The notes beneath the pieces are model-generated. The model worked only from the letters and a program-made list of their open reading frames with translations, was not told the DNA's origin and did no database searches. From Candidatus Bruticola sp. (GTDB lineage: Bacteria; Vulcanimicrobiota; Xenobia; Xenobiales; Xenobiaceae), in contig JBJEGD010000002.1 in NCBI GenBank assembly GCA_051874735.1, positions 64,001 through 128,000 of the forward strand: 64,000 nucleotides of DNA, in the 5' to 3' direction. Shown in pieces: positions 1 to 64,000 of this stretch. The position numbers and the translations under genes are program-made. The stretch's first letter is position 1. The number at the start of each line of letters is the position of its first letter.

Positions 1-338
1 GTACCTTCTAAACCTATTTGAAAATGGTTAGCTAATTTAATAAACATACCGGCTAAAGCGTGTTCGCTATACACACCTAGCCCTAAACTGGAACAGGTCA
101 CTCCCACCTGAACAACGGTAACATAATTATCAAATTGAACTGAATCGTTTTTTATTTCTAAAAGACGACAGGCCCAATGGGCATTCCGCCCCCTAGCCTT
201 ATACTCATCGATAATAGTCCGTAATTCAAGGGGCTTACTGTTTAATAAAGCGAACTCAGCTGCGACATAAGCAGCATTAATTGCGATCAGTACAACAATG
301 ACACTTAATTGAATAAGAATATCGCCAATTTCTGCCAT
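1..338 (-). CDS. CNNM/DUF21 (hemolysin-family, CorC/TlyC-like) membrane protein, 5' part; runs off the left window edge
   Basis: Not in the ORF track. Read manually from ATG at 338-336: MAEIGDILIQLSVIVVLIAINAAYVAAEFALL...YVTVVQVGVTCSSLGLG, which has the DUF21 motifs (AAEFA; QxGxTxxSLxLG). It starts 3 nt after the stop of the upstream paralogue. Confidence 0.85.
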   Translation of the reverse strand, partial: MAEIGDILIQLSVIVVLIAINAAYVAAEFALLNSKPLELRTIIDEYKARGRNAHWACRLLEIKNDSVQFDNYVTVVQVGVTCSSLGLGVYSEHALAGMFIKLANHFQIGLEG

Positions 339-341
339 ACT

Positions 342-1949
342 TTAATTAGCCTCCCTCTGTTTTCCGAAAGGCTGATCCTTGGCATAATTTTCCGAATCTG
401 AAGCCAAAACTGTGTATTTACCGCGCTTTTTACCATCTTTTTTGGCAGAAGAAGCAGCTGCATATTTCATGTCGGCTTCATCAACGATACTGTTGCCTGA
501 CAGAATTTCTAAAAGATCTTCTAAAGTTAAAACTCCTAGCACTTGTCTATTTTCATCTTCTACTATAGCCATGGAAGCATATTTTTCTTTCATTTCTTCC
601 CTGACCTCATCTAATTCATCATCTAGACGACAATGAACCAGCGACCCCCGCTTAACAAATCCGTGAGGGAACAAAATTTCGCGCTGTGCTCTTTCGTTGG
701 CATAATTTTCTGCCTGTTTGGCAGCTCTCTTGCTTTTGCGTTCTACAGCCTTCTTGTGTTCAGAGCGCAACTTTAACTCATGCTGACTTTCAAGCTCAAT
801 CTTTTTAATGGCCTCATCTCGCTCACTGTCAATATTTTGCTGAATTTTTAAATCGTGAGCAGAAAAAATAGCATCACATTCTTTAAGCGTCAGTTCATGG
901 AGAGAGCGATGCCCACTTTCTTCCAAAGCCTTTTCAAATAATCCGTCCGCCAAGGCCACTCCCATATCTTTAATATGCACTAAGCCGATAATAGAAGCAC
1001 TATTTTCACCACTCCCGTACACAGGCAAACGGCTATAAGGACTTTTATCGAAAATGCTTTCTACTTCAGCAATACTATTGGACTCACGAAGATAAATAAG
1101 TTCATGAGGTTTTAAATCGTCATTTACACTGTTGTTTTTGACGCCGTCGGCTTCATCTTTAATTTTGACTCTGACAGCAAAACGGATCGGTACAGCTTTA
1201 TATTCAGGGGTCCCTTCAAGTCTTTCCTGACTAGCCTCAGTTTTAGCGACCTCTGGATAAGTTATAAAAACATCGGAAACATGCTTATTAGGGAATTTTA
1301 ACGAAGAGGTAACTCGCTGGCGTTCGGTAGCTCCAATAAATCCAGTCTCAGCACTTATATTAGCCATAGCAATAACATCTTTTAAACTGGCGGAATGGCT
1401 ATGCTGATTATCTAAATCGACAAAAAACTTCAAAATAAAAAGACCGGAAGAATTTAGAAAATTTACAGCCCAACTGAAGTGGCGTAAGAACCAATCGACA
1501 GTGCCTATACATCCTAAGGCGATTACTTCCGTATTGCGGGTAGCGATAGACTTAGGGACTAATTCGCCAGCTACAACCTGAAGGCAAGTAAAAAAGACTA
1601 TCAGAGCGACTCTGGTTATTTGAGCAGCTCCGTCCTTATCAACTCCGAAATACCTAAACGGCTCTATACAATATTCTGCTAAATATTTTTCACCAATAGC
1701 ACCTATTAACAAACTGGCGATAGTAATAATAATTTGGCAAGCAGCTACACAATGATCCAAGGAATAGCTGTCATTGAGATGCGGCAGAAGACGGGCAGCC
1801 CTTTTGCAATTCGGATTTTTTTTATTGTTAGCAATGCTCTTAATATGCTCTTTATCTACAGCGACAATAGCAAACTCGGCAGCAACAGCTATAGCTGTGG
1901 CCAAAAGAAGAAAGACGATACAAGTTAGGGCAAAAAAAAGTGTATACAT
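342..1949 (-). CDS. CNNM/DUF21-CBS membrane protein (Mg2+/Co2+ efflux family) with large insertions
   Basis: AAEFAIV, CQIIITIASLLIG and GELVPKSIA in the DUF21 domain; CBS motifs YSRLPVY...IIGLVHIKD and MAIVEDE...GVLTLEDLLE. Confidence 0.88.
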   Translation of the reverse strand: MYTLFFALTCIVFLLLATAIAVAAEFAIVAVDKEHIKSIANNKKNPNCKRAARLLPHLNDSYSLDHCVAACQIIITIASLLIGAIGEKYLAEYCIEPFRYFGVDKDGAAQITRVALIVFFTCLQVVAGELVPKSIATRNTEVIALGCIGTVDWFLRHFSWAVNFLNSSGLFILKFFVDLDNQHSHSASLKDVIAMANISAETGFIGATERQRVTSSLKFPNKHVSDVFITYPEVAKTEASQERLEGTPEYKAVPIRFAVRVKIKDEADGVKNNSVNDDLKPHELIYLRESNSIAEVESIFDKSPYSRLPVYGSGENSASIIGLVHIKDMGVALADGLFEKALEESGHRSLHELTLKECDAIFSAHDLKIQQNIDSERDEAIKKIELESQHELKLRSEHKKAVERKSKRAAKQAENYANERAQREILFPHGFVKRGSLVHCRLDDELDEVREEMKEKYASMAIVEDENRQVLGVLTLEDLLEILSGNSIVDEADMKYAAASSAKKDGKKRGKYTVLASDSENYAKDQPFGKQREAN

Positions 1950-2360
1950 GGGCGGAAATAGATTCCGACTAAATTCCTCCTATAGGTCTATAAAAAAGCC
2001 CAAAATCAAAACTTAGCAATATTATCCCCCAATTATCTGTTCCCCTCTATTTTGACGGAGAACAGAGTTGGTATTATGACAGAGATAGAAACTCTGACCT
2101 GACTTTTTCTACATCGGTGTACAGAAGAGAATATATCAATAACCAGGAATTTTTCGGTTCTGACAAGACATTTTCAATCACTTTCCCCCACTTCCTGGTA
2201 AGGGGGGAATTCGCGTAGAATAAACGAAATGGAGGGGGGCTTCTGTGCACATTTTGATATTCAGAGCATGGCTTAGGATAATCCCACAGTTTTGCTCCAT
2301 CAGCTTGTCAAAGGAAGCTGATTTAGTTTGCAAGCTTAGTTCAAGGAGCTTTTATTAGAC

Positions 2361-2885
2361 ATGAGCAACAGTGATATGACCGTTCAGAGCGCCACTAACA
2401 ACTGTGTAGTAGGTATAAATTACATTCTTACAGATGCCGATGGCAAAATTCTTGACCAATCCGAAGGACAACCGTTGGAGTATCTGCACGGCCATCACAA
2501 CATTATAGTCGGTTTGGAAAAAGCGATGGAAGGGCATAAAGTAGGCGACAAGTTCAAAGTGACCATACCGGCTGAAGAAGCTTACGGCCAATCAGATCCT
2601 GACCGCATTTTTGAAATAGATCGCTCCGATTTAGGCAGTGCCGGTGAACCAAAAGTGGGCATGATGGCCCGTCTCAGTACGGATCAGGGCATGATTATAG
2701 CCCGCATAACTGAAGTTTCTGAAGAAAAAGTAGTATTCGACGCCAATCACCCTATGGCAGGCATCGATCTAACCTTTGAGGTAGAAGTTGTAAGTATTCG
2801 CCAAGCTACAGAAGAAGAGATCGCCAATGGCGGGCTCCATAATGGATGTGGAGGCGATTGCCATTCCTGTGGCGGCTGCCACTAG
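2361..2885 (+). CDS. slyD: FKBP-type peptidyl-prolyl cis-trans isomerase SlyD
   Basis: PLEYLHGHHNIIVGLEKAM, IPAEEAYG, DANHPMAG, Cys/His-rich tail GCGGDCHSCGGCH; AAGGAG RBS upstream. Confidence 0.93.
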   Translation: MSNSDMTVQSATNNCVVGINYILTDADGKILDQSEGQPLEYLHGHHNIIVGLEKAMEGHKVGDKFKVTIPAEEAYGQSDPDRIFEIDRSDLGSAGEPKVGMMARLSTDQGMIIARITEVSEEKVVFDANHPMAGIDLTFEVEVVSIRQATEEEIANGGLHNGCGGDCHSCGGCH

Positions 2886-2945
2886 TTTAAAATTTTAGGG
2901 GAGCAAAGCGGCCAAAAGAATCAGCTCATTAGTAAATATCGATAA

Positions 2946-5900
2946 ATGGTGAAGCACCGAGAGGGTTTTATGTACGAACCAGCCACAAGTGGCAACAACA
3001 TATACGGACAGGATCCGCTCCCGCAGGACGTTTCAGAATCTATCCCTGCTGTGAAAAAACAAGAAGCGATCGTGCCCCAGGGGGATCGTTCTTTACCTGC
3101 GCAATATTCTGCTGGCCCTCTCTCTTCCGCTTCAGCTTTAAATAAGCAGAGAACAGCACCGCCAGCTCCGAACTTAAGAGGCCGCAATATTGCAGCAAGT
3201 TCCTCAAGTTCAGATCAGCGCCACACTACAAATAGAGTTACTGGCGGTGCAGTAAATTCAAATAGTGCTGTTCCAACACCTATGAGATCAAACGAATCAC
3301 TCGCAAGCAGATCTGCCTCCGGATCAGCTGCTCCAGCGGCTGCTTCCCTTATAGGGGGACACAGAACTGAACAGGTTGTAAATCCACGACTGCGCTATAC
3401 CAGCCAATCAAGGCGCAATGCCCCACTTATTGAAGAGGCTTCATCTGCGTCTAAAGCAGCTTTGGCTATGGAAAAACCAAGCTTGGCCCCCTCAGCTAAG
3501 TTACAGGCCGACGCTACCTCTTTACCTTACAAAACGCTCAACACACAGCATCCAACTCATTTGGAGTCTCCACTTCACACTTCTCACCCATCTCAGCCAA
3601 CGAATAGCTCAGGTCCCTATAAACCTGGGGGTACTATTTCTACAGGGCTCCCACAGCCGCAGCGAGCGGAAGAACCTTCCCCTTATGACCGAACGGCTAA
3701 AGTTTATCAAACCAGAACAATAGCTTCTTTAGGTAATTCTAGTACTATACGCAGCGACAGCGCGACTCCAGCCGCAGTTCAAACACGCCAATCCCAGGCG
3801 CCCACTTTAGGACAAAGTACTAATCAGCCTAGAAGTCAAGCGGCCACTCTGGGCGGCACTATGCAGCCTTATCAGCCCAGGACAGCTGCTTCTTCGGGAA
3901 GTACTACTTCTATACATAGCGGCAGCGCGGCTCCAGCTGCAGCTCAAGCACGCCAGCCCCAGGCACCCACTCTGGGACAAAGTACTACTCAATCTAAAAT
4001 CCAAGCGGCCACTCTGGGTAGCACTATGCAGCCTTATCAACCTAGGACGGCTGCTTCTTTGGGAAGTACTACTTCTATGCGTAGCGGCAGCGCGACTCCA
4101 ACCGCAGCTCAAACACGCCAAACCCAGGCGCCCACTTTAGGACAAAGTACTAATCAGCCTAGAAATCAGGCGGCCACTCTGGGCAGCACTATGCAGCCTT
4201 ATCAACCTAGGACGGCTGCTTCTTTAGGCAACACTGCTTCTATACGCAGCGACAGCGCGGCTCCAGCTGCAGCTCAAGCACGCCAGCCCCAGGCACCCAC
4301 TCTGGGACAAAGTACTACTCAATCTAAAATCCAAGCGGCCACTCTGGGTAGCACTATGCAGCCTTATCAACCTAGGACGGCTGCTTCTTTGGGAAGTACT
4401 ACTTCTATGCGTAGCGGCAGCGCGACTCCAACCGCAGCTCAAACACGCCAAACCCAGGCGCCCACTTTAGGACAAAGTACTAATCAGCCTAGAAATCAGG
4501 CGGCCACTCTGGGCAGCACTATGCAGCCTTATCAGCCCAGGACGGCTGCTTCTTTGGGAAGTACTACTTCTATACGCAGCAGCAGCGCGGCTCCAGCTGC
4601 AGCTCAAACACGACAACCCCAGGCGCCCACTTTAGGACAAAGTACTACTCAATCTAAAAGCCAAGCAGCCACTCTGGGCAGCACTATGCAGCCCTATCAG
4701 CCCAGGACAGCTGCTTCTTTGGAAAGTACTACTTCTATACGCAGCGGCAGCGCGGCTCCAGCTGCAGCTCAAACACGCCAGCCCCAAGCGGCTACTTTAA
4801 AACAAAGTTCAACTCCGTCTCAAAATCAGGCTTTATCTTCCCGTAGCACGGTACAACCTTCTATTCCTGTATCCTCAGCTTTATCTGATAAACCTTCGTC
4901 CGTAAACTCTGTGGCTGCTTCCGGAAGGCACTTCAAAGAGAAACAAGCTACAGACACATCTGCTCCTTATCAGCCAGGTAAAGCGGCCAATTATCCTTCC
5001 CTGGAAGAAGCTAAACAGCGCGATACGTTCCGAACAGCAGAACATACAGAAAAAACAAGCGAAACCAAACCCAAGCGCCGCCCCAACGCGGCCTCTCAAC
5101 CTTTAATTCAAGCCAATACCTCCAAAGGTTCTTCTAAACATAGCCAGGGAGGACGCGTAATTCCGACTATTTCAGCTACTCCTCCCAAAGAATTTATTAA
5201 AGAAAAAGAACGCAAAGCTTTGTTAGCTCAGCGCGTGGTCGAATATAATAATATTCAGGCTTACTATGCTAGCTATATGGCTAACTACGAGCAGCAGCAA
5301 AATAGGTTGGAACAGCTGATAAAAGATGAGACTATCTCAACCATAGAGAGAGCTCACCTGTTTAAACAACAATCAGAACTTTATCAAAAACAACGTGCTC
5401 TGTTCCAGTTACAGACAAATCTGTATGAGTACGTAAGCAACAAGAACTTCGATCCTAAAGAAGAGCTGCCGTTTACTCCTCTCGATGAAGAAACTAATAA
5501 ACCTAAAAATTTTAACAAATCTCCAGAAGAACATTGGTCAGCCATTCTCGGTTCTGAAATAAAAAAACAGACACGCAAACAACGCAAAAACGAAAGCAAA
5601 CAGCCTTATAAAATTACCAAGCGCCATGAATCAGTTCTGGAAAGACGCCAACGGCGCATGGAAGAGCTCAAGCGTTGGGAAAAAGAATGGAGTCAGTACT
5701 ATAAAAAAGATCCTTTCTGGCGCAAACAAAGGTACTGGAAAGCTCTGTTTTTTATAATCGGAGTAACCTTACTGATAGGCCTTATAAACATAAATAACGT
5801 TATGAAATGGTTTGCTTCCGATTATGAGCGACCGCTAGTACCAATTGAAACTAATGAGCTGAAAACTAACTACAAAGAGGGATACATATCTGTACACAAG

Positions 5901-6593
5901 GGCGATGTCGTACCTGTTGACAGTCGATTAGTTTCTTATTCCTCTCCATACAATGTTATGGCTATGCGCAACGGAGGAAACCTTCGTATAGATAAATATA
6001 CCGATGTTACTATTGAAAACTTGAAAACTAACAAAAATGGGAACTTCCACAGCAGCTTTTATCTTAAGCAGGGGCGTGTTTGCGCCTACAGCGAACCTGA
6101 CAGCTTAGTTTTTATGCTTACTCCTCAAGTGCGTATTAGTCCAGTTAACGATCAGCCTACACTATATGCAGCAGTGTTGAAAACGGATGGACAAGGTAAA
6201 CAATTTACTCTGCTAAGCGTGTACCGGGGTATGTGCGTGGTAGGTTACAATACCGGCACCTTACAGACAGTTAGAGTAAGTGCCGGCCAGTCACTAAAAA
6301 GTTACTCTTCCAGTTTAGGCCAGCCTGACAGTCTGCGCCAGCCTGATAAATGGACAAAATGGAATTATGGCTGGACTGATACAAAAAATTATGTATCTCC
6401 TCTGGCTTCTCCTAAATCTAAAGATGATATCGACGAAATCGAAGACGACACTCCTGATAGCGCCGTAGAAGCTTTTACTAAAAAACAGGCGCTTGACAAA
6501 CAGAAGGAAGCAGCCGCCAAGGTAGAAGCTGCTAAAAAGAGTCGAAAGGCAAAAGCAAAACCGAAATCTAAGAATAAAACTAATAAAAAATAA
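2946..6593 (+). CDS. Large single-pass membrane protein: S/T/Q/A-rich repeat region, coiled coil, TM helix, C-terminal FecR-like domain
   Basis: 1215-aa ORF (start may be ATG 2970). TM segment ALFFIIGVTLLIGLINI at about 5742-5792. Downstream pattern KGDVV...NGGNLRIDKYTDVTI...LKQGRV...TPQVRI...LSVYRGMCVV...VRVSAGQ resembles FecR. Confidence 0.7.
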   Translation: MVKHREGFMYEPATSGNNIYGQDPLPQDVSESIPAVKKQEAIVPQGDRSLPAQYSAGPLSSASALNKQRTAPPAPNLRGRNIAASSSSSDQRHTTNRVTGGAVNSNSAVPTPMRSNESLASRSASGSAAPAAASLIGGHRTEQVVNPRLRYTSQSRRNAPLIEEASSASKAALAMEKPSLAPSAKLQADATSLPYKTLNTQHPTHLESPLHTSHPSQPTNSSGPYKPGGTISTGLPQPQRAEEPSPYDRTAKVYQTRTIASLGNSSTIRSDSATPAAVQTRQSQAPTLGQSTNQPRSQAATLGGTMQPYQPRTAASSGSTTSIHSGSAAPAAAQARQPQAPTLGQSTTQSKIQAATLGSTMQPYQPRTAASLGSTTSMRSGSATPTAAQTRQTQAPTLGQSTNQPRNQAATLGSTMQPYQPRTAASLGNTASIRSDSAAPAAAQARQPQAPTLGQSTTQSKIQAATLGSTMQPYQPRTAASLGSTTSMRSGSATPTAAQTRQTQAPTLGQSTNQPRNQAATLGSTMQPYQPRTAASLGSTTSIRSSSAAPAAAQTRQPQAPTLGQSTTQSKSQAATLGSTMQPYQPRTAASLESTTSIRSGSAAPAAAQTRQPQAATLKQSSTPSQNQALSSRSTVQPSIPVSSALSDKPSSVNSVAASGRHFKEKQATDTSAPYQPGKAANYPSLEEAKQRDTFRTAEHTEKTSETKPKRRPNAASQPLIQANTSKGSSKHSQGGRVIPTISATPPKEFIKEKERKALLAQRVVEYNNIQAYYASYMANYEQQQNRLEQLIKDETISTIERAHLFKQQSELYQKQRALFQLQTNLYEYVSNKNFDPKEELPFTPLDEETNKPKNFNKSPEEHWSAILGSEIKKQTRKQRKNESKQPYKITKRHESVLERRQRRMEELKRWEKEWSQYYKKDPFWRKQRYWKALFFIIGVTLLIGLININNVMKWFASDYERPLVPIETNELKTNYKEGYISVHKGDVVPVDSRLVSYSSPYNVMAMRNGGNLRIDKYTDVTIENLKTNKNGNFHSSFYLKQGRVCAYSEPDSLVFMLTPQVRISPVNDQPTLYAAVLKTDGQGKQFTLLSVYRGMCVVGYNTGTLQTVRVSAGQSLKSYSSSLGQPDSLRQPDKWTKWNYGWTDTKNYVSPLASPKSKDDIDEIEDDTPDSAVEAFTKKQALDKQKEAAAKVEAAKKSRKAKAKPKSKNKTNKK
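3705..4810 (+). repeat. In-frame tandem repeat, 165-bp (55-aa) unit, about 6.7 copies, with 330-bp higher-order A/B periodicity
   Basis: ATGCAGCC recurs at 3861, 4026, 4191, 4356, 4521 and 4686 (spacing exactly 165). 3923-4204 is identical to 4253-4534 (282 bp). Confidence 0.97.
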
Positions 6594-6646
6594 AATCAGC
6601 TGCTTATTTAAAAACAGCCGATCAAGAAACGAGGCTTAACATTTTT

Positions 6647-7036
6647 ATGAGTGAACATCACCATAGCGAACATCACCATTCAAAGGAAGAGTGCTATCAT
6701 CATGAGCACCACGAACTCCGCATTCCAGCAGAATTAAGCGCTAAAGCTTCTGAAGTTTTCATAAATAAGCACGGAGGACGCGGAACGGCTCTAAATTTTC
6801 CCTGCCGTTTTCCTATTAAAGTATTTGGCAAAGCTGAAGAAGATTTTTTAGCTTACGCTCACAAACTGGTGCAAAAACATGTGCCTGAGCTTTCTCTCGA
6901 TAAATGCCGCTTAACGCACAGCAGTAAAGGGCGCTACGTATCCGTCACTATCGATATTATTGCTTCCAGCCGCGAACAGCTCGACGCCATTTATGCTGAT
7001 CTAAAAAATGATGAGCGAATAGCCGCAATGTTGTAA
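6647..7036 (+). CDS. ybeD: YbeD/DUF493 family protein with His-rich N-terminal extension
   Basis: LNFPCRFPIKVFG...SSKGRYVSVTI...SREQLDAIY matches YbeD; N-terminus MSEHHHSEHHHSKEECYHHEHHE. Confidence 0.85.
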   Translation: MSEHHHSEHHHSKEECYHHEHHELRIPAELSAKASEVFINKHGGRGTALNFPCRFPIKVFGKAEEDFLAYAHKLVQKHVPELSLDKCRLTHSSKGRYVSVTIDIIASSREQLDAIYADLKNDERIAAML

Positions 7037-7043
7037 TTTGCCT

Positions 7044-7712
7044 ATGGAAAATACTCTGAGCTTGCATATGGAATTAACTCTCGCTGGGCGACTAGTTGCA
7101 GCAGCCTTAATGGGAGGTATTATAGGCATCGAACGCGAGATAATGAACCGTACCGCTGGTTTGAGAACTCACGTTATGGTTTCAGTCGGTGCGGCCCTTT
7201 TTACTGTTCTGTCTGTATATTTTTTCTCTTATGATAATGGCCCCCGCGATCCGGCCCGCATAGCCGCTCAGATCGTCAGTGGCATAGGCTTTTTGGGCGC
7301 CGGGGCTATTATGAAGCACGGAGTAACCGTGCATGGATTGACTACAGCAGCTACTTTATGGGTCGTGGCTGCCATAGGTATGGGATGTGGGGCCGGTGCT
7401 TATATAATGTCAGCATCAGCCTGTGTCATTTCCTTAGTAACTTTGGTTACACTGCGCAGATTAGAACCTGTTTTTACTGGTGCTAATGTTGTATATATAA
7501 ATGTAGCTCTACCTAGCGATCCAGGCATTTTGGAAAAGATGCGTTTACAGCTCAACAGCGGCGGCATTAAAGTAAGGAAAATGGCCATTTCACAAGAAGA
7601 ACAGGAACTGCTAGTAGAAATGTCTCTAGCGGTAGAAAATTCAGTAACTAAAGCTGATGTTATCACCAGACTTACAGAACTGGGTGCAACTAAAATAAAT
7701 TTGGAAACTTAG
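7044..7712 (+). CDS. MgtC/SapB family membrane protein
   Basis: IGIERE...AGLRTH, DPARIAAQIVSGIGFLGAGAI, GLTTAATLW; C-terminal ACT-like domain. Confidence 0.93.
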   Translation: MENTLSLHMELTLAGRLVAAALMGGIIGIEREIMNRTAGLRTHVMVSVGAALFTVLSVYFFSYDNGPRDPARIAAQIVSGIGFLGAGAIMKHGVTVHGLTTAATLWVVAAIGMGCGAGAYIMSASACVISLVTLVTLRRLEPVFTGANVVYINVALPSDPGILEKMRLQLNSGGIKVRKMAISQEEQELLVEMSLAVENSVTKADVITRLTELGATKINLET

Positions 7713-7883
7713 TTTACAAAAGTTATCATGCATAGGTTTTCGCTCTCCCCTTCTGCTTAATAGGATTTTGACTACAAGCCACAAAAGAAGGGGTGAAGTC
7801 TTTACTCTCACAAGCCAGGATCATCTAAATTTGCATCTTGATATAGAGAGCGGCATCTTTTGCCCAACGACCTGGAGGTTCTC

Positions 7884-8924
7884 TTGAAAACGCACCGCAA
7901 TTGGTTGACAGCCACCGTACTCCTAACGGCTCTTCTGATGTTAGTGAATATTTCAGTAAGCGAAGCCAACGAAGAAACAGATCGCATCAGCGCTATTTCG
8001 AGAGCCTCAAAATCGGTAGTTTCTGTGCGTACTTACCGTCAGAACCGCACTAAACCAGGAATTGGCTCCGGAGTCATTATTAATTCCAACGGCTACATTT
8101 TGACTAATGCCCACGTTGTCAAAGGCGGCAAAAAAATTAGAGTGCAGCTAAAGAATAAAAAAACCTACGAAGCCAATATTCATAAAATGGCCGGAGATAA
8201 AGATTTAGCTATTATCAAAATAGATGGTCAAGATTTCCCAGCGGCCAGAATTGGTGATTCCGACAACCTAAAAGTAGGACAAACAGTTATTGCTATAGGC
8301 GATCCGCTCGGTTTTACCGGTACAGTAACCCAAGGAATGATTAGCGGATTAGGGCGCAATATTGAAACTAAGGGTATAAAATATACCAATTTAATTCAAA
8401 CTGACGCCGCCATCAACCCCGGTTCTTCCGGAGGAGCCCTTTTAAATTCACGCGGCGAATTGATTGGTATAAACGCTTTAGTTTATACCGGTCCATCCAA
8501 TGGTTACGACAAAGCTCAAGGACTGGGCTTTGCCATTCCTATTAAAAATGCTTTTAGTGTGGCTCAACAATTAATGGATAGTCCTGCTGATACCAATTAC
8601 ATCGCTGAGAGTGACAACATGCCTTCAGGAACACGTCCTTGGTTAGGCCTTAGCGGTGCAACTTTGACCACAGAAAAGGCTCAAGATTTTAATATAAAGA
8701 TTAGCAGCGGCGTATTTGTTACCCAAGTAGTTGATGGTTCTCCAGCAGGCAGGGCTAATATAAAACCTGGTGATACGGTCAGCGCTGTAAATAAGGTCAC
8801 CGTAAGCTCTGTAGGAGCTATGGTTCGCGAGCTTAATAAGTATAGTGCTGGTGACCGCATTAAACTTACTGTATGGCGCAACAACAAAAAGTTTATAGTC
8901 TCGATAACTCTTGACGCCCAATAA
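7884..8924 (+). CDS. htrA: HtrA/DegP-family serine protease with one PDZ domain
   Basis: GSGVII...ILTNAHVV, DLAIIK, IQTDAAINPGSSGGAL, followed by PDZ. N-terminal signal or anchor. TTG start at 7884 after GGAGG. Confidence 0.92.
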   Translation: MKTHRNWLTATVLLTALLMLVNISVSEANEETDRISAISRASKSVVSVRTYRQNRTKPGIGSGVIINSNGYILTNAHVVKGGKKIRVQLKNKKTYEANIHKMAGDKDLAIIKIDGQDFPAARIGDSDNLKVGQTVIAIGDPLGFTGTVTQGMISGLGRNIETKGIKYTNLIQTDAAINPGSSGGALLNSRGELIGINALVYTGPSNGYDKAQGLGFAIPIKNAFSVAQQLMDSPADTNYIAESDNMPSGTRPWLGLSGATLTTEKAQDFNIKISSGVFVTQVVDGSPAGRANIKPGDTVSAVNKVTVSSVGAMVRELNKYSAGDRIKLTVWRNNKKFIVSITLDAQ

Positions 8925-8942
8925 ATAGTTCTGAATACTTTT

Positions 8943-9000
8943 ATATTTAAGCCCGCTGTTAATTTACCTGAACAGGTAATTATCCAGCGGGCTTAAATAT
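8943..9000. terminator. Long inverted repeat between convergent genes (probable bidirectional terminator)
   Basis: ATATTTAAGCCCGCTG ... CAGCGGGCTTAAATAT with an inner TTACCTG/CAGGTAA stem. Confidence 0.75.
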
Positions 9001-9019
9001 TGCAGGGCAGTATTTTAGA

Positions 9020-10021
9020 CTACTCTGCAAAATAGCGTCGACCGCCCAAAAAGTGATATTTTGAAACGTTGCTAACCTTATTTAAATTACTAAGGCTGAC
9101 ACCTTTCTTGCCGGAAGCATCAAGAAAACTGCCGTCTCCGACATAAAACCCTACATGACTTACATGCTCTTCATCGGCGCCAAAGAAAACTAAATCACCA
9201 GGTTCAAGCTCATCCTTGCTAAGTGGCATACCTACCAAAAACTGCTGATCTGCATCACGCGGTACTATCAAACCGTGCAAGCGGCAGCATACATAGACTA
9301 AACCGGAGCAATCGATACCGTGACAGCTTAATCCGCCCCAAAGGTAAGCAGTTCCCTTGAATCGGAAGGCGGTAAGCAATACCTCCTCAGCCTTAGTGGG
9401 CAGCACCTGTCGGCTGCCGTTTTCATAGGGTATATAGCCACTTTGATTAGAACCAGGCCAACTAACTACCCAAAATTTTTGTCCTCCAGCCCCAGTCTGA
9501 CAAACTTGACTGCCTAAAGACAGCAAAGTAGTCGCGAAAACTCGCCCCAATCTGGCAGCAGATTGATCAGGCTTCACATAAACGAACGATTGAGGACTAA
9601 TAATCATGACGCTGTCAGCTGAGCGACTATCTATGGACCACTCCCTCAAACAAGGCTGGGCACAGTAGCCTAAATTCAAACTTTGACCAGCGAAACCGAC
9701 TTGCTCCGTTAAAAAACTTCCGTTAATCCAACCAGGATACCCCTCAGGCTCACGATACTGATTAGGTACTACCACCTGCTTCCAGTCCCCAGATTCAGAA
9801 ACAGATTTTACATAGACAGGTTCACCTAAAAGAACTTGAGTCAATCTCTCAGAGTCATCATAAATATCAGCAAACACACTGACAACTGGCACCGATACAA
9901 CATATAAGGATTCAGCTTCATTATCAGCCATGGTCTTCTCCTGGCAGCATAGAATAAGCAAAAAGCACCAAACAAGCTGCTTAATGCGGCTTTTGAATAT
10001 TTCCTTATAGATTAATCTCAA
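9020..10021 (-). CDS. SH3b + NlpC/P60 (C40) peptidoglycan peptidase, YkfC-like
   Basis: RLTQVLLGE...GYPGWI (SH3-like); YLWGG...GIDCSGL, PRDADQQ, PGDLVFF, SHVGFY; N-terminal hydrophobic signal. Confidence 0.9.
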   Translation of the reverse strand: MRLIYKEIFKSRIKQLVWCFLLILCCQEKTMADNEAESLYVVSVPVVSVFADIYDDSERLTQVLLGEPVYVKSVSESGDWKQVVVPNQYREPEGYPGWINGSFLTEQVGFAGQSLNLGYCAQPCLREWSIDSRSADSVMIISPQSFVYVKPDQSAARLGRVFATTLLSLGSQVCQTGAGGQKFWVVSWPGSNQSGYIPYENGSRQVLPTKAEEVLLTAFRFKGTAYLWGGLSCHGIDCSGLVYVCCRLHGLIVPRDADQQFLVGMPLSKDELEPGDLVFFGADEEHVSHVGFYVGDGSFLDASGKKGVSLSNLNKVSNVSKYHFLGGRRYFAE

Positions 10022-11224
10022 CTACAGACCCACTTTTTGACGAGCCGGAATTTTAAGTTTATCTCCAGGCACGATATGATCGTAATAAGGAGCAGGCAAT
10101 TTATTGAATTTTCCGAGAGCTTTGCATACCTTAGGATCGGTTGTCGAATAATATTTTTCAGCAATGCTAGAAATAGTCTCTCCGGATTGCACGTTATGAA
10201 TAATAACTTTCGAACCACTGGGAGCCGCTTTAACTGAACTTTCTTCTTTTTGGGCAAGTTTACTCTCTGTAGTTTTGACCGTATTCGCTTTCTCTTCCGA
10301 CACAGCTATAGGTTCAGCCGCTGGCGTACTCAAAAGCCCCAATTCCTTGTCAAGAACGCCTACTGCCTCCAACTGCCCTTCAATTACCTTAACTCTCTTT
10401 TCTACTGAGTCAATCTGTTGAGATATTTGAATTTGATTAGCCAAAACCTCATGTTGATCGACTTTAGCTACCGGCGCCGGACGCAACAACTGAACCATCA
10501 GACAAAGGCCGATTAAAACGAGAATAATATAATCGATAGGGCGTACAACGGGATTGCGCAGCATACGCTGAAACTTATCTATACTGCGTTCTAAATAACG
10601 CTCGTCAAGATAATCTTCTTGACGAGTGGGTTCACGTGATACAATAGTGGAATTAACCGCCGTTTTCCCGTAAATTCTGAAACCGCCACTATTCTGCAAT
10701 TCACCATCACGCCATAAATAGAAACTGCGTTCTCCAATAACAGGATCAACTATATAAATTACTTGAGACTGCTTGGGAAAAAATTTTTGGTGAATTTCTT
10801 TCTCTAAATCAGTTAAGCTGCTGCCAGTTCCAGGATGAGAATGGAACCAACCAACTACACTCATGCCGGGATGCTTTTTAGAAGCTTGCGCAAAGGCTCT
10901 TTTCCAGACAACTTCAGTAAAGTTATCACTTTGAGGTTTAACCTCAACAGCCTCATCTATTTTTATCCAAGAATTATCCTTAACATGACTGCCCAAAAGC
11001 AAACCTGCTTGAGCCTGGGCCGTATTATTCAAAGCTAATTTATTTAAAGTAGTAAATAGCTGATAACGCAAATAAATACGGGAATTACCAACTTTTTCTG
11101 TGCCGACTTGGAAATAATCTCCAGGTGCAGCCGCTGCATTAACCAAACCTATCCCCTCTTTAGATAATAAAAGATCTTCTCCCAACGTTTCCTCCAAATA
11201 AAAGGCCCTTCTCTTAGATACCAC
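10022..11224 (-). CDS. JAB/MPN (Mov34) domain + TM helix + coiled coil + C-terminal LysM protein
   Basis: AGLLLG...VVGWFHSHPG...YIVDPV (JAB); TM YIILVLIGLCLMVQLL; LysM HNVQSGETISSIAEKYY...IVPGDKLKIP. Confidence 0.85.
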   Translation of the reverse strand: MVSKRRAFYLEETLGEDLLLSKEGIGLVNAAAAPGDYFQVGTEKVGNSRIYLRYQLFTTLNKLALNNTAQAQAGLLLGSHVKDNSWIKIDEAVEVKPQSDNFTEVVWKRAFAQASKKHPGMSVVGWFHSHPGTGSSLTDLEKEIHQKFFPKQSQVIYIVDPVIGERSFYLWRDGELQNSGGFRIYGKTAVNSTIVSREPTRQEDYLDERYLERSIDKFQRMLRNPVVRPIDYIILVLIGLCLMVQLLRPAPVAKVDQHEVLANQIQISQQIDSVEKRVKVIEGQLEAVGVLDKELGLLSTPAAEPIAVSEEKANTVKTTESKLAQKEESSVKAAPSGSKVIIHNVQSGETISSIAEKYYSTTDPKVCKALGKFNKLPAPYYDHIVPGDKLKIPARQKVGL

Positions 11225-11305
11225 GTAGAGAAAGGCCTGAGCCTTAAGCTGTATTTATATACTACCTTCAGAGAATAATCTGCAGTCGCTCCCCCTTCCT
11301 TATCT

Positions 11306-12487
11306 CTAGATCATTGCCTCTTCGGTATCTTTATTGAAAAGATGTATCTTGCGGGTATCAATAGCTAAGTTAGCAGTATCTCCAACCTTAGCATCGGTAT
11401 GAGAATCAACTCGAGCCACCAATTCTTCCTCACCTAAACGAATATGCAGAGAGACTTCAGACCCCATAGGCTCATACACTTCAACCTTGGCGGAGATGGG
11501 CACTAAGAACTCGCTTTCTCGGGCGAACTTAGGATCGTGAATATCCTCCGGCCTAATACCGAAAGTACACTCAGCTCCAGCGAACTCCTTTATACGCCCA
11601 GCCAAACGCTCTGGTATTTCTAAACTGAAACCTTTGCCCTTAATAACAACATTTTCGCCGACCGCTTCCAACTTCACTTCTAAGAAATTCATAGAAGGAG
11701 TACCAATAAAACCAGCCACATATTTATTAGCAGGATGTTCGTACATTTCCAAGGGGGCGGCGGCCTGTTGAATTATCCCTTTGTGCATGAGAACAATACG
11801 ATCGCCTAAAGTCATGGCTTCAGTCTGATCGTGAGTTACATAAATAGTTGTAACTCCCAAAGTATGGTGTAATTTCTGCAGTTCAGCTCTCATCTGAACG
11901 CGAAGCTTGGCATCTAAGTTGGAGAGAGGTTCATCCATAAGGAATACTTGAGGACGGCGTACAATAGCGCGTCCCATAGCCACACGTTGACGCTGCCCAC
12001 CAGAAAGCTCTTTAGGCTTACGCAGCAGCAAATGCTTAATATCTAAAAGCTCGGCAGCATTATTTACTAATTTTTTTATTTCCTCTTCCGCATATTTGCG
12101 CTGACGAAGACCAAAAGCCATATTGTCGTAAACACTAAAATGAGGATACAAAGCATAGCTCTGGAAGACCATGGCAATATCTCGATCTTTAGGGGATACA
12201 TCATTGACCTTGCGATCACCGATATAAATAGATCCGCTAGTAATCTCTTCTAGACCTGCTACCATACGCAAAGTAGTAGACTTACCACAACCGGAGGGAC
12301 CTACTAAAACTAAAAACTCGCCGTCTTTAATATCTAGAGAGATATTTTTAACTACATGAACCTGACTGGGAAGGCGGCTAGGCTTCCAAAACTGATACCA
12401 AGCCTGATGCTCCGGGTTTGGACTCCAACCATCATAGATCTTATTTACTTCGACAAGACGAACACTACCCACAACTAAATACCCCAA
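11306..12487 (-). CDS. Sugar ABC transporter ATP-binding subunit (MalK/MsmX/UgpC family), no permease nearby
   Basis: GPSGCGKST, LSGGQRQRVAMGR, MDEPLSNLDAKLR, YVTHDQ, GIRPE, TOBE tail. Real start is probably GTG at 12472. Confidence 0.95.
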   Translation of the reverse strand: MGYLVVGSVRLVEVNKIYDGWSPNPEHQAWYQFWKPSRLPSQVHVVKNISLDIKDGEFLVLVGPSGCGKSTTLRMVAGLEEITSGSIYIGDRKVNDVSPKDRDIAMVFQSYALYPHFSVYDNMAFGLRQRKYAEEEIKKLVNNAAELLDIKHLLLRKPKELSGGQRQRVAMGRAIVRRPQVFLMDEPLSNLDAKLRVQMRAELQKLHHTLGVTTIYVTHDQTEAMTLGDRIVLMHKGIIQQAAAPLEMYEHPANKYVAGFIGTPSMNFLEVKLEAVGENVVIKGKGFSLEIPERLAGRIKEFAGAECTFGIRPEDIHDPKFARESEFLVPISAKVEVYEPMGSEVSLHIRLGEEELVARVDSHTDAKVGDTANLAIDTRKIHLFNKDTEEAMI

Positions 12488-12640
12488 ATTATCGCTGATT
12501 GTGCACCCTTAAGCACTGCTAGCCATGCTGAAAATGCGGTGTTACTACTTCGGGTGTTCTTCTATTTTTCTTATTCAGCTCCTACTCAGAAACATTAATA
12601 TCACAAATTGACAGTACTATCATAATATAGAAACAACTGT

Positions 12641-13252
12641 TCAATCGTTTTTGCCATCTTGTATCCGCTGCAGCGATTCAAGAATGCGGTGACACTCCTG
12701 CTCTAAATTAGAATATATGCGTTTAGCATAATCATCAGCGTCATCGCAGACGTCTTTACTGTAAGCGTTGGCCTCATGCCGCACTTTGTCAGCAGTAGTA
12801 GTGGCTGATTCACGAACCTTAGCCGCCTCAGCTTCAGCCTCATGTACAAGACGATTGGCTTTTTCTTCGGCCTCATGTATGAGACGATTGGCTTTTTCTT
12901 TAGTCTCTTTAAGAATGCGTTCCGATTCATCTTGAGCTTGAATGACTACTTGGCTCTCTTGCACCATCTCATAAGCTTCAGCTTTAGCAGTCCGCATCGT
13001 TTCTCTAGCTCTGTCTTCGGCTTCTCTAATTGTCTTCTGAGCTTCTTTGACAGCCTCTTCTTTTATCTGGTCAGCTCTGCCAACAATATCCTTAGCCTGC
13101 ATAATTTCTTCAGGTAAATTTGATCTGGCTTCAGTTATAAGTTTTAGAAAAGCCTCTTTATTGATTACAGAGCAGTTGGCCCATACTAAAGGAAGAGGCT
13201 TGCTGTCCTCAACAATTTTTTCTAAGCGAGTTAAAATTTTATATATATCCAT
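12641..13252 (-). CDS. Coiled-coil protein of the family commonly found downstream of coaD (DivIVA/ATP-synthase-b-like)
   Basis: MDIYKILTRLEKIVEDSKPLPL...LPEEIMQA...ADDYA pattern, Ala/Glu-rich coil, position after coaD. Confidence 0.7.
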   Translation of the reverse strand: MDIYKILTRLEKIVEDSKPLPLVWANCSVINKEAFLKLITEARSNLPEEIMQAKDIVGRADQIKEEAVKEAQKTIREAEDRARETMRTAKAEAYEMVQESQVVIQAQDESERILKETKEKANRLIHEAEEKANRLVHEAEAEAAKVRESATTTADKVRHEANAYSKDVCDDADDYAKRIYSNLEQECHRILESLQRIQDGKND

Positions 13253-13303
13253 ATATATTTAACCCTCCGTAACTACTCTATATAGCAATTAACTATCAAA
13301 AAA

Positions 13304-13804
13304 CTAATGTAGCTGATTAAATTTCGCAGCTAAATATCTACTAACTGCAGCAGGAACCATACGGGAGATATCTCCTCCTAAAGAGGCTATCTCGCGCACG
13401 CAGCTAGAACTTACAAAAATGTGCTCAGGAGAGCTAATAAAAAAGATCGTGTCAATTTCAGGGGCTAGCTGCCTATTAATTAAAGCCATCTTGAATTCAG
13501 CGGCGAAATCGGAACCATCCCGTAAGCCGCGAACAATGAAAGATGCTTGGCTATGACGCACAAAATCGATCAGTAAACCGGAAAAAGTATCTACTTTAAC
13601 ATTATCCCAAGCTGCGACACTCAAACTAATCATCTCTTTTCTCTGTTCTAAACTAAAGAGAGGATTTTTGTTAGGATTGCAGACCACCGCTACGATCAGT
13701 TCATCTACCGAACGGGCAGCTCTGCCTATAATATCAAGATGACCGTTAGTGAGAGGATCAAAACTGCCAGCATAAACAGCCCGCCGCACTTTTAAATTAT
13801 TCAT
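13304..13804 (-). CDS. coaD: Phosphopantetheine adenylyltransferase
   Basis: YAGSFDPLTNGHLDII, IVRGLR, VSSSCVREIA. Confidence 0.96.
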   Translation of the reverse strand: MNNLKVRRAVYAGSFDPLTNGHLDIIGRAARSVDELIVAVVCNPNKNPLFSLEQRKEMISLSVAAWDNVKVDTFSGLLIDFVRHSQASFIVRGLRDGSDFAAEFKMALINRQLAPEIDTIFFISSPEHIFVSSSCVREIASLGGDISRMVPAAVSRYLAAKFNQLH

Positions 13805-13813
13805 ATTGTAGAA

Positions 13814-15265
13814 CTAAAGATTAACTTCTCCACTAAGTAAAGTTCCAGCAGGTATAAATGTTTCTACTGAAGCTGTAACTTTTACTTCTCCCTGACAAGC
13901 TACACCTTGTCCGAAAACAACTGGCCCATCGATTTCAAGCGAAGAACACTGTTTCAAACTGGGCATACCTGCAGGGAACATGTGCGCCAAATCTTCCAAA
14001 GTCACGATTTCACTTGGCAGAGATATAAGGGGAGGCTTAAAGTTATCTTGAACACAGTGTATAGAATAATTTTCATCTACATAAAATAAATCTGAACGCA
14101 CAATCATTAAATCGCCGAGTCCTTTAACAGGCACAAAACGACTGCGCGGCACCTCAACGGCCTGAGCATTGAGCCACGAAGAAATAATCGAACCGCACGC
14201 TGTTTCAATTTGATAAACTTTGCAAGCTTTTCCAAAACTGTCGCAAAGCATTTTAGTGTTGCAGATAACTGGTAAATCGAGCAAACCACCGTGCGAAACA
14301 ATAAGTTTATACAAAGCTTCAGCATCAAACCACAAGTTGTTCGTATTGAAATAGCAATATTTATTAATATCGGCGAAATACTCACGTTCCTCGGGACTGC
14401 ACATAGAAGATTCGCGAAGCACAAATGCTCCGTAAACGTCGCGGGCTAAATGACCACCTTTGCGATCAGCGGCACAGCGCCGTGAAACTTCCATAACCAT
14501 CGGACATCCTTGAGCGGCCATCCACTCAGGAATGCGCATATCTAAGCTAGCCCCCAGGTTATCTATATTAGAGACAAAAATATACTTAATGCCACGAGAC
14601 AAAAGCTCAACTAAAAGACCACTGACAAATAAGGAAAGATAAAGATCTCCGTGACCAGGTGGACACCATTCGTCCTTAGGATTAGACGCAGAAACATATG
14701 GAAGCAAATCAGCCGCCGCTACTCTAGGAACCTTAGACTGGATAATTTCTACAGCAACAGGCTGTTCCAATAATCCCAGATAACTCGTTACACTCTTCAT
14801 GGTTTGAGCACTGGTATTGAAACTGTTCATTAAAATTAAGGGCAAAGACCACTGTCCCAAAGACTTGCGTAAATTTAGGATCTGACGAACTGTCAGATCG
14901 AGAAATGAATACTGGCCGTGCGCTTTTATCAGCGACTTAGGGCCTCCTTCCATTCCCATAGTAGTTGCCAAACCGCCGTTGAGCTTAATAATAGCGCATT
15001 TTTTCAACAGCTCGCTGCGCTTTGACTCGGTGAGAACGGGAAAATCTACAAGAGAAGGCAGATTGCCAACAGGAGCAATATCTTTCTCTTTAATAAAACA
15101 TCCATTGCCGCTGAAAGCTTTCATGCAGTTGCGCCTAAAGGCCTCCGTCTGGAGATCTGAGACTCCGGCACCTCTCATCTTAAGAGCAAAAGGCATAAAA
15201 TTCAGGGTCACGGCAGAATTCTCACTTTCTACAAAATAATTTTCACAAACGCAACTAGCCAGCAC
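13814..15265 (-). CDS. UTP--glucose-1-phosphate uridylyltransferase, eukaryote/actinobacterial type (UDPGP family, not GalU)
   Basis: KLNGGLATTMG, LILMNSFNTS, WCPPGHGDLY, FVSNIDNLGA, DRKGGHL, FNTNNLW, QIETA, RSRFVPVK. True start probably 15212 or 15197. Confidence 0.9.
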   Translation of the reverse strand: MLASCVCENYFVESENSAVTLNFMPFALKMRGAGVSDLQTEAFRRNCMKAFSGNGCFIKEKDIAPVGNLPSLVDFPVLTESKRSELLKKCAIIKLNGGLATTMGMEGGPKSLIKAHGQYSFLDLTVRQILNLRKSLGQWSLPLILMNSFNTSAQTMKSVTSYLGLLEQPVAVEIIQSKVPRVAAADLLPYVSASNPKDEWCPPGHGDLYLSLFVSGLLVELLSRGIKYIFVSNIDNLGASLDMRIPEWMAAQGCPMVMEVSRRCAADRKGGHLARDVYGAFVLRESSMCSPEEREYFADINKYCYFNTNNLWFDAEALYKLIVSHGGLLDLPVICNTKMLCDSFGKACKVYQIETACGSIISSWLNAQAVEVPRSRFVPVKGLGDLMIVRSDLFYVDENYSIHCVQDNFKPPLISLPSEIVTLEDLAHMFPAGMPSLKQCSSLEIDGPVVFGQGVACQGEVKVTASVETFIPAGTLLSGEVNL

Positions 15266-17072
15266 TATGCGCTATTTTAAGATAGGTAGAATCAAATGAA
15301 TCCATTAAGGCTATCTGTTCTCGATAACGTTCCAAAATAATTTTGCGACGCAGCTTCAAAGTAGGCGTCAGTTCACCGCTCTGAATAGTAAAAGGCTTAG
15401 TTAGCAAAGCTATTCGCTGCACGCGTTCATGTTTAGCTACATCGCTGAGCAAATCATCGATCGCAGATTTTACGAAACTAATTATCTCAGGATAACCTAC
15501 CAAATCTTCTCTGGACTCAAAATTGAGACCAATTTTTTTAGCATACTCTTCGAGTTTAGAAAAGTTTGGCACTAACAATGCTCCCACCCAAGAACGCCCT
15601 TCACCAATAACGGCAGCTTGTTCAATAAGCGGAGAAAGAGCCAAACGCGATTCCAAATACTGCGGAGCTACATATTTGCCCGTGGAAGTTCGGATCATAT
15701 CTTTAATACGATCTGTAATACACAAATATCCATTAGGAGCGAAATTGCCGACATCTCCAGTGCGGAAGAAACCGTCTTCAGTGAAAGAATTTTTCGTTTC
15801 TTCTGGTTTTTTATAGTAACCAACCATGACGCTGTCGCCGCGCACCTGAATTTCGTTATCCTGCCCTAAACGTATTTCAATACCTTCCATAGGCAAACCG
15901 ACCATACCAGGAATACTTCTTCCTAAGGGAGTGGAAGATATAGTGGCCGTAGTCTCAGTCATACCATAACCATTATTAATAAAAATACCGCAAGCCCGGA
16001 AAAACTCATGGACAGAAGCCGTAAGAGAAGCGCTGCCTACAACTAAATGTTTAATGTGATCGCCGAAAACATGACGAACCTTAGAAAAGACTAGCTTATC
16101 AGCGATTTTATTGCGCATGCGCAGCCATAATCCAGGGGTGCGTCCCTCTATAAGTTCTTTTTGATACTGACAGCCGATACGCACACATTTATTTACAATA
16201 CTCTGCATGGCCTTAGAACGTTGAGAAAATTTTTCATAAACAGCCGTATAAATTTTCTCCAAAATACGCGGCACCACACAGATAACTGAAGGCGCAGCAT
16301 AAGGCAACAGACGTATAATTTCAGGAGAAGGTTTGCAATAATAATAGGTCATGCCCCAAGAGTACTGAACAGCTGACCAACCGCGTTCAAAAATATGGCT
16401 CAAAGGCAGCATACAGAAAGAGCGGTCTTGATCGGTCAAATCGGGCAGACGATCGCGATGGCGCATAATTTGATACACGATATTGCCATGAGTGAGCATA
16501 GCCCCGCGCACAGCCCCAGTCGTACCCGAAGTATACACAATGGTCCAAAGATCGGAGGCTTTTGTTTCCTTAACTTTACTAGACCAATCGGACCGCGTTT
16601 CCACATTGATAAAGTCGGCATATTTCTGGCAGCGAGGATGCTCTCCCTCAATAATTACTACATGTCCGGTATCAGAAACACATTCAAAGAGTAAGTCCGC
16701 CAGCTCCGCATTGCCTACAAAAGTAATTTTTGGAACTGTTTCAGTAAATATTTGCTGGACGGCCTCAGATGAACAAGTCGCATGTATAGCCACCGTAACA
16801 GCTTTAGCACTCATACAGCCATAATCTATCTCTGTCCATTGAGGACAGTTAGGAGCATAAATAGCGACCAGATCGCCATCAGCTAAACCAAAATTTAGAA
16901 CTGCAGAAGCGACTTTGCTAATATTATCTAGGAACTGACTCCAAGAAATTTTTTCCCAGTGATCACCTAGATACACCTCATAGGCAGTACGTTTTTGGTA
17001 TTTTTCGGCGTTAGCGATAATGCCGCTCATAAATGGAGCGTAACTCAATTTATCTTCTCCTAAACCACGCAA
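15255..17072 (-). CDS. Long-chain fatty acid--CoA ligase (FadD15-like)
   Basis: YTSGTTG, LPLSHIFER, GYGMTET, FRTGDVG, ITDRIKD, GELTPTLKLRR. Confidence 0.92.
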   Translation of the reverse strand: MRGLGEDKLSYAPFMSGIIANAEKYQKRTAYEVYLGDHWEKISWSQFLDNISKVASAVLNFGLADGDLVAIYAPNCPQWTEIDYGCMSAKAVTVAIHATCSSEAVQQIFTETVPKITFVGNAELADLLFECVSDTGHVVIIEGEHPRCQKYADFINVETRSDWSSKVKETKASDLWTIVYTSGTTGAVRGAMLTHGNIVYQIMRHRDRLPDLTDQDRSFCMLPLSHIFERGWSAVQYSWGMTYYYCKPSPEIIRLLPYAAPSVICVVPRILEKIYTAVYEKFSQRSKAMQSIVNKCVRIGCQYQKELIEGRTPGLWLRMRNKIADKLVFSKVRHVFGDHIKHLVVGSASLTASVHEFFRACGIFINNGYGMTETTATISSTPLGRSIPGMVGLPMEGIEIRLGQDNEIQVRGDSVMVGYYKKPEETKNSFTEDGFFRTGDVGNFAPNGYLCITDRIKDMIRTSTGKYVAPQYLESRLALSPLIEQAAVIGEGRSWVGALLVPNFSKLEEYAKKIGLNFESREDLVGYPEIISFVKSAIDDLLSDVAKHERVQRIALLTKPFTIQSGELTPTLKLRRKIILERYREQIALMDSFDSTYLKIAHSAG

Positions 17073-17156
17073 GCTGTCAAAGGAACAAAGTTTAACCCGC
17101 CCAGAGCGACCCCTGCGACAACTTTTACCTTTTGAAACAAGAGCTCAAAACAATCT

Positions 17157-17690
17157 TTATTTTTCAGCAACTTCCGGAAGCTGAACTTCAGGATACATAT
17201 TAGCTAGTTCTACTTTATCTTCGTGAATTTTATTTTCGTAATCGGCAGCTTTTTGGGAGAGTTCCTGAGAGTTTTTCTGCAACTCAGACCAGGCTTCTGC
17301 ATCTAGAGGCTGATCGGGACGGTAATTTGTTAAGAACTTGCTAAAAGCCTTGCAATGTTCCAAACGGTTGGTAAGAGCCCCCTTATAATGCAGACTTATG
17401 TTTTTGCAAGACTGAGGACAATCAGTTTTGCTCATAAAGTCGAGCGTTTCTTGCAAGCGCTTAGCCTGATTTTGCAAAACAGAGGCCAATTCTTGACACT
17501 GTTCAGCACTCAGTTCCGCACCTGCTTTAGAAGTTAATCTGCTAATCTCGTAAGCATCAGCTTCTATTCTGCGCTCATAGATAATCATTTGGGAGACGTA
17601 TAAATTAGCAGTTTGCCCTTCAGACATACCACAAGCCCAGCAGGACAAAGCTACCGCGCCTAATGCCAACCAAACTTTGAAGTTCTTCAT
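17157..17690 (-). CDS. Putative lipoprotein, all-helical, unknown function
   Basis: MKNFK plus hydrophobic stretch and lipobox-like LSC/WACG. Confidence 0.65.
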   Translation of the reverse strand: MKNFKVWLALGAVALSCWACGMSEGQTANLYVSQMIIYERRIEADAYEISRLTSKAGAELSAEQCQELASVLQNQAKRLQETLDFMSKTDCPQSCKNISLHYKGALTNRLEHCKAFSKFLTNYRPDQPLDAEAWSELQKNSQELSQKAADYENKIHEDKVELANMYPEVQLPEVAEK

Positions 17691-17870
17691 AATAAAAAAA
17701 GCCTAATAAATTTCATGAGTAAACGCTCTTTAAAAACTCAGCGAATCTGAGTACAGAGAGCGAACGGACGTTAGCTTCTAGAAAAATTAAACTAAAGCCT
17801 TTTTTTGCTTTAATTACCCTTTTGCATATGTAGAAAAAAAGGACGATTAATTATATTCAATAGCGCAAAT

Positions 17871-17909
17871 AAAAAGGTGCGAGAGAAAGCGCAGCCCTCT
17901 CTCGCACCT
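17871..17909 (-). terminator. Rho-independent terminator of groEL
   Basis: AGGTGCGAGAGA/TCTCTCGCACCT 12-bp stem followed by a U-run on the minus strand. Confidence 0.85.
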
Positions 17910-17999
17910 CTCATATGAGCAGGCAGAACCGGCATAGTCCAAATTTATCTAGAACTCGCTTCTCCCCCCCCTAACCGTCCGACCACTCATATATCGAAT

Positions 18000-19739
<1,740 letters not shown>

Positions 19740-19896
19740 TTAAAACTGACAGAGCTAGCTATTTTCCGTCCTACCTCCCCCCCACTATAGAACTCAACTA
19801 TAAACTTTCGTCAGCTAATCGGCCGAACTAATTCTCCCCCTGAATTTTTCACGGCCACCTTCAGTTTAGCCGACGCACTTAGCAGCTCTTAAACTT

Positions 19897-20190
19897 TTAG
19901 GCAAAAATGCCCATAATTTCGCGCTGGTCTACAATTACGTACTCTTCACCGTCGAGTTTAATTTCGGTACCGGAGTATTTACCCAGCAAAACGATTTGGC
20001 CGACTTCCACATCCATATGGTTGCGCTTGCCGTTATCAAGAAGCTTACCGGAGCCCACGGCCATAACTTCGCATTTCATTGGCTTTTCCTGAGCGCTTTC
20101 AGGAATGTAGATGCCGCCAGCAGTTTTCTGCTCAGAAGCAAGGCGCTTCACCACAACGCGATCACCTAACGGTTTAATAGTCAAAGCCAT
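19897..20190 (-). CDS. groS: Co-chaperonin GroES
   Basis: IKPLGDRVVV...TAGGIYIPESAQEKP, KYSGTEIK. ATG at 20190 follows GGAGG; the ORF-track start at 20286 is too long. Confidence 0.98.
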   Translation of the reverse strand: MALTIKPLGDRVVVKRLASEQKTAGGIYIPESAQEKPMKCEVMAVGSGKLLDNGKRNHMDVEVGQIVLLGKYSGTEIKLDGEEYVIVDQREIMGIFA

Positions 20191-20436
20191 TTTCAACCTC
20201 CAAAAAGTCTGTACCCGCTCCTTTAACTTAGTAGGGCCAAGAAGAGAGCCGACTTTACTATATTCACTAAAGGCCCTTGCTTTCATAGGGCCATAAATCT
20301 TTCGAACGACGAGTTATTACGAACCCCACAGGGCCTTCCCCTGCCAAAAAAATTAGCCTATCTGTTAGATATATATTAGATTTTACCTAGAGACACATGT
20401 ACCGGAAAGTTCCTTATTTGGTTGTGTAATACAAGG

Positions 20437-21984
20437 CTACAAGTGATACAATTCGGTATACTTGCGCTCGAGGTAATCCACAAAAGGTGCAGCTTCTAAC
20501 TCTTTACCCAGCGCCCGTTTAAGTAATTCAGCTGGATATAAACGCTGACCATATACGTAAATATGATCATGCAACCACTGGCGGATCAGCCCTAACTTTC
20601 CACAGCGCAGAATCTCATCAGTATCTCCCAAGTCGAGCTTTAAAGCCTGCCAAGTTTGCGCTCCAATAAGATTACCCAAGGCATAAGCGGGGAAATATCC
20701 AAACAATCCTGAGGACCAATGTACATCCTGCAGGCAACCTTCACTGTCGGTAAACGGCACGATTCCCAAATAATCCGACATAGCGCTATTCCATGCTTCA
20801 GGCAAATCTTTGGCTTTTAAGCTTCCTTCAATCAAAGCCTTTTCTAATTCAAAACGCAGCATAACATGTAAGCTGTAAGTGACTTCATCGGCTTCAGTAC
20901 GAATAAAAGAAGGAGTTACACAGTTGATGGCTTGGTAAAATTCATCGAGATTTGTTCCGGAAGTCTGGGCGGGGAAATAGGCCTGGAAAATTGGGAAATA
21001 GTACTCCCAAAAAGCGCGACTGCGGCCGATAATATTTTCCCAAAGACGAGATTCACTCTCATGGACAGCCATGCTAGCTCCCCCTTCGAGAGGGGTATGA
21101 GTCCATTCTGCTGGTGAGCCCTGCTCATACAAAGCGTGGCCTGTTTCGTGTAAAGCTGTAAATAAAGCTTTCGTTACAACATTTTCACTAAAATTGTTAG
21201 TTACACGCACATCGCGAGTAGAAAAAGAGCAGCAGAAAGGATGAATAACCTCATCGACTTTGCCGCGCGTCCAGTCGTAGCCCATATCGCACATCAAACG
21301 ATGACAGAAGCGGCGCTGCATATCTACAGGATATAAGCGGTTGACTATCCCCATCTTAGGCGGATCGGCTTGGGCAATGCGTTTTACCAAGCTGATCAGA
21401 TGGCCACGCAATTCCCCAAAGACCCGGCTAACTTGAGAGGCGGTAAGCCCCGGTTCATAGATATCGAGCAAAGCATCGTAAGGGTGTTCTGCTCCCCCTA
21501 GAGCCTCAGCTTTGGCGCGGCATAATTCTATAACTCTCTCTAAAGGACCGCAGAAAGAATCAAAATCGTTATTCTGCCTAGCTTTCATCCAGGCACTTTG
21601 AGCCTTAGAGCAGGCCGCAGTCAGCTCTGCAGCTACCGATGCAGGCACCTTAGTATCTTTATCGGCACTCCGTCTAAGTCGACGCAATAAATCAGCCTTC
21701 ACACTAAAATTAGACAAACTGTAAGGAGACGTCTCCAGCTGAGCCTCTCCCTGTCTTTTTTCTTCCTCAAACTCTGCCTCAGCTTCATGAAGAGCCGTAA
21801 GATATTCTGCAGAAACTGAAAGTTTATGGGCTAATTCGGACACGACAGCCATTTGCTCAGCTCTGGCCTCATCTGCGCCAACAGGCATGCCCGTTTCTAA
21901 ATCCCAGGTTAACAGCTCTAAAATTTCATTTAAGCAGTTAATTTCTTTAACTTTTTTCAGTAAACTTTCGTATGCCTTACCCAT
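20437..21984 (-). CDS. Carboxypeptidase M32 (Taq-type)
   Basis: HPF, DVRVT, HETGHALYEQG, HESES, IRTEADE, GCLQDVHWS. Confidence 0.95.
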   Translation of the reverse strand: MGKAYESLLKKVKEINCLNEILELLTWDLETGMPVGADEARAEQMAVVSELAHKLSVSAEYLTALHEAEAEFEEEKRQGEAQLETSPYSLSNFSVKADLLRRLRRSADKDTKVPASVAAELTAACSKAQSAWMKARQNNDFDSFCGPLERVIELCRAKAEALGGAEHPYDALLDIYEPGLTASQVSRVFGELRGHLISLVKRIAQADPPKMGIVNRLYPVDMQRRFCHRLMCDMGYDWTRGKVDEVIHPFCCSFSTRDVRVTNNFSENVVTKALFTALHETGHALYEQGSPAEWTHTPLEGGASMAVHESESRLWENIIGRSRAFWEYYFPIFQAYFPAQTSGTNLDEFYQAINCVTPSFIRTEADEVTYSLHVMLRFELEKALIEGSLKAKDLPEAWNSAMSDYLGIVPFTDSEGCLQDVHWSSGLFGYFPAYALGNLIGAQTWQALKLDLGDTDEILRCGKLGLIRQWLHDHIYVYGQRLYPAELLKRALGKELEAAPFVDYLERKYTELYHL

Positions 21985-22212
21985 AATTGTATCCTCTCTG
22001 TAGCAGCCTGATACCAGCCAGCTTAATTGCCGCTTATTCTGTAAAGCTCAGCTCTACGCCTTAATTTAATCACAGCTTAGATGCAGAAAAAGCTGTTCAT
22101 GAAGCGGAAGTACGACTAGAATTTTTACCCACAGTCCCCCCGTCTTGCCTCCTTTGTGGTGAGTTTTTCTGCTTTCTGCTAGTTATTACGCCTAAATCAT
22201 TACTAAAAATTA

Positions 22213-24531
22213 TTATTTTTGCCTTCTTTTAATAGAATCAGACGGCAGCAAAAGAGGGAATTGCCCCAAAAGAGCTTCCAACTTACTGATATAGTAAGCT
22301 GTATTCTCATCGGGATTATCTTTACAATAGAGCTTCAGCTCCTTGGCATTTTCAAAAATACGCACGTTCTTTTTAGTTCCGGTAATATAATACTGCACCG
22401 CTTGGCCAGCTCCGAAGCTATGGGCCGATTTTAAAGCTACTTCATAGGCGGCAGCCCGATTGCGGCTGCTCTTGGCAATTTTTTTCAAATAATTTTCCAA
22501 AGAATCGTTGAGGATTTCCGTTTTACTAAGTAAGTTGATAGAGATTTCATGATGGCAGATTTTATCTTTTAAGCAGTTAATATAATCGGAAGCCTCGCCT
22601 TCACGTCCCTGCAGTACCAAACCTACCACATGCTGCAAAGCTAAACGCAGGTAAGGTTCACGAGCGCGGGAGCGAAAAGTGGCGCCGCTAAATGAAAATT
22701 TCCCTTTTTCATCTAAAAGTACGTAATTCTTAGTAGTATGCGAGTACATCGAAGGATAAAAGCCGTCTAGTTCTACGTTAATTCCTTCAGGGAGGTTCTC
22801 ATTTACTAACTGAGCAATACGGCCGCGGTAGTTTTCAGAATTGTCCTCCTCATTGGGAGGAGCCTGAAAATATACTCCGTCAGTATCATATTCAATAACT
22901 CGGCAATTCATCGATGTCAGCTGCTTAATAATGTCTGATAGAATCTCCCTTCCCAATCCAGTCACTCGGGCAGCCATAGCAAAATCGGCAAAGTTGCCTT
23001 GTGAAAAACCTAAATAACCATAAAAAGAATTAATCAATATTTTGAAAATACTCTGCAAAGCATCATAAAAACGAACTCGCTCCAGATCAGAATCGGCTCT
23101 TTCTCTTTCTAAACGCATCAGCTTTTTAGCTTGCAGCCTGAAACTCCTCAGCTTGGCCAATAAGTTCAAAAATAAACCCAGCTCATCAGTTTGTGGTCCT
23201 AACCTGTAACTTAGCATTATAGACGGGTAAAGAGACTGCACATCACAGTGGTAAACATTGTGTACTATACCTTCCACTTCCTGACCGGCAGCAGCTCCAG
23301 TATACTCGCAAGCCATCGGCTTATCAGGGATACTGACGCCGCAGTTTAAATAATGGCGCAAAAACAGACTGTTAATTTTGGTGGCGGTACCGCGCAGAAT
23401 AGTATTTTGCAGCGAATAGGGAAAAAATTGCGCCTGCAAGTAGAAAGGATACAACAGCGCACCGCTAACGCGTTCTAAAATTTCACCTCTGAAAGCAGCC
23501 TGCTCGGCGTCTGAAGTGAAACTCAAATTTTCTTCTCCCAGGACTCCTAACGATTGAGCAGTTTCCGCTAATGAAAAAGTTTCCAATTCTCGGAAAGTTA
23601 CATCGCGCAGACGAGCCAACATAAGCGTATCAACTAATTCACGCCCCCACAGCTCCCAATAAATATAATCGTATCGTTTACCAGCGATAGTAGTGTAAGT
23701 TTTGCGCCCTTTAGGTTCTTCGTGCACTCCCTTAGGCAGCTTCCTCGAAGAATTTTGGCCTTTGTTTCCAGGGAAATCGCGGCCTAACATTAGCTTAACC
23801 TTACAAGCTTTAGCTCTGGCCTGCAAATAGGGAAGAATCTCATCGTATAGACCGTGGCCTTCGATAATATCTGGGTTCCAGGCCTTTACCGTAGCAGTAA
23901 AATCTTGCAGTAAGGCGGACTCATTTTGACAATAATCAGTTAAATTCAAAATTTTTTCTTGACCGCTAGATAAACGCAAGCATATGGAACTTATCGGTTT
24001 CTCTGTGAACAGATGCAAATTTTCACAGCCTTCGCCAGTAACGCATACAGTTATGCCCACACGTAGAGCTTCATTAAAAGGTAAACCGTTAAAAAGACAG
24101 AAGCCGACTTTAGTCAAATACAAGTTTGTTAAATCGCTGCTAAAAATTTGCGCTGCATTGCCTAAATTTTTTTTAATTTCTTTGCTCAGAAGGGAAAGTT
24201 CCTCAAAATTATTGGCAGAAACGATGCTGTTAAAGTATCCGTTCCCTTGAAGTTTTACACTATCGTAAGACCCGAACTCACTAAATTTTATTACCTCATT
24301 CCAATTAGTATAATGAAGCCATAAATAAGGACGGAAAGGCTCCGCGGTTACCTTAATAGGCTCGCTTTCATACAGAGGATCGTCGAGCTGACGCCGCTGC
24401 CAAATGTAAGCTTCACCACCTGCTGACGCAGCGCACACAACCCGCGAACGCGGATAGGCCCCCCAAAGTTCAGGACAGCTGCCGTCAGTTAGAATGTTCA
24501 CTGAAGAAATGCGCATCTGATCCGCTTTCAT
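22213..24531 (-). CDS. polB: Family B DNA polymerase (Pol II-like) with degenerate 3'-5' exonuclease domain
   Basis: Polymerase motifs A (CDVQSLYPSIM), B (KILINSFYGYLG) and C (YDTDGVYF) are intact. Confidence 0.9.
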   Translation of the reverse strand: MKADQMRISSVNILTDGSCPELWGAYPRSRVVCAASAGGEAYIWQRRQLDDPLYESEPIKVTAEPFRPYLWLHYTNWNEVIKFSEFGSYDSVKLQGNGYFNSIVSANNFEELSLLSKEIKKNLGNAAQIFSSDLTNLYLTKVGFCLFNGLPFNEALRVGITVCVTGEGCENLHLFTEKPISSICLRLSSGQEKILNLTDYCQNESALLQDFTATVKAWNPDIIEGHGLYDEILPYLQARAKACKVKLMLGRDFPGNKGQNSSRKLPKGVHEEPKGRKTYTTIAGKRYDYIYWELWGRELVDTLMLARLRDVTFRELETFSLAETAQSLGVLGEENLSFTSDAEQAAFRGEILERVSGALLYPFYLQAQFFPYSLQNTILRGTATKINSLFLRHYLNCGVSIPDKPMACEYTGAAAGQEVEGIVHNVYHCDVQSLYPSIMLSYRLGPQTDELGLFLNLLAKLRSFRLQAKKLMRLERERADSDLERVRFYDALQSIFKILINSFYGYLGFSQGNFADFAMAARVTGLGREILSDIIKQLTSMNCRVIEYDTDGVYFQAPPNEEDNSENYRGRIAQLVNENLPEGINVELDGFYPSMYSHTTKNYVLLDEKGKFSFSGATFRSRAREPYLRLALQHVVGLVLQGREGEASDYINCLKDKICHHEISINLLSKTEILNDSLENYLKKIAKSSRNRAAAYEVALKSAHSFGAGQAVQYYITGTKKNVRIFENAKELKLYCKDNPDENTAYYISKLEALLGQFPLLLPSDSIKRRQK

Positions 24532-24856
24532 TTTTGTACCTCACGTATTAGGCTGCAAATTATTTTGAGTATCCGGACCATAGGACGTCCGAAGGGGAAA
24601 GAAACAAAAACTAAGAATAAGCACGGGGTATTCTATAAAGGAAGGCGATTGCTCCCCCTGCTTGCCGACAATTTGAAGGCTTAAAGAAATTGCGTGTTTT
24701 TCTTCTTAACAGGTCCCGGAGTGGATAAAAAATTCTTTCTAAAAATTAAATTTGCAAATATTTTTCTGCCAATCTATCCAAATCTCTTTCAGCTCCATAT
24801 TCCGTCTGTTTTAATTTACATACCTACAAAAGAATAAAAGGGAGGTACGCTCCAAC

Positions 24857-25810
24857 ATGTCAAGCACTTCTAAACTTTCTCTTACTCTTTGCAGTGCGGC
24901 CTTATTGTTCAGCTTATCCGCTCCAGCTATAGCTGATCCATCTGATATCAGCGGTATGGCCAATTTAAACCAGAATTCCTTAGTGACGGTGTCCGATGTT
25001 AAGGCGAAATCTGAAAAACCGCGCCTGCACATATTGCAGGTCAAAGATGACAAAGGAGTAAAATTTCAGCCCATTGAAGTACTGGCTTGGGATATAAATG
25101 GCGACAATTCTGTACAAAAAGCCAGCGATTTAGAAGCCATATGTCAAGTTCCCGGACGTCCCTATCACTTTTATGCTTTTGAAAGCGGTTATTGGAAGGG
25201 AGGAGCCGGCAGAGCCTTCGAGTTGGAAATAGGTCACGATCCATACGTAGGATGGATGGCCAGAGTCGTCAATGTTTTCCATCCTTTTCCTGAACCGGAG
25301 GACGGTACCACAGCAGACCACTTACAGATAGAGGGCTGTGCGGCCCTACAGGATGGTCAACAGAACACTTATATTTTCCTCGGCCTGCGCGGTGACTCAG
25401 ATCATCCAGGACAATTAGTTGTCAAACGCTTAGAAGGCGATGTTTTAACTGAAATTGAGCGCAAAGATATCGATCTCCGCTCTTTCTTCAAAGGCGGCCG
25501 CAGCTGCTCAGACTTAAACCTGCAGCCTATGGGCGTAAACAAATTCCGCGTTCTCAGTGTAGGCACGATTGATAAGGGAGACTTAGGCCCCTTCGATTCC
25601 GTTATCTGCGAAGTGGGCACTATCGAATTGCAAAATAAAGGCTATAAACTTTCTATGCACAATAAACCCATAGACAAATACCGCTTCAGCGGCCTGAAAG
25701 TTGAGTCTCTTTGCGGTTACTTTGGTGAAAACGCTAATCTTTGCATAGGAACAGACGACGAAGCTTATCAAGTGGTATTCCGTCCCCTTCCGCGTATAGA
25801 ATTGAAATAA
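24857..25810 (+). CDS. Secreted protein, probable acidic-site beta-propeller (phytase-like/esterase-like)
   Basis: Signal peptide ending APAIA; repeated blade motifs DISGM, DLEAI, QIEGC, CSDL, KVESL, GTDDE; GGGAGG RBS. Confidence 0.55.
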   Translation: MSSTSKLSLTLCSAALLFSLSAPAIADPSDISGMANLNQNSLVTVSDVKAKSEKPRLHILQVKDDKGVKFQPIEVLAWDINGDNSVQKASDLEAICQVPGRPYHFYAFESGYWKGGAGRAFELEIGHDPYVGWMARVVNVFHPFPEPEDGTTADHLQIEGCAALQDGQQNTYIFLGLRGDSDHPGQLVVKRLEGDVLTEIERKDIDLRSFFKGGRSCSDLNLQPMGVNKFRVLSVGTIDKGDLGPFDSVICEVGTIELQNKGYKLSMHNKPIDKYRFSGLKVESLCGYFGENANLCIGTDDEAYQVVFRPLPRIELK

Positions 25811-25960
25811 AATCAATAATAGAGTTCTATTTACCAGCCCTCAGATGTATAACTCCGAGGGATTTTCTACAGCGGCTTGTATTCAACAAGCACTTTGTTG
25901 GAGCGGCCCAAGTGCCGCTCATTTGCTGTTAATATCAGCTAGAAAGGCGATAAACTTCAT

Positions 25961-27598
25961 ATGAAACTGTTCATCGCACAAATAAATCCTACTGTCGGCA
26001 ACCTCAAAGAAAACAGCTCCAAAATTATGGAGGCGATCTCCAGAGCTAAAGCGGCCGGAGCGTCGCTAGCCGTTTTCCCTCAAATGGCTCTGACGGGATA
26101 TCCTCCCCAAGATCTACTTTGTAATACCTCTTTTATCCAAGCGATCTGCGAATATTCCCGCCAAATAGGTGCTGTTTGCGAAGGCATAAGCGTTATAATC
26201 GGCTCGCCTCTCCCCCAGCAAACTGAACAAGATCTATCTCTTTACAACGGTTCTCTGTTCTTCACCGGAGAAACTGGCGCTTCGCCCCAACTTCTTAAGT
26301 CAACCGTTTTGCGCGATCATTCTTGGTTCAATGCTTCCAACTATTTTGAAAACGGAGAGGATATACCAGTTATCAAAGATCACCAAAACTTTACAATTAT
26401 TCTGTCTACAGATGATGAATGCTTAGACGAAGATTTTGGCCTTTTTGTTGAAACAACAAAAAAAGATACAGCCAAGCCGATAATGATTGTCAATCTGGCC
26501 GCTCGTCCTTTTGAAACAGGTCTGTGGCAACGCCATATAACTTGTCTGAAGCATCAAGCTCAAAAGTTAGGAGCCTATATTTTAGAGGCCAATTTAATCG
26601 GCGGCCAAGATCAAATTATATTAGAGGGTGGATCTGTATTAATCTCTCCGCAGGGAGAGCTGATAAATCAGGCGCCACGTTTCCAAGAGTATACAGCCGT
26701 TTGGGATACTGACGCAGAGCCATGCCAACAGCCTGCTTCAGACAACTTATGGAGCGAAGAATCGGAACAGATAGAGGCTATCTGTTTGGGGATGGGCGAT
26801 TATATGCGCAAAAACGGATTTACCGATGTAGTTTTAGGCATTTCTGGAGGTATTGACTCCGCTCTGTGCGCGGCCTTAGCAGTGAGAACGTTAGGTTCGG
26901 AACATGTCCATGGCATCTATATGCCTAGTTGCTACAGCACTGACATCAGTCAAGAAGAGGGAGCCAAACTCTGCCGCAGCCTCAATATAGATCTTCAGCT
27001 TCTGCCTATTGAAGGTCCTAGATCGGCTTTTACTGAGTTATTAGCGCCTGTATTTGCCGACCGTCCATTCGATATAACTGAAGAGAATATTCAAGCTCGC
27101 ATCAGAGCCATTTTAGTTATGGCACTTTCTAATAAATTTGGGTGGTTGGCTATCTGTACCGGCAACAAAGCTGAAGAAGCTGTAGGTTACTCTACTATGT
27201 ATGGAGATGGTGCTGGGGGTATAGCTCCCATTATGGATCTTTATAAACATCAAGTTAGGGCTCTCTGCCGCTGTTTAAATAAAGATGGAGAAATCATTCC
27301 CGATTTAATTATTACCCGTCCACCTTCCGCCGAATTGCACGAGGGACAGAAAGATTCCGACAGTCTTCCCGACTACGATATTTTAGACAAACTTCTGCAA
27401 GCTTACTTAGAAGAGGGCAAAACTAAAGCGGAACTTGTTGCTTCCGGTTTTGCCTCTGAAATGGTGGATAAAGTTGTCCGCCTGACCGAAAGAAGCGAAT
27501 TCAAACGGCGACAAGGTCCCATTGGTCTTAAGCTTTCTCCTATGCTGTTAGGTCTCGATCGCTGTATGCCTATTACTAAGGGGATTAACAATCTGTAA
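25961..27598 (+). CDS. nadE: NAD+ synthetase, two-domain (nitrilase-like + synthetase)
   Basis: GISGGIDSA, ENIQARIR, TGNKAE, GYSTMYGD, PPSAEL...DSDSLPDY, SEFKRRQ. Confidence 0.95.
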   Translation: MKLFIAQINPTVGNLKENSSKIMEAISRAKAAGASLAVFPQMALTGYPPQDLLCNTSFIQAICEYSRQIGAVCEGISVIIGSPLPQQTEQDLSLYNGSLFFTGETGASPQLLKSTVLRDHSWFNASNYFENGEDIPVIKDHQNFTIILSTDDECLDEDFGLFVETTKKDTAKPIMIVNLAARPFETGLWQRHITCLKHQAQKLGAYILEANLIGGQDQIILEGGSVLISPQGELINQAPRFQEYTAVWDTDAEPCQQPASDNLWSEESEQIEAICLGMGDYMRKNGFTDVVLGISGGIDSALCAALAVRTLGSEHVHGIYMPSCYSTDISQEEGAKLCRSLNIDLQLLPIEGPRSAFTELLAPVFADRPFDITEENIQARIRAILVMALSNKFGWLAICTGNKAEEAVGYSTMYGDGAGGIAPIMDLYKHQVRALCRCLNKDGEIIPDLIITRPPSAELHEGQKDSDSLPDYDILDKLLQAYLEEGKTKAELVASGFASEMVDKVVRLTERSEFKRRQGPIGLKLSPMLLGLDRCMPITKGINNL

Positions 27599-27619
27599 TT
27601 TTACTGTGTACTAACATGT

Positions 27620-27666
27620 TAGGCGGGCCGACAACTTCAGCAAGTTGCCGGTTCGCTTATTTAGTT
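27620..27666 (+). terminator. Stem-loop after nadE (probable terminator)
   Basis: TAGGCGGGCCGACAACTT-CAGC-AAGTTGCCGGTTCGCTTA followed by TTT. Confidence 0.6.
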
Positions 27667-27733
27667 AAAAGATTTTGTCATAAAACTTTTTTAACTCTTG
27701 AATTCAGCAAGTTCATTGTGAGAATATCTTTGT

Positions 27734-28744
27734 ATGGGAATGGAAATTCGCGGTCCTAATTTAGGTACATACGATGCAGGCTATCTGCAAGCTGTCCAAC
27801 GGGAGATGGCTCGCAGCGTCAAATCCAACATTTTAAAAGAAGTTGGCGACATCGAAGACCAGGTAGCCTTAGCTCTGCAAGGCAATCTGGAAGACATAGT
27901 AACCCTGTCGCCCGAAGCCAAAGCTTATCTAAAAAAACTGCGCAAAAAGCTTTTAGAGCACAGGGGGCTAGATCTTATAGGTGAGGAAGATGATGAGGAG
28001 GAGGCATCTCCAGAGCAAGATTTTAACGGTTTGCTCAACGATCTTGACTCTTTCCGAAAAAGTAAATCGGAACAAGAAGGGCAGAAAAGTCCCAAAAACT
28101 TAATATTCCCTTCAACTATACAACTTTCTGGATTTATTCCTCAAGCCCGTCCCCCTGTACGAAGGCGAGTATATTCAGCAGTGCGCGAAAATATCAACCG
28201 CATGATTTATTATGCTCCCGACGACAGTTCCCGCAGCAAAGTCCAAGACGAACTGGAACCGATGGGTTCAAAAATTATCTCGCAGGTTAAGTCTTTTGGA
28301 GCTCACATAATTGTTCTCGATCGACGTCAGGCTTTAACTCAATTAAAAATTAAAGGTATGTATGTTGTAGCTCCATCGGAAAAGACTTTCGACGGCCGCT
28401 TCTGGTCAGAAGTCCGTGGCCTTTACGACTCTTCCCGGCGCCTGCTGGTTATAGGCGAGGAGCAACTGGGACAGCCCAATCACTCGGTAGCCCGCCACGA
28501 GTTTGCTCATGCTTACGACAACGCTTTCAGTGAAGGTCACGGTCGTCGGCTTCCTCTGTCTGTGCAGTTATGGAATCGCTTTCGCCACACGCGCACCGGA
28601 TTGGTGTCTAATTATGCGGCAACCAATCCAGCCGAATATTTCGCAGAAACTGTTGAGGCCTTTTTCCAACCATCTCTAAAACCATTAGTTGAACAGCGTG
28701 ATCCAGAGATGTACGCCTACTTGGAAGATCTTTTTAATGCTTAA
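27734..28744 (+). CDS. Zinc metallopeptidase, anthrax-lethal-factor/Pro-Pro endopeptidase (ATLF)-like catalytic domain, no signal peptide
   Basis: HEFAHAYD, YAATNPAEYFAE, DPEMYAYL, upstream WSEVRGLY. Confidence 0.75.
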   Translation: MGMEIRGPNLGTYDAGYLQAVQREMARSVKSNILKEVGDIEDQVALALQGNLEDIVTLSPEAKAYLKKLRKKLLEHRGLDLIGEEDDEEEASPEQDFNGLLNDLDSFRKSKSEQEGQKSPKNLIFPSTIQLSGFIPQARPPVRRRVYSAVRENINRMIYYAPDDSSRSKVQDELEPMGSKIISQVKSFGAHIIVLDRRQALTQLKIKGMYVVAPSEKTFDGRFWSEVRGLYDSSRRLLVIGEEQLGQPNHSVARHEFAHAYDNAFSEGHGRRLPLSVQLWNRFRHTRTGLVSNYAATNPAEYFAETVEAFFQPSLKPLVEQRDPEMYAYLEDLFNA

Positions 28745-28872
28745 TAAAGAGTTTTAGAGTGAGAAGGGCTTTGCCATCTAAAAGGAAAAAGCGCTCCTGC
28801 CGCTGTAACTACTACTTAAATCGAAAACAAATAACAATTTTTACTCATTATGTCAGGATTATTCCAGAGCTT

Positions 28873-31800
28873 ATGAACAGACTCACCCTTACTGCAGCCG
28901 TTTCATTACTTTTTCTTGCTCCTCTGTCGGCAGCTTACGCACAAGAGCCTCAAGTTCATGGCAAGCTATATAATTCCTATACTCGAGCGGTAGCTCAAGC
29001 CAACCCTTGGGATAAATACCAAGCTGAACCTGCTGGCTCAGGCTCTAAATCGGCCCCAGATAATCTGCCTAACAAAGCAGCTAACCAAACTCCATCCTCA
29101 AATTCTAGCACCGGTTCGCTTGCCAATCCCTGGGATAAATATCAAGCGGAGCCCGCTGGACGGCACCTCCCTGCTGCTAAATCATCTTCTCCATCTAAGG
29201 CAGCCTCTATGCCAGTTCCAGCTACAGCTGAAGGTGCTCCACAAATAGAAGACGGGCTTCCTGCGGCTACTGGCGCCAATCCCTGGGATAAGTACACTCC
29301 CGCTCCTACCGCCTCTAAAGCAAAAAAGAAAAACGTTGCCAAAGTAAAAGAGCGCCCTGAGAAATTAGAGTTAGCTGAACCGCTGCCGATCGGTGAAATT
29401 CCCCAAGGAACTCCCGTGCTCAAAAACAATTTAGCCGTCGGCATCGACAACTACTTTGCTATAGAATATTCGGATCAATTAGTCGGCTATTCACATTACA
29501 AAATTAACCGCCTTTTAACCTTAGGTGGTCAATCCACTTATGTAATGGATTCGGCGTCTCGCATAAAAATGGGTGTCGATTCTGTACAAGATCTGAAATT
29601 TACCGCTAACACCCAAATAGATAAAAAGACTTTAGCTCCAGCTCTTTTCCTCTGTGTGCAAGGGGAAGCAAAAAGCCAAGAAGCCTTGAGCGTCAACTGC
29701 ATATATTCCGAAGATTTTATCGCGCAAAACAACAATTATATGGGCAAGGAGCAGGGGTATCTGCAAAAATACGCTGATGGGAAGCCTCCGCTGCTCGTCT
29801 TTAACAATTTATGGGGGCACCTCGATACTTTCCCTGAACATTACTGGCTGATGGTTAGAGCGGCTTCTCAAGGAGGAGTTCTTGAGACTTACGATCCCAT
29901 ACTCCAAGGCATAGGCAAAACTATAGTTTATAAGCCCATTAAGGAGACTTGGAAAGATCGAAACGGTCAAGCTCACACAACTTTTGTCTATAAAATTACA
30001 GATGCGTTCTCAGCACCTTTAGCCTACGTGCGTGTTTATGCTAAAAATTACGAATTAGCTGAGATAAGAGAGATTGGCTCAGGTTTAGTTTTCCGCCGTT
30101 CTACTCCCGGTGTCGTGGCTGCAGTAGAAAAGTCGCCTGGACAGCGCATCAAAGCTAATGCAGAAATATCCAATGTATATTTTCAAGATCCTGATAAGCT
30201 CACATATTTGGAGGCTTTCGTTGATCTGCGTCTGCGCGGAGGAGAATTGGCCCAACATCAAGTTAGGGGCTACAAGCAAAAATTTTACGGCGAAGTCAAA
30301 GAAGGGAAAATTAGAGGACGAGCGGTCGTTCAAAGTGAGATTGAAAATAACGAGCCCGAGGCAAAATTTCCCTTTAATGTCGATGTACCACCTGAGCTTG
30401 AAAAGTATCTTCAAGCTTGCCCAGGTATTGAACTTGAAGTTACCAGCCTGACTACCAAAGCTAAAGAGATTACTTGGAAATCGGAAAGTGCCTTTCAAGC
30501 TGCTCAGCGTCTGAACGGCTACGTATCTAATCAAATAGGTGAAGGCGTAGCTCTTCCTTCAGCTAGACAGACTTTAGAGAACCAGATAGGTAATCCCGAA
30601 GGCAAAGCTCTGCTACTTACGGCCATGCTGCGCGCTCTGAAAATTCCGGCCCGCATGGTAGGTGGCTTGTCTTATAATAATGGCTCCTTCACTGCCCATC
30701 GCTGGGTTGAAGCCTGGCTGGGTCCTAAAGACGGCTGGATTCCTTTCGATCCTAGCACTAACGAATCAGGTTTTATTAACGCTTCCCATATAACTTTGTG
30801 GGAGAGCGGCGATCTGCAAGCTATGGATGTTTACGTTGAGAAGTTCTCTCCCCGTCCGGCCCGCACGACCTCGTATTTCAAAACTCCTCTTAAGTGGCCT
30901 ATAGGTGAGAAACGAACCTACTTTATTTATCATCAGGGCAAACTAATTGGTTTAGAAAGTTCCCATATGTACGATATGGAAGTAAACGAAGGAGGAGAAA
31001 CTTATAACTTTAAGTCTGAATCGGTCATAATTAGGGAGGATGCCCCCTTAATATTCGAGAGTACTCTAAATTTAAATCAAAACGGATTGCCCGTCTCATT
31101 CAGTTCTTCTGAAGATAATGGTCAACGTGTACATCACGAAGCTTTTAGTTTCCAGGGCACTAATATAGTCCAAAATTTATCCTTGAAAGATTCCCCATCG
31201 CTGCCTAGGCCGGCTAAATCTAAAATGCGGTTAGAGCGTGAAAAACAAGAAGCTGAACAGGCTACTTCGGCTAGACAAGCAGAAGAGGTTATGGAGAATA
31301 ATCCACCTGCTCCTGAAACCATTCAAGTAGACAACTCTTCAGATTCAGAGGTTGTCCAGTCCTCAACTACCTCAGCGGCAGTGACCAATTCAGCAGTTCA
31401 GACTCAGGACAATAATACAGAGAAACTAGCAGAAGCGGCCTCTGCTGATTCTTCTAAGCCTACCGATCCGACAGAGCAGAAAAACTCTCAATCAAGCTCT
31501 GACAAACCTACTGACAACGAAGTTAATAGCAGCGAAACGGAACAGTTAGGGCAAAGTTTAGGAGAGGCGGCTCAAAATTCTCAGCAAGATATAACAGGAT
31601 CAGACGACTCTCCGGAGCCAGCTGTTTCTGATGAGGCAAAAGCTGCAGCAGAAGCTGAAGCCCAAAAACAAGCAGATTTAAAGGCCCGTCAAGCAGCTAA
31701 GGAGAAACTTATAGAAGTCAAAGCTTGCTACGACGAAGCCAAGCAGACGGAAGCAGCTAAACAGCAAGATAATTCAACTCAAGAAAGCAGCCCTTCCTCT

Positions 31801-32382
31801 CTTCCAGATGAAGATGCAGAGATAACAACGAGGCGGATTCCTTATTCTGTAGGGACCTATCTTGTTGATCCTCGCTTCCTTTCTCAGTGGGCTTTAGTTG
31901 TCGAACAGAGTCCTGCAGTAGCTTCTGAGACGTCATCGGAAGCCTCAAATGACGCATCTGCCTCCCCTTCTATGCCTAACGTTGATCCCAATGTTGGCGT
32001 CGTCAGCTCCAGCGAAGTTATTGTTCCGCAAAGCAGCTCAAATACATCTACCAATCAGTCTTCGGAAGCGGGAACCGCTGTAGGTGAAACTGGAGCCGAC
32101 ACTTTCAGTCAGCCTAACCAAAACGAAGATGAAAACGATGAAACCTACAGTTTCAAAGCTTTCATTCCCAGCTCTCTAAAAGTGCAAGATCTGACTCTTC
32201 AGAGGGCAGACGCTGATGAAACTATAGTGATGCCCGACGGCACTGAAATAGAGGCGGCTAGACTCGACACAGAGAAAGGTATGCTTTTCTTCATGGATCT
32301 AAAAACAGGTAAGGTAGTCAAGATTAGCATTCCAAGTCAAAATTTGGAAATGTATTTAGAAGATACCCATTTTGAGCTCTAA
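28873..32382 (+). CDS. Large secreted transglutaminase-like domain protein (catalytic Cys absent)
   Basis: Signal peptide from ATG 28873 (...SAAYA). TGase-fold motifs ALLLTAMLRALKIPARMVGG, HRWVEAWL, GWIPFDPS. Low-complexity linkers. Confidence 0.8.
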   Translation: MNRLTLTAAVSLLFLAPLSAAYAQEPQVHGKLYNSYTRAVAQANPWDKYQAEPAGSGSKSAPDNLPNKAANQTPSSNSSTGSLANPWDKYQAEPAGRHLPAAKSSSPSKAASMPVPATAEGAPQIEDGLPAATGANPWDKYTPAPTASKAKKKNVAKVKERPEKLELAEPLPIGEIPQGTPVLKNNLAVGIDNYFAIEYSDQLVGYSHYKINRLLTLGGQSTYVMDSASRIKMGVDSVQDLKFTANTQIDKKTLAPALFLCVQGEAKSQEALSVNCIYSEDFIAQNNNYMGKEQGYLQKYADGKPPLLVFNNLWGHLDTFPEHYWLMVRAASQGGVLETYDPILQGIGKTIVYKPIKETWKDRNGQAHTTFVYKITDAFSAPLAYVRVYAKNYELAEIREIGSGLVFRRSTPGVVAAVEKSPGQRIKANAEISNVYFQDPDKLTYLEAFVDLRLRGGELAQHQVRGYKQKFYGEVKEGKIRGRAVVQSEIENNEPEAKFPFNVDVPPELEKYLQACPGIELEVTSLTTKAKEITWKSESAFQAAQRLNGYVSNQIGEGVALPSARQTLENQIGNPEGKALLLTAMLRALKIPARMVGGLSYNNGSFTAHRWVEAWLGPKDGWIPFDPSTNESGFINASHITLWESGDLQAMDVYVEKFSPRPARTTSYFKTPLKWPIGEKRTYFIYHQGKLIGLESSHMYDMEVNEGGETYNFKSESVIIREDAPLIFESTLNLNQNGLPVSFSSSEDNGQRVHHEAFSFQGTNIVQNLSLKDSPSLPRPAKSKMRLEREKQEAEQATSARQAEEVMENNPPAPETIQVDNSSDSEVVQSSTTSAAVTNSAVQTQDNNTEKLAEAASADSSKPTDPTEQKNSQSSSDKPTDNEVNSSETEQLGQSLGEAAQNSQQDITGSDDSPEPAVSDEAKAAAEAEAQKQADLKARQAAKEKLIEVKACYDEAKQTEAAKQQDNSTQESSPSSLPDEDAEITTRRIPYSVGTYLVDPRFLSQWALVVEQSPAVASETSSEASNDASASPSMPNVDPNVGVVSSSEVIVPQSSSNTSTNQSSEAGTAVGETGADTFSQPNQNEDENDETYSFKAFIPSSLKVQDLTLQRADADETIVMPDGTEIEAARLDTEKGMLFFMDLKTGKVVKISIPSQNLEMYLEDTHFEL

Positions 32383-32554
32383 AGAGAGTTAATGGCAAAG
32401 ATCATCACCTGAAAATGATTCCCGGAAAGGGCTTAATCTTATCCGGATAAACTAAAGAGCGAGCACATCAAATTCGTTTTCTGCTGATTTGACGTCTCGC
32501 CTTTTCGTGTATATTTCAGCAGATCATACCTAGGTAATTATTTGTGAGTTTACG

Positions 32555-34183
32555 ATGAAAGTTTTAGTAGGCCAAGAGGGCCGATACATGTTGGCAGAAC
32601 GATTGGGCAAAGGTGGTATGGGAGAAGTATACAGGGCTGTAGGTAATAGCCGCAACACTGATGTAGCTATAAAAATACTGCTTCCAGCTTTATGCCATCG
32701 AGAGTCTTCTCGCAAGCGCTTTGCTCGCGAGGCAGAAGCGGCTAGAAAATTAAATCATCCTGGCATTGTCAAAGTTTTAGACTACGGTCAATTTGATAAT
32801 CGGCCTTTTATCGTTATGGAGTTAGTTACCGGACAGTCACTGCGCGAGTACGTTCGCAATAAACGTCCCCTTCTCTCTCCAGAAGAGCTTTTGCTCCTCA
32901 CCGCTGATCTATGTGACGCTATTCAACATGCTCATAGCAAAGGTATTATCCATCGCGATCTGAAGCCGGATAATATTTTTGTCACCCATCAGGGCAAAAT
33001 TAAAATTTTGGACTTTGGCCTAGCGAAACTGAGTTTAGATACAGATTTGACCGCTTTGACCAGATCGGGGACAGCCCTTGGAACTTGTACCTACATGTCT
33101 CCAGAGCAAGCTGAAGGCAAGGAAGCCACTCCACGCTCAGACCTTTATTCAATAGGCGTGATGCTCTATGAATTTTTTTGCGGCCTGACTCCTTTTTCTG
33201 CAGCTGAAGCCTCCGAAGTATTGTACATGCAAGTAAATCGAAATCCTAAGCCTCCCTGCGATGTGGATCAGCATATACCGTTAGAAATAAGCAATCTTAT
33301 TCTCAGGCTCATGAGTAAAAATCCTGAGAATCGTCCCAGTTCAGCAGCGATCCTTAAAGAAGAGATACGTACAATTATCAAACATTTACAGGAAGGCACT
33401 GTTAACTACAAACAGAACCAGATGTCTGATTATATAAATGCTGCCAGGCAGGCCCAACTCCAGCTGCAATCTAACCGACAGACAGATAGTTCAGATACTC
33501 TAAATCTGAATATAAACAGGGATTCAGAACAAGAAGAAAATCGGCCAGATGCTTACATAAATCGAGAACGCTACGCTGTTCAGCTGGATTACCAAGAAGC
33601 GGCTTCTTATCCACAGAACTATGCAGCACGAGTTACACCTAAGATAGAAAAATACAACCTTCCTAAACGAGTTACAGTTCTATCTATGTTAGCTCCCATA
33701 AAAGATATACTGCAGTCTTCCACCATGCTTAACAACCTTTCTAAGAGTATAGGCGAGGCTATGCGCCAAGCGGTGGAAATAAACGGAGGCTTTGTGCTTC
33801 TGAATGAAGGCTCCAATTTAAAAGCAGCCTTTACCGATGAATATGCTGGTACAAGAGCGGTTCGTTCTGTTCTCAGAACTCAAATGACTCTCAGACAGAT
33901 CTATCGAGAGTTCGGTCTATATCAGCCCCCTTGTATGGCATCGGGTATTTACTCCGACGTTATACCTCCCTCTGTAAAAGGCTCATTTACTAAGGACAAT
34001 TTAAGAGAAATAATTATCGGTGCCGTCACCTTAGGGAAATGGGCCAGCAAATATCCAAATGCAATTTTTATCTGCCTTGAGAGTGTCGATGCAGGTTTAC
34101 GCTGCCAGAAAGTACGCACAATTTGCCTGCGCAATCGAAAAACTCCAGTACAAATATGCAGAGTTATAGAGCTCATGCAATAA
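32555..34183 (+). CDS. Hanks-type Ser/Thr protein kinase with C-terminal degenerate class III nucleotide cyclase-like domain
   Basis: LGKGGMGEVY, VAIK, HRDLKPDN, DFGLA, GTCTYMSPEQ, SDLYSIG; no TM helix seen. Confidence 0.9.
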   Translation: MKVLVGQEGRYMLAERLGKGGMGEVYRAVGNSRNTDVAIKILLPALCHRESSRKRFAREAEAARKLNHPGIVKVLDYGQFDNRPFIVMELVTGQSLREYVRNKRPLLSPEELLLLTADLCDAIQHAHSKGIIHRDLKPDNIFVTHQGKIKILDFGLAKLSLDTDLTALTRSGTALGTCTYMSPEQAEGKEATPRSDLYSIGVMLYEFFCGLTPFSAAEASEVLYMQVNRNPKPPCDVDQHIPLEISNLILRLMSKNPENRPSSAAILKEEIRTIIKHLQEGTVNYKQNQMSDYINAARQAQLQLQSNRQTDSSDTLNLNINRDSEQEENRPDAYINRERYAVQLDYQEAASYPQNYAARVTPKIEKYNLPKRVTVLSMLAPIKDILQSSTMLNNLSKSIGEAMRQAVEINGGFVLLNEGSNLKAAFTDEYAGTRAVRSVLRTQMTLRQIYREFGLYQPPCMASGIYSDVIPPSVKGSFTKDNLREIIIGAVTLGKWASKYPNAIFICLESVDAGLRCQKVRTICLRNRKTPVQICRVIELMQ

Positions 34184-34356
34184 GGGCTAACTTTAGTTCC
34201 TATTAGCAAAAATGACCTAAAATCAACCTATAAAGGCTTTTATCCAACAGGATAGAAGACCAGCATTTGGCTCAAAATATTTTCTGACTTACCATTGTTG
34301 TCTAGAGACAACTGATAAGTTCAGAAGGCCCAACAAATGCAACGTACAGGTGAATT

Positions 34357-34785
34357 GTGGCTTACACACTTATTTGCTACATTATTCCGCTGATATTACT
34401 TGTAATAGCTCTCTGCATGCTGATCAGCGATCTTATATTTATGCGCCGCGAGAAGAAGAACGGTATAGAAACCGGTTTCAGCTCGGTGTGGTTTATCGTA
34501 CGGGTAGTGAAAATTATCTCCATCCTAGGAGTTGCTTACGCGATGTACACTCTGGATCCGCAGTTTTTACAAGCCCGTCCAGAAAATGCTCCTCCTGCAG
34601 ATGCAGCAGCTCTCAATTCCTACAATTGGCAGTGGAATATAATTTTTGTCATGATTTTAATATTCTCTGCTTCATTTGTAACTGATGTATTCGGCCGTCT
34701 CAGGCTGCTGCAAACGAGCGAAGATAAAAGAGCTGAAAAGTTTTTTCAACTGAGTACGGATCTTTCTTCAGAGCATCAGTCATAA
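34357..34785 (+). CDS. Small three-TM membrane protein, unknown function
   Basis: Three hydrophobic segments; lies between the kinase and shc. Confidence 0.7.
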   Translation: MAYTLICYIIPLILLVIALCMLISDLIFMRREKKNGIETGFSSVWFIVRVVKIISILGVAYAMYTLDPQFLQARPENAPPADAAALNSYNWQWNIIFVMILIFSASFVTDVFGRLRLLQTSEDKRAEKFFQLSTDLSSEHQS

Positions 34786-34841
34786 TGAAAAAATATATTG
34801 TAAGCTAAATTTTCTTTGTAATACAAGGAGAGAAAAAAATT

Positions 34842-36962
34842 ATGACCGATACTATGCGGCCTCAGGACAGCAACGACTGCAATTCTGAGCAAATTATCAC
34901 TTCCAACGCAGCGTCCCTACCACAACCACCTCAAATTAACGTAACAGCCGCTTATTCTATGAGCGAAGTAGAAAAAGAGGCTTTAGCTCAATCTTTAAAC
35001 CAAGCTATCGACCATGCAGTTGACTGGTTAAAAACCGAACAGACAGAGCGTGGCTATTGGGCAGGATTTCTAAAAACGAACTCTGCTATCGAGGCAGAGT
35101 GGATTATGGCCATGTACTTTTTAGGTATTGACGATGATCCTAAGTACAATGATGTAGTCCGCTCTATATTAAACGAACAGCGTCCTGACGGTTCCTGGAG
35201 TGTTTATTACGGTTCTACCTATGGTGACATTAATGCCACAGTAGAAAGTTATACAGCCTTAAAAATTGCGGGCCATGCAGCTGATGCACCACATATGCAG
35301 AAGGCAAGACAGTGGATCATATCTAAGGGCGGTTTGAAACATGTGCGCGTCTTTACCCGATTCTGGCTAGCTTTATTAGGTGAATGGCCCTGGGAAGCTT
35401 GCCCCAATCTGCCTCCGGAAATTATCTTACTGCCCAACTGGTTCCCCATTAACCTATACAAATTCGCTAGTTGGGGACGCGCTACTATTGCCGCTCTTTG
35501 CCTTATATCAGCTGATCATCCGGTTAAAAAGCTCCCGGCAGATAAACGTCTTGATGAACTCTTTCCTCAAGGACGCAATCACATGGACTATTCGCTGCCC
35601 AAAGCCTCTACTCCCTGGGGCCATTTTTTCGCCGCAGCCGACAAGCTTTTAGGTTTATATACAGCAAAATCACCAATTAAACCTTTGCGCAAAACAGCTC
35701 TTAAGCTCTGCGAACAATGGATCATAGAGCGTCAGGAAAAGGACGGATGCTGGGCAGGTATTCAGCCTCCCTGGATTTACGCGTTAATCGGTTTATATAC
35801 TCAAGGGTATTCAGTTGACCATCCAGTGGTCAAGGCTGGCTTACAGGCTTTTAATGAACCCTGGGCTTTCAAAACGGAACAAGGCACATACCTGCAGTGC
35901 TGCACTTCACCAGTATGGGACACCGTCTTAAGTTTAGTGGCTTTGAGCGACTGCAACGTAGAGGGAAGCCAGGAGATGGTCAAAAAAGCCCTGCGCTATA
36001 CTCTAGATGAACAGATTATGAGTCGCGGAGACTGGCAGGTAAACAGCCCTCATACAGAGCCAGGCGGCTGGGCCTTTGAATACGAAAATGATTGTTATCC
36101 TGACGTCGATGACTCTGCCGTAGCCCTTACCGCTTTACTTCGCTATCGCAGCCAAGCACAAAATGTAGCTGAAATTGATATAGCCTTAAAACGTGGCTTC
36201 CAGTGGCTGAGAGCTCTGCGGTCTGCTAACGGTGCCTGGGGTGCTTTTGATAAAAACAACGATTGCGAATTAGTCTGCCAAATTCCCTTCTGCGATTTCG
36301 GGGAAGTGCTAGATCCTCCGTCAGCCGACGTCACGGCCCATGTTATTGAAGCCTATGGAACAGCCGGTCAAACCATTCACCAAAGTGCTATGCTCCGCCA
36401 AGCCGTCAACTATCTGCGCCAGGAACAGGAAGCAGACGGTAGTTGGTTCGGACGCTGGGGTGTTAATTATATATACGGTACAGGTTTGGTTCTGCCCGCT
36501 TTGCAGTCTGTAGGAGTAGACATGCAGAGTCCCTGGATCAAAAAGGCTGCAGATTGGTTAGTTTCAGTACAAAAATCTGATGGCGGCTGGGGCGAATCGT
36601 GTGCGACCTATATGGATCCTAGTTTGAAAGGACAAGGTTCTGCCACCCCTAGCCAAACAGCTTGGGCTCTAATGGGCTTACTGGCGATGGAAGATCACAG
36701 TTACGATCAGTACATACTAAAGGGCCTTAGCTGGCTGACCTCTCACCAAAAATATGGCTCTTGGGAGCAAAAAGAGTATACTGGCACCGGATTCCCAGGT
36801 TATGGAGCTGGAGCCCGCACGGAAATTAAGCAAGGTTCAGTTCTGGATCAGGGTGAGGAACTCAGCCGAGGCTTTATGCTTAACTACGCCATGTACCGTC
36901 ACTATTTCCCCATGATGGCCTTAGGCAGAGCTCGGCGCCATTTTGCTCTGCCGATTCGCTAG
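34842..36962 (+). CDS. shc: Squalene--hopene cyclase
   Basis: DxDD motif YPDVDDSA; QW repeats (EQRPDGSW, QEKDGCW, QEADGSWFGRWG, QKSDGGWGE); SPVWDT; TGTGFP; YFPMMALGR. Confidence 0.96.
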   Translation: MTDTMRPQDSNDCNSEQIITSNAASLPQPPQINVTAAYSMSEVEKEALAQSLNQAIDHAVDWLKTEQTERGYWAGFLKTNSAIEAEWIMAMYFLGIDDDPKYNDVVRSILNEQRPDGSWSVYYGSTYGDINATVESYTALKIAGHAADAPHMQKARQWIISKGGLKHVRVFTRFWLALLGEWPWEACPNLPPEIILLPNWFPINLYKFASWGRATIAALCLISADHPVKKLPADKRLDELFPQGRNHMDYSLPKASTPWGHFFAAADKLLGLYTAKSPIKPLRKTALKLCEQWIIERQEKDGCWAGIQPPWIYALIGLYTQGYSVDHPVVKAGLQAFNEPWAFKTEQGTYLQCCTSPVWDTVLSLVALSDCNVEGSQEMVKKALRYTLDEQIMSRGDWQVNSPHTEPGGWAFEYENDCYPDVDDSAVALTALLRYRSQAQNVAEIDIALKRGFQWLRALRSANGAWGAFDKNNDCELVCQIPFCDFGEVLDPPSADVTAHVIEAYGTAGQTIHQSAMLRQAVNYLRQEQEADGSWFGRWGVNYIYGTGLVLPALQSVGVDMQSPWIKKAADWLVSVQKSDGGWGESCATYMDPSLKGQGSATPSQTAWALMGLLAMEDHSYDQYILKGLSWLTSHQKYGSWEQKEYTGTGFPGYGAGARTEIKQGSVLDQGEELSRGFMLNYAMYRHYFPMMALGRARRHFALPIR

Positions 36963-37067
36963 AGATAGAATTAGACTGCCTCCCTAGCAGCATATCTGAC
37001 TGGCCGACTTCTCAGCCCGGCCAGCCAGATATAGCTCCCAATTTTTTTTGACAAAGGAGCTTTAAAG

Positions 37068-38504
37068 GTGAAATACAAAGAGAAAATAGAGGGGCTTGAA
37101 GAGGCGAAGAAGCAGGGGGCTTTCGTGCGTTTAGGCTCTGATTACGAAGATTTTGCCATCAATTTGAATTTGGGCTGGATGCTTTACGATTCTATTGGCA
37201 CATACGCCTGCCTCAAAGCCTTTCCCGATTTAAACGCCTCACAAATTTCTCGTGCTTGGCTTACAGATGACCTGGACAGAGCCCAACCTTTGCTCGATGT
37301 ATTTGAGCTTTCAGATGAAGGAGCCGCTGAAACGGGTTATCCCGAACATAAAATTCTGCTCTTCTTCGGACCGATATCTCCACAAGCTCGCAGAGTCCGT
37401 TTAGAAGTGCAGCGTCTTGAACCTTCAGGTCCCGGACTCAGCTACCTCCACCCTATCGTTGATCCTTTCGCTTCTATGGGAGATCATCAGGCAGTACATA
37501 TAATGGCTTGGGAAGAGCCAGATGATCCCATGGCTCCTATACCGATAGGAACTATTGCAGGGTGTTGGGCTTTCAATGTCGATTGTCCGCGCCGCAGCGG
37601 AACTTGGACCTATGCTAAACGCTTCCATCTTTGCCAAGAGATAAATATAGGCAGTGCTTGTATGTTCTTGGAGTTTTTAGACAGAGGAATTACCGGTTGG
37701 CGTTTGTCGAGTCGATTTTTATCGGGAACTAACCGCTTTACCGATCTGAATGAACTGCAGGCCATTTTGTGGGAAAACTCCTCCCCCGACAATTTTATTG
37801 CCCAGCTCAGCGAAGAGGGACTCTTAGACAGCTTTGCTCCTCCAGTTATGCGCATGCAGTTACAATGTGTTGATACTGACGGCACATTAATTAAAAATGC
37901 GCAACTAAACGATATTTACGGGCCTCTAGGGGTATTGAACAATAAGTTCTACCACTATTTTTCTCCCGATTTTGCGGAAAACGAAATTCCCAATCGACTG
38001 TCTATCAGCAAAATTATCGAAATGCCTCTTCCCAGTCCTTGGATATATAATTTTGATCCCAAAGATATATCCTCTATGCCTACAAAAGTGACTGAAGATC
38101 TGCCCTATTTTTCTCTTAAGCTCAAGCTCAGCATAGAAGGTTTGTATTGGGAAGACAATATGATGCTGATAGCCCCCATGGCCATTATGGATCAAGATTC
38201 AGACGCTCAAGTTGATCTGGCCGACTGCGCTATACGAAACCTGAAAAATGGTGAAGCTTGTTTCTGTTTGGGACAAAGTTTAGTCGATCTGCCCCAGCCT
38301 AAAGCTTCTTTGAAGAGAGATCAAGTCTACGGTTGGCAGTATCCTCCAGTTCATAAGCATACCCGCAGTGCTAGTTTTGAAGTGTACACCATCAACATTA
38401 CTCCTAAAGAAAATATTATTATCAATATAGTACCCGTAGAGGCAGATCGCCAAACAGATCAGGACAACTACACTCTGCCCATGGCAGAAGATTTAGACGA
38501 CTAA
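37068..38504 (+). CDS. Hypothetical protein, possibly tandem DUF4179/DUF5643-like beta-sandwich domains
   Basis: AAGGAG RBS and GTG start. EGLEEAKKQG...LGSDYEDFAINLNLGWMLYD and GCWAFNV resemble the DUF4179/5643 pattern (by eye). Confidence 0.55.
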   Translation: MKYKEKIEGLEEAKKQGAFVRLGSDYEDFAINLNLGWMLYDSIGTYACLKAFPDLNASQISRAWLTDDLDRAQPLLDVFELSDEGAAETGYPEHKILLFFGPISPQARRVRLEVQRLEPSGPGLSYLHPIVDPFASMGDHQAVHIMAWEEPDDPMAPIPIGTIAGCWAFNVDCPRRSGTWTYAKRFHLCQEINIGSACMFLEFLDRGITGWRLSSRFLSGTNRFTDLNELQAILWENSSPDNFIAQLSEEGLLDSFAPPVMRMQLQCVDTDGTLIKNAQLNDIYGPLGVLNNKFYHYFSPDFAENEIPNRLSISKIIEMPLPSPWIYNFDPKDISSMPTKVTEDLPYFSLKLKLSIEGLYWEDNMMLIAPMAIMDQDSDAQVDLADCAIRNLKNGEACFCLGQSLVDLPQPKASLKRDQVYGWQYPPVHKHTRSASFEVYTINITPKENIIINIVPVEADRQTDQDNYTLPMAEDLDD

Positions 38505-38581
38505 ATTTGTTAAGCGATTCTGAGCTTTTTAACTTCTGCAGGTACATAAAAATAAAAAGCAAGGAGAACACAGTTAAAGTA

Positions 38582-39814
38582 ATGGCTATAGTTGAACGTT
38601 TCTGCCGCTATGCGGCCATTGATACTCATGCCGATGAGGACAGCACTAGCAGTCCTTCAACTCCTGAGCAAATAGAATTTAATAAACAACTAAAAAAAGA
38701 GCTTATAGAAATGGGATGTCAAGAAGTTATCTTAGATGATTACGGTATCTTGACAGCTACTATTCCAGCCAATCGCCCCAATATTCCAGTTATAGCCTGG
38801 CTGGCCCACGTAGACACCTCTCCAGAAGTCGACAGCCGCAACGTTAAGCCCCAAGTAGTGCCTAATTACCAAGGCCAAGTTCTGGTCTTGCCCGGTGATC
38901 CTTCCCAGAAACTTGATCCAGAAGAATTTCCTGAGCTCAAAACTGTCATTGGTCATACTTTAATTACTACTGACGGCACAACTCTTTTGGGCAGCGACTG
39001 CAAATCAGGTCTAACCGCTATAGTTGAAGCTGCTGAGCATTTAATTAACCATCCGGAAATTCCTCACGGTGAAATACGCTTAGTTTTCTCAATCGACGAA
39101 GAAATAGGCAAAGGCACAGTCCATATGAATCCAGAGCGCATAAAAGCTGATGTGGCCTATACCCTCGATGGAGGGGCAACTTCCATGATCGACTGTGAAA
39201 CCTTCTCTGCCGATCTGGCTGTAGTTACCATCGAAGGCATCAATACTCATCCAGCCCACGGAAAAGGGCACATGGTCAACGCTCTGACCATAGGTGCAGA
39301 CTTTGTATCCCGTTTACCTAAGCTAATTTTAACTCCCGAAACCTCCGATGGGCGCCAAGGTTTTCTCCATCCTTACTCTTTTGAAGGTTCAGTAGGTTTT
39401 ACAGAAATTAAAATTATTTTGCGCGACTTCGAAACTGAAGCTTTGGCCCAGTATGCTAAAATACTCACAAATATTGCAGAGAACTTAGCTGCTGAAAATC
39501 CACGAGCCTCCATAAATGTCAACGTAGTTAAACAATATCGCAATATGCGCGAAGGTTTATCTAAAGATCCCCGCGCTCTTGACTACGCAGAAGAAGCCAT
39601 GCGCAGATTAGGCATAAATCCTGAACGCACTATAATAAGAGGCGGAACTGACGGATCTGGCCTGACAGAAATGGGGCTCCCTACTCCCAACTTATCTAGC
39701 GGTCAGCACAATATCCATTCACGTTTAGAGTGGACCAGCGCCGAAGAGATTGAACAGACAAAAAATGTGCTGTTGTCTTTAGCCCAAATTTGGTATGAGC
39801 ACAGCTTAGATTAA
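38582..39814 (+). CDS. pepT: Peptidase T (tripeptide aminopeptidase, M20B)
   Basis: ERFCRYA, AHVDTS, TDGTTLLGSDCKSG, DEEIG, YTLDGG, IRGGTDG, HNIHS. Confidence 0.95.
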   Translation: MAIVERFCRYAAIDTHADEDSTSSPSTPEQIEFNKQLKKELIEMGCQEVILDDYGILTATIPANRPNIPVIAWLAHVDTSPEVDSRNVKPQVVPNYQGQVLVLPGDPSQKLDPEEFPELKTVIGHTLITTDGTTLLGSDCKSGLTAIVEAAEHLINHPEIPHGEIRLVFSIDEEIGKGTVHMNPERIKADVAYTLDGGATSMIDCETFSADLAVVTIEGINTHPAHGKGHMVNALTIGADFVSRLPKLILTPETSDGRQGFLHPYSFEGSVGFTEIKIILRDFETEALAQYAKILTNIAENLAAENPRASINVNVVKQYRNMREGLSKDPRALDYAEEAMRRLGINPERTIIRGGTDGSGLTEMGLPTPNLSSGQHNIHSRLEWTSAEEIEQTKNVLLSLAQIWYEHSLD

Positions 39815-39873
39815 AAAAAATATTAAGGAAAGCAGTTTTTTTACAATAATATTAAGAAAGACTGCCTGTTTGG

Positions 39874-39882
39874 TGGTATAAT
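39874..39882 (+). promoter_or_regulatory. Extended -10 promoter element (TGnTATAAT) for the 40013 gene
   Basis: TGGTATAAT, a perfect extended -10, about 130 nt before the ATG. Confidence 0.55.
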
Positions 39883-40012
39883 CTAGGCAGATGCGGTGCT
39901 AAATTGCCTTCTAAGCCTGCCTTAGAATTAGTTTTAGCAAGTATTAACGCTATTTTTCTAATTACTGCTTATCAATATTATTTAGTTCAGCGCAACGAAA
40001 GGGTGTACTACA

Positions 40013-40429
40013 ATGGATGCTATTGGCGGTATCAGATCTGCTTCAGTTTCTCTCAGCGGCAAAGTTTCAGCCGGAGAAGTTATGAGAGAAGCCAATCACG
40101 CTATAAGCAAATGGGATTTGCAAAACTTAGGCTGGCGCGGATTCCAACAGCTCGACTGGGTGACCGACATTACGAACAAATACCCCGAAGCGGTCAATAT
40201 TGCTCACACTTGCTCTTCTCATCAGCCTGGCTACTTAGATCAGGTCAGTGATCTTTTTGAGGGCATGCCTAAGGCCGATCAAAAAGAAGTTCACAAGTAC
40301 TTCATCGGCAAGCTTGGCCTCGAGGAGCTTTCCTGCCGCAGAAGCGGAGCAGCCGGCGGTCTCTGCGACAAGAAGGGAGCTTATCTGCAAATTTGCCAGT
40401 TAACTAAAGAGCTCAGCAGCGGCAACTAA
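40013..40429 (+). CDS. Small hypothetical protein, monocistronic
   Basis: 138-aa ORF with AAAGGG RBS, its own extended -10 and a downstream terminator. Confidence 0.75.
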   Translation: MDAIGGIRSASVSLSGKVSAGEVMREANHAISKWDLQNLGWRGFQQLDWVTDITNKYPEAVNIAHTCSSHQPGYLDQVSDLFEGMPKADQKEVHKYFIGKLGLEELSCRRSGAAGGLCDKKGAYLQICQLTKELSSGN

Positions 40430-40456
40430 ATTTTATACCAACCTGACTTATTAAAG

Positions 40457-40492
40457 AAATCCTCTTACTTGTACAGTGTAGGGGATTTTTTT
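40457..40492 (+). terminator. Rho-independent terminator
   Basis: AAATCCTCTTAC...GTAGGGGATTT stem followed by a T-run. Confidence 0.7.
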
Positions 40493-40667
40493 ACTTCTAC
40501 AGCTCAGAAATACCTAAAATTACAGTCATGCTGCAGGCTATAATTTTCTTGTGTTGAAGCTCTGGCCTGTCATTTATAAGACTGTTTGTTTGTTGTATTA
40601 TCAACGATTTATAAAAGATTATTAACCATCAACAGCACTAAAATGCTTATTAAGCGAGGTTATTTCT

Positions 40668-42248
40668 ATGTTTTTAGAACGCTGTAGCGGAGTACTGCTT
40701 CATCCAACCTCACTGCCTGGCCAGTACGGAATAGGTACTTTCGGCCATGAAGCTTATGAATGGATCGATTTTTTGGAGCGTACTCAACAGACTCTTTGGC
40801 AGATACTTCCTTTGGGGCCGACCTCTTACGGAGATAGTCCTTATCAAAGCAGCAGTACTTTTGCAGGGAACCCCTATTTAATTAGCTTAGACAGCATGAT
40901 TGACGAAGGCCTGCTAACTCGTGAACTTCTCATTGAAGCGGTAGGCTCTCCCGATTTCAATGCTAATTCTGACACTGTCGATTTTGGTTCTCTTTACAAG
41001 TGGAAACTTCCGCTTTTAAATAAAGCAGCGGCCATGTTCGATGAAGACTCCTCTTCCTCTTTGGCCAAAGACTACAAAAAATTCTGCAAAGAAAACAAAA
41101 GCTGGCTAGACGATTACTCTCTTTTTAGTGCTTTAAAAAAGAAATTTTCCGATAAAGCTTGGACAGAATGGCCAGATGAGTACCGGTTGCGCAAAGAAAA
41201 AGCCCTACGCGAAGCCAAGCAGCAGCTGGCTCCTCAGATAAAGTGCTACTGCTTTATTCAGTGGGTTTTTGATCGCCAATGGAATAAACTCCGCGCCTAT
41301 GCTAATCAAAAAGGCATAAAGATTGTCGGCGATCTGCCTATTTTTGTGGCCATGGATTCAGCTGACGCCTGGACTAACACTTCCCTTTTCTGCTTTGATA
41401 AAAATTTAGTGCCCACTGCGGTAGCCGGTGTGCCACCAGATGGATTCAGTGCAGACGGTCAGTTGTGGGGCAACCCGCTTTATAATTGGGACAAACTTAA
41501 AAAAACTAGTTACGCCTGGTGGATTGAGCGCTTAAAGGCGGCTCTCAAGCGCCAAGACTATGTCCGCATCGATCACTTCAGAGGCTTTGCCGCTTACTGG
41601 GCAGTGCCTTTTGGCGAAAAGACAGCGAAAAACGGTAAATGGCTTAAAGGACCTGGGCTCGACTTCTTCAAGGCAGTTCAGAAAGCTTTAGGCAGCAATC
41701 TTCCTATCATTGCTGAAGATCTCGGACTTATTACCGACGACGTCATTCAATTGCGTGATACTTTTAACTTCCCCGGCATGAAAATTTTACAGTTTGCTTT
41801 TGGAAGCGATGCTAGAGCGGAGTATTTGCCGCACAACTATCAACCTAACTGCGTAGCTTACACCGGCACACACGACAACAACACCGCCCAAGGTTGGTAT
41901 GCGGGCGATGCTTTTGAGAAGGAGAAAGATTATTTACGCCGCTACTTCTCAACCGACGGTTGGGACGTAGCTTGGACTATGATTCGCGGTATTTTCTCAT
42001 CTGTAGCCCAAGCAGCTATTGTACCTGCTCAAGATTTACTTAGCTTAGGTAAAGAGGCCCGTATGAATTATCCGGGTAAGTCCATAGGGAACTGGAGCTG
42101 GCGCTTCCGCCGTGAAATGTTCAACGGACATATTGAGTGGCGTCTCAAAGAAATGACCTCAATTTACGGACGCGAGCGGGATAAACAGATCATTGTCCCA
42201 GATGAGGCCAGCCAAAAGGCAGCCGAAGCAGCCATGCACGCTGAATAA
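40668..42248 (+). CDS. malQ: 4-alpha-glucanotransferase (amylomaltase, GH77)
   Basis: SGVLLHPTSLP, GDLPIFV, RIDHFRGF, IAEDLG, YTGTHDN, RMNYPG...NWSWR. Confidence 0.96.
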   Translation: MFLERCSGVLLHPTSLPGQYGIGTFGHEAYEWIDFLERTQQTLWQILPLGPTSYGDSPYQSSSTFAGNPYLISLDSMIDEGLLTRELLIEAVGSPDFNANSDTVDFGSLYKWKLPLLNKAAAMFDEDSSSSLAKDYKKFCKENKSWLDDYSLFSALKKKFSDKAWTEWPDEYRLRKEKALREAKQQLAPQIKCYCFIQWVFDRQWNKLRAYANQKGIKIVGDLPIFVAMDSADAWTNTSLFCFDKNLVPTAVAGVPPDGFSADGQLWGNPLYNWDKLKKTSYAWWIERLKAALKRQDYVRIDHFRGFAAYWAVPFGEKTAKNGKWLKGPGLDFFKAVQKALGSNLPIIAEDLGLITDDVIQLRDTFNFPGMKILQFAFGSDARAEYLPHNYQPNCVAYTGTHDNNTAQGWYAGDAFEKEKDYLRRYFSTDGWDVAWTMIRGIFSSVAQAAIVPAQDLLSLGKEARMNYPGKSIGNWSWRFRREMFNGHIEWRLKEMTSIYGRERDKQIIVPDEASQKAAEAAMHAE

Positions 42249-42269
42249 AAGAAGCTAAGTTGACTGCAT

Positions 42270-42304
42270 AAAAAAATCCTCAGAAAATTTCTGAGGATTT
42301 TTTT
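42270..42304. terminator. Bidirectional terminator
   Basis: Near-perfect palindrome AAAAAAATCCTCAGAAA-A-TTTCTGAGGATTTTTTT between convergent genes. Confidence 0.88.
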
Positions 42305-42307
42305 CTT

Positions 42308-42544
42308 TTATCCAGCTAATTCCCAAACAAGATTGAGTTTACCATTTAAATCTACAAAAGTGCTGACTAAACGAAGTCCCTGCATAGTACTTACTTGAGT
42401 CAGATAGTCGCTCAGCTCATCAGCAGAATAATCAGCTTGCTCTAAAGTTTCGACAACATAAGCGTAAGAATTAGGCTCACTCATAGGCGGATTAATTTTT
42501 TTCCTTTCTATACAGTATTCTGCCCAAATTGCTCCGACTTTCAT
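42308..42544 (-). CDS. Small protein, DUF4177-like
   Basis: YAYVVE...ELSDYLTQ...QGLRLVST...LVWE; starts 4 nt after the HAD gene stop (alternative start 42484). Confidence 0.5.
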   Translation of the reverse strand: MKVGAIWAEYCIERKKINPPMSEPNSYAYVVETLEQADYSADELSDYLTQVSTMQGLRLVSTFVDLNGKLNLVWELAG

Positions 42545-42548
42545 GATT

Positions 42549-43193
42549 CTAAGTAAGCAGACGCCTTTGCACTAAATCTTGATATAGTTTTTCCACGGAC
42601 GTAAAAACTAAAGCATTCATGCCAAGTTTTTGAGCAGCTTCAGTATTAGACTGCTGGTCATCTATAAAAAGACACTGCTTGAGAGATACTCCTCCCTTAG
42701 CAGCAGCCAGTTTAAAAATTTCTGCCTGAGGCTTGCGCATGCCTTCCCTACAAGAGAGTACACACGGATTAAAAAGGGCATAAAATCCTATTTTTTCCAA
42801 AATTTCAGCATGATCAGCTATAATGTTGCTCAAAGCCCCCACAGCTAATCCGTTCTGACGCAGAGCTTCAACTAAACGTTTCATACGCTCATCGATACGC
42901 ACCGTAGCTCGAAAAATGTTTTTCCAAAATTCCCCGCAGTTGCTAACAATACTGAGAGACCCTTCTCCACTTTTCCATAAATTCTCGCCTATTTTTTGCC
43001 AAAATTCATCAGAACTAATAGCACCAGTTTCAAACACAGGCAGCAACTGAGCGATTTCACGACGAAGAGGCGCCGGAGTAGTTTGAAAAGCAGCACAACC
43101 TAACTGTACATAGCGATCGAGTTCAGCTTCTACAAATACACCGCCAATATCAAACAGAACAAGCTTTATTGGTTTAGTACCAAAAAATAGCAT
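42549..43193 (-). CDS. HAD family phosphatase (YihX-like)
   Basis: LFDIGGV, ALSN, MRKPQAEIF, LFIDD...N. Confidence 0.88.
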   Translation of the reverse strand: MLFFGTKPIKLVLFDIGGVFVEAELDRYVQLGCAAFQTTPAPLRREIAQLLPVFETGAISSDEFWQKIGENLWKSGEGSLSIVSNCGEFWKNIFRATVRIDERMKRLVEALRQNGLAVGALSNIIADHAEILEKIGFYALFNPCVLSCREGMRKPQAEIFKLAAAKGGVSLKQCLFIDDQQSNTEAAQKLGMNALVFTSVEKLYQDLVQRRLLT

Positions 43194-43557
43194 GGCAGCA
43201 CCTTCTTACCACTGATTATAATTTTAGGCAAATTTTCTCTATAAAAATAAAGCCTCCCTTTAGCCCCAAATTAGTTGCCCTTATTGAGCTTAAGGCTCAG
43301 CGTATCAATGCACCATAGTAGGGAAAACGTTTTCAAGCAAGAAACAGACAATCCGCCTGCGCTCATCAACAAACGGCTGAAACGTACAGACATAAAAGTT
43401 GTATCTGCAGGGATATACAAAGTAAAAAAATAAGCAGGGCAAATCACTTTAAGCGAATATGTAACGCAATCGGAACTTTTTCTTAGGCGATACAGCTATT
43501 CAGCTGGTTCCCAAGATAAAGCCGAAAATTTTATTTTGGCCCGCCAGTTAGAACAAA

Positions 43558-45357
43558 TTGAACACCAACGATTCTTCAAACCACACTGTCAGCAATGACA
43601 ATATCCAAATAAACTGGCCCAAGCTTGCAGTGTCATCATTAGGTGCCGTGGCAGTAATTTATTTATGTATATGGCTGCTCGTACACCTTTTTAACACGTT
43701 TTTTGTGCATAAAACTTCACCTTTTATTGGGCTAATTCCAAATTCCGTTCCTTTAGCTGTGGAGGGCAGCCCCGATCAGGTCGCGGAATTTTTGCAGAAG
43801 CGCTGCGGCCTTATTACCGATTTTGATAAACATCTGTCGCAGAAATATCCGAAAGCGCGCACTTTAATAGCTCTTATGCCAAGTGATGGCTTGGGCAGTT
43901 CTTTAGAATGTCAGTCTTATTTACTCGATTTAGCTTCCAATATCGAAGAACTGTGGAACAAAAATTACGCTTATCCAGTTTCAGTCCCTCCATTTCCTCC
44001 TTGTCCGGCAGGAGGACAGGCCGTTTACAGCAGTGATGAGCAACAATTTACTATTATCTGTACAGGGCAGCAGCATCGCACAGAATACAATTCATTTGAG
44101 GGGTTAGCAGCTCCAACATCTAAGGTCGCGTCTCTTACTCCAGCTTCTAACGTTCAAGCTCCTTCGAATCTGCCGGAGCGGTCTAACCGCAATTTTGAGG
44201 AAGCAGCTAAAGAGCGCTTAGATTCACTGCAAGACACCCCAAATGTTCTGGAAGCTATAAAGCGGACAGATATTTCGGCGAATATGCAAGCTCAAAAAAC
44301 AAACTCTCTTTCGGAAGCGACCTCAGAAGAGAACGAGGTATCTTACTATGAAAAAACAATTACAGCTTCAGGTGATTTAGCCGAAAAATTAGACAATCAA
44401 AATATACCTTTAGGACTTCAGGATTTGCCAAGTACTTTCAAATTCCGCGAGCCCTTTATTATTGCTATCGCTAATGTCGAAGAGAATCTACCAGAATGCT
44501 TCCGACTGCCTAAATTTAAGAATTTACAAATATGGGCTTCATCTCCTGAAAGCGCCCAAAAAATTTTAGCAGGCCGTACTCCTAAGAGCGAATCATTGTT
44601 CTTAGAGTCGGCTGATACGACAAAATTTCAGATATTCTGTCGTAACTCAGTATTCAACGAGCTATTCCAAGATATACCTCTTAAACTTCCTGCAGACTCT
44701 TGGATCAGTCTTCATCAATCTACTGACAGCACTACTAGTAAAGATTGTTACGACGGCGAGATCGTTTTACCTGATAAGTATAAAAATCAGTTAGATAAAA
44801 TCACTTCACAAAGCAGAGAAGCAGAAAAGCTGCTCTCCAGTCTTGATCCGTCCTCAGTTTCTTTCAGTGCCAATCCGAATATACTTAAATGGTTTTCTGT
44901 TCCCAATTTAGGATGGGGAATCGTCGCCAAACAAGAGGAACAAAGCCTGGAACTTCAGCCCAATTTAATGGGAATAAGCTTAGATAGTTCCAACCAGACG
45001 TCACTAAAACAAATCTTTGTAAATTTGGCCAAAGCTTTCAAAGGGAGAATCAGTTTTAATGCTTCGCTAAAGTTTGACACTGACCAGAGCGCCTCTTCTT
45101 GGTCAGCTAATAGCCCTCTAGGCCCAGTTATCCAAGTTAAAGGCCCAGAATTATCCGTAAAAACTGGTTCTTTATCTAAAAATAAAGCAGTTTCTCTGCC
45201 TAAAGGGCCAACCACTCCTCAAGTCTGCGGTTGGTATACTGTAAATACGGCTCCAGACCAAAAAACAGTAGTTGTCTTCTCCTCAGGTACAATTAAAAAT
45301 GAAGATGACAAGAGCGAATGCTCTATGTGGTTTAAAATAGAAAAAAGGCACGAGTAA
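43558..45357 (+). CDS. Membrane-anchored hypothetical protein containing an inserted pilin/GspG-like globular motif
   Basis: N-terminal TM helix; internal CQSYLLDLASNIEE...YP...PPCPAGG...FTIICTGQQH...YNSFEGL. Confidence 0.6.
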   Translation: MNTNDSSNHTVSNDNIQINWPKLAVSSLGAVAVIYLCIWLLVHLFNTFFVHKTSPFIGLIPNSVPLAVEGSPDQVAEFLQKRCGLITDFDKHLSQKYPKARTLIALMPSDGLGSSLECQSYLLDLASNIEELWNKNYAYPVSVPPFPPCPAGGQAVYSSDEQQFTIICTGQQHRTEYNSFEGLAAPTSKVASLTPASNVQAPSNLPERSNRNFEEAAKERLDSLQDTPNVLEAIKRTDISANMQAQKTNSLSEATSEENEVSYYEKTITASGDLAEKLDNQNIPLGLQDLPSTFKFREPFIIAIANVEENLPECFRLPKFKNLQIWASSPESAQKILAGRTPKSESLFLESADTTKFQIFCRNSVFNELFQDIPLKLPADSWISLHQSTDSTTSKDCYDGEIVLPDKYKNQLDKITSQSREAEKLLSSLDPSSVSFSANPNILKWFSVPNLGWGIVAKQEEQSLELQPNLMGISLDSSNQTSLKQIFVNLAKAFKGRISFNASLKFDTDQSASSWSANSPLGPVIQVKGPELSVKTGSLSKNKAVSLPKGPTTPQVCGWYTVNTAPDQKTVVVFSSGTIKNEDDKSECSMWFKIEKRHE

Positions 45358-45394
45358 AAAACAGTCGAGCTTCAACCGCTCGACTGTTTTTTTT
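45356..45394. terminator. Bidirectional terminator
   Basis: AAAAAACAGTCGAGC-TTCAACC-GCTCGACTGTTTTTT between convergent genes. Confidence 0.88.
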
Positions 45395-45436
45395 AGATTT
45401 AGTGTATAGCCCATACATCGCCCAACAGATACACTA

Positions 45437-46120
45437 CTAGGGAGCTTGACTGTCAGTCAAGTCACATGATTCATCATCGCGTTCTTTAGGAATAATCCCC
45501 TTTGAAGGAGCAAGCTCTGTAAAATACTTTTCTTTAGTGAGGTGCATCAAAATTTTAGGCGCATCACTTTCTCCAAACCCATAACCGATTATGCCTTCTA
45601 AACTATGCAGTTTTTGACACTCTTCTAACCCCACTCTTTTAAAACAGCGCTGCGCCCTCAAATTATAATCAGCAGTATCAAGCTCAATTAAGTCTACTTT
45701 TTCTTCTTCGAAAAGAAAACGGTTCACTAAAGCCATCGCTTTAGTACCTACCCCGTGTCCCCGACTACCTTCACTTCCAATCATCAGACCAGCAAGAGCG
45801 ATCTTGCCAATCCCTTGCATATAACGAAGATCGTATTTGGCTAGGCCGATAATTTCAGAGTTAAGATCGCAAACTATTAAAAAATAGCAAGGAGATTTAG
45901 GATTAGATATCAACTTAAGATAATTATTCCTAGCGAATTCGCAATCGTAATCACTAAAAACCTTAGCGCCAAAAGAATAGCGCATTAGTTCCTTATTTTC
46001 CATCCATTGCATAATGATATCTATATCAGAGCGCACTAATCTACGCAGCATCAACCCGAAATCAGAATCTGAAATTAGCACTTTTTTTCTATTGGCGTAA
46101 AAATTCAATATTTCACTCAT
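45437..46120 (-). CDS. GNAT family N-acetyltransferase (RimJ/RimL-like)
   Basis: RGHGVGTKAM acetyl-CoA motif, YNLRAQRCFKRVG. Start probably ATG 46120. Confidence 0.82.
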   Translation of the reverse strand: MSEILNFYANRKKVLISDSDFGLMLRRLVRSDIDIIMQWMENKELMRYSFGAKVFSDYDCEFARNNYLKLISNPKSPCYFLIVCDLNSEIIGLAKYDLRYMQGIGKIALAGLMIGSEGSRGHGVGTKAMALVNRFLFEEEKVDLIELDTADYNLRAQRCFKRVGLEECQKLHSLEGIIGYGFGESDAPKILMHLTKEKYFTELAPSKGIIPKERDDESCDLTDSQAP

Positions 46121-46535
46121 ATGAACTTTACGCTTTCTTACATGATTGCAAATATCTTGCTTATTTTTGACTTGATTGCTACTTTTGTTCGACAAAGTAG
46201 CATTAGCCTCATGAAAAATCAATTTATGATTATACAATTAAAACCTACTACCTTGGCATGTTATTGGCTGACAGCAGACTGTAATTGACTTTTATCTGCA
46301 GTCAGCATAAGTTAAGGCAAGGTAAAAACAGCTACAGAATAAAAAAATAGGGAAAGTTTTGTAATTAGATAAATTTTACCTATATTAGAGCTGATTGAGT
46401 AATCAGTTTCAATACCTTACCAACCTAATAGCTAAATGAAAACTGGCCTTTAAACTACAAGTTTATAGTAAAACTCATTTAAGACGGCTAACGGGGCTTC
46501 GTCTGTATAAAATTGCTGTTTTGGGAGAACAACTC

Positions 46536-49100
46536 ATGTATAAATTACGGATTAACGGTCAAGAATATACTGCAGAACAAGATAAAAAACTGCTGGCTTT
46601 TTTGCGCGAAGATCTACGCTTAACTGCAGCCAAAGACGGATGCAGCGAGGGAGTTTGCGGAGCCTGCACCGTATTATCCGATGGCAAAAAGATCAAAGCC
46701 TGCCTAGTTCCCCTGAGCAAATTGCAGGGCAAAAATATTATAACTGTCGAGGGTATTCCGCCGCAGGAAATGCGCATCTATGAACACTGTTTTGCTCAAG
46801 CTGGCGCAGTTCAATGCGGTTTTTGCATTCCTGGCATGATAATATCGGCAAAAAGTTTATTAGACTCCAATTTAAATCCTACTGTAAAAGAAATAAAACA
46901 GGCCATACGCGGCAATTTATGTCGTTGTACAGGATATAAAAAAATTGAGGAAGCTATACTTTTAGCCGCTGAATTTCGACGCGAAAACAAGCCTATTCCT
47001 CAACCTCTAAAATCATTGCATATGGATGAACGGGCGAAACGTATAGACGCAGCTGAAAAAATTAATGGCTCTGGTCTGTTCACCGACGATCTCTATATAG
47101 AAGGGCTCGTTTATGCCAAGATGCTTCACTCAAAATATCCCCGGGCCCGCATTAACAAAATTGATGTAAGCCGAGCGGCAGCTGATCCTCAATGCCTCAG
47201 AGTTATCACCAAAGAAGATGTGCCCTGCAATAAAATAGGCCATATCAAATCAGATTGGGATGTAATAATGGGCGCAGGTGATATTACTCGCTGTCTCAGT
47301 GACGTCCTTGCCGTTGTCGTAGCTGAAAGTAAAGACCATTTAGATCGACTTTGCTCTTTAATCGAAGTTGACTATACAGAGATGCCCCCCCTATCCAATC
47401 CTTTTGACGCTATGCGTGGAGATGCTCCGCTGATTCATCCTGACGGCAATATTATGAGCCGAGCCAATCTTATAAGAGGCGATGCAGAAACAGCTATAAA
47501 AAACTCTAAATATTCGGTGACCAGAAAATATAAAACATCGTGGCAGGAACACGCTTTTATGGAACCAGAGTGCTGTGTTGCACAGCCTCAAGAAGAGAAT
47601 GGCTTGCTAATTTATACGAGCAGCCAATCCGTTTACGATGTTAGACGGGAATGCGCCCAAATGCTTAAGCTACCGCCAGAAAACATTCACTGCCGAGCGA
47701 CTTTAGTCGGCGGAGGATTTGGGGGCAAAGAAGATATGTCTGTCCAGCAATACGCCGCTTTAGCAGCCTGGATAACCAAAAGGCCTGTCAAAGTAAAGTT
47801 TACCCGCCAAGAATCTTTAGATTATCACGTCAAACGCCATCCCATGGAAATGGAATTTACCACCGCATGCGATGAAAACGGCTTTCTCACCGGCATGAAA
47901 GCTATCATTATAGCCGATACAGGGGCCTATGCCTCTTTGGGCGGTCCAGTCCTGCATCGTGCCTGTACCCATGCCGCCGGTCCTTACAATTACCAAAATA
48001 TCGATATTTTAGGTATGTCAGTTTATACAAATAATGTTGTCTCCGGAGCCTTTCGCGGTTTTGGTGTAGCTCAAACTTGTTTTGCTACAGAAATGAACCT
48101 CAACCTGTTAGCGGAAAAAGTCGGACTTGATCCTTGGGAATTTCGCCGCCGCAATGTCATAAATCCTGGCGATACTCTACCTAATGGTCAGATTGCCGAT
48201 CCCGATACCAATATGGCAGCCTGCCTTGACGCAGTCAAAGACATTTACTATGCCAATCCCTACGCAGGCTTAGCCTGTGGCTTCAAAAATTCCGGCACAG
48301 GTATGGGTAAACGAGATATCGGGCGTGTTCTGATATCGATAGAAAACGGCCGAATTCACCTCCGCACTTCAGCTGCCTGTATGGGCCAAGGCATCGGTCA
48401 AATGGTTCTCACTGAAGTATGCCATGTGACAGAGCTTGATCCTAGCCTTTTTGTATTTGAAAATGCAGATACAGTTCGGACTCCCAATTCAGGAACTTCT
48501 ACAGCTTCACGCCAGACGGTAATGACTGGAGAAGCAGCTCGCCGCGCAGGGGAGAAATTAAAAGCGGCTCTATCGGGCGGCAAGACTATATCCGATCTGG
48601 AAGGGCAAGAATTTTTAGGTGAATATTCAGCCAAAACAGATCCTCTCGGAGCAGTGAAAGACAATCCTATCAGCCATGTTTCCTACTCTTACGGAGTTCA
48701 GGTCGTCATTCTTAATGAACAAGGGCGTATCAACAAAGTTGTTTCTGCTTTTGATGTAGGTATACCAGTAAATATTCAATCTGTAGAAGGACAAATTGAG
48801 GGGGGAATGCTTATGGGAGTAGGTTACGGAGTTACTGAAAAATTTGAGTGTATTGACAGTCGTCCTCAAAATAAATTCGCTACTCTCGGCTTAATACGCG
48901 CCCCTGAAGCGCCTGAACTTGAAGTTATAATATGCCGACCCCAAAAAGGTGATCAATCGCCTTATTCTCTTGGCGCCAAAGGATGTGGGGAGCTCTGTAT
49001 GATTCCGACCGCCCCAGCCTGTGCTCATGCTTACTACAAACTTGACGGCAAATTCAGACAAAGTTTACCTTTAACAGATACTCCTTACCAACGCCGTTAA
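46536..49100 (+). CDS. xdh: Selenium-dependent-type xanthine dehydrogenase (2x[2Fe-2S] + Mo-cofactor domain)
   Basis: GCSEGVCGAC, QCGFCIPG, GNLCRCTGY, EHAFMEPE, VGGGFGGKED, GAFRGFG, TASRQT, AKGCGE; GGGAG RBS. Confidence 0.88.
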   Translation: MYKLRINGQEYTAEQDKKLLAFLREDLRLTAAKDGCSEGVCGACTVLSDGKKIKACLVPLSKLQGKNIITVEGIPPQEMRIYEHCFAQAGAVQCGFCIPGMIISAKSLLDSNLNPTVKEIKQAIRGNLCRCTGYKKIEEAILLAAEFRRENKPIPQPLKSLHMDERAKRIDAAEKINGSGLFTDDLYIEGLVYAKMLHSKYPRARINKIDVSRAAADPQCLRVITKEDVPCNKIGHIKSDWDVIMGAGDITRCLSDVLAVVVAESKDHLDRLCSLIEVDYTEMPPLSNPFDAMRGDAPLIHPDGNIMSRANLIRGDAETAIKNSKYSVTRKYKTSWQEHAFMEPECCVAQPQEENGLLIYTSSQSVYDVRRECAQMLKLPPENIHCRATLVGGGFGGKEDMSVQQYAALAAWITKRPVKVKFTRQESLDYHVKRHPMEMEFTTACDENGFLTGMKAIIIADTGAYASLGGPVLHRACTHAAGPYNYQNIDILGMSVYTNNVVSGAFRGFGVAQTCFATEMNLNLLAEKVGLDPWEFRRRNVINPGDTLPNGQIADPDTNMAACLDAVKDIYYANPYAGLACGFKNSGTGMGKRDIGRVLISIENGRIHLRTSAACMGQGIGQMVLTEVCHVTELDPSLFVFENADTVRTPNSGTSTASRQTVMTGEAARRAGEKLKAALSGGKTISDLEGQEFLGEYSAKTDPLGAVKDNPISHVSYSYGVQVVILNEQGRINKVVSAFDVGIPVNIQSVEGQIEGGMLMGVGYGVTEKFECIDSRPQNKFATLGLIRAPEAPELEVIICRPQKGDQSPYSLGAKGCGELCMIPTAPACAHAYYKLDGKFRQSLPLTDTPYQRR

Positions 49101-49326
49101 TTTGATTATTTTCCCCAACTAAATAACTTTAACTAAAAAGCTACAGACTAGCGGTCAGACGACTAGGAGCCTATTTTAGTAATATAATTATCCTGCAAAC
49201 GGTAAAGCAGGGCTTTTAAAGCAAAGCGCAGAAGGCAGGGGAAACTTGCTGTCTAGCTCACACAAGCAGGCAGCTTTTATTTAATTTATGACTTCGCTAC
49301 GTCTGGCGATGGAGAAGAGGCATAAG

Positions 49327-49959
49327 TTGGCTAAACGAGATTATTATTTAGTTTTAGGTGTAGCGCCCATTGCTTCGCCGGAAGAGATCAAAAAAGCCTA
49401 CAGAGCGCTTTCTAAGAAGTATCATCCTGATGCCAATCCTGACATGAAGAATGAAGCCGATCAAAAAATGAAGGAGCTGATTGAAGCTTACAACATTCTA
49501 AATGATCCGGCTAAACGCAAAGAATACGATTCTCAGCCTCAGTTCAAAGTGCGTCGCTTTGCTAAATCTTCAGCTCGCACTAAAATAGACAAAGGGACTG
49601 CTGCTAGTAAGAAACCGGATACTCCAGAAGAAGCCTCTCCAATTTTGCGCTGGATTAAGAAACTTTTCAGCAAGCCTGAAAATGCTGCTAAGGAGTTCCG
49701 TGCCGATCCGAAACAAGCTGACGTCCATTTCACTCTGGGTCTTTCTATGTCAGAAACTGAAAGTTTTATGGACCAAGCTTGCCGAGAGTTCAAGCTAGCT
49801 CTTAAATTTGATCCTAATCATAAAGAAGCTTGTTATAATATGGCTCTCATGCAATACAAGACCGGCGATTTTGAAGGTGCTAAGGCTACACTGCGGCGCT
49901 GCTCAGAAATAGACTCACAAGATCCGGCTACTAGAGTAATGATTAGTCTTCTGCAGTAA
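49327..49959 (+). CDS. J-domain + TPR co-chaperone
   Basis: RDYYLVLGV...IKKAYR...YHPD...EAYNIL...KRKEYD, then two TPR-like repeats. TTG start after GAAGAGG. Confidence 0.88.
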
Positions 49960-49986
49960 AACTATAAAAAGTCGGTGGCAGATCGC

Positions 49987-50031
49987 AACATACAAAAAGC
50001 AGGCTGTGTCACAGCCTGCTTTTTGTATGTT
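49987..50031. terminator. Bidirectional terminator (21-bp perfect inverted repeat)
   Basis: AACATACAAAAAGCAGGCTGT-GTC-ACAGCCTGCTTTTTGTATGTT. Confidence 0.9.
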
Positions 50032-51176
50032 TATTCGGCAATTGCTGTTTTAGGTTTGGGGCCAGGATATTGAAAATAATTGCAGGGGATCATTCCATTG
50101 TAAAGCTTACGTCGGCGTTGGGCCTTACTTCCAAAGCAAGCCTCAAAATCGGGATGTGAGGAAATAATATAAAAAGACCAATCTGACCTTTCTTTATAGA
50201 GGCCACCTAAAACGGCGTATAAATATTCCGCTTCTTCAATGTCTAAAAGGCGCTCTCCATAAGGAGGGTTAGTAATCAGCACTCCATATTTAGCAGAAGA
50301 AGCGAAGTCTCGAATATCCCGTTCCTGAAAATTAATACCTCTACCTTCCAAACCACATTGCTGCAAATGGAGACGAGCCAGCTTCAAAGTTTTGGCGTTG
50401 TTGTCGAATCCAGCAATATGCAACTTAGTATTACGATCTAACAGATCTTCAGCTTCCTCCAAAGCCCGCTTCCAAACTTGGCTGCTAATAAATGGCCAAC
50501 TTTCAGAGGCAAATTTTCTAGTTAAGCCAGGAGCCATATTCAAGCCTATCATAGCAGCTTCCAGACAGATGGTACCTGAACCGCAAAAAGGATCTATAAG
50601 CACGCGATCTTTATTCCAAAAACTTAGCTGTACTAAACCAGCAGCCAACGTTTCTCTCAGAGGAGCAGGAGCATTCCAAGTACGATACCCGCGTTTGTGC
50701 AACCCCGAGCCAGAAGTGTCCAAAAGCACTTCGCATTCATCATTGGCTAAAAAAACCTTAATAGGAAAATGGGCCCCATTTTCATCTAGAATTGTTCTGC
50801 GATAGCTAGACTGCATAATTTCAACTACAGCCTTTTTAGCCGTCCTCTGAATAGCCGGCAAACTGGTAAGCTTCGACTTGTAGGTGTGGGCGTCTACTGG
50901 GAATTCGGCGTTAACAGGCATAAGTTCAGCCCAAGGTATTTTTTTTAGGCCCCAAAATAGTTCTTCAAAATTTGAACAGGGAAACTTCTTAAGGCTCCAC
51001 CACACACGATCAGCACTGCGCAACCACAAATTAGCACGGCAAATGTCGGCTTCTTCACCTACAAAACGAATCCGTCCGTTTTCAGAATGGACTTTATCCA
51101 TATTTAGCTTCTCTAATTCGCGAGCGACAACAGACTCTAATCCTAAAGCACAGGAGGCTATCAAATTAAATTTCAT
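50031..51176 (-). CDS. THUMP-domain SAM-dependent RNA methyltransferase (RlmL/YpsC family)
   Basis: RANLWLRSADR, DTSGSGLHKRGYR, APLRETLAA, DPFCGSGT, ITNPPYGERL, RRKLYNG. Confidence 0.93.
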   Translation of the reverse strand: MKFNLIASCALGLESVVARELEKLNMDKVHSENGRIRFVGEEADICRANLWLRSADRVWWSLKKFPCSNFEELFWGLKKIPWAELMPVNAEFPVDAHTYKSKLTSLPAIQRTAKKAVVEIMQSSYRRTILDENGAHFPIKVFLANDECEVLLDTSGSGLHKRGYRTWNAPAPLRETLAAGLVQLSFWNKDRVLIDPFCGSGTICLEAAMIGLNMAPGLTRKFASESWPFISSQVWKRALEEAEDLLDRNTKLHIAGFDNNAKTLKLARLHLQQCGLEGRGINFQERDIRDFASSAKYGVLITNPPYGERLLDIEEAEYLYAVLGGLYKERSDWSFYIISSHPDFEACFGSKAQRRRKLYNGMIPCNYFQYPGPKPKTAIAE

Positions 51177-51439
51177 ATTATTTGCCTTACAATACTCTGT
51201 TCTGCTCCGGATTATTTTCCAGCTTACAACTGGACAAAGTACGCAGCAGATTTTTATAACAAAATTTATTTCAGCTGCAGAACAGGATCACTAAAAATAT
51301 ATTAAAATTCCCAGAGCCGGGGTAAATTAAACTACTAACGCTCCTCTCCCTGCTATTTAGCAGAGTAATGAACGCTTAACAAAAAGGTTATATTTAGCTG
51401 CATCTAACTCGAATACAAAAAGAAAGTGTCACTTAATTT

Positions 51440-51916
51440 ATGAAGAAAAAGAAGCTTATCTATTTCAATATACTTATCTTGTTAATTATAGGCTTTGTCA
51501 TGTCTTGTTGGGGAGCCAGTGCCAAAGCAGATGAGGTAAAATACACTATAAGACTAGCCGCTCCGGGCATGACGCCAGAAGAAGTAATAAAAGCCGTCGG
51601 TCAGCCCACTTTTAAAGCCAAAAAGAATCAGTCCTGGCACTATCGTAAAAAGCCTAACGCTCCTGTCAATTTAAGCGATCCCCAAATAACTTTCAAAGAC
51701 AACTGCGCTTATGTTATTATCGGAGGTCAATTAGAAGCTAACGCAGTTACCATTCTTTCACGCGGAGACCGAGAAAATAAAATAAGTGAAGTCTTAGGCA
51801 AAGCTGATAAGATAGAAACAGGGGAAATGCCCAAGGTAAAAATATATTACTACCATAAATTAGCATTGCAGATCGTGACCCATAACGGTCAAGTCATGGT
51901 TATGCGCTTCAACTAG
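51440..51916 (+). CDS. Secreted protein with two BamE/SmpA-like repeats
   Basis: Signal peptide; PGMTPEEVIKAVGQP...WHY and RGDRENKISEVLGKAD...YYY. Confidence 0.6.
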   Translation: MKKKKLIYFNILILLIIGFVMSCWGASAKADEVKYTIRLAAPGMTPEEVIKAVGQPTFKAKKNQSWHYRKKPNAPVNLSDPQITFKDNCAYVIIGGQLEANAVTILSRGDRENKISEVLGKADKIETGEMPKVKIYYYHKLALQIVTHNGQVMVMRFN

Positions 51917-51944
51917 ATATAGAAGCAGCTCAAAGCAGTACTAT

Positions 51945-52769
51945 TTACCTTAAGCAGCATAAGGCCGCCCCCAACCAGAGCAGCCACGCTTCATTTAACT
52001 CTTTAGAAGCTCCTAGAACGTCGCCGGTGACTCCTTCAAGTCGGCGACGGCTAATATAGCTAATTAGCCAAGTTAAGCAAATGCCTGACAGCATTAGGAC
52101 AGCGGCCTCTTCCTTATAGATTAGGCCTTCGCAACGGCCATAAAGACAGCTAGCAATAGTGGCTGCAGTAAAGAAAATTAAAGCGGAGACCAAGACATGA
52201 ACGGGCTTAGTTTCACTGACAACATTGCCAGCCAAACTCTCATTTTCACGGGCATATTTATTAAAGGCAGCCTGCGCTACCATAAACAAACTGGCTGCAG
52301 GTGGAATTAAAATGAGCCAGTCCCAAGCTCTAAAGTAAAATAGCACTGCTGCTCCACTTATTTTTGCAGCTATCACTAATATTAAAGCTATAGTGCCGAA
52401 TGACCCGATATGAGAGTCTTTCATAATGCGCAGCGTATTCTCTTTAGTCCATCCTCCTCCCCAACCATCAAAGGAGTCAGCTAAACCATCCAGATGAAAT
52501 CCTCTACTCAGAAACGCAGCGGCAGCAGTGTAGGCGATTCCCGCTAAAACAGATACAAAAGCGGCAGCTATGTCTGAAGCAGGATGGCCCAGCTGAAAAA
52601 GCAGCCATCCTGGCAGCAGAGAAACTAAACTAACAACTAACCCCACTAAGGGGCTCCACATTAATACTTGGCCATAATTGCTGGAGTTTTCTCCCCAACA
52701 GGGCATAATGCTCAAAATTCTGAAGGCCGAGGCTATCCCCCACAACTCACACAGACTCTTTTTATTCAT
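51945..52769 (-). CDS. cobS: Adenosylcobinamide-GDP ribazoletransferase
   Basis: PLVGL, GFHLDGLADSFDG, LRIMKDSHIGSFG, GVTGDVLGA. Confidence 0.93.
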   Translation of the reverse strand: MNKKSLCELWGIASAFRILSIMPCWGENSSNYGQVLMWSPLVGLVVSLVSLLPGWLLFQLGHPASDIAAAFVSVLAGIAYTAAAAFLSRGFHLDGLADSFDGWGGGWTKENTLRIMKDSHIGSFGTIALILVIAAKISGAAVLFYFRAWDWLILIPPAASLFMVAQAAFNKYARENESLAGNVVSETKPVHVLVSALIFFTAATIASCLYGRCEGLIYKEEAAVLMLSGICLTWLISYISRRRLEGVTGDVLGASKELNEAWLLWLGAALCCLR

Positions 52770-52812
52770 AATTTTCCTTAAATTCGTCAACCTGTACAGG
52801 ATTAACGAAAGC

Positions 52813-53424
52813 TTAAATTAGCTGCTGGGGCGGATAATTCCGCCCTGGTCTATCCGTACTGGGGGTTGCTTTTAATGTAAGCGGAAGTCCAGCTACAATC
52901 AGTACAACTTGATCGGCCAAAGAAGCTATATATTGATTGAGACGCCCTTGGCGATCGCGAAAAAGACGCGATTCAGCTTGAGCCGGTACGAGTCCCCATC
53001 CCAATTCGCTGGAAACAATAACCAAATCGAAGGGTAATTTTACCAAAGTCTGCCCAAAAAGTTTTATTTCTGGAAAACAATCTAAACTATCATCAGTATA
53101 GGTTGCTATTTTGTCCTGTTTTTCAAGAGTTGCACGATAGGTCAGATTACCTAACCAAGTGGTTAAGCAATCTATAAGTACCACTTTAGTACCATTTTTT
53201 ATACTTAAAAGAGCTTTGTCTAAATTGTAAGCTTCTTCAAGCGTATAAAAAAGACCGTGCCTTCTCTCTTGATGTTTTTTTATACGCTCGGCCATTTCCT
53301 CATCGCAGGCAACTCCAGCAGCCAGATAGCAACGCTGGGAAGCCTCTTCTGCTAAAGACACAGCGTAATTTTCAGCCCAACCACTTTTACCGCTGCGGGC
53401 TCCTCCAAGGACTAACGTAATCAT
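52813..53424 (-). CDS. cobU: Bifunctional adenosylcobinamide kinase/phosphate guanylyltransferase
   Basis: LGGARSGKS, EMAERIKKHQERR, IDCLTTW, ELGWGLVP...RLFRD...GRLNQ, VAGLP. Confidence 0.95.
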   Translation of the reverse strand: MITLVLGGARSGKSGWAENYAVSLAEEASQRCYLAAGVACDEEMAERIKKHQERRHGLFYTLEEAYNLDKALLSIKNGTKVVLIDCLTTWLGNLTYRATLEKQDKIATYTDDSLDCFPEIKLFGQTLVKLPFDLVIVSSELGWGLVPAQAESRLFRDRQGRLNQYIASLADQVVLIVAGLPLTLKATPSTDRPGRNYPPQQLI

Positions 53425-53456
53425 AAATAATTAAAACCTCAAAGCCGAATCACCCT

Positions 53457-54344
53457 TTATTCAAAGCCTATAAAATTGGCTAATTTAGGATGAGAAGATA
53501 AGGCCAGTTCATGATGGCTGCCACAAAATTCTCTAAGACACTGATACCACTCGTTCGGTGAAAAAACTTCGAAAGTTAACGGCAATTTCCGTATTCTTCC
53601 CCAACAGTCAGCATGTCCAAATTTAGATTTTTGGTTTAAAAAATTGACTAAAGCAGATGAAAAAAGACTCAAGTCAGTCTTATTGTCTGTCTGTATAGCT
53701 ATATGATCAATTCCGGAATACTTCTGCACCCCATGCAAATGGAGAGCTCCTAATCTGGGCCATATTTTAGACCAAAAATTAGAAGAAATACTGCCATTCT
53801 TCCAAGCATGGCCCAAATCGAGACACACAGATAACCCTAAACGATTAATCAACGGCCAAATTAAAGTGTAGTCGTAACACAAATTCTCTACGCAGAGCAG
53901 ATCCGGCTGCAGCAGTCTCATATTTAAAAAGGCTTCAGCCATACATTCAGTAACTTCCAGCCAGCTTTGCAAATCGGCAGCTGGGCACTTAGATAAAGCT
54001 TCTGATTCCCAATGCCAAATATAGGCCCGAGGATTAAGACAGCTAAGAGCTTCTGCAGCCCTGCGCCATTCATTCAGAACCTGCTGCTGCCATCTCTTAT
54101 GTAAAGGATGAACGTTCAATGAAGCCGGCAAATGTACAGTATAGCTGCAGCTAAAACGCTCAGCCAGATCAACCATTTCCTGCAGTTCCGAAGGGCTGGG
54201 ATAATTGCTTAAACCGTCGTACTCATAAACAATAATTTCAATATTGTCAACATAAGGAGCCAGACGGCGCACATTGTCAATAATAGGAGCTTCCCAAGTA
54301 CACCCGGAAGCCCCTACAGCCAGACGTTGCCAAATAGAATCCAC
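53457..54344 (-). CDS. cbiR: Cobamide-remodelling phosphodiesterase CbiR (AP endonuclease 2 / TIM-barrel family)
   Basis: NIEIIVYE, YTVHLP, CVENL, CLDLGH, LHLHG, DH, TFEVFS; located between cobT and cobU. Confidence 0.78.
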   Translation of the reverse strand: MDSIWQRLAVGASGCTWEAPIIDNVRRLAPYVDNIEIIVYEYDGLSNYPSPSELQEMVDLAERFSCSYTVHLPASLNVHPLHKRWQQQVLNEWRRAAEALSCLNPRAYIWHWESEALSKCPAADLQSWLEVTECMAEAFLNMRLLQPDLLCVENLCYDYTLIWPLINRLGLSVCLDLGHAWKNGSISSNFWSKIWPRLGALHLHGVQKYSGIDHIAIQTDNKTDLSLFSSALVNFLNQKSKFGHADCWGRIRKLPLTFEVFSPNEWYQCLREFCGSHHELALSSHPKLANFIGFE

Positions 54345-54369
54345 CTTTACAAAACTGCCTCAGTTTTTC

Positions 54370-55449
54370 TTAATTTGCCTTTTGTGCTTTGGCCTCCAAG
54401 ATTGTGCCTCCGACATCTCCCATTCCTTCTTCTTCAGAGCTAGTTACCTCATTAAAAATAGCTAAGGCTTCTTCAATTAAAGGCCAAGCTAAAATAGCTC
54501 CGGAGCCCTCGCCTAAACATAATCCCAAACGCAACAGAGGAGTAAGTCCCAAATACTCCAACTGCAATCTATGCGCAGGCTCATTAGATTGATGAGCGGC
54601 AATCATATATGGACGTATACGGCTATCAATTAAATCTGCCACTAACAAAGCAGCCGTAACAATAACTCCATCAACAATTATAACTAAACCACGTCCCGCC
54701 GCCTCTAACGCACCACCAGCAATAAAGGCCAATTCAGCTCCACCCATGCGGGCCATTAAATCGATAGGATCATCTACACTGCGACTGCGCTCCATAATGC
54801 GCTTGACAACTTCCCGCTTAGCAGCTAAAGCGGTGCTACTCAATCCAGTTCCTTCACCGACCACGCTTTCAACATTCAAGTTTAAAATATGTCCAGTCAA
54901 CGCTGCCGATGGAGTAGTGTTAGATATGCCCATTTCACCGAAGATAACGGATTTTGCCCCCATATCAGCTTGCTTAGCAACAATATCGCGGCCATGTTCA
55001 AAACACTTGAGACACTCTTCCCTGGTCATAGCATCTTCTAAACTTATATCGCCAGTGCCGAATACAACCTTACAATTTACAATACCGTCTTGGGGAACGA
55101 AATTATGCTTTACCCCTACATCAGCCAAAATAAGAGGTAAGCCGTGTTTTTTAGCAAAAAGGCCGGCTACACCACCTCCAGAGACTAAGCTAAGACTATG
55201 CTGCCAAGTAACAGCCTGCGGCGCATAACTCACTTTTTGGGCAAAAACTCCGTGATCGCCAGCTCCTATAATGACCGTGGGTTTGCCTAAATCAGGCTTA
55301 AGACTGCGCTGTAAACAAGCTATCTTAACAGCAACTTTTTCCAATTCGCCCATAGAACGAGGGGGAATACTTTTGTGATTGAGATGTTCCCAACATTGCT
55401 CAGCAAAAGTTTCATCTACAGGTAAAACAGGGGTGTAGCTAAAAGACAT
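54370..55449 (-). CDS. cobT: Nicotinate-nucleotide--dimethylbenzimidazole phosphoribosyltransferase
   Basis: SMGELE, AGDHGV, GEMGISNTTPSAA, VGEGTG, VDGVI, LGEGSGA. Confidence 0.93.
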   Translation of the reverse strand: MSFSYTPVLPVDETFAEQCWEHLNHKSIPPRSMGELEKVAVKIACLQRSLKPDLGKPTVIIGAGDHGVFAQKVSYAPQAVTWQHSLSLVSGGGVAGLFAKKHGLPLILADVGVKHNFVPQDGIVNCKVVFGTGDISLEDAMTREECLKCFEHGRDIVAKQADMGAKSVIFGEMGISNTTPSAALTGHILNLNVESVVGEGTGLSSTALAAKREVVKRIMERSRSVDDPIDLMARMGGAELAFIAGGALEAAGRGLVIIVDGVIVTAALLVADLIDSRIRPYMIAAHQSNEPAHRLQLEYLGLTPLLRLGLCLGEGSGAILAWPLIEEALAIFNEVTSSEEEGMGDVGGTILEAKAQKAN

Positions 55450-55481
55450 GCGCAAAAATTCTCCATCATGACAAAATAAAT

Positions 55482-55505
55482 AAAAAAAACAGCCCTTAAG
55501 GCTGT
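55482..55505 (-). terminator. Short intrinsic terminator between the DsrH-like gene and cobT
   Basis: ACAGCC-TTAAG-GGCTGT followed by TTTTTTT on the minus strand. Confidence 0.6.
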
Positions 55506-55512
55506 CTGAATG

Positions 55513-55791
55513 CTAACTGAAATTGTACACTTTGTGCTCCAACAATATTTCTACCATTTCGGCCGCACTCACCAAATATAAGCCCTCTCCGCTCTTATTA
55601 CCTACCCCCATAGCCTCTGCCTCCTCACGCAAAGCGTAAATTTTGCGCTTAGCGAACATAGCTGCAGGCAACAAAAGACCGCGCCCTACTAAGAAAATAT
55701 CGGCGTCGTTGCAATAGCCCAACATGCGACGGGCTTCTACAATAGAATCGCGCCCAACAATGAAAAGATCATTTTTTTTGTCCGTACCCAT
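55513..55791 (-). CDS. DsrH/TusB-like sulfur relay protein
   Basis: IFLVGRGL...IYALREEAEAMGV...EMVEILLEHK; third gene of the triad. Confidence 0.6.
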   Translation of the reverse strand: MGTDKKNDLFIVGRDSIVEARRMLGYCNDADIFLVGRGLLLPAAMFAKRKIYALREEAEAMGVGNKSGEGLYLVSAAEMVEILLEHKVYNFS

Positions 55792-55798
55792 GTTCACC

Positions 55799-56170
55799 CT
55801 AAAGCCTCAAATGCATATCAGATTTTTTAATAAGCTCAGCCAGTTCTTCAGGCGAAATAACTGCACAGCCCGAGAACAAACTATCCTCAAGCATGCCTCT
55901 TATTTCTAAACTGTATTTATCTGCCCAGAAGCCGACGCCACGGCTTTTAGCAGAAGTCATATAAGGCACGACTGATTCGGTCAGCTGCGAAGCCACACAT
56001 TCAGTAACACCGTCGCCGATAAAAACTATATCCAAATTGTGATCAGACAGGCCCCCCACTAGACCAACAGCAAAAGTTAGCACACTTATCAGACTGTCAG
56101 GTGCATAACTAGCTCTATTGACAAACAAAACAATATGTTTGGACTTATATTCACAAGGATAGTCGATCAT
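55799..56170 (-). CDS. DsrF/TusC-like protein
   Basis: RASYA, IVFIGDGV, DKYSLEIRGM, ISPEELAELI; ATGA overlap with the upstream gene. Confidence 0.72.
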   Translation of the reverse strand: MIDYPCEYKSKHIVLFVNRASYAPDSLISVLTFAVGLVGGLSDHNLDIVFIGDGVTECVASQLTESVVPYMTSAKSRGVGFWADKYSLEIRGMLEDSLFSGCAVISPEELAELIKKSDMHLRL

Positions 56171-56520
56171 AAGCACACCACCTGATCCGCCTGCCCGGCC
56201 ATTTTGGCAATTTCCTCAAAAGTGACCACTCTGACGCCGCTGCAGACGTCTTCAATAGCTACTCCACGAGATTCTAAACAAGGGCTGCTGACTAGAACAT
56301 CGACGCCGACATAAACAAACTTTTCCAATTTTTGCAGAAAATCGCCCTCATCTTCCTTCCTGCGCTTTTGCCTGCGCATGCACTGGTAAACGCCGTCGGC
56401 AGCAAATAGTATGCATACACTGTGTTCTTTCTCCAAGGCCGCTGCAGTCAACAAAGAAAGAGTTCTGGAACCAGTACTGGCACTCAACGAGCGAGTTACC
56501 ATAAAACCTAGTTTAGCCAC
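56167..56520 (-). CDS. DsrE/TusD-like protein
   Basis: ALEKEHSVCILFAADGVY, SSPCLESRGV, ADQVVCL; GGAGG RBS. Confidence 0.75.
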   Translation of the reverse strand: MAKLGFMVTRSLSASTGSRTLSLLTAAALEKEHSVCILFAADGVYQCMRRQKRRKEDEGDFLQKLEKFVYVGVDVLVSSPCLESRGVAIEDVCSGVRVVTFEEIAKMAGQADQVVCL

Positions 56521-56557
56521 CTAAAAACCTCCTGCGCTTAAATCTAAATTTCCGATA

Positions 56558-57772
56558 TTAAGATCTGCTCGAAGACGAATACTTCAGTTCCGCATACCGT
56601 TCAATGCGTTCAATAAACTGCTCGGCTAAATTACTGCCATCTAGGGTGGCCTCATGGCGCCCATCTACAAAAAGCAGAGCGCGCGGAGCCTCTCCCCGTC
56701 CCGGCAAGGACAAACCGATATCGGCATCTAGTCCTTCACCAGGTCCATTGACGATACATCCCATTACAGCAACTTTTAAATTGCTGAAGCCTTTGTAGCC
56801 TTTGGCTTTCCAAGCCGGAACACGCTCACGAAGATAACGGCCAACCTCTAAAGCGATGCTTTGAAAAAGTTGGCTCGAAGTACGACCACAGCCGGGACAA
56901 GAAATAACTTGAGGTAAGAACTGGCGCAGGCCTAAACTTTGCAAAATTTCCTGAGCGGCATAAACTTCTTGGGTGCGGCTTTCACCGGGCCTGGGAGTAA
57001 GAGAAACGCGTATAGTGCTGCCGATGCCCTCGTGCAACAGAATTCCCAAAGCAACAGCTGAACTAATAGCTCCTTTAAGCCCAGCTCCAGCTTCAGTTAA
57101 ACCTAAATGGAGCGCATAAGGACAACGCTGATTAAGTTCATGATATACAGAAATAAGATCGGGAACGTTGGAAATTTTAGCAGACAGAACTAAATGGTCT
57201 GGGGCTATACCGTACTTTTCTGCTAATTTAGCAGAACTTATGGCACTTTCAGCCATAGTGTGCAGGAAAATTTCTTTGTCACTGCGAGGAGAAGCTGAAT
57301 TTTTATTCTTCTCCATAAATTTGGCCAGCAGCTCTTTATCGATGGAGCCAGCATTAACGCCAATACGGGCAACTTTACCAGACTTGGCTATAAGCTCAGC
57401 CATAGTTTTAAAGTTATCGTCATGATGCTGACCAGCTCCCACGTTGCCTGGATTGATGCGCAGCTTGTCCAGGGCCTGCAGACACTCTGGATAACGACTC
57501 AGGAGCAAATGACCGTTATAGTGAAAATCACCCACTAAAGGAACATCACATCCGGCCTGACGCACTTTATCTCTAATGTAGGGTACGGCCTTGGCGTCAT
57601 CGTCGTCTTTTACAGTAAAACGAACTAATTCTGAACCGGCTCTGGCCAATTCTAAAACTTGAGCGGCGGTCTCATCAATATCGGCAGTGCAAGTATTAGC
57701 CATACTCTGCACCGCCACAGGGGCTCCCTTACCTATACAAATATTGCCTATCCGAACAGTATATGCAATCAT
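56558..57772 (-). CDS. ispG: (E)-4-hydroxy-3-methylbut-2-enyl diphosphate synthase (MEP pathway)
   Basis: VQSM, PLVGDFHY, RINPGN, RIGVNAGS, LHLGLTEAG, TIRVSL, SCPGCGR, VAVMGCIVNGPGE. Confidence 0.97.
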   Translation of the reverse strand: MIAYTVRIGNICIGKGAPVAVQSMANTCTADIDETAAQVLELARAGSELVRFTVKDDDDAKAVPYIRDKVRQAGCDVPLVGDFHYNGHLLLSRYPECLQALDKLRINPGNVGAGQHHDDNFKTMAELIAKSGKVARIGVNAGSIDKELLAKFMEKNKNSASPRSDKEIFLHTMAESAISSAKLAEKYGIAPDHLVLSAKISNVPDLISVYHELNQRCPYALHLGLTEAGAGLKGAISSAVALGILLHEGIGSTIRVSLTPRPGESRTQEVYAAQEILQSLGLRQFLPQVISCPGCGRTSSQLFQSIALEVGRYLRERVPAWKAKGYKGFSNLKVAVMGCIVNGPGEGLDADIGLSLPGRGEAPRALLFVDGRHEATLDGSNLAEQFIERIERYAELKYSSSSRS

Positions 57773-58144
57773 TATTAATTACCAGTTAAACACATCGGTT
57801 ATTTTTGACGCATTATGAGTCCCCAAGCCGTAACGCTTGCCTATTCCAACAAAGATACTATCCGGGGGAGACGACGAACGCCATCTGAAAACCGCCGCCT
57901 TAAAACAGCACTCCACAAAAGATTTGCCAACTCATTCAAAAGCTGCCGCTTTCCGCCCAAATGCACTTCTGCGCCCACTTTGCCGAAACTGACTGGAACT
58001 ACACAACGCCTTCAAAATGCACTTAACATTCTGTAATAAAGAAGGCCTCTCCTGCCCTTAGAATGGCTTAAACTTGTCCCTTTAGCCGCTGCTTTATACC
58101 TATATAATTGCCGCTACCCTGGCAAATATGCTAACCTGCTTCAC

Positions 58145-60139
58145 ATGCACAGTAAACTAGATAAAGTTAAAATCTTAACAATAAGCCTAACTTTATGGAC
58201 TTTAGTTTGGCTTATCGGTAGCTTAAGTTGGAATGCAGCATCTTCTCCTTACTGTTTTGGAGAGTCCAGCGTTCTTAAGCTTTACGCTTATACAGCCTAT
58301 ATACAGGGACACTGCCAAGAGCTGATGCACGCTCCAGCGCTTTTTACTCTATCCCGACCTTTTATCGCTATATTTGGCTGTACTAATTTAACTTTTTCCT
58401 TGATTCAAGGCTCTATTTTTGTAATATGCGCCTTATTAACAGCCCATCTAGCCTCAAAGCTATACGGCTATAAAACAGGTTTGCTGAGCTTTATGCTGTT
58501 GACCTGCAGTTTAAGTACAGCCAAAGGTTTAAGAACTTTTCTCTTAGATTATCCCTCCGCTGTACCTCTACTGTTAATGTATTTATGTTACCTAAACAGT
58601 GATGGCTTCAAGAAATTGCTTCCTTGTCTGGGGCTGAGTGCTTCGATATGGCTGGGAGCTCAAACGAAGTACAGTTTCCTTCCCGTCTGGGCGGGTCCTC
58701 TCAGCGCCGCTCTGCTTATACCGCATTTACACCGAGCAATTCAGGCAACCAGACGATTGGGAGTCCAATTATCACCAGTAAATAAAAAGAATTTACGGCT
58801 GTTGTTCTCCAGCGTAGTTGATTTAACAGCTCTGGTTCTATTTACCTGCAGTGCCAAAGATTATGCCCCCCATCTGCAGCCCTCTTCTTCCTGGCCTTGG
58901 CTCCTGCAGTTAGAAGTCGCCCTAATTATTCTCTCTTCTATATTCAGTTTATATCAGTTGGAATTAATCAAGCAGGATCTTCATCCAGCCTGGCAGCGCT
59001 TGAATCGAGGTTTAGCTTCCTGTACTTTGGGGGCAGGTCTGAGCGCTTGGAGTTACCTTCCCCATCTGCAGGCTATTTGGGGTCACACTGAGGCTAACTA
59101 CCATGCTATTGCTAGTCCAACATTTTTTCTTGTCAACATGCCTTCAGCCTGGATTAGCTACTTAAGTTCAGTTTGTCAAGAAAGTCTGGCTCCTCTGCCT
59201 TGGTTTTTATTAGCTGCGGTTGGGTTATGTCTAGTTTGTCTACACCGCAAACTACGAAGGCGCAGCCTGCCTTTTATAGTAGGTTTAATATTTGTATCTG
59301 TATGGCTTCAAACGTTACCTTGGGATCACGCTTATCAGCGTTTCTTTATTCCGCTGCTGCCTTGGTGGGCTATGTTAGCCGCTCATGCCCTACAATGCCT
59401 ATTGCGAATTAAACTTGGACGCTATTTAGCAGCGGCTATCGTTTTTTACTTATGGTTACACGCTGCCTGTATCTGCTGGGCTTGGGCCTGTCCGTCAATC
59501 TCAAACTATTTGGCTAAACTGGATAGCAGCTATTTTTTAAGCGAAGGTCTGAGCCTAAACCTTCCCCAAGCCAAACGAACCGGCTTAGATAATTTCCAAG
59601 AAAGCTTTCATCCACTGCAGCCGCCGGGGCGAGAGCACCGTCTCACAAACTGCGGTATGTACAATATGAAGTTATCCGCTCTGCCAGTACTGCGGCAAAC
59701 TTGGTTTGATAATTTGACAGCCCTATGCCGTGAATTAGCAGCCGATGGCGTCAGCACCCAAAAGCCCTGGTATTTAGCCGTCATTGCTGAATTTGAAGGC
59801 CGGGAACTAAAAGGAGAAAGTCCAGCCATGGAACTGTTCCTCTGGTGCGCCCAGCAAGGATTTAATAAAGAGCAGCTACATATTACGGGAATAAACAACC
59901 CGCAGGCTTATGCTAAGGCTGCGGGTCCACCAGAGGCCAAATCGTTAACCGTTTTAATTACTAATACAGGATCAGCCAGTCAGCGGCTACAGCAAGATTT
60001 ATATCCGGCTCTCAGCCCCAATCGGCTTATTAAACAAACTAAAGATCAAGACAGCGGTTTGACGATTATGTACTTTGCTTCTTGTAGCAACCAAGAGCAA
60101 GTTAAATTCATAATTTTAAACCGCTTACGCCTATTTTAA
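58145..60139 (+). CDS. Polytopic membrane glycosyltransferase, GT-C fold (ArnT/PMT, GT39/83-like)
   Basis: HAPALF, FLLDYP, QTKYSF, QRFFIPLLP; more than 10 hydrophobic segments. Confidence 0.65.
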   Translation: MHSKLDKVKILTISLTLWTLVWLIGSLSWNAASSPYCFGESSVLKLYAYTAYIQGHCQELMHAPALFTLSRPFIAIFGCTNLTFSLIQGSIFVICALLTAHLASKLYGYKTGLLSFMLLTCSLSTAKGLRTFLLDYPSAVPLLLMYLCYLNSDGFKKLLPCLGLSASIWLGAQTKYSFLPVWAGPLSAALLIPHLHRAIQATRRLGVQLSPVNKKNLRLLFSSVVDLTALVLFTCSAKDYAPHLQPSSSWPWLLQLEVALIILSSIFSLYQLELIKQDLHPAWQRLNRGLASCTLGAGLSAWSYLPHLQAIWGHTEANYHAIASPTFFLVNMPSAWISYLSSVCQESLAPLPWFLLAAVGLCLVCLHRKLRRRSLPFIVGLIFVSVWLQTLPWDHAYQRFFIPLLPWWAMLAAHALQCLLRIKLGRYLAAAIVFYLWLHAACICWAWACPSISNYLAKLDSSYFLSEGLSLNLPQAKRTGLDNFQESFHPLQPPGREHRLTNCGMYNMKLSALPVLRQTWFDNLTALCRELAADGVSTQKPWYLAVIAEFEGRELKGESPAMELFLWCAQQGFNKEQLHITGINNPQAYAKAAGPPEAKSLTVLITNTGSASQRLQQDLYPALSPNRLIKQTKDQDSGLTIMYFASCSNQEQVKFIILNRLRLF

Positions 60140-60158
60140 CCAGTGCTGCTGCCTAACT

Positions 60159-61013
60159 TTAATTGTCGTTTAGTCCATAACCAATCGTCAACAATTTCCG
60201 CTTATAAAGACTCTCTATTTTAATAACTTCATAATTGGTAACCGTTTTAGGCAAGATCTGTAAAACGGAGAATTGAAAATGGTGGTAGCGATCGGAGTAT
60301 TTATCAAGCAACTCCATCATTAGCTTATTATTGCCGTGCAAGGAAATTACATAGTCGGTCCAACGTCCAAGTAGACCATTCTGACCATACGCCGATCTGA
60401 CATATTGCTTACCAATTACACGATCGACAATTAAATAAACAGTATTGATTGAAGAAAGCGCCGTATGCCACGAATCGTAAACCGCTTCATTCTTGACAAT
60501 TTCTTTTAACCCGTCATAAGTAAGAATCAAATTTTCAAAGTCGGAAAAGACTTTCTTGGCATTCGCCTGAATAGATACAATCGGTTTCGAATTAGTTGCT
60601 AAATGATCAAACTTGGCAGTATCTCCTCCCCAATCAATGACCAATTAGTCTTCATATTCATTTAAATACTCGGTTTTCCCTAACTTATAATTCCAGTTCT
60701 TATCTATTATCTTATCACGATTAGGGAAACCCAGCGGCAAAATATCTGTAGTAGCTTTATCTATTGGCTCTGGCGTATTTGCTTTATAGCAAGCAAAAAA
60801 TCGGGCCAGATTTCCTCCATCGCCTATAAATGCACACCAGTATTTCGTATTAAGATGGAAATTTTCTTTTCGCAAACAAGTATATTCGAGCACCTTGCCA
60901 GCTTAGTAACAAGCTCTGAAATACTTATCTGATAAAGAATGACGGATCAGCAACACTTCTTGAGGATTCAAACCAACTTTTTGGAGAATATCTTTAAACT
61001 CTAACACTGCCAT
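60159..61013 (-). pseudogene. GIY-YIG nuclease family gene interrupted by two in-frame TAA stops
   Basis: One reading frame from ATG 61013 (MAVLEFKDIL...LLIRH), TAA at 60905-60903, TAA at 60647-60645, then LVIDWG...VYLIVD...GKQYVRSAYG...GLLGRW...FQFSVL...ESLYKRKL...GLNDN. Confidence 0.85.
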
Positions 61014-61389
61014 TATTTTGCTTCCCTTCAACTGTGATTGACTAAAAAATTATGATCGAATTGCCACAATTTACTTATCTTCAGGTGCTGGTTGATGCCA
61101 ATTACTGGCGGTGTCTGCCCAGCCAATCGCTAACCGTTATTAACACTCTTTTACAAGCTTAATAACTTCTAAATAAATCTTTTACTATTGACCTAAGACA
61201 ATTTTATCTCTGGCAAATGGGATATAACACAGTGCAAAATTCAAAATAAATGTTTTTACCTATATAAAAAGCATAATATTTATAAAATAAGGTATTAATA
61301 TTCAACTTGTACCATAAAAAACCATTAAAATTTTGAAATATAAAATTCTATTTAATACCTTAATATTGCGGAACTTTATAGAAAAGCGC

Positions 61390-61419
61390 AAAAAAAATGC
61401 CTGCCGAGATAGGCAGGCA
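61390..61419 (-). terminator. Rho-independent terminator of the large helical-repeat gene
   Basis: TGCCTGCC stem with a 6-nt loop and a U8 tract on the minus strand. Confidence 0.8.
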
Positions 61420-61445
61420 AAAGACACGCTGTTTGGCCGACAATT

Positions 61446-64000
61446 TTAGGAGTGTTGCTCTCTAATAGCTAAGAAAACCTCCAGATCTTCCTGAAGATCG
61501 CTACTAAGTACACTCCGTTTAGCCAAATTTTCCAATAAAAATAGAGCCGACTTATTTTCGGGAGGAGAGTTACGGGCCACTTCAATTAAAGTGTTTAAAA
61601 TAGCACGATCTATTTCTACAGATAAACCGCCAAAAACCATTTTTGCGCCTTTGCTCAATTCTAACACACTAATTAAGAACTTTTGAGCGCTCTCACTCTG
61701 AGTCAGATCGAAACCATCTAGGCGTTTTTTAAAATCGCTTATTAAGCGCAAAGCTGAACGTTTGGCCATATTGAGAGTAAAATTCGAAAGATCGCGCCGC
61801 AGCAGCTCGCTCAAAGCTCCCCAAATCGGATTACTTCTGTAAGCATAGAGATTTATACCCCGCTCTGCACCATCAAACCAATCTTCTAAAAATGAGAACA
61901 GACGGAAAACAAGCATCTGGTGCAAACGTTCTCCAGCCTGAGGATGGCAAGCTGCTGCTCCGATTATGCGCAGAGCCAGCATTCTATCAGCATGATCCCA
62001 GGCTTGAGGATTTTGTACTCCGTCGCCTTCTGCTTCACTGCTGAGCATCCGTTTCATTAAATCGTTTAGGCTCGGCTCCTCGCCTTTCTTCAGAACGGTA
62101 CGGCACAACATGGCCACAAAAGCTTCCGGATCGGCCAACATCGGGCCGTATTGAAGCATATCGGCAAACCCTTGCAAACAACAATGGAGCAAGCTTCGAT
62201 CAGGTTCAGCCGCACTAAGAACTTCTGAAAAGATGCGCTCAATTTTTAAACGAACTTCAGTTGTAGAGGCTCTGTAAATACTGAAAAGAGCTTCCACTTT
62301 TGGTTGAGGATTATCAGCTAATTTTTCGCTAATTCTCTGTACCACTATAATTCGCAACTCATCGCTAATCAGAGGAGTCGATCCCAAAAATCCTAGGCTC
62401 TGCCAAACGGCGGAAATGACCTGGAGTTTTTTACTTTCAGCTATCTTTTCGGCGTCTTTTAAACTTGGGAAATCGATAGTTTGGCGTACCATTTCCTCTA
62501 TTTCCGCGCGGTAGGCTTCATTTTGCATATCCTGGCAATGGAGCAGCTGAGCAAAAACACCAGCTTTAAGCGCTTCCCCACCCGACTCCAAAGCAGCATC
62601 TTCACTTACAGCTTTAAAACTGAATTCCAAAGCCGCTTGACCGCACGAAGCTAAGAGAGAGAGTACCGATAAATTGTCAGGTTCATCTAAATTACAGGCC
62701 TCATTAAAAAGGAAAGAGTAAGCAAAGCGCCATTTAGAATCGAGATGCTGCAACGCTTCTCTCACTTTAGGCAGATCAAGCTGATGAGTACGCACTAGAG
62801 CCAAAACTGAAGCCCGATCTTGAGCGAGCAAACGGTTCATAACAAAATCAGCAAAAACTTTTTCCATATGGTCAGAGCTTAAAGCTTCACCTCGAGCACA
62901 AGCTCCGGCCCATTTGTGAAATTCGGAGAGGAGCAGCTGCATTTCTTCTTCATGATGGTCATCAGTATGATGACAACCACACTCATAACATTCTGCCTCG
63001 GTATGCTCATGTTCGGAGCAGTGTTCTGCTTCATTCTGAATCTGACGGAAATCGCTCCACAGGTTTACCACAAATATGCGCCTACTCTCATCAAGCTCAG
63101 CTAAAATATTTGGCCTGCTTATAGCTTCTAGAATAGCCGACCCTAAATTTTTAAAAGTGGCCCGCAGGCGCCTGCTCAAGCCAGCTTCCTGACCGTGTTC
63201 CAAGAATAGCTGCAGCAAACGCTCAGTCAAATATTGATAGGCCTCATCGTCTTTAGGCAGACGAGATAGAATATTACCGAAAAAGGCTACACTGCCGGGC
63301 ATATTGGTATTTTTCAAACGGCGCAGCAGATAATCACCTAAATTAGGGAAGTGCGGAGCTAAATCAAACACAAAAGCAGAAAGGGCAAAGCGCTCTGCAA
63401 GTTCAAAACTATCTAACTGATCTAAAAGGGTATCGAGAAATGATGTCAATTCAGAGAACTCCGCTTGCTGTTCTTCAGCTTGACTGTGCGCGGCGCATTT
63501 AGCTATAAGCGGTGCCAGATGGGGCAAACTAGGCAGTAACTGAGTCCTGAAATCTTTTTCCTTTACCAAAGGAAGCAGAGCTGACAATAAAATTGTACCT
63601 AAAATGTTGTGAAATTTTTCCTGCTCTGGTTGATCAAAATAAAATAGGGCGTCTTTAAACTTTTTTAAATCGAGACTGAGCATACTCAAAAGAGCCCGGC
63701 CCAAATCGCGGTTCAAATTATCCCTAACCTGCTTAGCAGCTTCGCGCGAAAGCTCAGCCTTGCCTCTTTTGAAAGCGGTAATCAATAGTGGGGCAGGATC
63801 TTGATTACAAGCTAACGAGGCTCTAAATAAATAACGGAAGGCTTCTATTAAATCGACAGTTTTTTCACTATCTAACAAAGTGAGCGAAGCGGCTTCCAAA
63901 CGGCTTCGTTCCCAAAGTACACCTTTTATAGCTGCAACATTAGCTTCTCCCAGTACCTTCGGAGCCACAGTACCAACAGAAACTAGGGCTTGGGCTTCGC
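61446..64000 (-). CDS. Large alpha-helical (HEAT/ARM-like) hypothetical protein, 5' end beyond the window
   Basis: Frame stays open from 63968 to the window edge; more than 840 aa, Leu/Ala-rich helical repeats. Confidence 0.75.
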   Translation of the reverse strand, partial: EAQALVSVGTVAPKVLGEANVAAIKGVLWERSRLEAASLTLLDSEKTVDLIEAFRYLFRASLACNQDPAPLLITAFKRGKAELSREAAKQVRDNLNRDLGRALLSMLSLDLKKFKDALFYFDQPEQEKFHNILGTILLSALLPLVKEKDFRTQLLPSLPHLAPLIAKCAAHSQAEEQQAEFSELTSFLDTLLDQLDSFELAERFALSAFVFDLAPHFPNLGDYLLRRLKNTNMPGSVAFFGNILSRLPKDDEAYQYLTERLLQLFLEHGQEAGLSRRLRATFKNLGSAILEAISRPNILAELDESRRIFVVNLWSDFRQIQNEAEHCSEHEHTEAECYECGCHHTDDHHEEEMQLLLSEFHKWAGACARGEALSSDHMEKVFADFVMNRLLAQDRASVLALVRTHQLDLPKVREALQHLDSKWRFAYSFLFNEACNLDEPDNLSVLSLLASCGQAALEFSFKAVSEDAALESGGEALKAGVFAQLLHCQDMQNEAYRAEIEEMVRQTIDFPSLKDAEKIAESKKLQVISAVWQSLGFLGSTPLISDELRIIVVQRISEKLADNPQPKVEALFSIYRASTTEVRLKIERIFSEVLSAAEPDRSLLHCCLQGFADMLQYGPMLADPEAFVAMLCRTVLKKGEEPSLNDLMKRMLSSEAEGDGVQNPQAWDHADRMLALRIIGAAACHPQAGERLHQMLVFRLFSFLEDWFDGAERGINLYAYRSNPIWGALSELLRRDLSNFTLNMAKRSALRLISDFKKRLDGFDLTQSESAQKFLISVLELSKGAKMVFGGLSVEIDRAILNTLIEVARNSPPENKSALFLLENLAKRSVLSSDLQEDLEVFLAIREQHS

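Follow-up and report, generated by a model that had tools for sequence, protein, structure and literature searches.

The window (the whole stretch of DNA analyzed, 64,000 nt long) carries on its reverse strand three consecutive genes, which encode an ABC ATPase, a membrane protein with an MPN (JAB) domain and a LysM domain (hereafter MPN-LysM), and a peptidase of the NlpC/P60 type. The features of the locus were as follows.

7860..8924, forward strand: HtrA/DegP-type serine protease with PDZ, convergent with the peptidase gene
9020..10021, reverse strand: predicted secreted SH3b-SH3b-NlpC/P60 peptidase, YkfC (dipeptidyl-peptidase VI) type, 333 aa
9074-9355, reverse strand: NlpC/P60 catalytic domain, residues 223-316
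9308-9310, reverse strand: catalytic Cys238
10022..11224, reverse strand: MPN-LysM gene (MPN/JAB domain, TM helix, putative coiled helix, LysM), 400 aa as listed
10046..10204, reverse strand: LysM domain, residues 341-393 (Pfam match; model pLDDT 82-91)
10214..10339, reverse strand: low-complexity linker, residues 296-337, disordered (AF2, pLDDT <50)
10343..10456, reverse strand: long helix, putatively extracytoplasmic, residues 257-294 (AF2), with E282, L285, and D292 conserved
10484..10540, reverse strand: single TM helix, residues 229-247, a helix in the AF2 model
10556..10618, reverse strand: conserved juxtamembrane helix, putatively cytoplasmic, residues 203-223, motif ERYLERS..K.Q (AF2 and alignment)
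10655..11137, reverse strand: MPN/JAB domain, putatively cytoplasmic, residues ~30-190 (AF2, pLDDT ~90)
10802..10843, reverse strand: JAMM motif residues H128, H130, T138 (Ser position), and E141 (Asp position), from alignments
11012..11014, reverse strand: codon of Ala71, in the catalytic-Glu column of the JAMM motif
11306..12487, reverse strand: UgpC/MalK-like (CUT1-type) ABC ATPase with MalK OB and TOBE domains (Pfam ABC_tran, OB_MalK, TOBE_2)

The true start of MPN-LysM is probably the TTG at codon 14 (11183-11185), which would give a protein of 387 aa, because a GGAGG motif lies 5 nt before this codon and because relatives have a stop at codon 9 and a start at the equivalent of codon 14. 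Pfam matched JAB (PF01398) at residues 65-148 with 30 bits (cut-off 22.5) and LysM (PF01476) at residues 343-393 with 27.6 bits (cut-off 20.9); the Prok-JAB profile stayed under its cut-off. The GWFHSHPG motif recorded in an earlier note on this DNA at 10829-10852 corresponds to residues 125-132, inside the JAB domain. In Foldseek searches with the AF2 model of the MPN domain, the top matches were Rpn11, CSN5, and CsRpn11 (probability 1.00), with a target-normalized TM-score of up to 0.73 against Rpn11 and CsRpn11. CsRpn11 (PDB 6fjv) was also the best solved relative of the protein by sequence (phmmer against PDB, E 1.3e-5). The C-terminal LysM domain noted earlier had both the Pfam match and the LysM fold, modeled as beta-alpha-alpha-beta (strand 341-344, helix 351-359, helix 364-373, strand 389-392).

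The TM region had a hydropathy of 2.28 over residues 225-253, and the helix previously placed at about 10485-10532 agrees with the one in the AF2 model. The long helix that follows it in the same model may form a coiled coil. The protein showed no signal peptide, positive charge was heavier on the N-terminal side of the TM helix, and the LysM domain lies after it. The TM helix and the charge distribution suggest that the MPN domain is inside and the LysM domain outside, the orientation already proposed in the earlier note, with which the missing signal peptide and the domain order are also consistent.

NlpC/P60 (PF00877) matched the peptidase with 81 bits, and the SH3b matches were weak and below the cut-offs (Pfam). 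Its best PDB sequence match was 3h41 (E 4.8e-29, residues 60-331). The protein starts with a hydrophobic signal-like segment; all 18 peptidase orthologues also have a hydrophobic N-terminus, and Cys238 and His289 were invariant among them. At the junction with MPN-LysM (...CTG TAG/TTG AGA...), the stop codon (10022-10024) is directly followed by the TTG start codon of the peptidase gene (10019-10021), so that the abutment reported earlier (10022/10021) was read again as TAG and then TTG. A complex prediction for residues 250-400 of MPN-LysM (alignment A3) and the mature NlpC/P60 protein (residues 34-333, alignment A2) scored 0.00 and was counted neither way. The ATPase, which matched the NCBIfam UgpC subfamily with 470 bits (cut-off 432), is encoded 81 nt upstream of the listed start of MPN-LysM, and two further ATPase paralogues (40% identical) are present in the same genome.

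This gene order was conserved in the clade that includes the window protein (the orphan clade). The ATPase gene was upstream of MPN-LysM at 22/22 orphan-clade loci, with gaps of -89 to 151 nt at 21 of them and of 680 nt at L013, all as given by longest-ORF start calls. Downstream, the NlpC/P60 gene followed on the same strand at 18 of 20 informative loci, and also in the closest relative of the window protein (G019), with gaps of -56 to 30 nt that were mostly 0, -4, -1, or up to 30 nt. At the two exceptions, an unrelated 375-aa gene replaces the peptidase gene (L006) or the peptidase gene is inverted (L008). The three genes stayed together while MPN-LysM identity fell from 73% to 32% and the outer flanks changed; thus, the pairing with a YkfC-type murein peptidase pointed out earlier survived a synteny survey down to 32% identity. 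An NlpC/P60 partner was found at 0/57 outgroup loci. The spacing suggests that the three genes form an operon, and a promoter and terminator consensus scan of positions 8800-13400 gave no more sites than shuffled sequences. A search of sequencing runs for this DNA gave no RNA run and a single DNA run, in which its share was small. An HtrA homologue was within 17/22 orphan-clade loci; it is regarded as a recurrent neighbor and is not assigned to the operon unit. The flanking CoaD, UDPGP, DivIVA-like, and HtrA genes were also syntenic within the family.

The orphan clade was monophyletic in a quick tree (SH-aLRT 100) and joined the JAB-LysM rows on long branches with weak support (84). An MPN-LysM orthologue was present in 39/39 other sampled genomes of the window's order (Xenobia-type Vulcanimicrobiota), in which, as far as the sampled genomes tell, it is a single-copy core gene. 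A defense island or mobile element was rejected as its setting, given that it is single-copy and present in every sampled genome of the order. E1 or E2 occurred at 0/22 orphan-clade loci. The earlier note had found no E1, E2, or Ubl gene nearby, and this holds for the locus and for the whole assembly (92.4% complete): we found no UQ_con, YukD, or Prok-RING_1 in it, its sole ThiF-family gene is TcdA-like, and MPN-LysM is its only JAB gene. Prok-RING_1 matches occurred in 24/151 genomes of the phylum, mostly inside unrelated long ORFs; this family was therefore rejected as a marker of the ubiquitin system, and E2 was used instead. An E2 was found in 1/39 other sampled genomes of the order, in a full separate operon (L096), with the MalK-MPN-LysM-NlpC unit elsewhere in that genome (L097). 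In other families of the phylum, we observed collinear LysM homologues of 211-212 aa that have no JAB domain and share the juxtamembrane helix; they adjoin amino-acid kinase and PALP genes, not NlpC/P60.

The outgroup consisted of the 57 non-orphan loci found by the GWFH[ST]H pattern of the family. E1 or E2 was present at 42/57 of these loci, and both were present at 35/57. Pfam analysis of 10 such loci identified YukD, ThiF, UQ_con, Prok-RING_1, at least one JAB gene (two in several loci), trypsin-like, and FHA domains. Proteins combining JAB and LysM were encoded at outgroup loci L023, L034, L035, L039, L042, L046, and L047, and the outgroup JAB-TM-LysM proteins had the canonical E..HxH..S..D site. 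Sequence and gene-content comparisons trace the window MPN domain to the Rpn11-like deubiquitinases of YukD-Ubl/E1/E2/Prok-RING operons. The earlier suggestion of an undescribed system is not upheld: the relatives of the family are membrane JAB-LysM proteins of E1-E2-RING-Ubl operons. Operons of the YukD-type Ubl/E1/E2/RING kind with a membrane JAB are reportedly to be attributed to Burroughs, Iyer and Aravind (2011); in our literature search, YukD-Ubl/E1/E2/Prok-RING operons appeared as predictions, and no experimental study of them was found. Full-text literature searches brought up no article that deals with JAB-TM-LysM proteins or with an operon of the JAB-LysM/NlpC-P60 kind; the sole mention was in the legend of Figure 1 of PMC6043591, which names "Bacterial lysM-associated JAMM sequences." The Bil/Bub paper (PMC11601603) has no mention of LysM or of a transmembrane segment.

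The JAMM/MPN+ metalloisopeptidase motif was taken as EXnH[ST]HX7SXXD (PMC300881). In the phmmer alignments to CsRpn11/Rpn11 and in the alignments of 15, 105, and 29 sequences, the column of the catalytic Glu was occupied by Ala71, which is flanked by Gln70 and Gln72; Glu was absent. The earlier reading of this residue as Gln was therefore misplaced by one position, and both Gln70 and Gln72 were rejected as equivalents of the catalytic Glu because Ala71 held the column in every alignment. The column was Glu at 22/22 orphan loci and in 82/82 outgroup JABs. Ala was seen only in the window protein and in its closest relative (G019/P0002), and the Glu to Ala loss in the window lineage is accordingly judged to be recent. 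Both His zinc-ligand positions (H128 and H130) were retained, as first noted. The remainder of the motif (Sx2D, read as TDLE) had been taken for degeneration. The substitutions themselves were correct (T138 for Ser, E141 for Asp), but H-H-[TS]-E was found at 22/22 orphan loci, and E141 was at least 90% conserved in the clade alignment (A3); comparison across the clade indicates a conservative clade-wide variant, not decay. In the outgroup, H-H-D was present in 82/82 JABs and Ser in 79/82. The phmmer alignment to CsRpn11 offered another register, in which D139 would be the zinc ligand; it was rejected, since position 139 is variable in the clade and E141 is conserved.

The complete motif E-H-H-[ST]-E was present in 22/29 orphan-clade members. 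One or more of its residues were lost in the other 7/29, in several separate patterns, and the first His was also lost in several lineages. According to PMC300881, the JAMM catalytic Glu holds the water ligand, it is the acid-base catalyst, and the Csn5 mutant E56A loses activity yet still assembles. The same paper gives Glu as the third zinc ligand of thermolysin, because of which an Asp to Glu change need not abolish metal binding. The window MPN domain may still bind Zn through H128, H130, and E141. With Ala in place of the acid-base Glu, the MPN domain of the window copy is most likely a pseudoenzyme. The claim that its site is defective, with Glu missing, therefore stands, and the alignment to active JAMM proteins once proposed as a check matched the MPN fold and found no intact Glu/Asp.

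The two Glu-less species (the window and G019) had a dN/dS of approximately 0.05 in the JAB domain, a rough value because dS was saturated; on this estimate, purifying selection persists in the window copy despite the loss of Glu. The dN of the JAB domain relative to the TM-helix region was 1.3 in the Glu-less pair vs. 0.36-0.43 in Glu-bearing pairs, an increase that fits partial relaxation. Catalysis is probably still selected in most lineages of the clade because the motif, though modified, is still complete in 22/29 deeply diverged members, and a role as an adaptor only may not describe the whole clade.

Among known systems, the membrane JAB-(TM)-LysM proteins of YukD-Ubl/E1/E2/Prok-RING_1 operons share the domain order JAB, TM, LysM with the window protein, and their JAB domains were 22-33% identical to its own. 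They have a canonical E..HxH..S..D site and are encoded among E1/E2/RING/Ubl genes, whereas in the window protein the site reads A..HxH..T..E, no ubiquitin-like genes were found in its genome, and a clade-specific juxtamembrane helix and the NlpC/P60 partner gene are present. The wall hydrolases LytE, LytF, CwlS, and Listeria p60 combine LysM with NlpC/P60 and act on stem peptides; 8i2e (LytE) was among the PDB matches of the peptidase. Such LytE-type hydrolases resemble the window pair in joining LysM targeting to NlpC/P60, but they have both parts in one secreted protein, whereas in the window LysM is on a separate membrane protein and the peptidase carries YkfC-type SH3b domains. Rpn8 and CSN6 are MPN- scaffold subunits. 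These proteins, and the dead Csn5 E56A (PMC300881), keep the MPN fold for binding after catalysis is lost, as is proposed for the window copy. In eukaryotes, an MPN- protein has an active MPN+ protein as its partner, whereas the window genome has a single JAB gene; therefore, any MPN pairing would be self-pairing.

CsRpn11 of Caldiarchaeum subterraneum (PDB 6FJU/6FJV; PMC6043591), the closest solved sequence and near the window MPN domain in fold, comes from an archaeal Ub operon. It is soluble, active, and able to process ubiquitin, with Glu and Asp in place and without TM or LysM, unlike the window protein. The only described association of JAB with NlpC/P60 that we found is the lambdoid phage tail assembly protein K (TAPK), a soluble single-chain fusion of JAB and NlpC/P60 that belongs to a phage tail module in which a Ubl (TAPI) also occurs (PMC1779556). 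The window pair resembles it in this association; it differs in comprising two proteins, which appear to lie across the membrane from each other, and in the absence of Ubl and phage genes. FtsEX-EnvC-amidase, FtsEX-RipC, and FtsEX-CwlO exemplify FtsEX-type control of wall hydrolases. Each of these modules, like the window triad, joins a wall hydrolase to an ABC ATPase and to a membrane protein that has an extracytoplasmic helix. The likeness is by analogy only: the window triad has a UgpC/MalK-type ATPase in place of FtsE, its membrane protein crosses the membrane once and lacks the FtsX fold, and no FtsX-family match appeared.

We give roughly an even chance to the reading that a co-opted former deubiquitinase is a transmembrane, wall-bound adaptor of the envelope operon that is catalytically dead in the window; in it, we infer that activity is lost, that the protein is an adaptor, and that it touches the peptidase or the ATPase. 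Freed from the ubiquitin-like machinery, MPN-LysM would have become a core gene of this operon. The bitopic protein would extend from the cytoplasmic MPN domain through one TM helix and the long helix to a LysM domain on peptidoglycan outside, and the secreted peptidase, of the YkfC-like gamma-D-Glu-diamino-acid type, would be translationally coupled to it. The window MPN domain would act through binding, not cleavage. On the outside, the adaptor, probably dimeric and fixed to the wall by LysM, would place or control the coexpressed NlpC/P60 peptidase; on the inside, its MPN domain and juxtamembrane helix would link the peptidase to a cytoplasmic partner. The motif losses in 7/29 clade members and the JAB-less homologues argue for dispensable catalysis. 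Among the points against the adaptor, the ATPase may be a bystander, given that UgpC/MalK types normally energize sugar importers and that paralogues exist, and the JAB-less homologues have no adjacent NlpC/P60, with L006 and L008 also deviating. We think it very unlikely that the former deubiquitinase is, beyond this, the cytoplasmic input of a trans-envelope module controlling the peptidoglycan peptidase. In such a module, the MPN domain and juxtamembrane helix would be the target of the ATPase or of another cytoplasmic partner, the signal would travel along the TM and coiled helix, and the wall-bound LysM arm would position or activate the cotranslated NlpC/P60, an FtsEX-like logic built from unrelated parts and universal in one order.

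The same deviations (no peptidase at L006, an inverted one at L008) would be expected if the adjacency had no functional meaning. MPN-LysM would then serve a separate purpose, such as division or the organization of the envelope, NlpC/P60 would independently recycle murein peptides, the ATPase would be a shared energizer of sugar import, and the order would be inherited rather than selected. The amino-acid kinase and PALP neighbors of the JAB-less homologues and the synteny of the housekeeping flanks agree with this; however, the three-gene core is kept from 73% to 32% identity while the outer flanks change, and the stop and start codons abut or overlap at most loci. We consider this explanation unlikely. 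A cell-wall sensor, the proposal of the earlier note, would have LysM detect peptidoglycan or muropeptides released by NlpC/P60 and signal through the TM helix to the MPN domain; the latter, itself dead, would capture or free a cytoplasmic regulator in an anti-sigma-like manner. The bitopic layout, in which the outer domain binds a ligand and the inner fold binds proteins, the conserved juxtamembrane helix, and the coencoded peptidase suit such a sensor. No regulator, sigma factor, or DNA-binding gene was conserved beside MPN-LysM at the orphan-clade loci, however, and the 40-residue disordered linker that connects the long helix to LysM is ill-suited to relay a conformational signal. None of the results spoke for signaling, and we regard the sensor as quite improbable.

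It is likewise quite doubtful that the MPN domain is still an active metallopeptidase clade-wide, with another base residue in the window copy. Its substrate, something other than ubiquitin, would lie on the cytoplasmic side of the membrane; a protein tail would be one example, and an isopeptide-like bond in a wall precursor or in a recycling peptide another. NlpC/P60 would work on the outer side. The prevalence of the E-H-H-[ST]-E motif (22/29), the conservation of E141 (at least 90%), the thermolysin precedent for a Glu zinc ligand (PMC300881), and the purifying selection on the JAB domain all accord with activity. Against it stand Ala at the acid-base position, where the equivalent E56A kills Csn5 (PMC300881), the failure to find Ubl, E1, or E2 in the genome, the loss of the first His as well in several lineages, and the existence of JAB-less homologues.

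The locus is a clear example from bacteria in which an enzyme of the ubiquitin system survived the loss of that system. MPN-LysM is present in every sampled genome of an order in which E2 is missing apart from one case, and it has gained a fixed wall-peptidase partner gene; in some lineages, including that of the window, catalytic residues were lost and selection persists. Should the link to the peptidase be physical, wall hydrolysis would be connected to the cytoplasm by a new route, and this in an uncultured phylum that has hardly been studied. The clade would then also provide, as a natural series, MPN domains that are active and others that are dead, with which to ask what membrane JABs bind.

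When residues 195-400 were searched against the ESM Atlas, all matches were LysM or JAB-LysM clusters (scores ≤0.85), and no new lead emerged. Within the MPN-LysM protein, the linker was the fastest-evolving part (dN 0.37 vs. 0.02-0.09 elsewhere).

The JAB/MPN-TM-LysM protein encoded in the window belongs to a family that is known, though uncharacterised: the JAB-LysM proteins of ubiquitin-like operons. It is a variant specific to its lineage, orphaned and, in this copy, catalytically disabled. The earlier note had rated it, together with the adjoining peptidase, as the best candidate in the window for an undescribed system. Its gene (MPN-LysM) is followed by that of an NlpC/P60 protein:

10022-11224, (-), MPN-LysM ORF, 400 aa in the ORF listing
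9020-10021, (-), NlpC/P60 ORF, 333 aa; NlpC/P60 domain at 81 bits after weak SH3b matches (Pfam)

The TAG stop of the first directly abuts the TTG start of the second in the DNA, as had been noted, and the coordinates reported for GWFHSHPG and the TM helix were correct. The true MPN-LysM start is probably the TTG at codon 14 and not the listed GTG, because five same-genus orthologues have a stop at codon 9, relatives start at the codon-14 equivalent, and the TTG lies five bases 3′ of GGAGG. Pfam assigned residues 65-148 to a JAB domain (PF01398), with 30 bits against a cut-off of 22.5, and residues 343-393 to a LysM domain, with 27.6 bits against 20.9. An AlphaFold2 model built from 15 homologues showed:

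Residues 30-190, MPN fold, confident
Residues 203-223, helix
Residues 229-247, TM helix
Residues 257-294, long helix
Residues 296-337, disordered linker
Residues 341-392, LysM fold

The top PDB fold matches (Foldseek) were Rpn11, CSN5, AMSH, BRCC36 and CsRpn11, an archaeal homologue of Rpn11 from Caldiarchaeum. By sequence, too, CsRpn11 was the closest solved structure (6fjv, E 1.3e-5).

In the zinc-peptidase (JAMM) motif, E..HxH..S..D, the His pair is intact (H128, H130), and the Ser and Asp positions are occupied by T138 and E141. The catalytic Glu is absent, as previously claimed, but the residue in its column is Ala71, with Gln on both sides, and not Gln itself; all alignments agreed (phmmer alignments to CsRpn11 and Rpn11, and three multiple alignments). 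According to PMC300881, the zinc ligands are the two His and the Asp, the Glu holds the water ligand and has been proposed to act as acid-base catalyst, and Csn5 E56A is inactive but can still assemble. Because Ala stands at this column, the window MPN domain is, on the role of Glu described there, most likely inactive as a peptidase; it may still hold metal.

The motif E-H-H-[TS]-E was found in all 22 orthologous loci nearest MPN-LysM (the orphan clade), and E-H-H-D in 82/82 more distant JAB proteins, with Ser at the Ser position in 79. When 29 sequences of the clade were aligned, 22 kept the full modified motif and seven did not: two have Ala, three lack the first His as well as the Glu, and two are changed in other ways. 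A still active MPN peptidase with a non-ubiquitin substrate is therefore likely for much of the clade and unlikely for this copy. Only two proteins had Ala at the Glu column, that of the window and its nearest relative (G019, also P0002; 82% identical); the loss is recent. The JAB domain is not decaying: its dN/dS between the two Glu-less species was approximately 0.05, a rough value because dS is saturated. JAB dN relative to the TM region was approximately three times as high in this pair as in comparisons of Glu-bearing species, consistent with some relaxation.

A pattern scan with one genome per species gave 79 loci, which were compared with the window's neighbours and with E1, E2, Ubl, RING and FHA proteins from three loci. 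The closest 22, with identities from 73% to 32%, were all Xenobia, UBP9 or Vulcanimicrobiota-like by synteny, and none had E1 or E2. Among the other 57, E1 or E2 lay within about 6 kb in 42 and both in 35, and no NlpC/P60 homologue was found in any. Pfam searches of 107 ORFs from ten of these non-orphan loci showed operons with a YukD-like Ubl, ThiF E1, UQ_con E2, one to four Prok-RING_1 proteins and at least one JAB protein; several loci had two. Frequent further members were a trypsin-like protease, an FHA/YscD-like protein, and proteins of the RDD or M48 type. Hosts were Acidobacteriota, Armatimonadota, Bacillota, Chloroflexota and Ignavibacteriota. Because JAB and LysM occur in a single protein within such operons (L023, L034, L035, L039, L042, L046 and L047), the architecture is assigned to the predicted bacterial relatives of the Caldiarchaeum ubiquitin operon. 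PMC6043591 names "bacterial lysM-associated JAMM sequences" solely as left out of a cluster map.

A maximum-likelihood tree, built by a quick method from 101 JAB domains, united the orphan loci (21 locus rows and the window row) in a single clade with a long stem (SH-aLRT 100). Its nearest neighbours were Limnochordales JAB-LysM proteins, likewise without nearby E1 and E2, at a join that had support of only 84 and was marked as one where long branches meet. In a 151-genome sample of the phylum, full-length MPN-LysM was present, nearly always single-copy, in 39/39 other genomes of the window's order. UQ_con was found in five of the 151, within the order only in G060, which carries a complete YukD-E1-JAB-FHA-RING-E2 operon and the ATPase/MPN-LysM/NlpC-P60 unit on separate contigs. 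The assembly that contains the window, 2.47 Mb long and 92.4% complete, had no match to UQ_con, Prok-RING_1 or YukD, a single JAB gene, and a single ThiF-family gene (best score TcdA) adjoining an alanine racemase gene; operon E1, E2, Ubl and FHA queries gave no tblastn match in it at E 1e-3 or better.

Of the 20 loci reaching far enough (L009 and L016 end too early), 18 had NlpC/P60 downstream of MPN-LysM and in the same orientation, so the pairing is conserved. NlpC/P60 was adjacent but inverted in L008, and in L006, a same-genus genome, a 375-aa ORF without Pfam match (L006:7312-8439) took its place; G019 has the window order. With longest-ORF starts, 14 loci had a gap of 0, -4, -1 or 1-6 nt, and the others did not exceed 30 nt, except for one locus in which the calls overlap by 56 nt. 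Residues 60-331 of the protein matched B. cereus YkfC (3h41, E 4.8e-29), followed by two dipeptidyl-peptidase VI structures. Cys238 and His289 are invariant, and a hydrophobic N-terminal segment was present in 18/18 orthologues. We take the bond cut to be gamma-D-Glu to diamino acid, carried over from YkfC.

Upstream of MPN-LysM, all 22 orphan loci have an ATPase of the UgpC/MalK subfamily, with two 40%-identical paralogues in the window's genome. The gene string is longer in deeper-branching loci, where a 153-aa unknown, a GT2 glycosyltransferase, HtrA and a 286-aa unknown come next and a PilZ protein lies upstream; the neighbourhood is envelope-themed. In some other families of the phylum there are proteins of 211-212 aa that align collinearly with MPN-LysM residues 195-393. 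They have the juxtamembrane and TM helices, the long helix and LysM, and lack JAB. Their genes adjoin those of an amino-acid kinase and a PALP enzyme, which in these three loci immediately precede them:

L093:3949-4587, JAB-less homologue
L094:3806-4441, JAB-less homologue
L095:3765-4400, JAB-less homologue

We read MPN-LysM, with about an even chance of being right, as a wall-anchored transmembrane adaptor, because an ex-deubiquitinase MPN domain inside is joined to a wall-binding domain outside, the coupling to the gene of a secreted murein peptidase is tight and old, ubiquitin-like partners are missing, the catalytic Glu is lost here, and selection continues. The anchored protein would place or modulate the peptidase, and the MPN domain and conserved juxtamembrane helix could link it to some cytoplasmic component. 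The logic would resemble that of fused LysM-NlpC/P60 hydrolases and, more loosely, FtsEX-type control of hydrolases. The main rivals are the still active MPN peptidase considered above, mere inherited adjacency of the genes, to be set against this coupling, and a sensor. The earlier note had favoured a cell-wall-sensing module with LysM outside and a dead or altered JAB inside, paired with a murein peptidase; this interpretation as a whole is partly supported, and the note's observations held apart from the Gln. No account of an MPN-LysM operon with NlpC/P60 and the UgpC/MalK-like ATPase was found in the literature searched, with supplements and Burroughs et al. 2011 outside its scope.

The sole operon-like trace in the genome was a tblastn match of the L035 RING-RDD query outside the window (G000:C2:43468-43746; E 8e-5, 30% over 106 aa), probably a generic zinc ribbon. 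Large membrane-associated ubiquitin-like operons occur in many phyla (L028, L035, L039, L046, L054, L056 and others). Besides YukD-Ubl, E1 and E2, they contain two JAB genes and as many as four for Prok-RING proteins, some of these being fusions with RDD, TPR or CD225; they also encode a trypsin-like protease that lacks PDZ, an M48 peptidase and an FHA/YscD-like protein. The contigs of L002, L012, L016 and L017 are recorded as Riflebacteria or Burkholderiales; these labels look wrong, because the loci share the full Xenobia-type synteny UDPGP-CoaD-DivIVA-like-ATPase-MPN-LysM-NlpC/P60. Three further window genes were observed:

12641-13252, (-), 203-aa DivIVA-like coiled-coil protein, between the CoaD and ATPase genes
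6647-7036, (+), YbeD/DUF493 (HP0495-family) homologue, its N-terminus extended by an unusual His-rich stretch, HHHSEHHHS...HHEHH
2946-6593, (+), 1215-aa ORF, no Pfam family

The DivIVA-like gene is syntenic within the family and was not found in deeper loci. The YbeD/DUF493 homologue is followed by MgtC/SapB and HtrA genes, a trio syntenic in the family. In the 1215-aa ORF, a 165-bp (55-aa) unit rich in Ser/Thr/Gln/Ala/Pro is repeated in 6.6 tandem copies (3723-4808); a hydrophobic segment lies near residue 970, and the tail is Lys-rich.
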